Shown one piece after another: positions 1 to 64,000 of a DNA stretch of 64,000 nt. The notes under the pieces are model-generated. The model made no database searches and had not been told where the DNA came from. It saw only the letters and a program-made list of their open reading frames with translations. Within the stretch, counting starts at the first letter, position 1. Each line of letters begins with the position of its first letter. The stretch is from Raillietiella orientalis (lineage: Eukaryota), in assembly GCA_036172245.1 (NCBI GenBank), contig JAYWIR010000058.1, positions 558,001 to 622,000 on the forward strand, written 5' to 3'. Position numbers and translations under genes: made by a program.

Positions 1-2080
1 GAAAGGGAAAGACCTGCGAAGCGTTGAAGAATGCGGTTGGTACCGGGAAGGCAGGGCGACCAAGGGTGGCAGAACGGCGCGGCGGTTTTCTGGATGAAGA
101 CCGGATGAAGATGAGCGGGGTCTCCTGGATCCATAGACTGGAGAGGAAGGAGGGGGAGTTGTTTTGTCTCCCATTACCAACCCGAAGGTTTCGCGAGAGG
201 GAGTTCTCGTTGTCTCGTCCATAGGACGTGGGGGCGCTGCGCTCCTGGATGAGGGGGAGCGAAGTCAACAGAAACACCCGCCGTGGTGACTGTCCGTTGC
301 CGCACGTCCGGAAGCTAGCGAGAAGGAATCAGCACAAGAAGCGATGTAGAGATCACAATCTCTTCATCGCTTGGGTCTTCGGTCTTTCGCTTTCTGGTCC
401 TGCCGTGGTGAGGCAGGAGAATCAGTCTGAGTTCGGCGCGCGCCTCCACAAGGAACGGATTCTCTCCTCCCCGTAGCCGATTCCTTTTTTTTTCCCCCTT
501 TTCGTTTTTTCCTCTCCTAGTTCTCAGGGTAGTCGCATATGCAGCTTCTTCATCGCGTCCAGAGGCCAATTCGATCCGGGAAACCCGGATAGATTGTGTC
601 CGCGGCGAGGCACACTCAATTGGTCCTGACGAAACTCGCTTCGTAGCACTTCCGATGGGTATGCTCACCTCCGCACTCACCCGTCCGAAAGCACTTAGGA
701 TCCTTTCTCATCCCCAGGGAAAAAAGAGTTCCCTTTTGCCCTAGTGTCAGCTTCCCCCGACAGCAATCAATCCTTCGGTCGGGAAGCATCCGCGGCCCTG
801 AGAAGCGGTCGAACTTTGCCGCTCTTCCATGCGGAAGGAGGAGACGGCCTGCGGCAGAGAATGAACTGATGCCCTTTCTTCCGATTCGCGGACCTCTCGG
901 AGCTCCAACAGTCCGAAGCCGCTTGCTAAGGTCTGGGTTTCTGAGCCTTTGACCCCAGACCAGTAAGCAGACCGTTCCTGATCGACACGCAGCACTGATT
1001 CTTGAAGGACCATCGCAATGAACTCTAGGACCCTTTCACTGCTCACGGTGATGCCTTCCCTCAGTGACCAGGGGAGCTCTCTCTTCTAGAAACCCTTCTA
1101 TACCTTTGGAGAGGACTCGACCGAGGTCTCTGAGTTGGTGGAGACCTGGGAAACCCGGTCGCCGGCGTTTAGTGGGAGGAAGAAGAATTGGTTTCATCTC
1201 AGCACTGGTCGGAGGACTGAATAGAAAGAATCGCCTGAGGCAGCGAGGTCTTGAGGATGAGGAAGGGAGGGACTGTGCGGCGATCAACTGCTCTCCATCA
1301 GAGGAAGATGCAGAGAGTTCGTCGGCCATCCTCAGAAGCCCGCATCATCTCTTCATTCTCCGACCTCTCTGACCCGCACTCAGGGTGCATGGATCTCTGG
1401 AGCGGAACCTTGGAAGAAACCTAATCTCTCGCTATTTTTGAGGTGGCTGCTGATCGACCTTCTCCCGAAATCCGTTTTCCGAACCCATCCCGAAAATTCT
1501 TCAGGGAGAACCAGGAGGTCGCCTAAGAGCGTCAACGGTGAAAGTCAAAGAGCACAAGTCGATGTACGTCGCTTTTACGACTTGGTCACCTCGGTCACGG
1601 AACAGCAGCTTCAGACCCAGCAAGTTCTTGCCTTCTTACAAATTGGATCTCTTGCTCATCCTCGGTCTGTCTAGGAGTCCCTCTCAGGAAAAAAGGAAAT
1701 CCTCTTCCCCTAAGATTGCGTAGCATCCTGACTGGAGCAAACGCTCACTCTCTTGGAGAGCGATAGGCACTAACTCGAGTCCTCGCTCGTCATCTTGTTT
1801 CTTCCGAGCTTTTGGTTAGACAGCTCAACCGACTGGCATTGCTACCTCATCTAATGGTGAGGTGCAGCAGCTGGGTTTGTGAGAATCCAGTTGCGAGTCT
1901 CAAGGAACCGGCCCTCACTGCACTTCTTCCGGCACGGCCCCCGCTTCATGTGAGGAGAGGTTAGGGTCAGGAATGACCTGCTTCAGCGCACAGTCGGGAC
2001 GTGTCCAGCTCACTCGTAAGCGCTCGCCTCTCCAGACGCATCCGCTGCCGAAATCCCGACTCTGGAACGAGGCCAGAGTA
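1..2080 (-). mobile_element. Decayed non-LTR retrotransposon (L1/Tx1-like): APE endonuclease and start of RT, running off the left edge
   Basis: Minus-strand remnants in the expected order: 'AMVLQES...W..VKG...LIAVGG' (747-1046, APE LQE...GGDFN-like), 'SRIE' (about 570, SRID-like), 'YGRDNENS...FLSSLWIQE' (below 250, RT GR..DN / LD.EKAFD-like). Many stops and frameshifts. Confidence 0.45.
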
Positions 2081-2109
2081 ATGTTGCCACTCCTTCACTT
2101 CGGAACTTT

Positions 2110-3480
2110 CATTTAAAGAACAATAAACTTATAAAGGTAATGGTAGGACACTTACTCCTAGCACGCTAATCTACACAAGGAACCCGACAAGGTGCTGGTA
2201 ACAGACCAGCGAGCTCGCCTTGGCCGCAGAGGAGAGGGGAGCAAACGAAAAAACAAAAATAATAAAATAATAATTAAATAAAAATGAATATGAAAACAAA
2301 GTGGAGGGTACAGAACGGGGTCACAATCTGCTTGGAGGTGTCCTCTGCATCCTTTCTAGGATCCAACAAGTTCCATTTGCATGCTACACAGGTGGTACTA
2401 TCTGGCCTGCTATCCGCAGAAAGCGAATAACGAATTGGATGGTGTCCCTTCCTCCTTGTGCTCTATCGGCTTCGCTCCAGGACACCACAATCCTGCGGAT
2501 GCAGCAAAGAGATGCTAAGTGAGATGCAGGGCTGCAGGACATCTCGCACGAAGAGGAGTTTAAAAACGTCCCTAGGGTTGCCAACCGGGATGCTTAGGGT
2601 CGAAGTGAAACGTTCTTATAGGGGCAGGAGAATAACACAGTCCACAAGCAGACTCAGGAGTGATTCTCTTTCTCCGCACTTGCAACAGTTCGGGTTCAAC
2701 CTCCCAGATGTCGGCATGCTTTGCATGGGAAGCATCAGTAGAACATCAAGCATGCCGACTCCGTGGCCACTTGAGGGGGAGAGTGCGGCTGTCCAAGAAC
2801 ACTGGGGTACACATGAGATCTTTACGAAGAATTCCCAGCAGCTCACTCCAGAGGAGAAGTCCATGTGGTAGGCAACTTAAGGTTGCAGCGTTAGTCAGCC
2901 GAGGTCCAACCACTTAGTTCTTTCTTTTTGCCTGCGCTTTCGAGAGACTTTCCACCTCGCCGATAAGCTACTGCTTCTTAGCAAGGTGAGAGCGGGCGTT
3001 TCCCTTAGGGAGGCGTTCAGTCCACGTGCTCATGCTGAGACTTCATCATCCGCAGCGAGCAGTGAGTGTAATTTGAAAATCGCAGGCAATTCGAACTCTT
3101 CGATCTCGGCTCGTTCATATTCGCCCACGCGCCAACTGTTTCCTGTAACCACGGGCTACAGTTGGCGGGGCTGCAGGACATTTAATTGTGTGTTCTCGCC
3201 AGAGTACCAAACCTACCGATTATAATTACGCAGTCAGTTACTTTTCGGAAGCGGTACATCAGGAAGGAAGAGAGACCTTCCCTTATGGCTACACGGATGA
3301 CGAGAAGACGTGGAACACACCGATGGGTGCTCCAGTACTTCGCCGCGAGGACTAGAGTTCTCCGTTGGAGCTGCTGCATCATTTGCTCCATTGTGAAGAG
3401 GTCAAGCACTCCGTCCCGAAGTGAAGCACAGAAGTCTTCCAAACGAACTCGAAGATGCTTCCCAGTGCCCTAAAGATTTG
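2110..3480 (-). mobile_element. Decayed LINE 3' half with zinc-knuckle remnant and T-rich 3' UTR
   Basis: 'NPNCCKCGERESLLSLLVDC' (2616-2864 ORF) matches the CxxC...E..xHLLxxC zf-RVT motif. T-rich tail on the minus strand at 2110-2300. Colinear with 20975-22050 (3121-3150 vs 22009-22038 is 26/30 identical). Confidence 0.65.
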
Positions 3481-3838
3481 GGATTTTTGGATCGCCCACG
3501 GTGGACGCTCCCCTTCCAGACAACCTGCCCTCTGTGACCAGGGAAACTCGAAAGCCCTTCTGCCCCTTTGGGGAGAATCCGACTGAGGTCTTCAAGCAGG
3601 CGGAGACCGGGGTTACCGTAGTCAAGTGGGATTCCATCCCGGCACTGTAGGTTCCCGCAGTCCTTCCAAGGCATGCCGACCCTGAACACTGCCAAAGAAC
3701 CAAAGAAGCAGGAAAGGCACTGGTGCCTTCCGCCGTGGTCTACCAGGAACGCTCAAGCCCGTGGGGCAAGGAGACTGCAGCGCAAGCAGCAGTGGCCAGT
3801 TCAGCACGTGGCTGTTTGTCACCCGGGTGCGGCGGGCG

Positions 3839-4400
3839 TTTATTCCTAAACTATCCAGGAACAGAGTTCCCGGATAAAGGACACAGAAGAAACGAAGGGG
3901 GGGGATCCCCTACACGCAGGTCGGTATACCGAAAGTCCGGAACGGGAGGGGGGGGACCACAAAAATACATATAAAAAATATAAATAAAGATATGGGGGGG
4001 GGTAGGGGGGGTCTTTGGATTGGCTGTTCCTTTCCTTCAGAACCGGCTATGGATGCCGGTGATCTCGCTCCTAACGTCTTCCGAAAGATGGGTCCACTCG
4101 GCAGCCGACGCCATGTTCGCGCCGGCTAATCCGGTGGCCTGACGACAAATCACCAGCTTCTCCAGCTCACGGTGGGCCTTGTCGATGGCGCGGGTGCAAC
4201 AGACCGTTGCGATGACAGCACCTAACGACAGGCCACCTGGCGTGAAGAAGCGGCGCATCAAGTCTCTTGAGGTGTCCCCCTGGTGCTGGAGAGCTGAGGC
4301 CAGCCTCCGCCACAGTCCTTGGAGGACACCGCAGTCCAGGAGCAGGTGGGGGAGCGTTTCCACTTACCCATACCGTTTACAGTTCAGCACGTGGCTGTCG
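3839..4400 (-). mobile_element. LINE 3' terminal fragment (zinc knuckle, C-terminus, 3' UTR with AATAAA)
   Basis: 'ETLPHLLLDC...DLMRRFFTPGGL...CTRAI...SEITGIH' aligns with the plus-strand copy at 23023-23340. C-rich/T-rich UTR with minus-strand AATAAA at 3839-3844. Confidence 0.65.
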
Positions 4401-5826
4401 TGCTATAAGTTTGGCAGCAAAACTACAGCAGCTTCTTGATCGTCCTGTTAGCACCGAAACCGGCGGTCCAGAAACTGAATGTTTTGCAACACTCCGTTGA
4501 GCATTGCGTCTAGCCAAAAGTTAAAAACCGTTCAGCTTAACACTTTTCGAAGCTCGCTCGGGAATGTTCGGTGCATCACCGCCTCGCATTCGAACGAGTC
4601 GGAGTCCAAATGTCGACACGGTCAATCTGAATGACCCGTATTCTCCAGCGACATGAATGCCCCGAGAACAGAGTTGAGACATGAAGAACCGCATCTTTGC
4701 TCTCGACCACTGCCGAAACCGTGGCAACAGTCCGTTCCGTTCCGTTTCGTTCTTTTCTCATGTCCAAATGCTAGATTATGAGGGACCCTCCGTATTCTTT
4801 CTAGTCCTTCGATGAAGTCCCCCAGGGTGTAGCGCGGTTTACCAGGAACGCTCTTCCCGATCTTTGGACAAAGAATGGTTCGAGAGTCCATTTTTCGAAA
4901 GTTGCGGGTCAACAACGTCCTTTGACGTTTTCTTGTGTCTGTTTTGGAAAAGACTCGCCTGTTTGCGAGTCTTTTCCCGTTTGCTCCTCCCCTCCTTGCC
5001 GTCCCTCTGCCGCATACTCTCGTTCACTCGCCTCGAAGAGTAGCCATCCATGTTCGGAGAAGACGGCACGCCACACGTGCCTTACAGTTTGCCATATGGC
5101 AGGACTCCCACTATCCCTGCGGGTCCCATGCTTGAACCGAACCTTGGAGAGCCTGGCCTACACCTAGAATTGCGAATAGAGCAGTTAGCACCATCCGGAG
5201 GCTTCTCTTGATCTGCAAAGAACGAAGGGAAGAACATGGAAACTCACGGAAAGAAGTTCGTGGCAATATAGAACCGGTAGGAAAGCGTTTTTATTTCTTA
5301 AAATAAACCAGCAAACCACAGGAGGGGTGTTGACATTAAAACGGCCTTTAAAACGAAGGATGCATGGAGTACGTCAAACATTCCTCGGAGGATCACCACT
5401 TCCAAAGTCCGAAATGTCCTCCTCCTCCCAAGAAAGTTTTTACTTGCTTCCCTTGGTATTTTCCGTTTCTGACCAAAGGGAAGAAGCATCAACGACCGAG
5501 CATGACCTCTTGGCTCCAGGCCACAGGAGTATGCACTTTATGCATACGTGACAATGGTGTGAATAGGAAACACAAGAACAATTTTGGGGAAGTCCCTTCC
5601 TTGTTCAAACGAACGAAGTAGGCAGCTACTTGGTTGAATAGTGATATTCGAATGAACAGCCGGCCAATGAAATAATACAGTATGTAAGTCCAATTTGTGA
5701 GGTTTCATTACATATCCCAACATGCAATGTAATAATTAAATGAGTGCCTCATTTAACAATGACATCACTTTTCCAATTCACCGAAGACAGCTGCTTTCTA
5801 CGAGAAATGCATGCACCAAAAAGCCT

Positions 5827-7309
5827 TTAGGATGGTTTGCACATTAACTTTTCCATGTTCATGCAAGAAAAGCTTTTGGCTTTAACAGTTGCATTCTTTG
5901 GAGTTACCAGTTTCTTTTTCTGACGTTCTGGTGGGAGCATGTGAGTGAAACCAATGGACAGCACACCTCTTGCTTACCAGTGAGCTGATGCTCGGTAAGG
6001 TATTCACAGCTGATGTCAGAGTTACTTTCACAATGCAAGTCCCTCAAATAAGGCAGCACAGTCATTGAGCATAGTGGGTCCTCAGTCTGTTTGTACACAG
6101 GGATGTATTCACTTGTGGGTATATGTTTCTTACGCACCCAACTGAAAACACACAATACAAACAGCAGTATAAAAACTCAACAACTGTAGGACTGACTCGT
6201 GCTTGTGAATCTGCTGCAAAGAAAAGCGGGCTGCAGGATCTTTGTTGAGCATCCCTTCAAGCAAAGTTTTCAGCATGTGATCCACCACATTTGAGACTAT
6301 CACTGGCTCATTGATAATGTTTTCGTACAACTTGTAAATGTTGTTCCCCTCAAAAGGGTATTGGCCCGTTGTGATATTATAGCTGCAGCAAGAAAGGAGT
6401 TCAAAAGTCATGTGTTAGTACCTTACAGTGTGACACCACTTCCCCAAACGTCAATTTTGAAGCCTGAAACACGTTCTGCACCATTTATTACTTCTGGTGG
6501 TTGAAAGGCTGGAGTTCCTTGTCCTACAAATTCTATAAAGTCATGCTTAGCAAAAACTTCCAATGCTTCGGCGATGCCAAAATCGGAAATCTTCAGGGTT
6601 CCATCATTAGATAGTAAAAGGTTTCCTGGTTTGATGTCTCTGTGGATGATACCATGACTATGGAGGTACTCGAGACCATCCAACAATTGCAAAAAATATC
6701 TAGAAAGAAAGGAATACCGCTTGTAACATGCAGTTAAATCTTCCTCATATGAAAGAAACAAGATAAAATGGATGAAGCGTACCCATGAGCCTGCCAAAGT
6801 GGGAATTTCTTTGCTTTTGACTTTTCCAACATCTCTTGCAAACCATTCACACAATATTCCATAATCAGATACATTTTTTGCTTTTCTGCAATATGGAAGA
6901 CATCAAACAGCTGGATAACATTGCGATGATGAAGATGCCTTAATAAATTAATTTCTCTACACAGTACAATGTAACTTGCTTCCAGATGCTTGTTTACAAA
7001 CCTCTGAACATGCTGCTCTCCATTTGGAATCTTCCTAAGCTTTTTCCACTTCAAAATTTTAACAGCACGCCGTACCAAAGTTTCACCATCCAATACTTCT
7101 TTTACTTTACCATAGCTGCCTTCTCCCAGCACATCACCCATTATGTACTTTCCACTAAGAATCTTGTATCTCTTTTTTTTCTGCTGATAGATAATTTCAC
7201 TGGAATCCACATGATGGAAAAACACAAGAGGTTCATGATCATCATCTTTTTCTTCTTTTACACACAGATCATTGAAATTTGATATATTATCATGCTGTGC
7301 AGCATCCAT
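5827..7309 (-). CDS. STK11: Serine/threonine kinase STK11/LKB1, about 401 aa, 6 exons
   Basis: Exons 7309-7002, 6956-6783, 6699-6427, 6382-6197, 6141-5978, 5927-5827 (1206 nt, all introns GT-AG). Contains [74 protein letters not shown] and a C-terminal CaaX box CKPS*, typical of LKB1. Confidence 0.96.
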
Positions 7310-7336
7310 TTATAGATAATGGCACACCACATCCAT
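7310..7336 (-). promoter_or_regulatory. 8-codon uORF (MDVVCHYL*) whose TAA directly abuts the STK11 ATG, preceded by a candidate 3' splice site (ttgttccag, AG at 7338-7337)
   Basis: Minus strand reads ...gacttgttccag ATG GAT GTG GTG TGC CAT TAT CTA TAA ATG GAT GCT... Confidence 0.5.
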
Positions 7337-7641
7337 CTGGAACAAGTCATCAGTCAACATAAGATGGCAACTAGAAACTATACAAAGTTGACACAACTGT
7401 ATGATCCAGATGATAGGGTATTGGACCCAGAAGGCCAGTTAATTCTAAACAATATATGCCACTGTTTAATGAAGATGTACACTTATACACGCATACAGAT
7501 TTCCCCCAAAACTCAATGCCATGCTATGCCAACAATGCCTTTTGCATGCTTTCCCCCAAAACCCAGATTAAGGATGCAGAACTTGAATATCATCCTCACA
7601 GATGTGCCTCTAATCAGATAATCTCATAATCAGAACAAAAC

Positions 7642-7657
7642 AAGTCCTGCAGGACTT
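7642..7657. repeat. Perfect 16-bp palindrome AAGTCCTGCAGGACTT
   Basis: Self-reverse-complementary. Lies about 35 nt downstream of the HTD2 stop codon. Confidence 0.9.
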
Positions 7658-7691
7658 CAAAATGCATCTACAGGCATCATTTCCAATCATT

Positions 7692-8144
7692 TTATTGCTT
7701 GTTTTCACGAGACATAGTTTTCAGAAGCACCCTGGCATTCCCTTTCAGTACACATTTCTGCTTATTCACTACACACTCATAGTAAAGATAACAAATTTTT
7801 CTTTTAGTCTGCACTTCCACATGGATGTTGACAGATTCTCCCAGATACAAAGGACTGCAGAATTTCAGCTCCTGAGATAAGAGAACACTGCCCCCAAGTT
7901 TGGTGCCAATTAGTCCACAGACAAAGCCATTCAAAAAAGCACCTGGAACAATCTCAGTAGGAAAACCAAGTTGCTGGGCAGCAAACAAGTTCGCATGGAT
8001 AGGATTCTGGTCTCCACATAAGCCAGTAAATTTCAGCACCTGATCTCTGCTGATCACCAATTCAGACTCAAACACTTGATGGGCATAGTTTCTAATAAAA
8101 TGTACAGGAAACCAAACCAGGGGTGAATATGGAAAACTCCTCAT
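7692..8144 (-). CDS. HTD2: MaoC/hot-dog fold hydroxyacyl-thioester dehydratase (mitochondrial FAS II), 150 aa, intronless
   Basis: Hydratase-2 motif FTGLCGDQNPIH (catalytic D/H), then IVPGAFLNGFVCGLIGTKLGGSVLLSQELKFCSPLYLGE, closely resembling HTD2. First ATG is at 8144 (the ORF-track start at 8183 is TTG). The N-terminus MRSFPYSPLVWFPVHFIRNYA has no acidic residues and an R-3-like site, consistent with a mitochondrial presequence. Confidence 0.88.
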   Translation of the reverse strand: MRSFPYSPLVWFPVHFIRNYAHQVFESELVISRDQVLKFTGLCGDQNPIHANLFAAQQLGFPTEIVPGAFLNGFVCGLIGTKLGGSVLLSQELKFCSPLYLGESVNIHVEVQTKRKICYLYYECVVNKQKCVLKGNARVLLKTMSRENKQ

Positions 8145-8164
8145 CCCTTCACTATTGAGCTTTT

Positions 8165-9273
8165 TTATTTCTTTTGCATACAATTATAATAAATGGTGGC
8201 CAAATTCCTGACTCTTACATTGGAATTATGAAGCAATCTTTCAGAGATTGAATTTAGAAATGAACAACTTGTTTCTGATAAACTGTCCTTATGGGAAAGA
8301 TAAATCAATGTTGTCAGGGTAGAAATGATAATTTCATCATCAGGAATGTTCAGGCAATTCACTATTTTATCAATTCCATGCTGTTCAATAATTATCTGAT
8401 TTTGAGGATCTGAAAAGACTATTCTAAAACTGGCAAGGCAATGAAAATTTTTTGAAAAATAGATAGTATTCATCTTTATATACTTATCAGAGACTATGGA
8501 TTAGCAACTCTTACATTAAAAATACTCTGTTTGATTACCTAGACAGGAATTGCATATACCACCAATAGCAAATTCCACTAATTTTGCATCTGTTGATTCC
8601 AGTTCATTAAACAGCACATCAAATATGTTCAGGCTTCTAAGATGATCATAATTTATGGGATCATACAAAAAGTTTGAAAGATTTGCTAATACTTGATGTT
8701 TGGCATCTAAAAAAAAAAAAACACGTACTGGTTTATAGCAGTAATTACGTCAGCATTTTGCATCACATCTTACACTCTGGGATCTATGATATACTATTCT
8801 CATTTCATTTAAAATATACATATGTGATATATGCTTTGCACTGTAAATTTTACATAGGTAATGCTTAACGGTTTGAATTACGAAGGAAACATTTCATTTC
8901 CTATGTCTCCACTGTGAGAAAAATTAGACTCAGGCTGAACGTAAAAATTTCCATTATGATTTATTCATATGATCAAATACAGCATTTAAAAAAATTTGGA
9001 TCCCACTCTCACAGCTTTTGACATGAATAACAAACGCTGACAATCTTCCGCGATTATCTTATGAATGTATTACATGTATTACATAAACTAACTATATTTG
9101 TTTCATAACTGATATTTGCAATCCTCATGCATGCAAAAACTGAAAGCACATTACATACGATTACCAGTAGAATTTGTGGTTTTGAATTCATTCACCAATT
9201 CTCGAAGGTATTCTATCCTACTTAGATCGGTTTCCTTGGTTCTTTTAGCTACTCTACTAGCGCTGGAAAACAT
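8165..9273 (-). CDS. ARMC7: Armadillo repeat-containing protein 7, about 173 aa, 3 coding exons
   Basis: Exons 9273-9165, 8706-8539, 8409-8165 (522 nt, GT-AG, both introns phase 1). Spliced protein MFSSASRVAKRT...RIEYLRELVNEF...DAKHQVLANLSNFLYDPINYDHLRSL...LVEFAIGGICNSCLDPQN...STLTTLIYL...VRNLATIY matches the ARMC7 signature. Confidence 0.93.
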
Positions 9274-9291
9274 GCTAGAAACGAATTGCTC

Positions 9292-9358
9292 CTGTAAAGT
9301 TTATTCCAAAAAACTCAGTTGGTTTAAATATGAGCAGCAACCGAAAAATTAGGCTTAC
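9292..9358 (-). other. Putative 67-nt 5' UTR intron of ARMC7
   Basis: Donor GTAAGC at 9358 and acceptor actttacag ending at 9292, 18 nt upstream of the ARMC7 ATG. Confidence 0.55.
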
Positions 9359-12110
9359 AGATCTTGGAGATTTGCATGTTAGTTTGGTGTACTGTGTTGA
9401 TATGTTTGCATTATGGGACTTCAGAACTTGATTTCCAATGTATCTGTAATGGAATCTGATATGATTGGAAAAAAAATTCCCTCCATACACTCCGAAGTAC
9501 GATTAATGAGAGTAATGTTCATAGTCAACGATAGTTCATAGCCTTTAGTCTTATAACCTGAAAATCTATAGATGCTGATTGTGAATATACTGAACTGAAT
9601 AGAGAACCACACGTGATCTGTGTGAAATGCCCCGAATTTTATAACCAAGATAGGAAAAGTTAATTACGTTTGAAATTTCTTTTCAAACCTTAGGAAGCTG
9701 AATAAATTTCGTTATGAAGGACTTTATAGGACAGAACTTTTAAAACAAAATGAAAATACACATAAAAAGAACAATTCGCTTTCTCAAAAATAGATTAACA
9801 CCTTGTTGAAGCAGATCAGTTTTGATCTCATGCTTGTGAGTGAGCTATCGTTCCAAATGTGAAGTTAAAAGTATTGAATGGAAACCTAATGTTTGAATAA
9901 GGTGTACAATATCATGGCTAATCTATGAATGGGGAATAACCGATAAAAACACCATTCATTTGTAGAATGATTGCTTCTCTTGAGATGAACATGCGAACAG
10001 TCATATATTGTTTTTCTGAAGCATTGTTCATACGCTATAAAATATATCCAATCTACTCTGAACGTTCTCATCAGACTGCGATTCCTATCATATTAACTTT
10101 CTATTAAAATTTCTATTACAATAAAGATCGCAGAAGAATAATTCTGCATTCCAAAATTATTCCTTCTAAACAGCATAACTCGAATTTAAACTGTACTTCA
10201 GATGGAAAGCAATATGAGACAATATACCATGTGGTTCTCTGGAAAAATTGTAATATGAGATCATATTAAAAGAATATTTAAGCTGCCATTTAATTAGTAA
10301 AGACAAAAGCTTTTAAAGTTTCTTTATATGGTATTCAGCTAAAATTACTAGTTATCTTAAACTATTCTTGTAATGTATGAGATATTCGCAGTCAATGAAA
10401 GTCTTTATTCTTTGAGTATAGGAACCAATGTTTTCATCATAGTTTTCATTATTAATAGATTTCAAGTACTGTTTTTTTTTTCTCTCTCTCAAAAACATTT
10501 GAATATTTTTAACTATGGAAATGATTGCATATCTTTTATGGAGGACATACACCAGCCTCCCCGTGGAAAGTGAACTTTTGGGTATAATCAGTGAGTGATT
10601 CAATGTGAAATATATTAATCTTCTCTAAAGATTATATTACTGAAGATAATATTCAAACACACAAAAACACGGTAGCTTGAGTGTATTGTTTGTTTTGTGC
10701 AAGTGTAAGTCGTAATGCTGCACTTTCCAATTCCACCTCTATACTACGTATTGTAGGCTTTACACCTTGATATAACCGCGGAAATTTTACATGGATATGA
10801 TCTTATTGTATTTCTAACACCATAAAAGTTGAGTACTATTAAATTCTGAGGAAAGTGTAGCGAAGTTACTTTAAGAGGTTCACTATGATGAAATCCGATG
10901 AATGTAGCTGATTCTGAATGGTAGAGGGCTTTTATGATGAGCTTTTTATACATGCACAGCTCCACACGACTTTTCGCTTAGAGATCAACCTTTTAAGCAG
11001 AAAATCCGGCGTTTCCTGGTCTCAATTTCATACAATATCCAAAAAAAAAGAAAACAATCACCTCTGAAATCGGATTCTCAAGAGAATTCTGTAGATGCTG
11101 CTACTAATTAGTTGCTTCTTTTTGAATTGAAACAAAACAAGACATAATTCAAACTTTCACCAGGGATCGAAATCTTAAAACTGTTTGTAGGTTTAAAAAA
11201 AACGAATCCGAAGCGCACTCGTCTTTGTGTAGTAACACACCTAAAACGAAATTATGGCTTGTCTGAAAATAGTTCTTCTCATACTCTTCCTAAGTCGAGG
11301 TACCCAAAGGAAAAATTCCAGATTGAATTTATTAAAATGATGTGGAAAGACTGCAAGTACTTATTCGAATACATGGCAATATTTGCAACGGATTGGGAAT
11401 CCCTCGAGATTTCCAAAGTTCCACACTTTTCGATTTAATTGAGAATCACCCGAATTCGTAAGGATCACAGAACCGAAACATGGCAAAAACAAGCTCAAAG
11501 AATCATAACAGCAGTCATTCGTTGACTACAGGCACGCTACGTTACGAGACCCCTAACTCGGGATACAGAGTAATCTGAAACATCAGGGCATTTAAGAAGG
11601 CTACACTGAATGCCACAGATCAAGAGATCTGAAGATTTCACTCCAAAAACGGTTTGCTGCGTGTTCTATTTCAACATGAACTAAAAAAAAAAAAGCTGCG
11701 AAGGCACACAGTTAAGAATATTTAAAATATTCTCAGTGTCTCACATGGTCACTGCAAGTGAAAATTTAGTATTTTGTGTACTTGACCTCAAATATCGTCG
11801 GCGATGTTAAGATTCCTCTTCAATAATCTGCAACTTGAAATTCAAAATCATTTTACGCTGCTCGGAGCTTCATTGTCCTGTGCCATTTTCGCTTAATTTT
11901 AGAGGTCCATGCACGGCAGTTTTTAGCTACGCATTAAGATGACACTGTCGAGGCGTAAGACTATTAAGAAATAAAAACAACCTAATGTGCATCAAAAAAC
12001 GGCGATTAAAACTATCGCTACGGATAATAAACACTACGTTGCTAAAACGGATTTAATTGGAAACATGAGAACAGACTTTAAATACACAAGTTTTTGGGTG
12101 CAAGATGTAT

Positions 12111-15100
12111 TCACCACGAAAACTGTTGTACTGCTGTCTTCACTCTGCGGGTAGAGATACATTTAGAAGATTACAAAAGTGTAAATTTGAATTTACTTAT
12201 CAAATAATGTTGTGTCATGAGTTCCTAAAAGTTGTTGTAACATTTTATACACTCCTAAATCTTTGAGTTTTTGCTGCCTTTCTTGTGCACCTTCATCTTC
12301 TTTCCAAATAAGATTTGATATGCAAAATGTGGCAGCTACTTGCAAACAGACTTGTGAATGCAACATATAATTCATTAGTTTCTTCAAAACATCCTCATTA
12401 GACATGATAAATTCCTTTGCCGAATTGCCATCAGCAATATTAGCAAGAATGCATAATGCTTGTTCCTTGACTTCCACATTATGGTCTCCTTCCAGAATGA
12501 GTACTACTGCCTGACCAAAAGTAAAATGATTGACACAGCTTGCTTTACCTGCATAATTTTTTGTCCATGCATACCCATTATGTAGTCTATATGACTCTTG
12601 CTTGATAACAAATTTCGTAATAATCCTAAGGTTTTCATTAGCACATTGATATTGGGATCAGCTAATAGTCCGAACATTTGATCAGTACCAAGCTGCCCCA
12701 AAATTTGTGTCTTCACTTTCTGATCTGCCTGAAATGCCATATTCTGACAGCATCGCCTGCCTGGCAGATTGAATTCTTCTCACCATTAAAGCCCAGATGC
12801 CATTTAGCCTGAGTGCTGGCTCATCTCTTACAGTCAAATTACAAAGCAAATCAACTACACCAGCCTCCAGAATGGGTTCTTTGGAAGGAGAAAACTCGAG
12901 CAAAAGATTGCATAAAGTAGAAGATGCTACCACTAGCAGATCATCAGATGCACCTGCCTGTAGCAATAGCTTAAGAACTGGCTGCCATACAGAATGATCT
13001 TGAAATGTAGTTCGCAGCTGTTGCACTGAACGACTTAATGAATGCAAACAGCGCATTGCAGCTAATTGTACTTCAGCATCATCATGTGTTTCCAATACTG
13101 CTAATAACTGTGCCATGAGTGGCTCAGAAAGAATGATTTTTTTACGGATGCTTTCATCATTGGCACCAAGAGATGCAAATGCCTAGGAGTCATGCAATGT
13201 GATGCCTTATCCTACTCACTTTGAAGGCAACTTGCTTCATTTGTGGTGCCCAGGGTTGTGTACAACGCAGATACTCTGACAAAGTGGGAATAAGCTGATC
13301 AGATATGGATGCCACCCTCTGCAGTTCAGTATCCAATTCAATTAGATAAGCCAAATAGTCAGCAGCTCGCACCTGATCTGACCATGTATTTTCTTTTTTG
13401 CACATGCGTACCTATGATAAATTCATTGCCAAGTTACCATCAGCCTTCTTACAAGACAAGATAATGTTTTGTACAGTACAAGAGGATCATCAGATGGGAT
13501 CACTCCTGCTCGATGTAGGTAAGTGATGCAACGAGCTGCAGCCAGTTGCATATCTTTGGATTGATCACGTGCCATCAACATGCCTATATAATCCAGCAAT
13601 CTTTTTCCTTCATAACTTTTAAAAGAGAGCAAATCATTGTCATTTTAGTGTTCATCTATACCGCAAGGTGATTATCTGAGAAGCAATAGTGCTGTTTCGG
13701 TAGCAAACTTGTGCCAAACAATTTAAAGCAGCTATCTGAACACGAAATGAACCTGTGGCTAGAAGATATGTTAAAGCTTCTAAAAGTCCATTCTGGGCAA
13801 GCAGTAATTGCTGTTCTTCAGTCTGGGAGTAGATCATAAATTGCAATATTATCGGTTAAGCAACATACTTTGCAAGCAGCTGTCAGGATAACAGGAATCT
13901 TTTCCTGGTTAATACTGTTGAGAGAGATGATAGATATGAGATGAGTTACTAAAGTTGGGAAAGTAAAAAGCATATCTGTGGGCACATTTGGCCACTGAAA
14001 CAATGTAGCCACACAGCGTTCATAAGCAATGACTAATGATGTAGGTAATTTTGGATCACAAAGTTCTGGAATAAAACCAGTGAAAAACAGAATACACTCA
14101 TGGAAACATACTCTCAAGAAGCACTGGCAGCACATTAGCTCTGAGCAAAGCAGGTGCATGTTCCCCACTATTCTTAACTACAGAGCTCAAGATAGTGGCA
14201 CATTCAACATATATAGGCTCATTTGTAAGTGGATCAGACAATAACTGTAGCAAACGTTCTATCACACCTTGTTCCACTATAGCAGCTTTGACTTTATTAC
14301 TGCCAATCACAGAATTTCTTAACAATCTGTCAAGAATACAGCATAGTAAATCATGAAATTAATGACTTCCTTATTTAAATAAATTGAGAAATGGAAATTT
14401 CCACGAGAAAAAAGATAAAAACCAAATTATATTTCAATTCACCTAAGTGTTTTTAGGAAATGAGCAATATTTTTTCTTACTAGTTTCAATATCAAATCCG
14501 AAAACTCTGAAACAATTTACCAATGTAGTTAATCATAAGTACTTAACCTAAAGAATGGCAATCTAGACAAAGAATGTAATCAAAGAACAAAATCCTAACA
14601 ATTATAAACATAATGCATTTCTTCCTGCATGGATCACTTAACACAGGAAAATGCACAAAGTTACAAAGTTGCATATAAATCAAAAATAAAGGTCAGATAC
14701 ATGAATCCAGTCTTTGTGCTGAAAACACAAGTTACAGAAAACAATTATCAGCATAGGATTCACTTTATTCAGAACTTTTAACACAGTAACATACTAACAA
14801 CTTACATTAGTGCCCCATAGCATTGATCTGGATCTCCTGTGAATACGTCATCCATGATTTTTCTATTACTCTCAATATTCTGACACTACAAAAGAAAGCA
14901 TCCAACAATCACTCAATTACAGGCTATAGTTAAAGAACCGACAAAGAAACAATGCTTTGTAGCTGTGCTAAAAGTTAAAAAATGAAAGATCAACTGAAAT
15001 GAAGTATTAGTTCATTGTAAAGCAAATCATCCAGTCAAGAGCACCAATGAATTCATACATACTTTTAAACATACATAAAGCTTAGACGATTAATTCATAT

Positions 15101-15185
15101 GAATAACTATCTGAAGAAAGCTTACTATTTATGTACAAATGGACTACCATGGCTTACTTACCGAGGAGAAAAAATTCATCTTCAT
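12111..15185 (-). CDS. ARMC8: Armadillo repeat-containing protein 8 (CTLH/GID E3 ligase subunit, Gid5 homologue), about 655 aa, 11 exons
   Basis: Exons 15185-15162 (tentative), 14879(or 14885)-14806, 14326-14112, 14065-13869, 13822-13662, 13615-13453, 13411-13220, 13182-12784, 12743-12549, 12510-12197, 12144-12111. All are phase-compatible GT-AG. Motifs [107 protein letters not shown]. Confidence 0.93.
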
Positions 15186-16449
15186 GATCTTAGATAATGA
15201 AATTTACTTTGATGATATAGGTGAAACATAAGTCGAGAAAAATCTCTTTTATTGAATTCACTTTCACGAATTTGTGTAGAAAACTGATGTAACTGTTGCA
15301 GCTATAGCATATTCAAAGTAATTGTCTGCTTCTAAATCTCATTTCTGAGATACACCAGTTTATGGTATTTTCAATATCATTCAAACATCTACAAAATTAC
15401 ATGAAAATTATTTTGTTATCTTATGTTTGATCAATGCAAAACAGTTCCTTTTCTTCTCCTTTTCATGTGCCACATGCCACATGCCTCCACACCAATTAAG
15501 AACTTAGAAAACGAGGAATTTAAATCAAACAGCAAATGGTTCCATTAATTTTTAAAGGAAAGCAATCAGCACTTTTCATAACATAACGCTAGTTTCGTTT
15601 CGACAATGGCTATCATGAGATAGCATGTAATATTGACATATAATCATGAACAATATTCATGCGGCCATAAATAATTTAATCCTGTATAAATTACATTCCA
15701 TCAAACAGTCCTGCTTCTTCACGAAATATCTGGACTCACGTTACAGACACAATTACGAAACAGATTATGTACTAGAGATACAACTTTCTTTGAAGTTATT
15801 CTTCCCTTGTAGAACAATATGGTTTTCATCTTAAGTTCCTCTCGAGAGCTTCAAAATGATAAAATAAACCCTTCAGTTTAGCATCAGTCTGGCAGCATTT
15901 ATAATTCTTGGACAGGATTCGATCTAGGATTTGTTTATGAAACGCTGTCTGGGCAGATTTGGAGTTGAACATAGGTCTATCATCTCATAGAGATGGTGAA
16001 TCTGTAAAGTATGTGCATGAAAATAATTCTTAATCGCAATTAAGTACAGTAATAAATACATATGTAAACTGCAAAATTCCAACTTATATATAAACTAGAC
16101 CTGTTTTTTTTTTTTTTTTTGAGTATCAAATATTTTCAGCAAATTCTTATTTATACAGAGAATCACTCAATAAAATTTTAATTTATTGGTTAGACGTTGC
16201 TCTTTCGATCTCTTTCATGATTTCAGCACACTGTTATAAAGTCAGATGAAGACCAGTTTTATTTTATTTCACTTCTCACATGATATTATTTCGATGACTT
16301 ATATTTTATAAAATTCTTATAAGATTATTCAGTTATAGATTTAATACACATTGGTGTGAAAAAGTCGCCAAAATACTGATTAGTTATTTAAGGGATGGGC
16401 GAGCATTAAATGTGAATACACCTTTGACCTCTGGGTTTCATGAAGACAT

Positions 16450-18600
16450 ACATTCAATCATCTTCGTGCCAAATCCATACAAACATGAAGTACTTGCAAG
16501 AGTGTCCTTGCAAAATAATTTCCTTGGTTCTCTTTTCATGCCTTTTGGCTAAGTTGCTGAAACAAAAAACATCCAGAGAAGGTATTCTTATCGCATGTGT
16601 GTCTTCGAGTCCACCACTTGATAAAGCGGTGTTTTTTTTCTTTTTGGGTATGTCTGTGTTGGGATAAAGGTAAGGGGGAATTCTGCTTTTAACTCACTGC
16701 GCTTTATACCCAGCAAAGCCCACAATCTTTGTGTTCAGTCGGGGTCACCTACGCTTTCGCCCTGCAATGTACGGATGTCGGCAGATCATAAAAGTTTTGG
16801 AATCTCGTTGTGCTTTTTGGATAGTTCTGATATTCATTACACCCATTCAACATGACATTTCTTTGATGCGCATCCTCTAAAAAGGAATCAGCCGGAAGGT
16901 GAATTCTTTGGTAGTCTGTCGATGTACTCATTCAAGTGAGAAATATTAGATCATGGGAAATGCCAAGCAGAAGATAATCGCCTTAGAACTTCGTGAATTT
17001 GAGAAACAAGTGGGAATGTTATGTCTTTGGGGGAATTTTCCATTCTCTTGTAATGGAATTACATCTATGGATCGGTCAGATTGCTCTTTTCAGAACAAAG
17101 CAGATGTTAATGTTCATAAAGAAAAACGATGGTTCATTGTTTCAAAGTGATTTGCTGATGTATCTATTTAGAAAGCTAGGGAACCCAATCGCTGATGATC
17201 ATGTTTTCAGTTTGTGGATTTTTGATATTTGTTAAATTTCTGTCTCTGACCAGAAACTTATATCCAAATTCCTGTTTTGACATTTTTCATCTAGCTTTAA
17301 GAATGTAGAAAAGTTATTTCCCTCATATTAAACTGTTTTATGCTACTTGAAGCTTTTGAAGGAAAGCATGTTTCATTGAAGTGATGTCTTAAGAATCTGT
17401 AGCCAACTTCGGATTTGTTCCTCTTACTATGATCAAGCATCTCTAGATGGTTCCAGTGCACATCGACGAGCTTTATCCATTTTCTTATGTGCTTTGCTTA
17501 TGCTCCATTATGGTCCTCTGCACAGCATCACTTTATGTGTCACCACATTTTTTACTTGAAATTCATCAAGTGATGATAGTCCCAAATGTTTCTTCCTTTC
17601 AAAAATTTTAAGACAAGATTCATACTTCAAACAATGAACTCATTTGCAAACAAAAAGATTCTTTGAAGAATCGTCTTTGAGTTCAAAATTTTTAATGCAA
17701 AGACAAACATTGCTAAGTGATCAGCTGCTGTTTTATCAAATGATATCTATAAGTTATTAGAAGGACGTTTTTGTCTCTTTCCTGTTTTGAAATTCCTGAT
17801 TTCAATGATATGCTGTCACTGGAAGGCAACATGAGGATTTTGTGAGAATAAGTTATCAGATATTAGAGATTTTTTATCAGCTAATTCAGTTATTTTTCAT
17901 GTTTTATCTCCTCCTTTGAAGACAGTTTGTCAAGAGACAGTTTTTTGGGGACTGTAACTTGAGTGTTTCTATGGGGTCCTCATTGGCTTGATCTTTTTAT
18001 CTTTGTTAGATTGTGGATGTTCTTTTCCTGAGCTTGAAGCAAAAAAAGAGAATCAGGGACACTCACCCAATGAAAATCTGATAAGCTTCGTTGTTGGGAA
18101 ACAGAGCAATTCAATATTTCCTCGTTGTCCAAAGTCAGAACTGGGATGGGATGAAAAGCATCAATAAGCAGAGAAAAATGTCATGGTGAGCTGATGAAGA
18201 CCTTGAAAACACCTTTCATTTTATTTGCTCGATCGATTGCTTTAAGAATTTCTTCTTGCCTCATGGGTTTCCGATCTGGGTCCGAGTCGTTGTATGCAAC
18301 CCTTTTCCGTCTGATGTCTTGGGTGAAAAAAGAAGAGCGGGTTTCCGTGAAACTCAGAAACTGGTGTAAACAAAGGAGATGACTGTAGACGACTGCAAGT
18401 TTGGTTTGATGGGGAATTCTGGTCAGAACAGCATCTTCTGCAACTTTGAATCTGCATAGTATCTCTGTTGCTAGATGACTTTCCACCGTGACTTCTACAG
18501 GAACGTTCCTCCACAGCTATTAACAGTGCGATTTTGATTGGACCGAGATGAAGGTAAAGTATCGAGTGCTACTCTGCTAGAGATATTACAAAGAGATATT
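16450..18600 (-). mobile_element. Very decayed AT-rich non-LTR element, possibly RTE clade
   Basis: Minus-strand remnants in RT order: 'QEEILKAI' (about 18240), 'FKGGDK' (about 17910), 'DEFQVKNVV' (about 17550). Similarity is weak. Confidence 0.3.
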
Positions 18601-18699
18601 ATATTATTACATGCCCCTCTTGTTGGTTTAGAGACAGCAATGCTTGTGCGGTAGAAGGGGACATACATTCGTTACTTAGGCAGCGCGCTACCTTGTGAG

Positions 18700-20700
18700 T
18701 TTTCCATTTTGGAGATGGCAAACGGCTGCAAGCAATTCTTCGGAGATCCCAAAGAATGCTTAAGGAGACAAAGGGAGCATGTAAGTGAACCTGCAAGAAC
18801 AGAAACACGGATAAGGCAGAGGTCATCAATTCGGGATTCACAGGTAGACGATGCTCATTTCCAACAAAGAGCTTCCCGAGGAAATCTCATCTTCATTGGG
18901 AATGAGATCTCTCTTCCATAAGGCAGAGGTCTTAGGACCATCAGCCCTAAAGACTAAGAGGGAACAGGGATGACGCAGGAAACTATGTATCGAACAGCCA
19001 CTGGGGCCGAGTGCGGAGCGAGGAAAATGGGTGTGAGGGAATGCTCCCGAAGAAGTGGTTCCCGGATTCCTTTTGGAAACTTCAAAAAATTACTTCAGAC
19101 AGTCTGTGCAAGAGCAGCAAGGAGGGAACCCTCTCCATTTCGAAACGTAACTCTTGACATGATATGACAGTAAAGGAACTCGGATGTTTGGTATGAATAT
19201 GCAGTGTGAATGGAAAAGAAAAAGGAATTTACTCAACCCCCTGTGGGATTGGGGAAAATACGAAACTCGTGCATGAGAGAAATGCACAGACTCTGCAGTC
19301 GGGGATTCCATTCAGCTGCAGGAGTGACATAAGAACTGAAGTATTAAGAGCTCACTGGAGCATCGGTATCTTTCGGATAATGCGCGGCATCTGAGCGACT
19401 CTCTCGCTTTTCAAAACCCTGCGGATAGCCGTTGCAAAATCTGTAAAGCATTTTCTCAGGAGGATGAAAAGAGGAGAATTCTCTGTTCTCCATGTTGCCA
19501 GAGTTCCTTGCTGGACACTGGTGTTGCAATTCTTCCTTCACTTTCCTATCACCTGGGTCCGTAGGAGGGCCCGTAGAAGCACCTAGAAGAATGCGAGGTC
19601 TCTGGCCACGAAGAGCCAGCCAGCAGCGATGGGCTCCCGACGACTGCAGCTATGAGAAAAAGCCCTCCCACCATCTACCTCCGGCGCACTTTGATTTCCC
19701 TCGGTGCGGAGGACATAATCTGGTAGCTCCGAGAGTAGGATGAAAGTGAGAAGTAGAGGGGAAATGGGAGGAGAGACAGATCCCTTCTCATGTAGTCCTC
19801 TGGAGACCTTTTAAACTGACCGAATGTTCCTGGACCATTCCCATGCACTCCCAGAGACCTCATGCGGGGTGTGTTGGTAGTCAGTCGTCACCTCGTTACT
19901 AAGTCGTTTTCTTCCGGCACACAGTCCTGGAGCGGGTTCGGACGACGCCCCACCTTCCCTCCGCAGTCAGACGAGGCCACCTTCTGCTCTCTGTATCACG
20001 GAGATTCCGGGGCGGAGGATGGCTTCATCCTCCGCGGGATAAGCGGACTTGACGCACACTACGGGTGCACCATCACAAGATGGTGCTGGCTCCAACGGGT
20101 GTCGGCAACGGTTTATGTTGGAAGGACATCCTCATGGCTCCCTTGGGGTGCCTTCCGAGTGGGAGAGGTCTCTTTCCCCAAGCAACTCGAACGAGGAAGA
20201 CCACTGCTGCCCAGAAGCGGACGGTGGATCCGACTACCCACCCACTCTGTGTGGTCTAGCGTCGGGCAAGCTCCGTCGAGCCATGCTTAAATAGAATTGT
20301 CCTTCCCTGCTCCTGATATTCAGAGGAGTTCCCAGTGCAGGCAGAGCTCAGCCTCCTTTTGTATGCCTCCGAGCTTGCCTGCTTCCGCCAAGCTCTGGAA
20401 CTCTTCGAGACTTCCTAAGAGGGAAGCCGAAAATCTTCCTGCAGCGGCTGTGAGGAAAGCATGGAGCCGCCGATACTGGATTCCCGAGTCCACGGTGTGG
20501 TCTCTAGGGCCGAGTCTTCTGAGCTCGTCCCTGAACGCCCTGTGCCTTCCAGCGTCTGCACACCACGACCGGCATCTGAACGCGGAACTTTCAAGACTTT
20601 CGAACGGACGGTGAACTTCTATAAACTCCTCAAGGCTTTCCTTAGTAGCGCAATCGTCCTGGTCTTCGAATCATAGGGTCAGTGAAAAGTAGAGTGTTGT
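18700..20700 (+). mobile_element. Decayed LINE RT and C-terminal region
   Basis: Faint colinear RT-like remnants (QFG..R at about 18830, WFPDSF at about 19055, YHLG at about 19550, 'GISGLD' at about 20040). GC-rich with frequent frameshifts. Confidence 0.4.
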
Positions 20701-20974
20701 AAAGGGGAGGAGGATGTATTTTTTTCCAACAGGAGCAGATTGCCATCAGGAACGAGTCCGTGACCTTTGCTGTCTCAAAGTCTGAGTCACGAATGGACGG
20801 AAGGGACGAATATGCAAAGTTTTGTCACCGTGTCGACTGCTCTTAGTCATCGGCTCCGAGGCTTCCTTTCATCTCACCTCCCACTTTGCACGAGGACGAC
20901 GCCAACTACGCCTTGTGCGCGAGATTGTGATGGTGATAATGATGAAAGAGGTTGATTTTTACCTGGGCTCGCCA

Positions 20975-22050
20975 GGGAGGATTATTCTTTAAAAATAAAC
21001 AATACAAAAGTAGTAGGGCCTTTAGCCCTACCATGTCCAGATTAGTGTGAACTTGTCGAGGATTTGGTGAGCAGATCGGCGAAGATTGCCTCAACAGCAG
21101 AGGGAAAGGGAGGAAAAGAAATAAAGTAAAAATATAAGTATAGATAAAGTAACTTTGGGGGAGAGGGCATGGGAGGAGATCACAGCCAACGTGGGGCCGT
21201 CCTCTGTATTCTCTCGAGGATGCCAGAAAGTTCCTCTTGCATTTCATGAAGTGGGACCATCTCGTTGCCCTCTGCAAAAAACGTAGGGCGAAATGGATGG
21301 CGCCCTTAGCTCGGCTTTCTCCTTTGGCACCGGTTCAGGAAGTCACAATCCAGTCCAGGCAGCAAAAAGATTCTAGGGATGCGGCTAGCGGCAATGTGCC
21401 GTGCACGAAGAGGAGTTTGGGGTCTCTGGGGTTGCTGCATGGAGTCCGGTGGATCATCGCTGCAAAGCGTCCCTGCAAAGGTCGCAGGGAAGCGCAGTAC
21501 ACGAGCAGGTGTGGAAGGTTTTAACGCTCTCCGCACCTGCTGCAATTCGGGTCTACACTCCCCCGCGTCTAGTGATGCCAGCGAGCGTTGGGTGGGACGT
21601 CCCAGTGCCACAACAGAAGCATCGACTCCTTCTAATTGATAGAGAAGGTGCGGTTGTTCAGGAGCGATGGGAACTACTCGAGATCCTCACGGAGAATGCT
21701 CAGCAGCTCACTCAGCAATGCACAAGTCCTCTTGGCTGAAGACTTGGGGTCGCAGCATCAGTCAGCTGGCCCGTGACCAACCAGTGAGCGTCCTGCTTGT
21801 GGAAGGAATTTCGCAGAAGGCTTAAGCCTTCTGCGAAATTTTGCCGGTAGGTTGCTACCAAGATGCTCCCTCAGGGAAAGCAGCTCCGCGTCACGGGAAG
21901 CCTGTTCTCCCCATGCACACCTGGTGGGATGCACGAAGATTTTCCGGAGCGAGCAGCTGTTATAGGAGTACAGCAATCGCTGCCGTAACTCTGGGCTCGA
22001 CTCGTTCTTCGCCCACATGCCAAATGTTTCCTGCAACCGGGAACTACCGT
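20975..22050 (-). mobile_element. Decayed LINE 3' half, same family as 2110-3480
   Basis: 'VDPNCSRCGER*NLPHLLVYC' (about 21495-21560) zinc knuckle. The 3' UTR at 20975-21190 aligns by eye with 2110-2300. Confidence 0.7.
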
Positions 22051-22699
22051 TCGCGGGGCACTAGGAGATTCAGGTGTTCTCCCTGGTCAGTGCAGCCACT
22101 TGCCTGATCTGGATTCCTCAATGGGACACGTTGCGGAGGAGGTGCTCAAGGAAAGAAGGGAGTCCTTCGCAGTCGACAGCTCATCAAACCAAGAGGCGTG
22201 CAGGTTCGCACTAGTTATTGTTCCAGTGCTTCGCCACTAGGGACAAAGTTCTCCATTGGAGCTACTGCTCCAAAAGCCCCAGCATCAGAAGGCCGAGACC
22301 ACCATCGCGACAAGGAGCACGCACGTCCCTCAGCTGATTCGGGAACTCCCAGTGCCCCACAGAGAGATCCTCAGGTCCTTTTCCGCTTTTTCACACTACT
22401 TGATATGCGACAAATAAAAAGCAGGGGGAAGAGAACGCAGGTCACGAAACTGCACCCAAGTCGCACCAATAGGCACCATCTACAATTTCGCCCTGTTCAT
22501 CTCCAGGCTTGTCCCCCAGCTCAACAACTCGAAGAAGCCCTCGAGTGCTGATGACTGAATGGACCCGGGGAGCAAGAGCAGAAGATCGTTAACGTAGACC
22601 GACACGGAGAGTACCGGGAATGAGGTTGGCAGGGCTGCCAGAGTCTCCTTGCTCTCAACACCAACTCAAAGTAGGTGCTGAAGAAGCCATCTTGCAGCT

Positions 22700-23482
22700 C
22701 TTCGTGCGCGATGCCTTTCCTGCCGTAAGACTGAAAGACGAGTGAGTTGGTAAACGCTGCCACTCGTTCCCGGGCAAAGGGACACCTCCGATATAGCCAA
22801 CTCCTTGGTGTAGTACCCCGATGGGTTCCTACCTTGTGTATAGAAAATACGGTGCTCCCGCTGAGGTAGAAGCGGGATGTTCTGCTATTTCTGCACTGGA
22901 ATTGCTTTCAGACAAGTTGATCGTTTGGAGCATGAAGTGCAATCAGCACAGACAGTTTCCGGGAGTTGCATCCCCAAACTGTTCAAGTTACGAGATGATG
23001 GAATCGTTTGTACATTTCTTGATTGACTTCAGTTTCCTTGAGGAATTCCAGAGGAGTCGGTCTTTGGCACTCGGCCACCGCAATGGACTTGCTGCAGCGA
23101 TTCTTCACGCAAGGAGGACTTGCGGCAGACGCCATAATCGCAGTGAGATATTGCATCCGTGCCATCGTCTCAGCACGACATGTGATGGAGTCTCGTGTGC
23201 AGTGCGGGGAGACAACACACTGCTTTGATGAAGATGGAAATTTCCAAGAAGTCTCCAGAGAGATCACCAGTATTCAGCGCCAGCTTAGGAGGAAAGGAAT
23301 GCTTGACACCAAAGACTCTTATCCCTACCCCCCTTTTTAAAATTATTTATTGTTCCTCTCTCCCACTCCGAACTTCCTCAAAAGCCGTCGCGGTGGTCAT
23401 TCTCTGTGAACTTTTTTTGCTGTTGTTGCTGCTGTTGTTTTCTGGAAACTCAGTCCCCAGAGCTTATTTATTTTTAAATAAA
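22700..23482 (+). mobile_element. LINE 3' terminal fragment, same family as 3839-4400
   Basis: 'SPNCSSYEMMESFVHFLID...DLLQRFFTQGGL...CIRAI...REITSIQ'. Shares the 'ccaaagac...ccctaccccc' stretch. AATAAA at 23477-23482. Confidence 0.65.
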
Positions 23483-24785
23483 GTCACGGTGTCACCGGCT
23501 TAGAACTCAGCGGTCATGCATCCTTCATGGGCCTCCCCACAGACGCGTGGTGGTAGTCCTTCATCCGTCTGGGGAGGCCGAGGACAGCATTCGCAAGATG
23601 GCAGCGCGATGTTCTGCAAAGGAAAGGTGGAAAAGGCTTGAAAGCGGGAGCCCGAAACTTTTTTGAGGGACTTTACGAGAGCTGTTTCCCTCTTGCGGGC
23701 CCCGGACGAAGTCTTCTGGAATGGTTCCTTGTGCCGACCAGTCCACTCTACCTGTGGTAGAGACACGATCGACCCCAGCGCAATCCAGAAAGCTACTTCC
23801 TCCAACGACGCCGTAGAATCCGTATTTCCCCTTCTAAGGACGGAACATGGGTATATGGCGTCTGTAGCTATCCACTGATGCGCACCAAAAAGAAGTAGCT
23901 CTTGCCGTCGCAATACTCGCGCGACCCGATGAACACGGCAGATCTTCACGAGTCAGCAGCACCAAGAGGCCGGTCCGTTTGCGTTCTTGTTTTAGAACTG
24001 GTGCTATGGTCTCACCTACTTTTCTGCAGTTTCCATTTCTTCTGTCCGCCACGAGATCCGAATCTCTTAAGATTCGGATCCACACTTTTCTTCAGCATCT
24101 TCATCATCTACTTCATCTTGTGGCGATCGATGGCCCGGAGCATTCGGGGTGGGAAGACGCTGATCACCAGATCGGCTAAGGCAGCAGCAGCCTCTGCCAC
24201 TCTGGACAGGAATCATCCTGCTTCCCGAAGGGAGTCCGGTCCACCTTCAGGCAGAGGGAGGCGGTGGTGGATACTCGGTGGCGATGATGCAATGCACGCC
24301 GGAAAGGTTCCAGAGAGGTCCATAGGCGCGTTTCGCGCAGCATCATCCTGGGAGGTCGGACCTCTCGGATAGGAAGAAGGGAAAAGAGGAGTGGTCACGG
24401 TGCGCGGAAGAGGAGAACTGACGAAACTGACACGATGTGAGCGCGGGGGAGGAGAGAACCCGTAACCGTAGGAAAAGTGCTTGCGGCGCGGGAAGCAGCA
24501 GTATGCCGCCACTGCGCGTCCGAGGGACGTGCGGGAGCGGTCGCGTTGCTGCCTCGCGGCCCGCGGAAGGGTTCATTGCTCCGGACGCCACCGCGCGGTA
24601 GCCGGCTCTTTTCCCCGCGCGTTCTCCCCCCCCCCTTCCCCTCCCCTCCGCCTCCGCCGCTGCCGTCATCGTCGTGCCCTCCTGGCTCCGCCGGACTTGC
24701 AAAATCACCCGCCCGCTGGCCACCGGAGACACCACTGCTCGGCGCGCCCTTTCTTTCCGGGCATCGAGATGGTCTTTATCTCATG

Positions 24786-24806
24786 CGCCGCCGCCGCCGC
24801 CGCCGC
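24786..24806. repeat. (CGC)7 microsatellite in a very GC-rich, CpG-rich block
   Basis: Read directly from the sequence. Confidence 0.9.
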
Positions 24807-25249
24807 GAGGAGGCCGCATCTCTTCACGCCCTCGGCGGCGTCTCCCCCGTTCTCCTCCCCCACCTTTCTTCCTCCTCCTGCCGTCGCCGCCCGGCTTCAT
24901 CCAGGTGTTCTCACCGCACCGCCATCCTTTTGCCCACTTGCTTCCTGAGGTTTCGTCCTGCCTGCCCGACTCTCTCCCACTCGCTCGCCCGTCCTCGTCC
25001 ATGCATGCGACGTCCACTGCGGTCTCCGCGTGACGTCGACCGAAAACGCGGGGACAACGGTGAAGCTGCCCAGATCGATGCGGACTGCTCCTGACTACCG
25101 CCATCATGGGCGTGGTCGCACGCGCAGCCGTCCCATGCCCACGCCCACCCCTCACACTGGTTCACGGCGAGTGCCAGGGAGGCTGAGGTTAGGGGAGGAG
25201 AGGAAACCTCGGACATTCTGGACCTCCTCGTAGCCTTCCGCGGGCGGCG

Positions 25250-25700
25250 GACCAGAGATGGCCCTGTTCTCTCTCCGGGAAGGAGGGGGAGGAGAAAGAG
25301 GGATACTCAGAACCGCTTCTGGTGATCGGAGGGACGTTGGTGTGCGTGCACCCGAAGATGAGTCAGGATTCTTCGAATGGAGCACCCTAGACTATGCTGC
25401 TGGGCTATGCCTCGATGCCCAAGACAGGTCCCCGCTGCCCATGGGCCACTGAAGATGGGGAGTCTTCGGTCCGCGGGACAGCAGCAGTATGCCTCTGCCG
25501 GCGAAACTTTCACTCCCGTTACCTGGAAACCGTCCTCCGTCAGAGAAGAGAAGGAGAATGCATAGAGAGGGACGAGGTGTTGCCGAAGCGTCCCTCCTTG
25601 CGTAGGAGACAACCCTGCCTTCCCCTTCGTGGGTCAGACCGCGATCTCACTGCAGACATCCCGTGAGCGACCTCACGGCTTTCTCGGCAACACTGACTGG
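25250..25700 (+). mobile_element. Possible decayed RT fragment
   Basis: 'LCLDAQD' and 'LRRRQPCLPL' resemble the LD..KAFD and RQGCPL motifs in the correct order. Weak. Confidence 0.3.
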
Positions 25701-28700
25701 TGAGACGATCAGGAGGCGGGAAAAGCCTCAGTTCCGCCGGGAGATCGAGAGCCAGACAAGGTCTTCCCACTGAATTCCGCCTTGCACCAGGGACGTCGTC
25801 GTGAACTGAGAAAAGCACAATTCCAAATACCCCTCCATTTCTCACGCTCCTCTTCACCAATCCTTACGTGTCCGAGAGTGCCAGACGACGCAGGATGCCG
25901 CACAGCGCCGGAAATGAATTCTTTTTCTCTTCGGCTGTTTTTGTGGGGTCTTTGTCCCCTCCGCGCCGCTGAAATGACGCCCCCTCGCACCCGTTCTTGG
26001 GACAGCGACGGCGTGGCTGAAGTAGTTTCTCTCCTGTCTTTTGTGGACTCGAGCCAGGCTCGAGCACCAGGTTTGGAGCACAAGCTCGGCCTGCGGGAGC
26101 TGGGCAAGGTAGGGATACGTGAGCGCACAGCAGCACAGCCTCCCGACCGCACGAGCTCGAGCGGGATATACCCTGAGGAAAGATGTGCGCGCACAAGCGG
26201 AGACTGAGCTCGCACTCTCTCGGCTGACATCAACACGAAAACTGCAAAGCGGCAGCGCTGAGCGTGACCGAACGCACTTCCGCCGACGTTGTCCGGGTTA
26301 ATTACGATCTCGACGACGACGGGGCGAAAAATGAACGTCACGGGGATGTCTGCCTGATGAGGAAGATCCGCTCCGGTTACTCGGGCAACATGGAAAGCGG
26401 AGGAGGGCAACCAGGGGGAGGAGGAGGAGGCGGAGGGGGAGGGAAGAGCAGGGAGGGTAGCGATTTTCCGGAACGAACGAGGCGAGGTATCTTTCACATC
26501 TCGTAGCCGCACGTGGTATCCGGATCCACGCGGGTGACCTGCTCGAACCCGAGGCAGCTGCGATGGGATCGTGAGGAGCAACGCAGTGCAGCACGTCTTT
26601 CTCACCCGGCCTTCCTCCATGCGAGGCGCCGCTACGCCGCATCATACAACAAAGGACTGTTATCTCTCCCCTTCTCCTCCCTCCGGTTGCCGTGTCGCTC
26701 TTGGAGACAAGAAAACGCCTCCTGCCCTTCCAGAGCTGATTGTTGGGTCGCAGAAGCGAATAACGTGCTGTCTCTCTCTAACTGTCCTTTGCCCTCCCCT
26801 TTTCTACCCTGGGAGTGCAAAAGCAACGTTTGCATCTCTGTGCGCCCGCACGGGTTCTGTTCTCCTCTTGCCCCACCCCTCGCTCTCATCCCATTGAACA
26901 AAATGCGACGGCGACCGGGCTCAACGCCTCATGCCATGCGGCGGCTTGCGCACCACCCACGGTTAAGTTTGCTCCCTGTGAGCTCGCGAATTCCTCTTCA
27001 CTAATGTTCCCTCCTGCCTCCATGGGGCCCTGATGGGCCGGATATGAAAGGCTCTTTTCCCGACCGCCGTCGCATTTTGTTCCGCCGACGCTGCGTTCTC
27101 CTCTCACCCGACTGGAATTGATTAGAGCCGAGATGATGGATCATCCAATTATTGCATGATCCAGTGAGCTCAGTCCAAATTAGAATGAAAGGAAGCACGG
27201 AGCGGCCCGGTCTAAAGAAGGAAAAGGAAAAACAGTATCATTTCGTTTTCAACCTTCGGAAACGAAATGGAGCCATGGAAGATTTTGTAATCTTGGATAC
27301 TTGTAGCACCGGGAGGATGTAGGGTCCTCCAATAATGCGCGATTTACGATTCCATTTCCAGTTTTTTGAACACAGGAGAGAATAGATAAGCAACAGGGAG
27401 AAGGAAGCGGGGGAAGATCGAGCTGATATTTACGCATGCGAATAAATCTCCGCTCGCTTCTCGTCAATAAACATCTGATTTACGAAGTGATTTCTTCGCG
27501 TTTGTTCTTTCCCTTTCGTTGTTGATCTTTTTTTCTCGTTGCAAAATGTTTTCCTTTTGCCCTCCCCCCTTTTCGAGACAACGAACGCATGAGCGTCTTC
27601 CCTTTGCCACGAGTGACGCAATAAGTAGCGAAAGGGAGTGATCCATTGTTGCGTGTTGAGGCATTACGCTGCGGGTCACCTCCGATCGTAGCTCTCCAGC
27701 CAGAGCAAGATACAGGCTCATTGTTTCAGGTGTTTCCTTGCTATGGGGGTGTGGATGCACAGGAAGACTGCCTCAAGAAGAGAAGTTAGATTCTGGGTTC
27801 GCTGCCTGGAAAATGCCCTGGATTCTTCGCGGAAGTCTCTCGCTGTCCTAGTGCAGCGCACTTTAAGCGCTGCGCGACCGCGGAGGCCCACGTCCGCAGC
27901 GGACTGAGCGCTCGCCTCGTGTTATCCCACGACGAGGACGAAGCGCGCGCGCGGGGAGGGGGGTGCACAGAGCTTCAGAATGCCCCCACCGTGTCAGAGG
28001 AGCGCGCACATCGCCGGCATCACCGCGCTGGGCGGCGCGGGGATGCGCGCTCGCCTTTGCGGGTGGTGGGGATCGCCGTTACGGATATTTCGGGATCGCA
28101 ACCCCCGCAGGGCAGAAGAAGAAAAGTGTGTCTTGAAAAAATGAGCCCGGGGTAGCCACTGACACGTTTCACCGGCCGCACTGCGAGCGAAACGGGGCGA
28201 CCTCCTCCTAGGAGAGTGCCCTCGGCCGCCGTGATTGATAGGCGGGCAAGCGGGGAAGGGGGGGGGAGGGGGCACGCGACGACACAACGCGTCCCCGCTG
28301 ATTTCTTGTGAACGTGCTTGTTCTCTCCCTCCTCCCCCTCTAGTGTGACGACGAAGGGCAGGGGAAGAGGCGGAGTGTAGGGAGGGTGATGGGGTGACTC
28401 CAGTCAGTGGTCTGAGAGCGCCTTCCCCTCCTCCTCGCACGAGTTCCCGTTTAGCCTCTCCAGCGAAAAGAAGGGAGTGAAGGGGGAAGGGGAGTTCCTG
28501 ATCACGGCCGCCCCTTCTCTTGCTAGGTAGTGAGGGTATAAGAGGGGGAGGGGGAAGGGCTGAGAGATGGATGAAGAAAAAGAAGGGAGAAACGGACGAG
28601 AATCCGGGGCTGATGCTTCAGGACGTTCGTCCGTCCGTGCCGTGTCCCCCCCCCCCCGCTCTCGCTCCTCTCCAAGTCGCCAGTGAAAGGCGAGGAGCCT

Positions 28701-31599
28701 CTCCGTCCGGCAGTAGCGCGAGGGGGGGGGCGGGCTTCTCCCCCCCGCTCGCTCCACATTCAGTCGCCTCGGGAAGTTCTCAAGGCAGTCCAAGCAACCC
28801 CGCGCAGGGACTCACCCTAGTCACCAAGGTGACCGCTCTCGAGTCTCTGCGCCGCGCCCGGTATCCACAGCTACGCGAACGCTCGCGGAAGCTCTTCGTT
28901 CAACCGCCTCTGCTGCCTCTCCTTCCCTCGAGAGCAACCGATCGCGTGGGAGGCGAGGGAGGAGGACGGGAAGAATCCTTGTCCCCACCTTCACTCCCAT
29001 CCCACCACTCTTGACGCCGGAAATCATCTTGATCCGCTTCCTTCCCCTTCACCTCGCTTACCTTTCCATTCCCGTTTGAGCCCACCCTTCTCCCTGGTCC
29101 TCCTCCTCCCTCCCTCCCGGCGCGGGACCAGGGCTCCTCGCCTAGAGGCAACAGGTAGGAAGATCGCGGCCTGACTCCTTCCTGATACCCCTGAACTTTC
29201 CCTCGTGAATCATCAGCCGACGCGCTCCCGTCCCCGTCCCGAGCCAACCTCTGCTCGGAAGAGGGGCACCCCAAGGTCAGAGACGAAGGACCAATGCCCC
29301 CCTGGACCGTCCTGCTGCCGGGCTCGCCTTCTCCCTTTCCTCTTTTCCTCCCCACACCGGGTCACGACTCCCTGCAAGTCGAGAGAAGTCCTTCCCCTGA
29401 ATAGATTCTCGAGGCTCCGAACCTTCGGCTCCTCCGTCCAAGGGGCTTGGTTCGCCGGTGCTCTGAGTGAGACCCCACGGGGACCATTCCACAGGAATCT
29501 GGGAGCTTCCGGGAGACCCTCCTTTCCAGATCTCATCGCGCGTGATCCCTGTCCCTTCCTGGATCTGCTCTGGACCGAGGCGCCCCTCGGCTGAAGCCCT
29601 GGGAGCAGGAGGACGGTCTCGGTCTGGGTCCTCGCGCTAAGTCTGGGTGGTTCCTGCTCGTGCTTCTTCCCTATGCAGGAATCAAAGGGGAACCTGACGG
29701 CTCTCTTGCTCGCCCATTTCCGTCCTTCTCTCCCTTGGGTCCGCTTCATCTATCTCTTTCTGCACCTCCGCCAGGATGTCGCCCATCCTCGCCCTTCCCC
29801 TGGAAGGTGGTCAGCTGCCCCTCGGGCGCCGCGAACAAGCTCGGGAGGATAGGGGGAGCGGTTCTCGGCTACCTGATCCTCTCGCTTTCCCATCCTTGGA
29901 AGTTGAGGGAGGTCCTCCCCTCTGGCCCAGGTGCGGCGGTGTTGGGGAAGGAAGATGAGCGACCATGTCGAACCCGGTACATCTCTCGCCGGTCGGACCC
30001 AAGAGGGGACGGGAAGGGAACGAGGTCAGTCCGGAGGACCATCCAGACCTCGTTGCAGCCTCATCCCCTCCAGGACGAGGTCGAGGCTGTAGCGGCGCTC
30101 ACCCTGCTTTTAGAGCGGGACTTCGTCTTCCCCTTTCTCCTTCTCAAGGACCGTCGTTTCTGCCGTCTTGGCAGGAGAGGAGGTGAGGGACCTCGCCATG
30201 GGACCAAAGGGACTGTGCCCCATGGACCCTTCTTCCGGATGGCCTGGTCTGGTGAGCCTGCAAGCGAGGGATGGAGGAGGTCCTGTCCATCGAGTCTCCC
30301 GCCTCCTCTGGCTCGGTGACCCTCCTCATGTTGCTTGTCGCTCTCAGCTGTTCCTCCTTCCACAAAGATCTCCAGAGCACTTCGTTGCTTGTGCCGAAGG
30401 GACCGTTCCCTTCCTCTTGCCGAAGGGTATTGGGAAGGAAGAAGAGCCTCCGTTCCTCCGCGAGCAGCACGGAAGTGGAAGGGACCGCAAAGACGACTCG
30501 CCTCTCGACCAGCGCCGGCGGCATCTCTCGACTTCTCCCGTTCTGTCGCTGGCGCAGTGGCGTCATGGGGAGATGACTCTCCTGCATGAATGGTGCCCTT
30601 CTGGGAGCCAGCAGGAACTCTCGACTTCTGTTGCCATGGACGCCGAGCTCGCGAGGAGGGAACCTCGCTGACCCTCCCGAGTGATGCTTCTGATCTCCAT
30701 GCAATGCCAATCTCTTCCCCTCCCCCATCCTACGGGAACTGTCAGGAGCTGTCAACATGGAGTGCCGGTCCAGTCCTCCCTTCACTCTGTGACGCTTCCT
30801 TCGTCTTCTCCCAAAGGACACCCCATTCGAACCTCCTGGGCATCGAAACGAAACCGCCTGATCCCCTTAGGGAACGAGAACCTCAGCGGAAAGGAGGAGG
30901 AATGGTGGGAGGAAGGGAGACTGGCATGGCCTTCCTCATGCTAATCATCTCTTTTCCCTCTCCATCCTCTTGACTGATAAACTTCCAGCTGTTTTGACGA
31001 GGAGCTGCTCGCCGAGGCACTCCTTTGGTAGGGCCCTCCTTGCGAGGTCATGCTGCTGGATCTTTCCTCAAATAGCTCTCGGGGAGGTGTGGAGTCCTCT
31101 CTCTGCCCCATAGACACCCCAGAGAGGTTGACTGCTCAGAGCATAGTGGGTGGGTGATCTGTCCAACGGAGATCACCGTAGACGTGTAGAGTTAGTCGCA
31201 TTGGTGGTCGAGCTGTACAGGTTTGTCAGTGCTCACTCGCTCTAGTTGAAGGCAATTTTCTACTTACTTTCCAAGATGTTCAGTGAGTTAGCGGGAGGCG
31301 GGAAGAGAGCTGGCTGACCGGGTCAGCCACCTTTCGTGCACTCTGGAGACGGAATCATCGATGTGCGATATGTTGGAGTTCTGTAGGTTTTTCAAGTCTT
31401 CGGGGCACCTGAAGAAGATCCGCTATATCCTCTGTACTTGTAAGCTGTATAAGGCTGAGCCAGTGGCAACGGGCACGTGAGGGTCTCACTTCCAGGATAC
31501 GAGAGAAAAGGAGGCTGACTCTCCCCTCTCGCAGCCTTCTTCATCAGAGGGAGCAGGACGCATCTCTAGCACGGCTCAATAGACTAGTGCTTTAACAGA

Positions 31600-34050
31600 T
31601 AACGCTCTTGAGTGAGCATTTCCTCCCAAAACAGGAGAGGGGAACGTCCAGCAGAAAGAACTCCCGAACCCCTCAGGAAATGACTCCGCTAAGGGAGTGG
31701 AGGTACTCACGGCGGAAGTCACGATGGCGGTGGTCAAGAATAAACGAAGTATATACACGAAAATGGACAGTGAAGACATATGGTGCTACTGTGGCGGCTG
31801 AAACCGCAGCCTCTGCCGGTTCTAGGAAGGACGCGAAATTTCCTTCCTTCCCAGGAATAACCGGAGCATTCGTCTCTTCTCGTGCACTCCGCGTGCCCGT
31901 ATGGAATGTTAACGATTTCGCGCAGGATGCCGAGAGGCGTGAGATCGCTGAATCCATCAGGTGTGATCTTGCACTTCTGCAGGAGATAAGCAGAGTCTCT
32001 GCGCGAGTGATCAACGAGATCGAGAGCTGCGGAGGAACGCTAAACACAAATGCGGGTGCGCACACTTGCGAGGCCCCATTTCCCCTTGAACTGAGCAAAG
32101 GGCAAGCGCTGCGGGGTGTGGGTTTCGATGAGGGAGGTCGCGTAGGCCAGCGTGTGCTTTCCAATGGTCCGATTGCATCGACCTCGAGTTGTAACGAGGT
32201 CTTCCAATTCTACCGCAAGAGGGTGGAGTTGCCTGAGTTACTCAAACGGAACTGGCTGCATGCAGCGTACTCAGGGACATCTCACGTCATAGTAGGGGTT
32301 TCAACGTATGTCTGCTCTCAGAGGATGCACGCTTCCAGGAACTGCGCTCCAAAACGAAGGGCTCTGTGGAGCGACGCGCACCACGACCTTGTTGAACGAC
32401 GAATTCGAATCCATCAATCACGTGTTCCTGGATGTTCACCTGTGTTCGTGGGTGGGTGGGTTAGCAAGGACAAATATGGTCTAACTAGTCGGATGACTCC
32501 AGGATCGAATTGGAGCTGGTTCCACCCAAGAGGGACTCCAAAATAAAGATCTGGAGGATGACTGAGGTATGGATCAGCCACCAAGTACTGCCAGGAAGTA
32601 CGAACTGCGAACCTTCCTGGAGGGTGGTTCCATCCGCCGAGTCTTACTCTGCGGATGGAACTGCCTTCTATCCCAGTCTCTTAGACTAGAATCTCACTGA
32701 AGATTCCTTATGCCTGTGTGATGTGCCCTCTTTTGTGAGTGATATCCTCTGCAGCTTCTACCGGCGGGCTTTGCTGAAGGACAGGAGCACAGGAGCATGC
32801 TTCCAAGCCCACACTTTTGGCAGACAGCCTGATGTCAGGCGCCTAGTGGAATGTACTTCGTTGGAATAGAAGCAAACCTGGCAATAGGGCACGGCAAACC
32901 TCCTGAACCCCGAAGGTCAGCTGTGAACCTCGCCGAGGCAGGTAAGCTGCATAGTGAGGCAACATTAATCCCAACTCCTTGCAGTTCTCGTCAGGAGGTA
33001 TCCTCACGTACATCTTCAGACGAGAACTGCACCACACATTTCCTCGAGGAGACCATGTACAGACTGTCGGATAAGGCTCTCAGACTGTCTGGTGAGTCCT
33101 TCAAGATCGGCTAAAGCGTGGCCGCTATCGGAGAACTCGAAAGCAAACTGTTCCGGGTGCGGAAGGACTGCTTCCGGAATTTTACGAACTCTTTGTGGCA
33201 GAACTGTACAATTGGTGCATCAACTAGCACTGCTGGTCCGGAAGACAGACAAAATGCCTCCTTCCTTCACATCAGCTAGGGTACTTTTTTTCTCAAAAAA
33301 GGAGTTCCGTGCGGTCTGAACAGCTGGCATCCCATCACACTCGAAAACGCAGACGTGAAGCTGCTCTCCAAGGTGTGGTGGGAGAAAACATCACAAATGA
33401 AAGAATCCGGAGTCAGCCCGAAACAGGGCCTGCCGGCCCCAGGCCGAACCATGGATGGCAAGCTGCTCTACGTCCACTCCAGGTTCAGATCGTAGAAAGA
33501 AGAAACCATAGCCGTTTCTAAAAAGAAAGGTACTGAAGAGTACCGGCATCAAATTGTCACCCTGCCGAATTCCCTTTGGAGAGAAGGCCACAGAAAAAGA
33601 TTGAAATCGCCTTGCGCTACAGGGAGCTCAGGGAGCGGAGAAGCCGACTGTTCTAGTAGTTTCAGGAGTACCTGATCGACACAGCCCTTTCTCAGGTCAG
33701 CTGCGATAATCAACGCTCTTCTCTCGGGTGGGATCCCGCGTGAGCCTTCCACTCAACTCGCACTCTTTTTAGAAACGGCCGTGGCTTCTTCTTGGTCTGC
33801 CTCCTGGAGCAGTAATGCTAGTTTATGCACGAATGGTACAGTTCTGCACTTCTAATTGTTTCTGAACGCGTACCGACACAATCTATCCTGCTTCCTGTCC
33901 TACCCCAATGACACGCCTGATGTGGCGGTCTACGCTGACGAATTGCTCTTCCTGTTGCCAATGCAGATCCCAGAAAATGAAGAGCGCTCTCTGAGTTTAT
34001 CCGCAGAGATGCTGACGTCCAGACCAACAGGCAGAAGTCGGAAATAGTGG
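31600..34050 (+). mobile_element. Best-preserved LINE ORF2 remnant (L1/Tx1-like): APE endonuclease and RT, with an internal inversion
   Basis: Plus strand: 'VWNVNDF...CDLALLQE' (31902-31985), 'KKG...NSWHPITLENADVKLLSKV' (33295-33375), 'KQGLPAPGRTMDG' (about 33420-33460) and 'VAVYADE' (YADE at 33931-33942). The intervening 'ADLRK..VDQV' and 'GIRQGDNLMPVLF' are on the minus strand (33698-33535). Confidence 0.82.
33497..33793. repeat. 30-bp inverted repeat (27/30) bounding the inverted RT segment
   Basis: 33497-33526 AAGAAGAAACCATAGCCGTTTCTAAAAAGA vs 33764-33793 TCTTTTTAGAAACGGCCGTGGCTTCTTCTT. Weaker similarity extends to about 33477 and 33809. Confidence 0.9.
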
Positions 34051-34099
34051 CTTTTGGTTCATCTCCGGATGCGGACCGGTACTCTTTGGGAACCGTGAG

Positions 34100-34900
34100 T
34101 GGATCTCTTAGTTACTTGAGAATTCTTATGGTTCGTTCTTCCCGAGAGAAGACTGATCCATCTGTTTGGAGAAGATACAACGATCCCTGTTCCACTTTCA
34201 GGCTCTTCTCCTAATGATCTGCTCCCTGTATCTTGCCTTCGGCCTGCTTCCGCATGTTGGAGTCCGAAGGGAATTATTGCTGCTCGACAGCGTTGAACTG
34301 GCGAAGAGAGATCATATTCCTCGCTCTCGTCTTTCGGTCTCCCTTTGTTATTTCCCTGGAGACGGGTGGGCACGCCGTAGAGTAGGCGGTTGAATGCCCT
34401 GTGGAGCCCCGCCAAATCCTTGGTGCGACTGAAGGACTTAGCTGAGAGAGGGCTCAATCCTGGACAGAGAGCACCGCTGTATAGAAGAAGGTGGCGAATT
34501 GACTCTTCCAGCCCACACCTCATGCAGCTCAGCGAAACCACCCCTATCCTGGCCAAGTGATGACGCCGATGCCTGTTGCACACGCGACTCGGTGAAGAAA
34601 CAGATCCATCATCTGCTGAGTGCTCCCAAGAGGCATTCGAAGGGTCTTTTCCGGATCCGGTGGAGAGCGACATCAGAAGGGAGGAAAAGAAGGAACAGGA
34701 AAAAAACAACCTCCTCTCACTTCTCAGAACCCCCTCCCCTCCCTCCCTTCTGCATCGACGGCGGAAGGTGGCGGAAAACTTTCTCTTCCGAGGCCAAAAA
34801 CTCATGGACATCTTGACAGCCGTGGAGGACCTCTCATTTTCGCAACCATGGGAGCCACCGGGATTCCGGATCGCTCAACGCGTCCCCCCAAGTCGAGGCT
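34100..34900 (-). mobile_element. LINE C-terminal fragment with zinc-knuckle remnant
   Basis: 'RHHLARIGVVSLSCMRCGLEESIRHLLLYS' (CxxC..E.IxHLL motif), plus 'WISLLSGR' nearer 34140. Confidence 0.6.
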
Positions 34901-35449
34901 GCTGCCTTCCAGCCTCTCGCGCTGCCAACCATTCCACAAGAGCTGACGGCCTCTAGCGCCATGAGAGACGTCGTAGAAAATTGAAAGATCCTCCTTTCCT
35001 TCCTATGGAAGGAAAGGAGGATCTTCGGGTAGGTGAAAGGAAATCTGACTGACACGGGTGATCCTGGCAGGAATCTCGTGTGGAGAAGGATTCCTGATGG
35101 ACCAGCCATCCGTGTTCACCTCACCCGCCCTCCTCCGAGGAGAACCGGACACACTGGAGTCTTCTTTGAGCCATTCTGGAACATTCTTGAGCCTTCCTTT
35201 TTGCCCAGAGGCACCAGCCTCTTTCTCTGAGGTACAGGGAAGCTCCTCAACCTCCAGAGGTGGGGCTGTGGGTGCATCAACTCTAGCTGATGCAGCCGCC
35301 ACCACCCTCCGATGCCTTCGTCCTTTACGGGCTTTGCTGCTTCTCTGGTGGAACTCCTGTGTGCCAGATCTCTCAGGAAGACCCTTTCCAGTGCTCGATC
35401 GCCCCTCCAGGAATGAATTCCTCGGTTCCTCTGTTTTTAGAGGTAGGAA

Positions 35450-35900
35450 TGGAGCAGGGGGAGAAAATGGGTGGGGCGACAGTCGCTGGGAGGAACGCAT
35501 TTACTGAAAACTGTCGCGGGTTCCTTGGATGTGGTGAAGGTGGATCTGCATTACCCTCGTGTCCTCTCCCGTTTCTATTCCGTAGCATTTCTGAGACAGG
35601 GATCGCACGTCCTTCCTCTCAGAGGAGCGGTAGACACGAAGATCGAACGAGCCTAGGTCCGAGCTTCCCTCTCCCTAGAGGGGGCGAAATGCTATTACCG
35701 AGAGAACTCACAGTAACTCCTTTATTTTTTCTCGCTCCTCCTAATGATCTGCTTCCCTGGAGCTTCTGAACGTTTTTAGGGCGCGTGTTTCTAAAGGAGC
35801 ATCTAGAGGAAAGAGTAAGCGAGACCGAGAAAAGATATCGGAGCACAGAGGGGTTCCCAGGAAGTTGCTACGGCTACTGCCTCCCTGGAGTCTTGCCTTC
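35450..35900 (+). mobile_element. Decayed RT fragment
   Basis: 'SLDVVK' followed by 'LRQGSHVLP' in the 35471-35656 ORF. Confidence 0.35.
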
Positions 35901-36329
35901 GATTTGCTTCCGCATTTTGGAGTCCGCAGAATGAGATTTACATGAGTACCTCCCAGTTTCCTTTCTCTTGCTTGAGCTCGATACCGAAGGTGAAAGAAGG
36001 TGGACTCCTGAAACGCAACTACCTCGTCCTTTTTGAATACAACGGTCAGGAGACGCTGCCCTCCCTCTCTGCGCCTGAGTCCTTTTTCCTTTCTCTTCCT
36101 TCACCCCTTCTCCTAGGAAATACAGTCACTACCGAGCGCTTTGTGCTCTTTCCGGGTCCGGAAACGAGGCCGAGGCAGGAGCAGAAAGGAGGGCAGAGGA
36201 GGCAGCTATGGAGGAAAATCTGCCCCGAGAGCCAGACCCGATTCCTTCCATCTCATCCTGTTTCGGGGGAAGGGAGGTGAAAGACGCCTAGAGGAGGTAG
36301 GTTCCTGCACTCAGACCTCCAGAGATCCT

Positions 36330-36880
36330 ATGGGAGTGCCTGTGTGAGGCAGTGAGGGCGCCGCCGCCGGCACCGCCGCCTTGCTTCTGCATAACAAGTC
36401 GGTCGCCTGAGGTGTTCGCTCGGACACGGGAGCTGAGAGGATCCCGGGGTCGCTGGGAGCGAAGCCCTCTTTCCGCTTGCGCGATCAACCAGATATACTC
36501 TTCGGTACTTCCCCAAAGGCTTCCAAAATGTACTCGTGCCTTCCGCGAGGAGATTTCCTCCCCACCCTACGAAAAGTTTGGAGGGGAACGAGCTATTCAG
36601 CGCATTCCGACACACATGATGCACCACTTCAGGATTGTCACTCGTTACACGGAGAGCGGGGCTCTGCAGACACTTGTCAAAGGGAACCAGAAGCTCTTCT
36701 TCTATCCTCATTCCTTTTCTTCCCCCCACTGGACGGGCAAGGAGCGTTTCTTCCAACAGCGCCACGCGATGTGTAGCGGCGAAGAACTTCATTGCTGCTC
36801 GCCCTAACGTTTCCAGGGGCATCTGCGGGCAGTCTGTCAGCGCCCTGCTCGTGAGTCTTTCACCTTCCATCTTCATCATC
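36330..36880 (-). mobile_element. Decayed APE endonuclease fragment
   Basis: 'RVALLEET...VGWGGNL...TFWK...RVYLVD' follows the LQET / GGDFN / T..SRID order. Confidence 0.4.
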
Positions 36881-37799
36881 CCAGAAAATAGAGCAAGGTC
36901 TCTTCTTCCAGGACCTCACACAAAGACAGTTTGTTCTCCGTCGGCAGTATTCCGCTAAGGATGATAGCTTCCTCCAAAGGCACAAGAATTATATACTTCA
37001 CTCCTGGAGCTAAGTCTCTATGTACTCTCCTAGAATACCGCATATCCTAATGATCATGCCTAAACGGAGAGGCACAGTGGGTGTGGTGGGAGAGATAAGA
37101 GGTATCAGAGGAGTGATTCAGGAAATTTCCGTCATCCTCGACCACCCACTGAGGGAAAAAATCGGAAGACTCTCTTGTTTCCTCTTTCCTCTTTCATCTG
37201 AAGCGGAAAAGGGCAGCAGGAAGATCTTTCTCTCTTCTCTGCTTCGAGAGAGAAGAATGTCCTAGGAAAAAAAAGCTGGAAGTCCTCTTGTTCTGGAAAC
37301 AAGAGCACAGGAAACCAGGGAGAAAGGAAGGTGTGACGAGGCAACAGCTGATGATCCTGGACTCCCTGCTTACGCGGGATCACGACGGCCTCGGTACCTG
37401 ACCACCCCGAAGAGCTTTCTCCGAATCCGGGTCTTCCAGTTTCCCAGGCAGTGCTTCGGATCCTCGCAGAAAATGCTTTCTGACCTCTAAGGCGTGTGCG
37501 AGCAGCATCAGCAGTCTGCCCCGAATCTTCAAGGAAGCAATTTCTTTCCCTTTGGAGGAAGCTCCAGAGAACGTTCGCTCCTCTTAAGTAATTTTTGCTC
37601 TTTGATCCGAAACTCCGGATGGCAATCCCTCTCCCGGGGCTCACACCCGGCAGGGACGACATCTGTGTGGGCTCAAAGGATGAATGTCTCCTTCCATCCA
37701 TGTTTCCCATTCCAATTGGGGGAGAAGCAGAGGAAGCAAGTTTTTTTCCCCAATGAGGCACCGATGGAATCAGCGCATCCCTGTAGATAGAGATCGTCT

Positions 37800-38330
37800 T
37801 CTCTGGGACATGGAAGAACAGGTCGAAAGAACATTATATGGGAACATTAGGGCGCTTCAGCACCCTGTGGCTTCAGCACCACTTTGAAGAATGCGTTGTG
37901 CCGAGGTTTTCGGATGCAGAGATGGCAGTTCATTGTTGCGGCAGAGACACGGAATGGGTGGCATGGATAATAGTTTCATCTCCTGGAGACATCAGCCTCG
38001 GCAGACTCAAGATGGTTTGTCTCCTCGCATACAAAAGAGATAAAACGTGCTATGTGTTACTGTCACGGGTTGTTGGCAGTCAGAGGTGAGAACTGAGATC
38101 AATCTTTCAATCACTCTTCGGTAATTCCGTCCATTCCCAAAGCAAAAAAAATGTCAGATCGAATAGCCTGATTTCAAATCCGGGCAGCAAGTAAGTGAGG
38201 CCCCTGCTTGCGTCCCGCCCGACTGTGGCGGGCGCCAACTTCTCAGGAATAACACCTGGACTCGCCTGCCGCCGCCGAATCCGCGTGGCCTGTTGGAACG
38301 TCAACGGATTGCGCGACAACGCATAGGTTC
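37800..38330 (+). mobile_element. LINE ORF1/ORF2 junction remnant truncated just after the APE N-terminus
   Basis: 'RIRVACWNVNGLRDNA*' (WNVNGLR at 38294-38314) is a near-canonical APE start motif. Confidence 0.6.
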
Positions 38331-38680
38331 TGCCCTTCCCTACTTTTTTCTCTTCCCTGTTTTAGGAGGGAACAAACGAAAAGACCTACAAAGTAGTCCT
38401 TCCTCCCAACTCCAAAATGCATCCCTACCAATCGGGTCGCTCTATTGAAAGCACTGCAGTGACTAACAAAAAGGATAGCCTGGCTTCATGTTCACCTAAT
38501 TTCTGTCTGAATGGAAATTTGTCATTCTCTGAATTTCACGCCTCTCCATCACCGTTTCATGCAGTCTCCAAATCACTCCTCACGGCTCATGTCTAACCAA
38601 TGCACTTGGGAAAAAAAAAAAAAAACTCTTTCCGTTAAACTTTTTCCCTCTCATGAAATTTCAGGATACATGGCTTAGAG

Positions 38681-38974
38681 CAGCATTTCTCAAACTATGT
38701 TCAGAGAAATACCAGTGTTCTGCGGAAAGTCAATAAGTATTCCTTGAAAAATTATGAAAATTAATATAATTTAAATGCTATTTTACTATTTCATGTTTGG
38801 TTTTACATAATTAAAATATTGAGAATAAATGTGTGTTTTGTTTTTCTTAATTTGCATATTTACTTAATTTATGTATTATTAATATCTACATACCCTATAA
38901 AACAACCAAAGTATTCCATTAAAATTTCAGGATTTGTGAAGTGTTCAGTCACAGGAAAAGTTTGGGAAACGTTG
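38681..38974. mobile_element. 294-bp non-autonomous hAT (Charlie/Buster-like) MITE
   Basis: TIRs CAGCATTTCTCAAACT and AGTTTGGGAAACGTTG (13/16 match). Perfect 8-bp target-site duplication GCTTAGAG (38673-38680 and 38975-38982) with central TA. AT-rich non-coding interior. Confidence 0.88.
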
Positions 38975-40360
38975 GCTTAGAGGATTGCTTCCTGGCACCC
39001 AAAAAATGTAAGAAAAACTGTTGAATTCTGGGTAGTTGCTTTTGATTAGTGGTTTTTTACATTTTTTATTAGCGACATGGCTTTGACCCCCTACTGTTCC
39101 ATAAATGTTCTCCTTGCTTACTTCCGGAGTTCCCTAGCGACGCTCGGGAGCAGATACTTTAAGCAAATTATTGGAACCATGATAAATTCACCACATTTCT
39201 CATTTTTTATTTGAGTCGCATCCTTTTGACTTAAACAATGTAACGATTTCAGTTGCAAAATACATAGCCAGGTGCACATTATATAGTTAGAAGCAAGTCA
39301 TACAGTCAGATGCATTTAGCAAAAGTCTAGGAGTAAATGCCGGTACTTGGCAAACATTTTTTCAATTGAAGGCAGAGAAAGTAGATCCCTTACTTGAGTT
39401 AGCAAGAAGAGGATCACACACGCCGAGCAATTCAGGTTTTGGAAAGTTAGGGTGGTAATATGAGGGGACTGGAACTCTACAGCCACTATGCAAGGATAAT
39501 GCGATCACGAATTGCTCAACAGCAAATAAGTGGGATGAGTATCACAAACGAGGACATTTCATTGTAATTATTCTTTTCAGCTGAGCTTCACCTTAAAAGG
39601 AAAGGTTTTCCTTCCTCATTTCGTCTCGAAGGTTGCAGTGCTTTATTCGCTGCTCCCAAGCAACACAGGAGAAAACGCTGGTCTTCAGATGACTTAGACA
39701 AGATTGCAGAATAAGGCAACAATCGATGATTTTAAAAGTTCATGATTGCTGTGCTAAAGTCTCTCCCTCCTTTCGCCTTTAAAAAATAAAGAAGTTTACT
39801 TATGAATGTTTTGAAGATCTCCAGTCCTATATTTCACTTCACGCTATATCCTCCCATGTTTCGTCAACTACAGACCGGCTGGCAAATGATTCTCCTGAAG
39901 CTTGTCTACCACAGAATCTCAACAAATCCGTTTTGTTTTTTGAAAAACAGAACAAAATTTCTAGCCAATTCAATTATTTTTTTCCCTGCTACACGCGTTC
40001 ACAGATAAGCTTTCCCTTCAGTGTCTGCTTATTGTTAAAATAACAGGTATAAAAAAGAATATAGCGGAGGAATGCCATGTGAAGTTTTAGCAACGTAATG
40101 AAAACAAAACATCTTTCGTTTTCTTCATGTGTCTCATGGAGAACGATGTGCTTAGTTGTAAAAACGCAAACACCCGTGCGTTTAAGTAGTAGAAAGGAAA
40201 GTTTCTTTTCCTGTTTCATGTTGCAACTATTATTTTTTGGATTCCTCTTATCTGAAAAATCATCTATGGATTGCAATTTTAAGGCAACTAACGCAAGGGT
40301 CATCCAGTCAAAGTAAGAGAAATTTGAAAGAGTCTCTTGGCAGCGCTCCCAGCACACGAA

Positions 40361-40394
40361 TGCGTCACATTAGGATTGTACCTAATGTGACGCA
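40361..40394. repeat. Perfect 14-bp hairpin with 6-nt loop
   Basis: TGCGTCACATTAGG-attgta-CCTAATGTGACGCA. Confidence 0.92.
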
Positions 40395-43300
40395 GAGATG
40401 ATTTTCAATATCTTGAGTGCATTTGAGTTTTCAGTGAAGAAATTTTTGCTTCTCTCGACTTTTTCTAGTTGGCGATCCACTTTTGCATTTTCTCCGAGAA
40501 CACCCTGCGTTCAGAATGCTCCTCAGTGTTTGCTAATTTCGCAATCTAATTTGCAAATAATACTTCTGCTTGAAATAGAAAGTTCACTAATCAAGATGAG
40601 AAGAGAGCCTAGTCGATTGGAGGGAGGGAGAGGAGGGGGGGGGGACATTGTAATTTGTCAACATAGATTGTACGTAGCAAAGGAAAGAAAGAAAAAAATC
40701 TAATAAATGAATGCCTTACAGTGCTCGTTTTCGCTTTATGCACTCCCCGAGAATCTTACACGTTCCAGCTTTCTGTTTCCGCGGTCACTTCGCAAGCGAA
40801 ATTAACTTTCCGAAGCCGTTCTTAGGGCGAACAGGTTGTGCATGTGCATGTCCAGTTTTGCGAAACGCCACCTGTTCTGGATCCGCGTATTTCGCTTTGG
40901 ATTCGCGTAGAGCACAGTTTCGTTACGCCCCGCGACTGAATAATCGACTGCTACGGGTTTATAAATAAACTTCAGCCATTCCGCAACAATTTCCATCGTT
41001 TCATCGCTACGGAAACTACTCATCAAACTGCTCATTTATTTTTAAATCTACTTTCCTTTGAATCTCTGCCTTGTTCACAGAGCAACACAAATGCTGCTTT
41101 ATCTTTGTTTTGACTGGAACGAATTGCACACTTCTTGCTATTGGCATTTATTTAAAAATATTATCCGTTTGTTGCGAATTTTTATTTTTTTCAAAAAAAA
41201 TACGCTTTTCTACATACATTATAAATCTGCAGCGAAAGGAAGTTCCCATGTTTCTCATGCTGTATAGAAAACAATTTAAGAGCTACGTATTCGTGCATCG
41301 CTGTGTAATCCGTTTGCTGATGACTGTTGATAGCCATGAAAGTTGGGTAGAGTTCTTCGATTCTCGATTTCTCCGATCAGTTCGATAAGAAAGCGGGTCG
41401 TAAAAAAGCGCTCTGAGTTTCTTCATCAAACCTACGAACGTTTTCCATCAGCATCGAGGCACTTCCCGTGACTGTGTTTTGAGATGAGAAATGCCCGCGT
41501 CTGAAAGGACAGGTTCTGCACACAGAGTGCATTCGTGTAAAAGGTGTATGATCAGAACATGCTCAGAGAGTGAAAAGCTGATGAATTAATCAAAATCAGC
41601 AAGCATTTGCAATTTTATTTATCCCAGTAGGAAAGAGGCAAAAAGCACATGGAATTTCTATGGGATAATCGATGAAGGATACGCAAGGATCTTGCAAAGA
41701 TCGGATTTTGGATTCGTTCCTTAATCCTCGTGAAATCATTGGGCTTGCAAGTGTGTCTGCTCTGACGAACTTTTGGGCATGCGGGGACAAAGTTTATCGA
41801 AACGTAGGGTTCGATAGTGTCCATTCGTGGGTGCGTTCGGGATGGATATGCTTCCATTGCATGGCATTCGTTCGTCGAAATGCGAAAGCGCACTGCGTAA
41901 CACATCTCGCGTGCGAGCGCGTTTGTCCAGAGGACGAGCGAACATGATGGCAGCATAGAATTTCGAGTCCTAGTGACATCTCTGAGCGACTGCAGAGGAT
42001 CGGCTAGACTTTGGTCCTATCATCCAAGCGCAATGTCTCCTCTCCTCCCATTGCATGTAAGGGGACGACTGGCGCTCCAAGATTTGCAGTTCGTGTCGCG
42101 TTATCCTCTAACCTTTGGGGTTCCTTCTTTTTCGGTCTCTTTTCATCTCCTGAAATGGAAGCGAGATTCTGGATGACTTCTTCCCGTGCCTGTCGAGAGA
42201 GTAGGGTAGGCTGGATCTCACCTGGACAGAATGAATAGTTTTTCTTTTTTCTTTTAGTTCTGCTGCTTCCTTGCATTTGGAAGAAGGAACACTAAACAAG
42301 GAGGCGATGAGGAGAGAGTGATTCCAGTAAGACGCTCATCACGAGTATCCATAGGAAGCTGGTGGGAGTGAAACTCACGAAATGGCCTCGAACGGGGGGG
42401 AAGAATGCGCCCTTGACCTGGAGACATGAGGATTCATGACGGGAGAATGGGGAGTAGGGATGAAAGGGCAACTCTCAGAATAAGCAGATGCTGCCAGTGG
42501 ACGAGTCGGGGAATGAGTCGAAGAGAGGGAACGAGACGGATCTATGGGTTCGAAGTACTCCCCTTCTCTTTCGTTCCCGTTCGTCAGCCGCCAGCTTACT
42601 TCCCTGGGATTTCGAGGACACCTCGGAAAGAAGATCCTCTGAGTCCCAGCACGAGTGTGATCAAGGGGATATGGGGATGGGAACGAGAGAGAAGAAGCGA
42701 TGGCTTCTTGGGGAGGCCGACTAGGAAAAATCCGTGCAAGGAACCCTTTCACGAGAGGATGAAGAGAAGCAGCTGGAAGCAGCGGGCGCTCATTCTGCCA
42801 ATTCTGCGGCTCCATTCTCGGCTTCCTAGCCTGGACGGGAGGCAGGCGTTTGTTCCTTAGGAAGGTCCTGTCCGATGGCCTACGGCCCGAAAGGAACGGA
42901 TGAAGGAAGGAGGGGCACGGTTCCTGTACTCCCTCAGACACACACAGAGAACTCTACACAACATGGATCTACTCCTGTCCCTGGAGGGTCTCTCTGGATG
43001 TTCCTATAAAAGAGTTCAAGGATGGAGAGGTAGAGAATCTCTTCCTCTCCCTGATTATTCCCTTTGAGGATTTTTCATTGCAGGAAAAGCAATAGGGTTG
43101 GAAGCAAAAGGGGAGAGACCGAGAGGGACTTCCTCCTCTTCAGCGACATTCTAGGGGCATATACTCTTCCGGAAGTACTCTGATCCTGAGAAAAATTCCC
43201 TGAGACCCTCTGTGTGATCTTGACTTTCCTCTCTCCTCTTTTCCTTTCAGCTTTTTTCTTTCAAGGACTTCCCTGGCAAGGAAAGTTATCCGGGAACTCC

Positions 43301-43699
43301 TCCCTTTGAACTGGTCGCTCGCTTCCTGAAGATGTCTTTGGCAAGGAAGACTCTGAGTCCCCATGTGGAGCTCACCCCTCTCCCCTAACCCTTGCGCTCT
43401 TCCTATTCTTATCCTCTTGCAATGCACCGTGAGGTATCAGCCTCCTGGTCGGACAGCAGGGAAGACACTTGCAGTGTAGCTCGTACCTCTTCTTCCCCCT
43501 CCCCTGCTCCCCTTCCCATCCACAGCCCAATAAACCCCTCTGACCCTGGGGAAAGTCTCTCCCGGAAGTCATCTTTTCCGAGAGAGACTTTGGGAGTGAT
43601 GTCTCTATCTGGGAAACTCACAGGCTCCGGCTGCCCTGTGCATAGGAGGAGAGTAAGACGTGCGCGGGAGCTTCCAAACTCCTAGAAGAATTGCTCCAG

Positions 43700-44820
43700 A
43701 CGGCGACGCTCACACCTTCGGGGGTATGAAGGATGCAGAAGAGGGAAAGGGATCTACACCCAGGATTCCGAGAGAGGAGGCCTTCCTCCGGAACGCCGAC
43801 CCAACAGATGGCACCTTAGCGACTGATGACAGCTGAGGAGTCAGGAGAAGAGATCGGAATATCGGAGGCGCCGTAGGCGATCCTGGACAGGATTCGAGGC
43901 TGCAAGCGACATATGCATCCTCGGAATCCCTCAAGGAGACGAGTCAGGAGGGAGCAGGCATGGAGCGATACGTGGAAATTGCCTCGTAGGTCTCTTGGGG
44001 ATGACTCAGGGCGTTTCTAAGGATGAAAAAGGGGGTGGGGTGGGCAGCATATGGTGGATGGATACTGTGGTAAAGAGCACCTTGACCCTGGTGAGTCCAG
44101 ATGCGGGCGGGGGTTACACCTGCAAACAGGGGAAGCAACGGAGAAACCGCCAGAGAACCAGGGAGGCATAACATGTTGCTGAGGAAGAACGCGGGAATCC
44201 TGGAAGAGTACCGTGACTCTCATAGACTCTCCCAGCCCTACCGCACCCTCTCTAAGGAGGTCTTTGTCCTGTAGTCGCAGTTTCCACGCCTGCACAGATA
44301 GCGGTGGCTCCCTCTTTCTTGGCCACTTGAAGTGCTCAACAAACAATTCCGGAAACATGAGTTTCCGCCTTGAGTTAGATTAGGGTTTTCTTTTCGAAGA
44401 GCGAAAACCGGGATTCAAGTCGCCTTCGACTGACTTCGAGCGGCATCAAGCACGATGTCGGAGGGCATGAAGAGGACCGGATGTGCTGTCCCCAAAGTGT
44501 GAGCAAGAAAAAAACATGTGCTCCCCTTCTCTCTCTCCCCCCCTCCGTGTTTGGGAAGCGCTGGTTCAAGAGCGTGCGGAGGCCAATTCTCCCGTTTTCT
44601 TCTCTAGATGCTTTCCCTGAAGGCTCCAAACCAGTTCCAAAGTCTGAGGTCTTTCTCTGGGGATGCAGCGAGTCGATAGCAGATACTGAACTGCAGTCCA
44701 CCGCCTACAAGAGAGTCCGAAAATGACTCCACTGGAGCGTCTGCAACAGGCGAAGCAACTGGCTGGCTTTCTTCCCGTTAGCTGAACTCCAGAGAAGGAC
44801 CTATCCGAGGAGGGCACTTC
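43700..44820 (-). mobile_element. Decayed LINE, late RT to C-terminus
   Basis: 'RSSGV', 'LLTLWGQ' and 'FKWPRK...VQAWKLRL...EGAVGLG' resemble the SG..N, LSxxGR and FxW...GGLG motifs of L1/Tx1 ORF2, in order. Confidence 0.5.
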
Positions 44821-45479
44821 CTAGTCAAAAGAATCGCTTCTCGGCTTCTGGATAAGATCGCATTGCAATCATTCAGTGGCTGTTTTCTTTTTTTTTTTTG
44901 TTCTCTTTCTTGAACGTCTCACCATCTTTAGAGATCTCCTGCCACCATCCTTGAAGTTGGTGTATCGTGAATCTCCGGCGAAACCTTGGTGTCGAAGTGA
45001 GCACCTCCAGTTTCGAAAAGGTTTCGGAACTCACGAAGAAGGGAAAAAACGACAGAGCGATAGGGAGGAAGAGAAAAAACAAATTTTCTCTTCCTTGAAC
45101 GAGAGAGAGAAATCCGGCAGCGGCGCTCCTCTTCTGTTCCTCCCTCCAGCTCTTGGCAGGCAAGTGGCGGTGCCCTTTGCTTGTTCTGGAAACATTCCCT
45201 CTACCGTGGTCATCCCAAGAGGTTTCGAGATTGGCAAGAAATGAACTCTGACTTTCCCTCTTCCTACCTACTCACGAAACAAATGGTGCCCACTGAGAAT
45301 CGTGCCATGTTTAGGATGAAAACGAACTTACTTTTATGAGATAAACAGCCTATCTTTCGTGTTTGCCCACTCTCCTAGCAATTTTCGTACGGCACGCAAA
45401 GATCTTTGTTGTGGCACCGCGAATCCCTCTGAGCGAGGCAAAATGCCGATTCCCATGCGTTTCATGTAATCCTTCACAC

Positions 45480-45790
45480 AACTCATTCCGCAATGTTTGC
45501 TTGAGGGAAGGTGGCAATGACGATGTCACTCGAAAAGAGATGCTTAGCAAGGGGTGTCAGACGATGAGAAAAAAAATCCTGATGAGTGATTGCGGTACCA
45601 GACAGGTATCTGGTAGCCACTCAAAACAGGACTGGACGAATCGCCATCAAAATCGAACGGATCTGGCTGCTGAAGCGTGTCTCAACAATCAGGCAGAAGA
45701 GTCAAGGCAACGCTTGTTCGAACTCCTAAAATAGCTAGGATTCGTTGCCATGGATACTTTTTCTGGAAAAAACAAAAAAAAAACAAAAAA
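45480..45790 (+). mobile_element. RTE-like endonuclease fragment, related to 47650-48800
   Basis: 'RQRLFELLK*LGFVAMDTF'. 45734-45772 matches 47982-48020 at 36/39 nt. Confidence 0.45.
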
Positions 45791-47300
45791 AAAATTGCTC
45801 ATTTTGCTGCATGCATTACTTCAGTACATTGTGAATAAATACCTGCTGAATTACAAAAACTCGCTTTTAGACGTGACGCTACTGGTCATTTTCCACGTTA
45901 AAAAAAAAAATAATGACATTGTTTTCTGAATGTTTTTGCTTTCATTATTTTTATATAAAAAGAACGAGCACGACTCTCTACAGTGTATAAGGATTCTTCG
46001 AAAGGTAGCTTCAGTGGAGAAGAAAGGGAAGGCGTGTTTATTGAGACTGCACGCTAAACATTACACAAGCAGCAGGTATTCATTCCAAACACTGAAAATC
46101 TCCAGTTAGGAAGGAAGAAACATTTGCAAATTATTTCAGTTGACATAATCAATTGATATAAACCACAAACTGGAGCAGGCAATGCCTGCCCCGAATTCCA
46201 GATCAGAGCTCTAAGACAAAAGATATGCACATATTTTTTTTTCCTCCTGATCACCTTCCATTTATTCTGCCGCTATTTGACGGAATTCCAAACGCAGAAC
46301 TGCAGATTCAAATTAAAAAAGAAAAGTTCACTCAAAGGCCGCAGAAAGAGGTACTTTCATGTCTTTCTTTTAAGGAACTCTGCCCACGTTAAGGTTCTGA
46401 TCTGGATGAGATCCGATTTCAAGAAGAAAAAAAGGAAGACTGGAAAATGCAGAGGAAGGGAAGTCAAAAGTCACTTGTAAAATTTCTACGGGAAGCTCCG
46501 TTGTGTGGAACCCGCTGACACGGAGATGTTCTCAAAGCTCAATGCGTTGATGGCTGCTACACAGAGATACCACAACCTGATGGACAACTTCTTTTAGCAC
46601 AATGGAAGAGCATAGATTCCAAAAACAAAAAACAGAAAAACAAAAGCAAAAAAAGGAGGGCATTACCAGAAATTTTGTGAATTGGTGCAATTTTGAAAAT
46701 CTCACCTCGGCTGGAGTAGGGAAGAAATTCGAAATTTGCTTGATGGGTTTCATGGTTTGCAAATGGCGAAAAAAGTGCACCATTTGTTATCCATGTAATC
46801 GTTTATTTAAAATACTAAGCTGACCATGAGAATTTTCAGATAAAAATCCAGTCAACCTTCTTTCTCCATATCCAGTAATTTACACATAAGAGATGAAAAA
46901 AAAATCCTCTTCGATGCATATCTCCTTTCCAAGGTCAACCCAGAAACTGAGAAAAACATATACGAGATTTTGAGATGCAAAAACTTCCCCGTCATCTTCA
47001 AGAGGTGTCTGAGCGAGTTTTTTTTTCAAATAGCATGCAGAAAACAATATAATTGTCAGAAATTGAGGATCAGAGCTGCAACTTTTATTGGATTCCCCTT
47101 TGCAAGAATATGAGTTTTCCAAACCGAGAGAGATGCTGGAGCTCAGTCAGTTCCTCTCCTTTCAAAAAACATTGTTCTTGAAACAATATGAACAAGATCT
47201 GTATCCGCTCTTCCCAAGGATAAGTGCATTTCACTAAACCTTCAAAATACACACATTTTCTGTCTCAAAGTACTCGCGATCTCTACACGGACGAGACTTC

Positions 47301-47333
47301 CATCTAAAGCATGTCAAAGACATGCTTTAGATG
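47301..47333. repeat. Perfect 15-bp hairpin with 3-nt loop
   Basis: CATCTAAAGCATGTC-aaa-GACATGCTTTAGATG. Confidence 0.92.
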
Positions 47334-47649
47334 CGGTGCATGACCGAAACCAGGAATTCGGTTCCTCCTTACTATTATCCTTTACTCTTGCGTGAAGAAA
47401 GCAAGCAAAATGGATGATCAGATCCAAGTCGGGAGTCCCGATTTTACGTTGCAAAGTACCAAACATTAAACATTTCCTGCTGGGGTTCGATGGAACGAGA
47501 GATGGCCACTAGGGAGCGCCATCCAAAATCGCTCGCAGTCACACGATGCGATGGAGGAGGGAGGAATATGGAGCCCAGGAACTTTGGAGAGAGAAAATGC
47601 TGGGATACACACAGGCAAGAGGAACAGGCTTTTTTCAATCAGGAGTCCT

Positions 47650-48800
47650 CTATGCGCGCGCGCTTCGACATTGTTGTCGAGTGTTTGCTCTAGGGAGTCA
47701 TCGAACAATCGTTTCGATTTTTGAAAAGGGACCTGCGTTCGTGCGTGTTGCGACGCAAAGGGGCCAACGACCACCCTCCAAATCTCACTTTTCCTGCTGC
47801 CTCTGGGCGCAAGAGAGTTTTCTGTTCACGCGCTCAGAGAAACAGAACGCACATCACCCCATACCTCGGATCTGGATGCGAAAAGTAATGGAGCGGTTTG
47901 AAAGCGTCACAAATTGCTAGGAGCACATCGCAAAGCATCACTGTTTAATTGGAGGCCGAAGAACCGAACAGGAATCGGTAGGCTAGGATTCCTTGTCATG
48001 GATGCTTTTTCTGGAAAAAAAAACACACAAACACTTTCTCACTCTTACCGCTCGCGAAGAGAAAATTCTGCCAGCAGCAGACTAAGATCTTGGAAATTTC
48101 CTGGGTGGTTTCAATTTTCGGAAGCCAAACTTGATCAGAACTCTTCAAACTGTACCAGGAGAGGTCCTCCGAAAACATGCATCGGCGAGGGTGCCATGAG
48201 GCGGCGCAGGTGTGTATCCCTGGGAAACGAGGGTAACAATGCTCCTACAAGTGGATGTAAATCAAGAAGTTGCGAGGAACAGACATTGCAGAGAAAATAA
48301 AGTCCTTCCACGGAAACTTCTAAGAGATCCTTCGAGAATTTTCTAAGGAGAGTCACCTCTCCTCTTTCCTGCGAACAAAAGTCTCAGATTTTCCGCAGTC
48401 ATCGGCTCGCCCGGTTATCTTGAAAAGAGGCATAGCAGAACGCATCAGCTGAAGACCACATGGCATGATAAGGTGCATTCATCCTGTTCGTGAGGAGAAA
48501 GAGATGCAAGATGAAGAAGTCGTTCAGATTAGGGCAGCAAACGGAATGTCTTTGTGTTCTCGAGTCCTCGACAATTAGCGGGGATGAGCAAGCGTCGAGA
48601 TACTTCGCCGAGACAAAGTTGCGAGCAGGTGGAGGTCTCGATCCCGAAGCGACAAGCACGAAGGGCGTGGCATGCATCCCCAGGGAGTCAGCATCTGTGC
48701 TGCTCAGTAGCCAGCTTCCTCCCGGTGAATCCTTCCTGGGATCTACAGGCGAGATCTTGCTCCGCCAATCTCGTCGAACTCTTCGCATTGTCCCGACTGG
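47650..48800 (+). mobile_element. Decayed RTE-like ORF remnant
   Basis: 'LGFLVMDAFSGKK..T' followed by 'TKGVACIPRE' (KAxGxDxIPxE-like). Confidence 0.4.
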
Positions 48801-48899
48801 TTGTACCAGTTCCTCCCGGATCCCAAGTTCAACCACTTCTTCCCTGATTACGCGCACACACCGCGCTGCTTTCCCGCGTTCTCGGAACGGACTGCTTTT

Positions 48900-49480
48900 T
48901 GTCCTTTAGGTGGGGAAAGCTAAGGGAACGAAGATTATTTTCTGAAGTGCGAATCCGGGAGTAGGCAACACTAACAGTGGTTCTTTCCGGGATTGCCGTC
49001 CGCCTGCAATTTCTGGACGGTCTTCCGCTTCTCGGTATCATCGACCGATGAACGCGGGTGCCCCCCGAGTGGTGAAAGAACACCCTCAACACCTCACTGA
49101 GGAGAGTCCAGTGCGCCAGGTCAGTCCTTTCAGTGCTGGGCATACACTCTGACTCTGGATTCAGCATGGCAAACTGGCAAAATCCCCCAAGAAGTCCCGA
49201 GTCAAATCACGTCGGGATTCTCAAAGGAAGGATGCAAAGTGCAAGGGCTTGTTCCAGTCTTATTCGACCCCTCTCGAGTGCCTGACACCCGCCCCTGCCA
49301 GAGGGACTCAGCGATTGTCCGTGCTCCAGCCTCCTGGCATACGGAGACTCTTGCTCTCCGCACCGGGAGGGAAGAGCAGAAGGGTGAGATGGGAGAAGGG
49401 TTGAGAGGGAGAGACAAAAAGCAGGAAGAAGAAGGATGTCACGAAGACCCACGACACGGGGCACAGATGCGGGCTCGGAG
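48900..49480 (-). mobile_element. Decayed APE endonuclease fragment
   Basis: 'VVGLRD', 'EQES', 'LLGG', 'DLAHW' in APE order on the minus strand. Confidence 0.35.
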
Positions 49481-50799
49481 GTTCTCAACCCCGCGACTGG
49501 TTCTTTTTTCTCCACCTCTCCAAAGATCGCTGCATCATGATCGCTGCTTCAAGCCCTCGGGTGTCAGAGAAAGGGGAGGAGGAGGGGGGAAGTAATTTTT
49601 CTTGGTAGCCTGGAAATCTGCAAGATTGCTGAGGTCACCCGGGGCCGTCTTTAGCACTCCAAAGCGTCGGGCACGTCTCTACGAACCTCAGGAGCATCGT
49701 GGCAATTATCGGTATCACCGCTGCTGGCCGGAGGATCCGGAAAGTCAACGGTGTTAGCGGGTGGGCGAAAAGGAGGTGCGCAGCGATGCCATCCCGGTGG
49801 AGGAGGCAACGGGGAGAGGAGGAGAGAAGAGCGTTTTATGGAGAAGGGGCCTCCGGAGAGATCTCCTCAGGAGTGTTCAGAATGGAGAAGAAAACGATGT
49901 TTCCAGGGGAGGCAGAGCGAATCCGGTGTCGGCTCAAGTCGCTGCTGATGCTGCAGTCGATGAGAAGGAGGAGGGAGGCAGTGGTTGCGGTCGGTCCAGT
50001 CCTCCAGTCCCCACCCACTTCACTCCGGTCTTGCGCGCAGAAGAGAAGGTTAGTCTGGTTTCCGAGGGAGGAAGGTCCCGGACGATGAGGGACGTGAACT
50101 GCAGGGAACGCCTCCGCATGGACCGGAGGCGTTCCCCTCTAGTACGCGGGAGTTCGGGAGGGACTCGTCGTCGAGCGTCGGAAGGGCAACACAGGAGAGG
50201 CGTTCTCAAGCATCTCTCCTTCTGGGATCCCAGGGTGCTGCGGAGGGCTCACGGCTGGAAGATCCGGCTGGCGGGGAGTCAGTGGAGGCCAAAAAAAAAG
50301 CTGTCCTAGGATGCGCGTTAGGATGAGGGAAAGGACGGAGACGAGAGCCTGGTTTCATAGGATGCACGTTCCGAGGTGCGCTGGAAAGCTTGCCCGTCCC
50401 TCGGTGGCTCCTCCTTTCCTCCTGGAAGGAGAGAAAACTCATGAAGCAAAGGATGCGCGTCTTCGCGACCTCTCGCTCTCGTCTTGCTCGCGAAAGAGCG
50501 GAGAGTGTCCGGGTTGCCTTGGGATCAGGGAAAACCTTTATTTGGGGGCTGCGAGTAGTCTCAGTTTTCTTCACTCGGAGGGAGAAAGGTAAACAAAAAG
50601 AGGAACGAGACAAATTTCCTTGAAAACTCCTCTCTCGAGAGTGGTCCTTTGAAGTGCCAAGCCGTAAACCAGAGTCGCTGTAGGGCTTTCCCTAAGAGAA
50701 GGGAGGAAGACCGGGTCTCTTGGAAGCTGCCATACTGTGCCCCAGAAGCATTTAGAGGACATTCTTGGACTCTTGGACTCTTCCACATTGACTCTTGGT

Positions 50800-51960
50800 C
50801 CGTTTTTCTTGGATGTGGGCTGTGACAAATACATTCAGACTCCTCGAATCAACAGGAACAGACTCAGAAAGAGAAGCGGTTCCCAAAATTTATTCCTGGA
50901 GTTGGGGGCATCTCGGGGAGGCTAGCACAGGAGCGCTTGCTTCCGTTTCGGGATTGGCAAAAGAGCAGACCAGAGAGATGACTTTCGATTTCGAGTCCCC
51001 CAAGGGCCACACCCTTCTTCCCAGACGGACTGACCCTTTTCGGCACGTCGGCGTTTTGCAAATCACTCAAGCGACGTGTTCCCACCAAGGGTGCAGAAGC
51101 TCCCTCAAGGGAACCCTCAAGAAAGACATGGGGGCGAACTACGATCGACGAAGCCTCAGGCGCTTTCCAATAGAAGCGCTATCCCAGGCAGAAAAGGGGG
51201 GGGGGGAGAAGGATCCTGCTTCCTGCCTTGTGAATGGCACTTGCAGGTCTTCCTGGCCCTGATAGCAACGCGAGACATCTGTTCTTAGGGAACCACCACG
51301 GCAGGAGCGAGTATAGTGGATCGGTTCCGGGCTGCCTAGCTGGAATCCGCCCTAACCTGAGGGGTAGCGAAATCTTTTGGTCTCCTTCAGGAAGAGTGAA
51401 CGAGCCTCGAAAGGAGCCCCATGGGCCTCTCAGAAGACCGCCTCCCCTACCAGCTGCCGGAGGTCCCTCTGGGAAGGATTACTGGTGCCACAAAGGGCAG
51501 GGAAGGGGGCAGACGTTGCTGCCGGATTAGAGAGACCTTAAGAGTCGCTTCCAGAGAGCAATGGAATGGTTAGTAAGAGCGTAAAAGGACAGGGAAGGAA
51601 CTCAACTTCGAGCGACTTCGAGCGTGGGGGTTATGGTGGCGTCTCATGCCTGGAGGGAGTGAAATTATCTGTATGAGGGTCGACGGACAAGTGCGTCTGG
51701 TATGGGCGTTCCAGGTCTCAGGTCGGGAAGGTGTGGGTACCCTGTGGTGAAGCGGAGTCGAAGAGACAGGCCGTCCGGCCTGGGCTGCACAGTCAGCTGT
51801 CTGAGCAGATCGATGGAGTGGTGCACCCAGGATGAACGCGTTCCCTGCACTAGGCTCTCGAAGGTGGGAGGAGGGCGCTTGTTACTAGTGGAGGAGGGCA
51901 TCCGTGAAGCGTGCAGGAGGCGGCCGAAAGAATGGAACTTCGTCCTCCACTTGCCGATAG
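50800..51960 (+). mobile_element. Decayed RT region
   Basis: 'TLLPRRTDP', 'GASIVD', 'GRGQTLLP', 'SASG', 'RCGYP' in RT order. Weak. Confidence 0.33.
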
Positions 51961-54849
51961 GGTAGTCTCGTCTCTAGGAAGCGTCGAACAGAGTTTCCGA
52001 GCGTTCCCGGAAGTGTCGTCTCCTTGGTTTCAAACGACAAAAAAGCCTGTAGCTCTCCGTTCCTCTGACTCCTCAAATGTACGTCCGACGTGCCTTGGGG
52101 GAGCCGTAGGTAACCGACGTGAGACTGGAGGGGAGACCTCCTGATGTCTGGGGTACGAGGAGGAAAACCACCTCTCAGAAAGGCTGCTCCTTCTGCTGTC
52201 AGAGACAATAAGGGTGATATGAGGGAGAAGGGGTAGGAACCAAAGCTGTCGCTTCCCACTCAAAGACGCGGTCACCGAGCACAGGCTGCCTCCAGTCCTT
52301 GTAGGTGGGTGCAAGCGCGGCAGCGCTCCTCCTACACGTGATGCCACAGGACTACAACCATTTCCTGGTAGATCGTTTTTTTTCTTTTTTTCTCCACTAT
52401 CGGGAATTATCGCCCTACTCACCTTATCCTTGCCCTTCTGCGGTCCCGGCACCAAGTTTCCAGAAATCCCTCTTCTTTCCCACCACCTTAAAGGAAAAGT
52501 CCGGGAAGAAGCGCCGTTGAGCCTGTCAAGGGGAGAGGGAAGCGACGAGGAGGCACAGTAGGAGACCTACAGTTCATCCACTGCCTGCATCGTACTCTCT
52601 GCCCCCTATGCAATCTTGCTACGCAGACTCGCAGCAATTCCGATCCTGGGTCCGTTCGACTCCAGCAGGGATCCCCCCAGAGGAGGAAAGCGCAAATCCC
52701 TATTCTTCCAACCCTCATCCTCTTCAGTGAAGAAATTTCCATACCTTCCCTTGGTGCTTTTCTTTCTCCTTTTATCCTCGAATGGATCCTCTCTAGCGAT
52801 GGTGCCATGTGGACATTGGTAGAGAACAAAACTGGAAGGCCTTCGTCCTGGAATACCCATGGTTTCGGTGGCTAAGGATCTCGGCTCTAGAGTTCCGTCG
52901 TCATCTAACTACCTCTCTTGAAATTCTGTCAAGAAGGAGCCTTTGCTGCTCTCATCCCGCGCCTTCGTGGCTCCCCTCGTCTTACAGTGGCACACGAGAA
53001 CGAGGGGTCAGATGGGAGCTCCCAGAGAGGAACGGGGTGAGAAATCCATCATGGCATTCTGCTTTTCATGCTTCTGGGCAGCGGGATGCTCTTCTGCGTG
53101 AAGCACGCAGCCCCTCCACATCACCCCAACAGACGTCGCGAGGTGAAGGTGAGAGGAGATACCCTCCTATCCCGCTCAGTCTCCCGATCTCGGCAGAGGG
53201 AATGGTCCTGGCTTTCTATGAAACTCGCCCGGACCTCTTTGTCACCGACTTCCCTTCTCTCCACCCATGGGAACCAACGTCTCTCAGGAGCACCTTCTCG
53301 GTCTTTTCTTGTACAACAGTGCAGAGGCTTGACCTTGAATTACCCCACTTTTTCGCCTCCACGGTCCCTCCTAACGAATGACTGTGTTTCCTTCCCTTCC
53401 ACAAGGCAGTCCCACCTGAAAATCAGGCATCCGGCCCCTTCACTTTTTCATCCCCCATATTCCTCCTATAGGTGGTGCCTCCAGCCCTCTTCCTTTCCTC
53501 TTCCAGGAGGACGAGCTCGTGTGTCCTATCCTAGAAAGTGGAGTCGGAAGCACAACCGACAATCCCGAAGGATGGGAAACGATCACGATCCGGAAATGGG
53601 GTTGTCGGCCGGGCTTCAGTGAACTCGGGGAGCGCATCATTCCAGACGGAGAGGGAAGAAAGGGCCGTAGAGGGACGAGACCTTAGGGTGTCCTCTGAGT
53701 CCTTCCTCGGCCTTCTGTACGCCAAATGGAGCCGAATTCCTTTCTTCTCGCCAGAGAGTTGGTAGAGCACACTCCTACTCCTAGAAATCTCTCTTTCCTT
53801 TTCCCAAGGCGTCTGACCTTGATGCTCTGCCTTCCTCGGTCCCAGAAGAGCACCGCCCCATCCTTACTCTTGGGACTCCCTTTTCTCCCTTCCAGAGAGA
53901 TGATTCTTGGCATCTTGAGCCAGCAGGCGGAACTAGAGGAGTAAGCCGGAACCCCCTGGAGACGGCATCTCTCTCCCTTCCCATACTCCGCGCCGGAGTC
54001 CAGGAACTCGTTAAAAACGCTGGAAGCTGGCTGCTGACTTCTCCTCTGAAGGGAGGAGTTCTCCACCTTCGTCCCCCTCCTCCATCAGATCTGATCGCCG
54101 CCACCTCATCATGAGGGAGGGTGGTCAGAACTACCCCCTTCCTCTCCCTATTGCCTTCCGGCTGAAGAGGCGAACGTTTACATCCGTTGCTGTCGGCTCT
54201 TCCTCCTTCCCTCTTTTCTCGGTGTTCCCTAGGGAACGGAGGAGAATTTCAGCGCATTCCTCTGCGAACATCCTGAGAAAGGGGATACTGTGGAGGAAGG
54301 TGGTCATTTCTTCCAGGAGCGCACTGCTCCTTCGCTAGCAGGGAGAACGAATTTAGTCGAGTTTCCCCTCCCCTCCCCTGCTCACTTCTAGTCCGACACT
54401 TGAGCACCTCGGACTTCCTTTTCTCCGGAAGAAGAGGGAAGGCAGTCACTCCCTATCCAATCTGGCTCTCCTGTGTTCCTCTTTCCTCTCTATCCCGCAG
54501 CCTTCCAAAAGGTCGGCGTCCTAGTCTTGGACTGCCCCTACCTTCGTCTTCCCGCAGAGGAACTCCCAGGAGGAAACGTAGGTCCTCGTCGCTCCCTTGG
54601 ATTTGATCTTTCGTAGCATTCCAAAAAGTCTTCGCCTCCAGCCACTCACTCGTGGCAACGTTCTCTGAGAGCACGGAGAGTGCGCCGTCCTCCGCAGTGC
54701 AGATTCACAGATCTCTCAGCCTCCGAGCAGGAAATGAGGATGAGGGGTCGGAGTAGGGGGAATTACTCTGACCTGGAGTCTGACTCTGGAGCCCCCGTTG
54801 GCAATACGTTCAAACCCTGCGGGGGATCAAAAGCGGGGCGCGGACTTCT

Positions 54850-55600
54850 GGTGTGCGCGCGCAGCGTCCGAAGTGCTCCCTAAGCCAGGATCAGTCGCAG
54901 CCTCTCTTTCCCCAGGCTCTCAAAGGGAAAGCAGGGAAGGAAAGATGCTGCGGTCTGACCCTGCAGATTGATTTATGTGGAGAGTCCTTCCCCGAGGACG
55001 CTCTGGGTTACACTCATGCATTTGCATTCAGCCAGGAGCAAGCCCAATGCCTGTGCCACGGCCCCGGAGAAACGGATCGGCGTGCCTTCCTCGCGCTTCC
55101 CGTTGTGGATCTGGAAAGATCAGTTCAGGTGCTTCTTCCTAAATGGGTGGCTCCGCGAAGTCCTGCGGCTGGCGGGCAGCGGCGTCCTGCCTCGTCCCAG
55201 AAGTAGTGGCGCCGAGATTGCCGGGTCGCTACCCTGCCTTCCGGCCATTCGCTGGAATCGGAAAGCTGATGGCCGGATCATCCTTCTTGCGGATGAAAGT
55301 CACCAGCCAGAAAGGCGTCCACTAACCGATAAGGTGGAATGGGCCACGAGCCACTTTCGACTACCTCTCCAGAAAGTCAGGAACAAGGGTTCCTGATTTT
55401 CAGGGGACTTCCTGGTCCGGGACGGGAGAAAGGAATGGGAATTTGGCTTAGAACTCCGAAATGGTCTCCAGCAGAGATTGGCCTCCTCAAGTTTGTAAGC
55501 TTTTGGTCGGAGTGAAACTGGTGCCAGTACCCAGGAGCACACCACGCTGTTAGCCAACCGAAGACTCCTCAGTGTAAAGAAGAGCGAGCGGTCCTCCCCC
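54850..55600 (+). mobile_element. Decayed RT core
   Basis: 'LQIDL', 'FLNGWLREVLRLAGSGV' and 'IILLADES' correspond to the D..KAF, NG...GVxQG and YADD motifs. Confidence 0.5.
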
Positions 55601-58199
55601 GTGAGTGTCTTCTCCGAACGAGAACGGCGGTTTGCTCTTCTCGAGGGATGCTTGTGGCTTCCTTTGTCTCTCTCTTCCCCCTCCTTTCTACATTCTGCTC
55701 TGGCTCCAAGCAGCGATGGCTGAGAGTCACACAGGCGCTCCCTACAATCGTAACTTGGAAGCTGCACCGAAAGCAGCATAACTCGCATCTCGATGGAGTT
55801 TTCTCTTCCTCCTATGGCCTTCCCTTCCGGGAAACGATATTCTGTGATCCTCAAGTTCTGGAAAGTTTCCTTAACTCCCGGTCTGTCTGACAAAGAACCA
55901 GAGACATTGGAACATGAGAAGCATGAGGATTCTTAGAGAGAGGTCGCTTCTAGGCAGTAAGGAACGAAGAGGAGTTTGGAAGGCCGTGGTAAAAGGCATC
56001 TCGGATATCCGATTGCTCTACCATGATGCGGCTCTCCCTTTCCTCTTCCCTTTCCTCTTGCACGTGTGGGTTCGAGTGGTACTGGCATGATGCAAATGGA
56101 TAAGGAGAGAGCTGAATGATGGTGACCTCGAAAGAAGTCATTGATCATTTTAGCCTGTCTCTGGAAGGTGGAGGTGCCAATCTACTTTCGATCTCCAACC
56201 TCTTAACTAACTCCTTAATCGATGACGCGACATCCAGGGAAGAAGAGTGATCCATTATGGAGGCATCCACGATATGCGGATAGTGCTGTTGCCTAACTAA
56301 AAGATACCTCGGAGTCGGAAGCTGCGGGCCTTGCTGGAATTCTCTCCAATTTCTTCTGCAATGCCACAGAGGATCGTACAGTTCAGTTAGTGTCATTGAT
56401 GAAGTGGATCGACTTCTTGAGACTCTCTTCTCATTGCCGTCGTGTAACCCTCACAGTTCGAGCTCGGCAGAAGAGCAGCAATGATTGCTCAACAGTGACC
56501 CCGAATCAGCCCGACCATGAGCTCGAGTGACCTTCATTTCCCCTCTTGGAAGAGACAGAAAATGTGCAAATGCTCCTTCATCTTTTATCTGTGAAAAAAA
56601 GATCTGCTTTGATGAACGGAGACGCTTTTCCGGCGGACTCGTGCCTCGCTCTCTGCCGAGGCGGAACGGTAGTTCTCCCCATCTGAGTGGGAAACGGGAT
56701 CTTACTGGAGGCTCCCTCCTGTTTGCGTCGTTCCAGGTGAAGGCGAAGGAACCACCGCACTTCGCTAGGGAAAGTTTGTCAGCCGATCATCCCGCGCATG
56801 CCCACGTCCATGTTCCGACTCTCCCTGCCTGGTCCAGCTCTCCAGCTCTCCACTCGACCTCTCGTGATACGAGTCAGAGACCGACATCGAAACGCCTTGC
56901 AAAGCTCTCGAGAGCTTTGAGGAGGATTTTTTGCCTCCCCTTGGAGCGAATTTCGGGAATGAAATCCTGAAGGAAGCGTGATGCTGGAAGCTGGTTAAGA
57001 AAACGCTGCTCGAACGTCTCTTAAGACGGAGCTCCTGTTTGGGATGCAGAAGGATTCCGGGACTTCCTGTTTCCTCTCCTTGAGGGATGGACTTGCAGGC
57101 CTGAGAGAAATAATGGATGGAGTTCTTTTCTCCCAGAAGCGGTCTACATAGATCACGAAAGACGGAAAGCGCCGCAGCAGTTTGCGGCCTCGCTCCAGGC
57201 TCTACTCTACGCGTCCCTCCATCTGGCAGGAAAAAGGGCGTGGGATTGCTTGCTTTCCTCAAAGCGTCGCCGCTTCTTGTACCCTCTCTCTTACAGGAGG
57301 AAGCGTAGGCAAACGCTTTGCTGTCGCTGTCTCCAGGAAAAAGCGCTCTATTCCAGCAGGATCGTGAGACGCGAGGAGCCGCACCTCCCAGGGTCCGTTT
57401 CCAGGGACGACAAGGGAGAAGAGCAAGAAACGGGTGAAGGACGCTTTCAGGAATCTGACCGCTCTTCGAGGGTTGAGGAAGCCCACAGCCGATCACCCTC
57501 GCGCTCTCTTTCCCGAGCACACGCGGATGCGGAGCTGTTGCCTCCCCCTCCCCCTCTCTCTCCCCTTTTCCCTTCTGTTGCTGTCCTGCTTTCTCCTCTT
57601 CGGACGTCCTCTGCCTCCCCAGCAACCGCGCTCTCGGCGGCAAGTGAAAGCAGCACGAGCGCGCGTGATCTGCACTCAAACCCCTCCTGAGGAGCAGCTC
57701 GCCAAGAGGGCGGCCGGAGGGGGGGGGGCAGGGGCCGCGGACAACTCACGGAGTTTTAGCCGATTAGCGACTCAGCGAGCGATCACGAGGAAGCGAGTGA
57801 ACTTCGAGCCCCTTCCTCATCCCGTTTTCCTGGCGGCTGGCCAGTCAGCTTCTGAGATCACATGCCGAGAAACAGCACCGAAACATCCATCTTCGGGAGA
57901 AGGTAGGGGGGTAGGGGAATGGGGTGGAAGCAGAAGTGGTGAAGAGCTCCGTTCCTCCCGGTTTTCGAAGCATCCGGGACCCGGCGGCAGACAGGAGGAC
58001 GTACGCCCCTTGCCATTCGCACTTCGCTTCTTTCCCGAAGAGATGGCTGAAGACCCCCCGCTGCTCCAGGAGGAGACAGAGGCGGAATCTCACAGCGGCA
58101 CGCAAAAGCCTCCGCCTCGCTTATCTCTCGCTCTACTGGAATCAACCAAGATCGGATGGTTCTGATTGAGAAAGGTCATCAGATACGTAAGTGGGTCGC

Positions 58200-59270
58200 C
58201 GAGTCAGAAAATGGCCTGCGGGCAGGTAAAATTGTGAGGCGCAGCTGGATTAAATGAGTGAAAGATGCTGCGTATCGTCAGTGCTGTCGGCTCGAAGTTC
58301 GCCGAATGCGTTTTGCGGGACGGGTGTCCCGGAGTGCGAGCGTGATCATCTCCAAGGCAGCATCCGGCGACGAAGGAATGTGGCACGCAGCGACAGCGAC
58401 ACGGTGATTCATCCCGAAGGTAGGCTTGTGGAGAACGGTGGCCGTGGAGTTTCCGACGGAGACGGGTGGGATCCACGTGACTCGGGGAGGAAAAGATCGA
58501 CCCCGGCGGACCAAGGGCATAGGCTAGAGGGGAGGGGGCACCAAGGGAAGTCTTACTCTCTGCCCTCCTCGAGGAGGGGTAGGGGAGGACAACACCTGCC
58601 TATCCTGCCCCACCCCTTTCCCTCTTCGTCCGAAATCCGCGATGACATGGGGTCCCGAAGTGGCCAGGGTGGGGTAAGCCGAAGCCACCACCGTTGCAGG
58701 AGCTTCCGGCACACCAGGGGACTACAGACTCCGACGGGAGAAGCTGAAACGAGAACGCGCGTTCTCGCAGTTGGTTGCCGGTCCCCTTGCGGGTTCTGAG
58801 CATCGCAGGTCCGCCGCCCCCACCCCCAGTCCACGATACACGGACAACCGTCCTCGTTTTTCCACAGCTGCGGGCATGAGGCTGCAGGCGCCCGCTCGCG
58901 GGTAACTTCCAGAGCTCGAGGATGCGCTTCTCTGGAAAGACCAAAGTTTTCCTCTTTCCCACGTTCTTCCTCGCTTTTGCGGTCCTCGCTCTTCTCTGCA
59001 AGAAAGAGAGGACCCCTAGAGATTGACTTAAAGTCCTGCCTGCTCAGCCCTATGAATTCTTGGGACCATCTCTTGGGAGAAACCTCGGCAATCCTCCTCT
59101 CCCGGAAAACGTCCGGAAAGTCCTTCTTTTCCCTGTACTTAGAGCTGAATCTTCCACCGTTAGAGCCGCCATGGGATACAGCGGAACCTTTCCTTCCTTC
59201 CTCCCTTCTCCCCTCATCCCTTTCCTTCCTCACCAGAATGCCACTCAGCATCCACCCCTCCGCTCCCAAA
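58200..59270 (-). mobile_element. Decayed RT core
   Basis: 'IGLSRQDFKSISR', 'CIVDW', 'LRDPMS' and 'CLGDD' in RT order on the minus strand. Confidence 0.42.
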
Positions 59271-59949
59271 AGTAGCTGTTCTGGAATGCCCTGCCTGCTA
59301 TCCTCCCTCCAGTTCCCCGAGCTCCCCTGCTCTTCGGTGCGTCCTGACCTTTCATCATTGGGATCCCTTTACCCCTCCCCCTGTCTCTTCTCTCGATGAA
59401 CCTTTGCACACTTCATTCCAGCAGCCCAAGGTAGGGAGCACTTTCTGGAAGCATCGTCTTCCTAGGAAACGAGGTAACGATCCGGAAACAGAGGGCTTTC
59501 CTTTCCTTTATGGACAGCCCTCATTTGCCTAACCATGTCCTCCTGTTTGGCATGCTAAAAATAGAACAGGAGAAAAGGAAGGGAAACTAGACAGTTCCAG
59601 GGAAAAGGAGGGTTAAGGTCAGAGGGTTCTCTCGTTTCTGAAGCGAAAACACCACCCCGAACGACAAAAAGTCAAGGAACGCGGGGTTCCTCTCTGGAGG
59701 CGGAAAGGTTTCGTCCGTGTCCGCACAGCTGGGGAGGGGAGCAAGATGTGTACCTGCTCACTGCTGTCTACTTCCTTACCCCCTGATGGGGATGATATGT
59801 GGCCACTACTCATGCAGGACAGTCCCGACTGGGATGTTCGGAAGCTCTCGGGTTGCCTTTGCTAGCGTCTGCCTCCACGCATGCGCTTCAGGCTGTCTCA
59901 GTTGTCTCAGTTGGCGAACGGTGGTGTTACGCAGAATCGCCTTGATTAT

Positions 59950-61200
59950 TTCCGGGTGACGGGATGACGTCACAGGATGTCACCCCGTCCCTTCCAAGCA
60001 GGAGGCAGTCTCTCCCGCAGTTTCTTCAGTGATGGCCCCTCGCAGCTTCTCTTCCCGTCCCAGAGGACCCACCACCCCGCTCACCGCTCTCTGCAGGATC
60101 TTCCGGTGCTCTCAGGTCTGCAGTTCCCCTACTTCCCTGGTGTTCTTGTGAAGTGCAAGGGTAATTGCTTCTTCTGTTCGGCCAAGCCGCTTCCCTCCAC
60201 GGACCCCGCGGACTGGAGTCAGAGCTGTCTGCCTTTGCTTCCGTTCGGATCGCCTTGAGTGCGTGATCATCACCTCCTCACCCCGATTCCGGGAACCGGA
60301 GTCCTTCCCTCATTTCCTCATCCAGCCTTCTCCACTTGAAGAAGGTTTCTCTTGAATCGAGGCATCTGCTAGAAAGGGGTGCGCTCCACCCAAAAGCAGA
60401 GCAGCATCACCCTCTCAACGAGGCGCTTCCCGGATGTGCAGCATCCCTTTGGGGCGACTCAGAGAGTTGCCTGAAGTCCAAGACATCCAGATATGTTTTT
60501 CGTGAAGACAACATCCCGTTCCCTCATTCAAAAGAGTCTCACGTCCTCTACGGACAGTCCTCCACCCCTTCGCTGACTAGTCTTCCCGTGCCACTCATTT
60601 CCCTTTATCTTCCTGAGCTCGCTCGGTTCTGCGAATCATCGAGGACCCTTTGCTGCTCCCATGCGTTCTCAGGAGCCAACGGAAAACTTGCGGTTCCTTG
60701 AAGTGCGTACCACCGGCGTGCCCCTTGAGGGGAGCGCCTTTCTCTACATGATGGCGCGCTTACCTCTGGAAGGAGCGAGGAGAGGGGGAGCGTCTACTCT
60801 ATCTCTTTTTCCTTGCTCGCCCTGGAACCGGTCGCATTCAGCGACGAGGCCTTCGGAAATGTCGGAAATGACCTCGTCCTCTTCCACTTTGTGAAAATCG
60901 CGGAGTCGCAACGATAGGCTCCTCTCCTTCTCCCCTCCCCCTCCAGAAAAGCGAGGGCCATGCCAAGCTGCCGAACTGGCACTCAGCAAACCAGGAGATG
61001 CCACTTCCGCTCTCAACAGGTGCGTCAAGAGAACACGACGATCACCGTCCTGCATTCCGACCATGCCTACCGCGAGGCAGCGGGTGCTGCAGGCTTGCAG
61101 CCGGATTTCGGCGGAGGCTGCCCGTTTGGCGCTCGGAACTTACCCTCCTCCCCGTGTGGTCCGTAAACCGGAGGATTCATCACCTCCTTGCGCCGACCCT
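59950..61200 (+). mobile_element. Decayed LINE (ORF1 knuckle, APE and RT remnants)
   Basis: 'NCFFCS', 'SLWGDSE', 'QQVRQEN'. Weak. Confidence 0.3.
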
Positions 61201-62699
61201 GATTTCCGGAGGTACACTCCAAAAGCAGGACATGGACACCCTTGTTTTTGTTTTTTTGTTTCCTCCTTTTTTTTCTTCCCCTTAGCTCTGAAGGTTCTTG
61301 CCGTCAAGGGTGGGCGAGAATTCGAACGTGCCCAAACGCCCGATGGAGTTGCTTAACCCCGCCTCCTTGCTCCCCCTCTAGCCATGCAAAGAGTGTAAAC
61401 GCTAAAGAAAAAAAAAAAGAAAACAAAGAAAGGAAGGGAGGGGGGGGGGATAAGCACCACTTTTTTTTTTTTTTCATTTTGTTTTTTCCTTTCGCGCGGG
61501 AAGCATTTCCGTTCGAACTTCCTCTCCGCCTTCCAGGAAGCCTTCGAGCGCGGTGAGCGAGGGAAGGAGACACGAGCTCCATGCCTGAAATTCCTTTGTG
61601 CGCATTCGGTAGCCAACCTGATCCCATGCTATGCAGAGGAGGCGGTGCACCTCTAGCGATGGCAGCCAGCTGCTTCCCAAAGTGCTGGTCACTGCATGGC
61701 AGTGGAGTGGAACGCGTCCGAGACGTCTTCCCCTCCCTGAAGTATCTTCACCTGCAAGTGAAGGCGTCCGTCACGAGAGACTCACAAAATGCGCGAATGC
61801 TTCCCGTGCATCTGGCTCGCCTTGTGATTGGAATCTTTCCAAGGTTGTCCTGGTTACGGCTGTTGGCGGAAGATGAGGAGGAGGAGGAAGGGGGGGATGA
61901 ACAGGGAAAACGCATAGTGAGAGAGAAAGCATTCGCAGAACGCCACCAAAGCAAAGCATCATCTGGAATGTCCAGGGTAACGGAAAGAAGCAAAGCATGT
62001 TGCACCGAGCAGTCTCTTTGCTTCTCCGCTGTGTCTTCTTTCCCTGTTGGCGAGTGTGTGGCCGATCCTTGTTGACGAAAGTGAGGAGGGAAGGTCGCGG
62101 CTATGTTGCGGCTGCTCGAGTTGGCAGCATCTCCAGCCGGACTGTGGACAGGAGAAACGGAAACCTCCGACCCTCCGCTTTTGCCGCCGCTGGGGCGTCG
62201 GATGGCCGGATCTCAGGGCTGCCGCTCACGTTCCTAGGAAGGGTGGAGTTAGCTTGCAACAGAGTCATGTGATCACCAGCTTGCCTGTTCCAGGTGCAAC
62301 AGAAAAACTGGGATGATTAAGACGAGCGCTTTTCCATCCACAGGAAGCTCCCATGCGAGGAGCGGTTGGAATTCACAAATCAATATTTGCTGGCTGCTCC
62401 TTACAGAAAAAGAAAACAAAGCGATGGCAAGAAATGAGGCAAAAATAAACACGGGAGGCATGCTAAAAAAGAGAAGAAGAAGAAAGAAGAAATCTTTGGA
62501 GTGTTGGTGGAACCACTAATTTTTCTTATTCAAACACGAACATCTGCAGCAGGGAGAGAAAACGAGAACGAATCTCCACTTCGAAAGGCAAAAAAAGAAA
62601 AAGAAAAGGAAAGAAAAAAAATTGAATGTGACCACCCGCCACTACGGTGAGACGAGAGGAAAATGCACCGTTCGCTCTGTGGAGTGGAAACCAAGGATC

Positions 62700-64000
62700 T
62701 CAGCAGTCCTCTGGAGGATTTTGACCACGGCAGCGATGCATGATGATGCTCAAGCAGAGCGGATTAGTCAATGGGGATGACCATCTCAAGATTCCAGCTT
62801 TCCTATTCTCAGGGATGTTCATTTTCCAAGCCAGCACAAGTCTCTCTCTCCGGACCGGACCATCACTGAGGCGGGGCCTTTTTTGCCCTCCCTCGTCCGT
62901 CAGCCAAAGTTGAGGAAGAGACAGGGTGTGCCCACTGAGACTCTGTGAACTTGGCGACGGGCGTGTGGACCCACGAAGCCTCCGCTCGCCGTCTAGACGG
63001 ACTCTCTGCTCCTCTGCTTTTCCGCGTGTCGACCTGAGAAAAGTAAACAGGAGACAGGAGAACCGTTTCCCGTGAATTCCTTTCTCGGCGTCGCTGGTCG
63101 AGTGACGGGACTCGCTGCAAGATCACCTTGGACTCCTGGCTCCTCTTGGTAGAGGCTCATCTTCGGATCTTGCAGATGCCAGTTGCGGCAGGAAAGGGCG
63201 GATCGCTCCTTCGTGAGAAGAAACAAAGAAGAAAAAACGGCGGCTGTCAACAACCCCACCCACCTGGCACCTCTATGAGCAACCCGGTGCAAAACATGTT
63301 TGCGTCTCCAGAGCTTTTCCTGGGAAACTGGAAAACAGATGGAAGGTGCGGACATAGAAACAGCGATGTCGTTTGGGAGAGAAGCAGAGAGAGTGGGAGG
63401 TGCATCTTTGCGAAGAGAGAGGAGACATCCCTCGTGTGAAGTCCATGAGCGGCGTCCACTCTCAAGGCCGGAGAGGACCGGAGTGCAGCCAACATCTTCA
63501 GGAGGTGCCTCACGAGCTGCTTTTCCCTCTCTCTCTCTCTCTCTTTCTCTCCCTCCTTCAGCTGCGATTTTCCCAGAGGAGCTAGACCACCGACCACTTC
63601 TGCATCAGCGCTTGCGGCAGATTCCCGGGTTGCCGTCGAGCGGACTACCCGAATGGCCATCTCATCCCTACCCTTCCTCTGTTCCTTCTCCGCCCTTCGA
63701 CTGAGGAGTTCACGCAAGTGAATTCGGGCACCATTTCCAGCTTTCCTGGCTCTTGGGATGAGCAGAGTAGAGGCTTCAGCGCCGACGAGCTGCTTCCGGG
63801 ATCCTCCCGGAAACAAAGAATAAGACGGAGGCGGGGAAAAAGATATTCGAGATGTCCTTCGAAGAAGGCATCCCTAGACGAGTGGGATGCCCCCCCCTCT
63901 CGGAGCTCTCTCGGAGCTCTCCCGGCAGTATGCTCCTCCAGCGACCCTTCCCTCCCATCCTTCACTCTCTTTGGAGAACTGAGGCGGACGATCCCGGACC
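62700..64000 (-). mobile_element. Decayed LINE APE and linker region, running off the right edge
   Basis: 'RDAFFEGHLEYL...LIL' resembles the APE R..FF..L segment. Same GA/CT-rich composition as neighbouring remnants. Confidence 0.3.
63527..63544. repeat. (CT)9 microsatellite
   Basis: Read directly from the sequence. Confidence 0.85.

Follow-up and report, generated by a model that had tools for sequence, protein, structure and literature searches.

Organization of the ARMC7-HTD2 locus

Two adjacent genes lie on the minus strand of contig JAYWIR010000058.1 in the Raillietiella orientalis assembly GCA_036172245.1. They were analysed as part of a 64,000-nt stretch (558,001-622,000, position 1 being 558,001 of the forward strand), referred to below as the window. 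The upstream gene, ARMC7, has three coding exons (CDS of 522 nt, 173 aa) separated by two GT-AG introns, both in phase 1. It is followed by an uninterrupted ORF encoding a dehydratase of the HTD2 type. The features of the locus are:

9165-9273, minus strand: ARMC7 coding exon 1 (109 nt), ATG at 9273, phase-1 donor CTG/GTAATC; same exon length in the spliced ant-like contig L001
8707-9164, minus strand: ARMC7 intron 1 (458 nt), GT-AG, with a T13 tract before the acceptor
8539-8706, minus strand: ARMC7 coding exon 2 (168 nt), matching residues 31-85 of 7DVQ_K (human ARMC7) at E = 1e-16
8410-8538, minus strand: ARMC7 intron 2 (129 nt), containing TATATAAAG at 8482-8474
8165-8409, minus strand: ARMC7 coding exon 3, stop TAA at 8167-8165, E = 4e-6 to 7DVQ_K residues 93-164
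8164-8169, minus strand: AATAAA over the ARMC7 stop, a possible proximal poly(A) signal
8145-8164, minus strand: intercistronic spacer (20 nt), purine-rich, with three AGs and no pyrimidine tract at any of them
7692-8144, minus strand: intronless ORF for the HTD2-type MaoC dehydratase (150 aa plus TAA), residues of the GDQNPIH catalytic motif present
8076-8144, minus strand: HTD2 N-terminal extension (residues 1-23), weakly presequence-like by composition and unstructured in the model
7691-7696, minus strand: AATAAA over the HTD2 stop, probably the distal poly(A) signal used by the unit; same geometry in L033

The gene models confirm the intact, intronless HTD2-like ORF of the initial annotation, with its ATG at 8144, 20 nt after the ARMC7 stop and on the same strand. 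Relative to ARMC7, HTD2 is read in a frame shifted by 2, equivalent to -1. Upstream of 8144 this frame stays open only as far as 8183, which precedes the ARMC7 stop by 16 nt, and it contains no ATG there; 8144 is therefore the first HTD2 ATG. The initial annotation also described a sole nearby AG lacking a polypyrimidine tract. The spacer in fact carries three (8161, 8153 and 8148), while the lack of a tract holds for each: the 20 nt upstream include 4-6 pyrimidines, compared with 16 and 12 at the two real ARMC7 acceptors. In the assembled sequence, the TAA at 8167-8165 and the frame offset of 2 interrupt any single frame through ARMC7 and HTD2. Two candidate acceptors read by eye, at 8153 and 8093, were also considered and neither restores the frame. 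The LKB1 gene starts only ~380 nt past HTD2.

Identity of the two proteins

Human ARMC7 (PDB 7DVQ chain K) is the best or only solved-structure match of ARMC7 exons 2 and 3, and the 173-aa protein aligns colinearly with the ARMC7 parts of insect models. Chain K is a component of the activated minor (U12) spliceosome, a role known for the human protein only.

The downstream ORF matches the MaoC profile PF01575 over residues 24-118 (E = 1.6e-13; 50.8 bits for a curated cut-off of 27). Its closest solved structure is human HTD2 (3IR3, E = 5.6e-18), followed by 1IQ6 (2.1e-8), and eukaryotic MaoC/HTD2 proteins make up its nearest Atlas clusters (score 0.94). Residues D45, N47 and H50 are invariant in an alignment of 40 relatives. 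In PhaJ and HTD2 enzymes the Asp and His of the hydratase-2 motif G-D-x-N-P-x-H are catalytic. The AF2 model (pLDDT 90.3, pTM 0.80) exhibits a hot-dog fold over residues 24-140, with a central helix (68-82) plus a sheet. Foldseek searches with this model place 1IQ6 (E = 9e-12, TM 0.77) and 3IR3 (E = 3.5e-10) in the top five.

The N-terminus had been described as presequence-like. It is indeed unstructured, with block pLDDT values of 62-63 and no secondary structure before residue 24, and its first 22 residues include no D/E, the first acidic residue not occurring before position 26. However, the signal is weak, with only two R/K in these 22 residues. The protein is predicted to be imported into mitochondria and to act as the 3-hydroxyacyl-thioester dehydratase of mtFAS.

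Linkage of ARMC7 and HTD2 in arthropods

When HTD2 was used alone as a query, 7 of the 150 best representatives carried an ARMC7 N-terminal part. With a profile covering both proteins, all of the 120 best matches were single gene models including both parts, ARMC7 first. These best 120 cover ten insect orders and decapods (Petrolisthes crabs). Drosophila melanogaster is represented among them by the 286-aa isoform A of Q9VEV6, and the entry from D. busckii carries the name CG14881. In many other arthropods the two genes thus recur in this order and on one strand, which indicates that the adjacency is more than chance. Judging from these sequences, the arrangement is old and widespread and not peculiar to the R. 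orientalis genome; public annotation already contains it, apparently under the wrong label of fusion proteins. The initial annotation regarded HTD2 as a 3' cistron of ARMC7. This core idea is supported by the linkage across insects and decapods and by the related contigs described below (separate ORFs in six lineages, both genes on the spliced contig L001). None of the papers found connects ARMC7 with HTD2.

The database models differ from the window in being continuous. Many NCBI models, including that of Drosophila, present one fusion ORF, which counts against a dicistronic unit, and 104 of the 120 best matches are unflagged single ORFs. The other 16 carry the label LOW QUALITY PROTEIN. None of the 16 includes an X residue and we read them as frameshift-corrected models. 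Many fused models appear incomplete or extended: the ARMC7 C-terminus is missing in 76 of 119 and an additional downstream gene has been swallowed in 18 of 119. Among 30 long linkers of fused models only 16 combine 0-1 acidic with at least three basic residues, a modest presequence signal.

Organization in related contigs

Environmental contigs from six other lineages carry ARMC7 and HTD2 as separate ORFs that each have an AUG. The gap between the ARMC7 stop and the ATG of HTD2 (overlaps are given as negative values) and the HTD2 frame relative to ARMC7 are:

L019: gap -17 nt, frame +1
L008: gap -8 nt, frame +1
L033: gap +12 nt, frame 0
R. orientalis window: gap +20 nt, frame 2
L041: gap +50 nt, frame 2
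L037: gap +88 nt, frame 1
L034: gap +96 nt, frame 0
L001: gap +132 nt, frame 0
L021/23/24/25/35/38/39 group: gap ~570-640 nt, frame variable

The variable frame favours independent initiation of HTD2; a programmed frameshift or a fusion of constant design would not be expected to vary in this way. A single fusion protein, as annotated in Drosophila, would imply that the stop and offset of the window are an artefact of homopolymer misassembly or that -1 ribosomal frameshifting circumvents them. The unflagged single ORFs in the databases agree with this, as does the HTD2 frame, which is the -1 frame and open from 8183, so that a single A added to CAAAAG would make a continuous ORF. We nevertheless consider a fusion improbable. 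Offsets of 0, +1 and 2 occur among the relatives and differ even between the close ant-like contigs L034 and L037, and no canonical X_XXY_YYZ slippery heptamer was seen when the 16-nt interval was read by eye. The spacer is gap-rich and poorly conserved, and the NCBI Atta model is continuous only because it leaves out the region where L034 has the stop. Moreover, a matrix enzyme placed behind 173 ARMC7 residues would be deprived of an N-terminal presequence.

Contig L001 is ant-like, 88-89% identical to a Monomorium model and its sister in the tree (support 100/100). The two introns that interrupt ARMC7 in the related genomic contig L034 are missing from L001, yet both contigs are colinear across the stop, the spacer and HTD2. 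Identity between them is 79.9% in ARMC7 exon 3 and falls to 63.3% in the spacer, whose alignment has 23 gap columns, whereas HTD2 aligns without a gap at 89.6%. This drop in identity and clustering of gaps indicate that the spacer is non-coding and that HTD2 starts at a conserved ATG. L001 has the appearance that a spliced bicistronic RNA would be expected to have, although an assembler may have merged two transcripts that overlap. For L008 and L019, intron-poor genomic DNA is a possible origin instead of cDNA.

The absence of introns could also suggest that the HTD2 ORF of the window is an unexpressed retrocopy or relic, the working HTD2 gene being located elsewhere in the genome. We regard this as highly improbable: the ORF is intact, with its catalytic-motif residues and a confident hot-dog model, its position behind ARMC7 is conserved across arthropods, and HTD2 is equally intronless in L001, L034, L008, L019, L033 and L041.

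Expression of the downstream ORF

The gene models, the identities of both proteins, the conserved linkage, the separate ORFs in relatives and the spliced two-ORF contig of an ant relative suggest that the locus is probably one copy of an old arthropod dicistronic transcription unit, in which re-initiation is the probable means by which HTD2 is translated, starting at an AUG of its own. Transcription would begin upstream of ARMC7 and the two ARMC7 introns would be spliced out. The RNA would continue beyond the ARMC7 stop through the intronless HTD2 and be polyadenylated at the AATAAA over the HTD2 stop. The first AUG would direct ARMC7 translation, whereas HTD2 would be translated separately from the AUG 20 nt past the ARMC7 stop, leaving its N-terminal targeting extension free. 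The likeliest route would be that ribosomes finishing ARMC7 re-initiate on HTD2. Leaky scanning, also put forward in the initial annotation, is unlikely because 13 AUGs precede that of HTD2, counted from the ARMC7 AUG in the spliced mRNA model. However, eukaryotic ribosomes generally re-initiate poorly after an ORF of 173 codons, which counts against the dicistronic reading, as do the weak presequence of the window and the presence of TATATAAAG in ARMC7 intron 2.

The latter is the sole candidate internal promoter motif seen, with a TCA ~30 nt downstream. HTD2 might have a promoter within intron 2 or exon 3 of ARMC7 and be transcribed as a monocistronic mRNA whose 5' UTR overlaps the ARMC7 coding sequence, the linkage then reflecting compact-genome packing. 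The ~600-nt spacer of the L021-L039 group leaves room for such a promoter, the AATAAA at the ARMC7 stop could terminate ARMC7 mRNAs there, and the ~380 nt separating HTD2 from LKB1 suggest that the region is tightly packed in general. On balance this explanation appears rather unlikely. TATAAA occurs ~0.9 times per kb per strand here and one copy in a 129-nt intron is unremarkable, weak evidence taken alone. A transcript starting at ~8453 would retain five upstream AUGs (8379, 8340, 8337, 8220 and 8179). The ORFs overlap in L008 and L019 and are only 12 nt apart in L033, and a single contig, L001, holds spliced ARMC7 together with HTD2.

The unit could also be resolved by spliced-leader trans-splicing at an acceptor AG just before the HTD2 AUG. 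The AGs at 8161, 8153 and 8148 lie between the AATAAA and this AUG, and such an AATAAA-AG-AUG layout resembles the SL1-type operons of tunicates and nematodes. However, none of the three is preceded by a pyrimidine tract (4-6 of 20), and an Rfam search of the 64-kb window found no SL RNA or other Rfam family. In L008 and L019, where the HTD2 AUG lies within the ARMC7 ORF, trans-splicing would destroy ARMC7. This possibility is thus very improbable.

Returning to the dicistronic reading, the AATAAA at 8164-8169 had been proposed to switch between mono- and bicistronic mRNA. Such a switch is conjectural: AATAAA occurs ~1.1 times per kb per strand in the AT-rich window, and the hexamer is absent from the ARMC7 stop in L001, L008, L019 and L041. 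Any use of it to produce an ARMC7-only mRNA is an inference, as are co-transcription of the two genes at this locus, the translation mechanism and mitochondrial import.

Implications

A broader and more tentative proposal is that arthropod HTD2 lacks its own promoter and is the 3' cistron of ARMC7, as it is of RPP14 in vertebrates. The enzyme may then have been captured twice, and the insect fusion and LOW QUALITY models may be mis-annotated dicistrons. If so, the double capture would point to selection coupling mtFAS and lipoate supply with nuclear RNA processing. It would provide a second, independent pairing of HTD2, with another RNA-processing gene and conserved in insects and crustaceans, and the link could be tested in Drosophila, Tribolium or ants. 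The 8- and 17-nt stop/start overlaps would represent a natural cellular case of termination-reinitiation, and the unit a tractable cellular model for translation of an ORF located 20 nt past, or overlapping, an upstream stop. Finally, the arthropod HTD2 gene would prove to be systematically mis-annotated, concealed within ARMC7 models labelled as fusions or as 'low quality'.

Comparison with known systems

Caliciviruses and influenza B M2 use termination-reinitiation on bicistronic RNAs with overlapping stop and start codons. The very short stop-to-AUG distances observed here (-17, -8, +12 and +20 nt) are similar. However, this is a cellular gene whose spacing is not conserved, and no 18S-complementary TURBS-like UGGGA motif was seen by eye in the ~90 nt before the junction of the window.

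The insect and decapod models named 'armadillo repeat-containing protein 7' or 'MaoC-like domain-containing protein' share the order of the window, ARMC7 being N-terminal and the HTD2 hot-dog domain C-terminal. They are annotated as single polypeptides, whereas in the window a stop codon and 20 nt divide the two parts, which lie in different frames. The unit would resemble the Drosophila dicistronic genes described among the FlyBase 'rule-benders' (PMC4528330), animal cellular mRNAs whose two ORFs are apart or overlap slightly. CG14881 was absent from all 11 supplementary files searched, of the 12 that accompany PMC4528330, and therefore seems not to be curated as dicistronic there.

The closest parallel is vertebrate RPP14-HTD2. 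According to the passages available in PMC4705651, PMC5932603 and PMC11837024, expression from the human bicistronic mRNA was demonstrated experimentally (Autio et al. 2008), and leaky scanning and re-initiation have both been proposed for HTD2 translation. PMC5932603 cites HTD2 behind RPP14 as the one functionally characterised protein encoded in a human 3' UTR. As far as these passages describe the vertebrate system, HTD2 is in both cases an intronless ORF downstream of a nuclear RNA-processing gene; it starts at a separate AUG and is extended N-terminally by a putative targeting segment. Bicistronic expression, demonstrated in human, is a prediction here. The two differ also in the upstream partner, ARMC7 (minor spliceosome) here and RPP14 (RNase P) there, and in the spacer, 20 nt here and -17 to ~600 nt in relatives of the window.

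Organization of the ARMC7-HTD2 locus

Both genes lie on the minus strand, and the coordinates of their parts and of the associated signals are as follows.

9273-9165, minus strand, ARMC7 coding exon 1
8706-8539, minus strand, ARMC7 coding exon 2 (human ARMC7, 7DVQ chain K, E 1e-16)
8409-8165, minus strand, ARMC7 coding exon 3 (human ARMC7, 7DVQ chain K, E 4e-6)
8169-8164, minus strand, AATAAA overlapping the ARMC7 stop
8167-8165, minus strand, ARMC7 stop codon TAA
8144-7692, minus strand, HTD2 ORF (150 codons, PF01575 match)
7696-7691, minus strand, AATAAA overlapping the HTD2 stop

The ARMC7 CDS (522 nt, 3 exons) encodes 173 aa and both introns of the gene model are GT-AG and in phase 1. 7DVQ is a minor-spliceosome structure whose chain K is human ARMC7. 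Identity to the insect models does not exceed 45.5%.

Judged from its sequence and predicted fold, the ORF behind ARMC7 is an intact HTD2, which bears out the initial annotation. It matches PF01575 (MaoC dehydratase) with 50.8 bits (cut-off 27), and its closest solved structure is human HTD2 (3IR3, E 5.6e-18). The AlphaFold model, built with 40 relatives, has a mean pLDDT of 90.3 and places a hot-dog fold at residues 24-140, while residues 1-23 are without structure and of low confidence. The top five Foldseek matches include 1IQ6 (A. caviae (R)-hydratase) and 3IR3. The D, N and H of its GDQNPIH motif are invariant across the alignment of 40 relatives. At window positions 7944-7955 (residues 64-67) the protein reads EIVPG where most relatives have IVHG; this His-to-Pro change also occurs in P0004 and P0008, the stand-alone relatives closest to it, and the His affected is not the catalytic one of the NPxH motif. 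The N-terminus had also been described as presequence-like: it does lack acidic residues (0 of 22) but carries only 2 basic ones, and the predicted presequence is weak.

ORF and gene-model coordinates confirm that the HTD2 ATG (8144) stands 20 nt past the ARMC7 stop. The HTD2 frame is offset by 2 from that of ARMC7 and remains open upstream only as far as 8183, with no ATG before 8144. A single AG devoid of a polypyrimidine tract had been reported here. There are in fact three between the stop and the ATG, a small correction that leaves the observation standing, since the 20 nt before each hold only 4-6 pyrimidines, whereas the real ARMC7 acceptors have 16 and 12. Spliced-leader trans-splicing between the two ORFs would require an acceptor with a pyrimidine tract at the junction, where there is none, and is very improbable. 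Splicing that would fuse ARMC7 to HTD2 was also rejected: by eye, the phase-1 donors of the first two ARMC7 exons lead into stops whether spliced to the AG at 8153 or to that at 8093 (the better acceptor of the two). No TURBS-like UGGGA was seen by eye upstream of the junction, and no Rfam family matched within the 64-kb window.

Junction geometry in related loci

Scanning metagenome contigs with an ARMC7-HTD2 profile gave 78 loci. ARMC7 is followed by HTD2 on the same strand in 13 of them, and 2 more carry the final ARMC7 exon and HTD2. At every readable junction there are two distinct ORFs, and the HTD2 protein starts at an ATG of its own with an N-terminus that is basic and poor in acidic residues.

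Distance from ARMC7 stop to HTD2 ATG and frame offset in the window and in loci on metagenome contigs
L019: overlap of 17 nt; frame offset +1
L008: overlap of 8 nt, ATGTTTAG; frame offset +1
L033: gap of 12 nt; frame offset 0
Window: gap of 20 nt; frame offset 2
L041: gap of 50 nt; frame offset 2
L037 (ant-like): gap of 88 nt; frame offset 1
L034 (ant-like): gap of 96 nt; frame offset 0
L001 (ant-like): gap of 132 nt; frame offset 0
L021, L023, L024, L025, L035, L038 and L039 (seven similar contigs): gap of ~570-640 nt

The L008 proteins are nearest to the weevil Cylas, which is represented at NCBI by a model marked LOW QUALITY. L061 was excluded from the table (premature stops, frameshift): it has the usual order, with a premature stop in ARMC7 and a frameshift in HTD2; the copy has either decayed or been poorly assembled.

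All three frame offsets occur, and even the close pair L034 and L037 differ, which fits independent initiation at the HTD2 AUG rather than a conserved fusion or a programmed frameshift. In the window, an additional A in the CAAAAG run, or a shift by -1 inside 8183-8168, would suffice to produce a single ARMC7-HTD2 protein, whether by homopolymer error or by frameshifting, but in view of this variation such a product is improbable. A programmed -1 frameshift was rejected for the same varying offset and because no canonical slippery heptamer was seen by eye. It is also unlikely that the ORF is a dead retrocopy, since the enzyme is intact and its position behind ARMC7 conserved. No HTD2 domain was found anywhere in 10 of the 11 loci in which ARMC7 is complete and followed by 700 nt or more; the linkage is therefore, on these contigs, lineage-restricted.

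The AATAAA overlapping the ARMC7 stop might give rise to an ARMC7-only mRNA. The AT-rich stretch has about 1.1 such hexamers per kb and strand, and there is none near the ARMC7 stop in L001, L008, L019 and L041. Because poly(A) hexamers are common in AT-rich ORFs, those found between the two ORFs in relatives were set aside as uninformative.

Paired models in protein databases

A word-indexed protein search with HTD2 alone as query gave no matches, and an exhaustive HMMER search gave 1845 at E<=0.001, with an N-terminal ARMC7 part in 7 of the best 150. With E<=1e-10 as threshold, a profile built from these seven retrieved 483 proteins. The two proteins of the window, used for scoring, recognise both parts in all of the best 120. 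They include Hemiptera, Hymenoptera, Coleoptera, Lepidoptera, Diptera, Orthoptera, Thysanoptera, Odonata, Neuroptera and lice, as well as the decapod Petrolisthes (species names are those of the source databases; assignments to orders are our own). D. melanogaster Q9VEV6 (286 aa) belongs to this group, and its D. busckii member bears the name CG14881. By these protein matches, the pairing is not private to the window genome.

The label LOW QUALITY PROTEIN, which NCBI gives to models corrected for a frameshift, is carried by 16 of the best 120 models, none of which contains X. This fits pipeline handling of two adjacent ORFs standing in different frames. Among the 119 models analysed (one was dropped as 'odd'), 76 lack the ARMC7 C-terminus and 18 extend into another gene downstream, both features pointing to forced models and not to a natural fusion of uniform structure. 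In the Atta NCBI model the fusion arises because the very stretch that holds the stop in L034 is left out. The 18 run-on insect models (P0159, P0170, P0176, P0178, P0184, P0187, P0190-P0193, P0195-P0198, P0200-P0202 and P0237) carry 118-167 extra C-terminal residues. They come from bees, wasps, ants and a stink bug, and one bears the name 'follicle cell protein 3C-1'; here, predictors thus also merge the next gene.

Fused models show a modest presequence signal in their linkers (16 of 30), with a mean D/E of 1.43 against 1.90 in a control segment. The Drosophila guanche model P0241 enters the HTD2 exon further upstream than that of D. obscura (P0239) and reads ...YKMFRQFYRHLSSRAP..., other obscura-group models splicing into this exon at ...SRAP.... 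This upstream entry suggests that in Drosophila, too, HTD2 has kept a start codon and presequence, hidden in an overlap with the ARMC7 end.

Expression of HTD2

L001 is 88-89% identical to a Monomorium model in both proteins, and the two are sisters in the tree with 100/100 support. It lacks both ARMC7 introns of the related genomic contig L034 (4110-4439 and 4610-4674), whose positions correspond to those of the window introns, but from exon 3 onward the two contigs are colinear across stop, spacer and the whole of HTD2. Identity between the two is 79.9% in ARMC7 exon 3, 63.3% in the spacer (23 gap columns) and 89.6% in HTD2 (no gaps). Because of the missing introns, the colinearity through HTD2 and the poorly conserved spacer, L001 looks like a spliced transcript bearing both ORFs and a non-coding spacer, although a merge of overlapping transcripts by the assembler is possible.

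Given the 20-nt gap and the lack of an acceptor, transcription of HTD2 in the window would have to begin within ARMC7 or before it. The ARMC7 promoter is the better candidate in view of the conserved linkage and of L001. An internal promoter within ARMC7, for which TATATAAAG at 8482-8474 is a candidate, is less likely, as TATAAA is common in this stretch and the resulting transcript would keep five upstream AUGs. On an mRNA started at the ARMC7 promoter, both re-initiation and leaky scanning had been proposed. The latter is improbable because 13 AUGs intervene between the ARMC7 and HTD2 AUGs in the predicted spliced mRNA. Re-initiation after ARMC7 termination would be the simplest route and fits the very short or negative spacers of L019, L008 and L033.

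Genomic surroundings

Two further genes flank the pair on the same strand.

5900-7309, minus strand, LKB1/STK11-like kinase gene (Pkinase E 3e-14 and 1e-26, two exons)
12193-14177, minus strand, ARMC8 gene, ~3 kb upstream of ARMC7

The first ATG of the kinase gene (7309) lies ~380 nt downstream of the HTD2 stop. As a good acceptor (cttgttccag) is found ~30 nt upstream of this ATG, the gene may have a 5' exon farther upstream, perhaps inside the ARMC7-HTD2 unit or ahead of it. The ARMC8 exon is ~70-74% identical to insects and ticks alike, the two top-scoring rows of this comparison owing their scores to repeated exons. In the tree the window sits on a 2.57 branch within an unresolved polytomy. 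The sequence is arthropod-like, and neither ARMC8 nor ARMC7 nor the tree places it further.

ARMC8, ARMC7, HTD2 and LKB1 form a compact AT-rich gene island (33-39% GC). Positions 1-6000 and 18000-64000 are mostly 50-63% GC; they hold no tandem repeats, and all six frames have long runs free of stops. Five long ORFs tested there had no Pfam match. Such GC-rich non-genic DNA next to AT-rich genes is an unusual compositional contrast. An ORF at 4037-4363 (minus strand), itself without a Pfam match, gives us the impression of the C-terminus of a non-LTR retrotransposon ORF2.

Comparison with known systems

The literature search found no publication tying ARMC7 to HTD2, MaoC, dehydratase, or bicistronic or dicistronic expression; ARMC7 and HTD2 are named together only in an unrelated study of exosome microRNAs. 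Judged by title, none of the publications retrieved for CG14881 concerns its structure or function: they comprise a Drosophila LRRK2 modifier preprint and otherwise human methylation or cancer studies. CG14881 is also absent from the 11 of 12 supplementary files searched of the FlyBase 'rule-benders' article (PMC4528330). The locus is nevertheless already in databases, where its entries read as mislabelled fusion models.

According to three sources, human HTD2 is the 3' ORF of the RPP14 mRNA, an arrangement conserved in vertebrates; the protein has a 17-residue targeting signal and the mechanism of its translation from this mRNA is described as unresolved (PMC4705651, PMC5932603, PMC11837024). 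The window locus would resemble human RPP14/HTD2 in its working but differs in the upstream partner, which is ARMC7.
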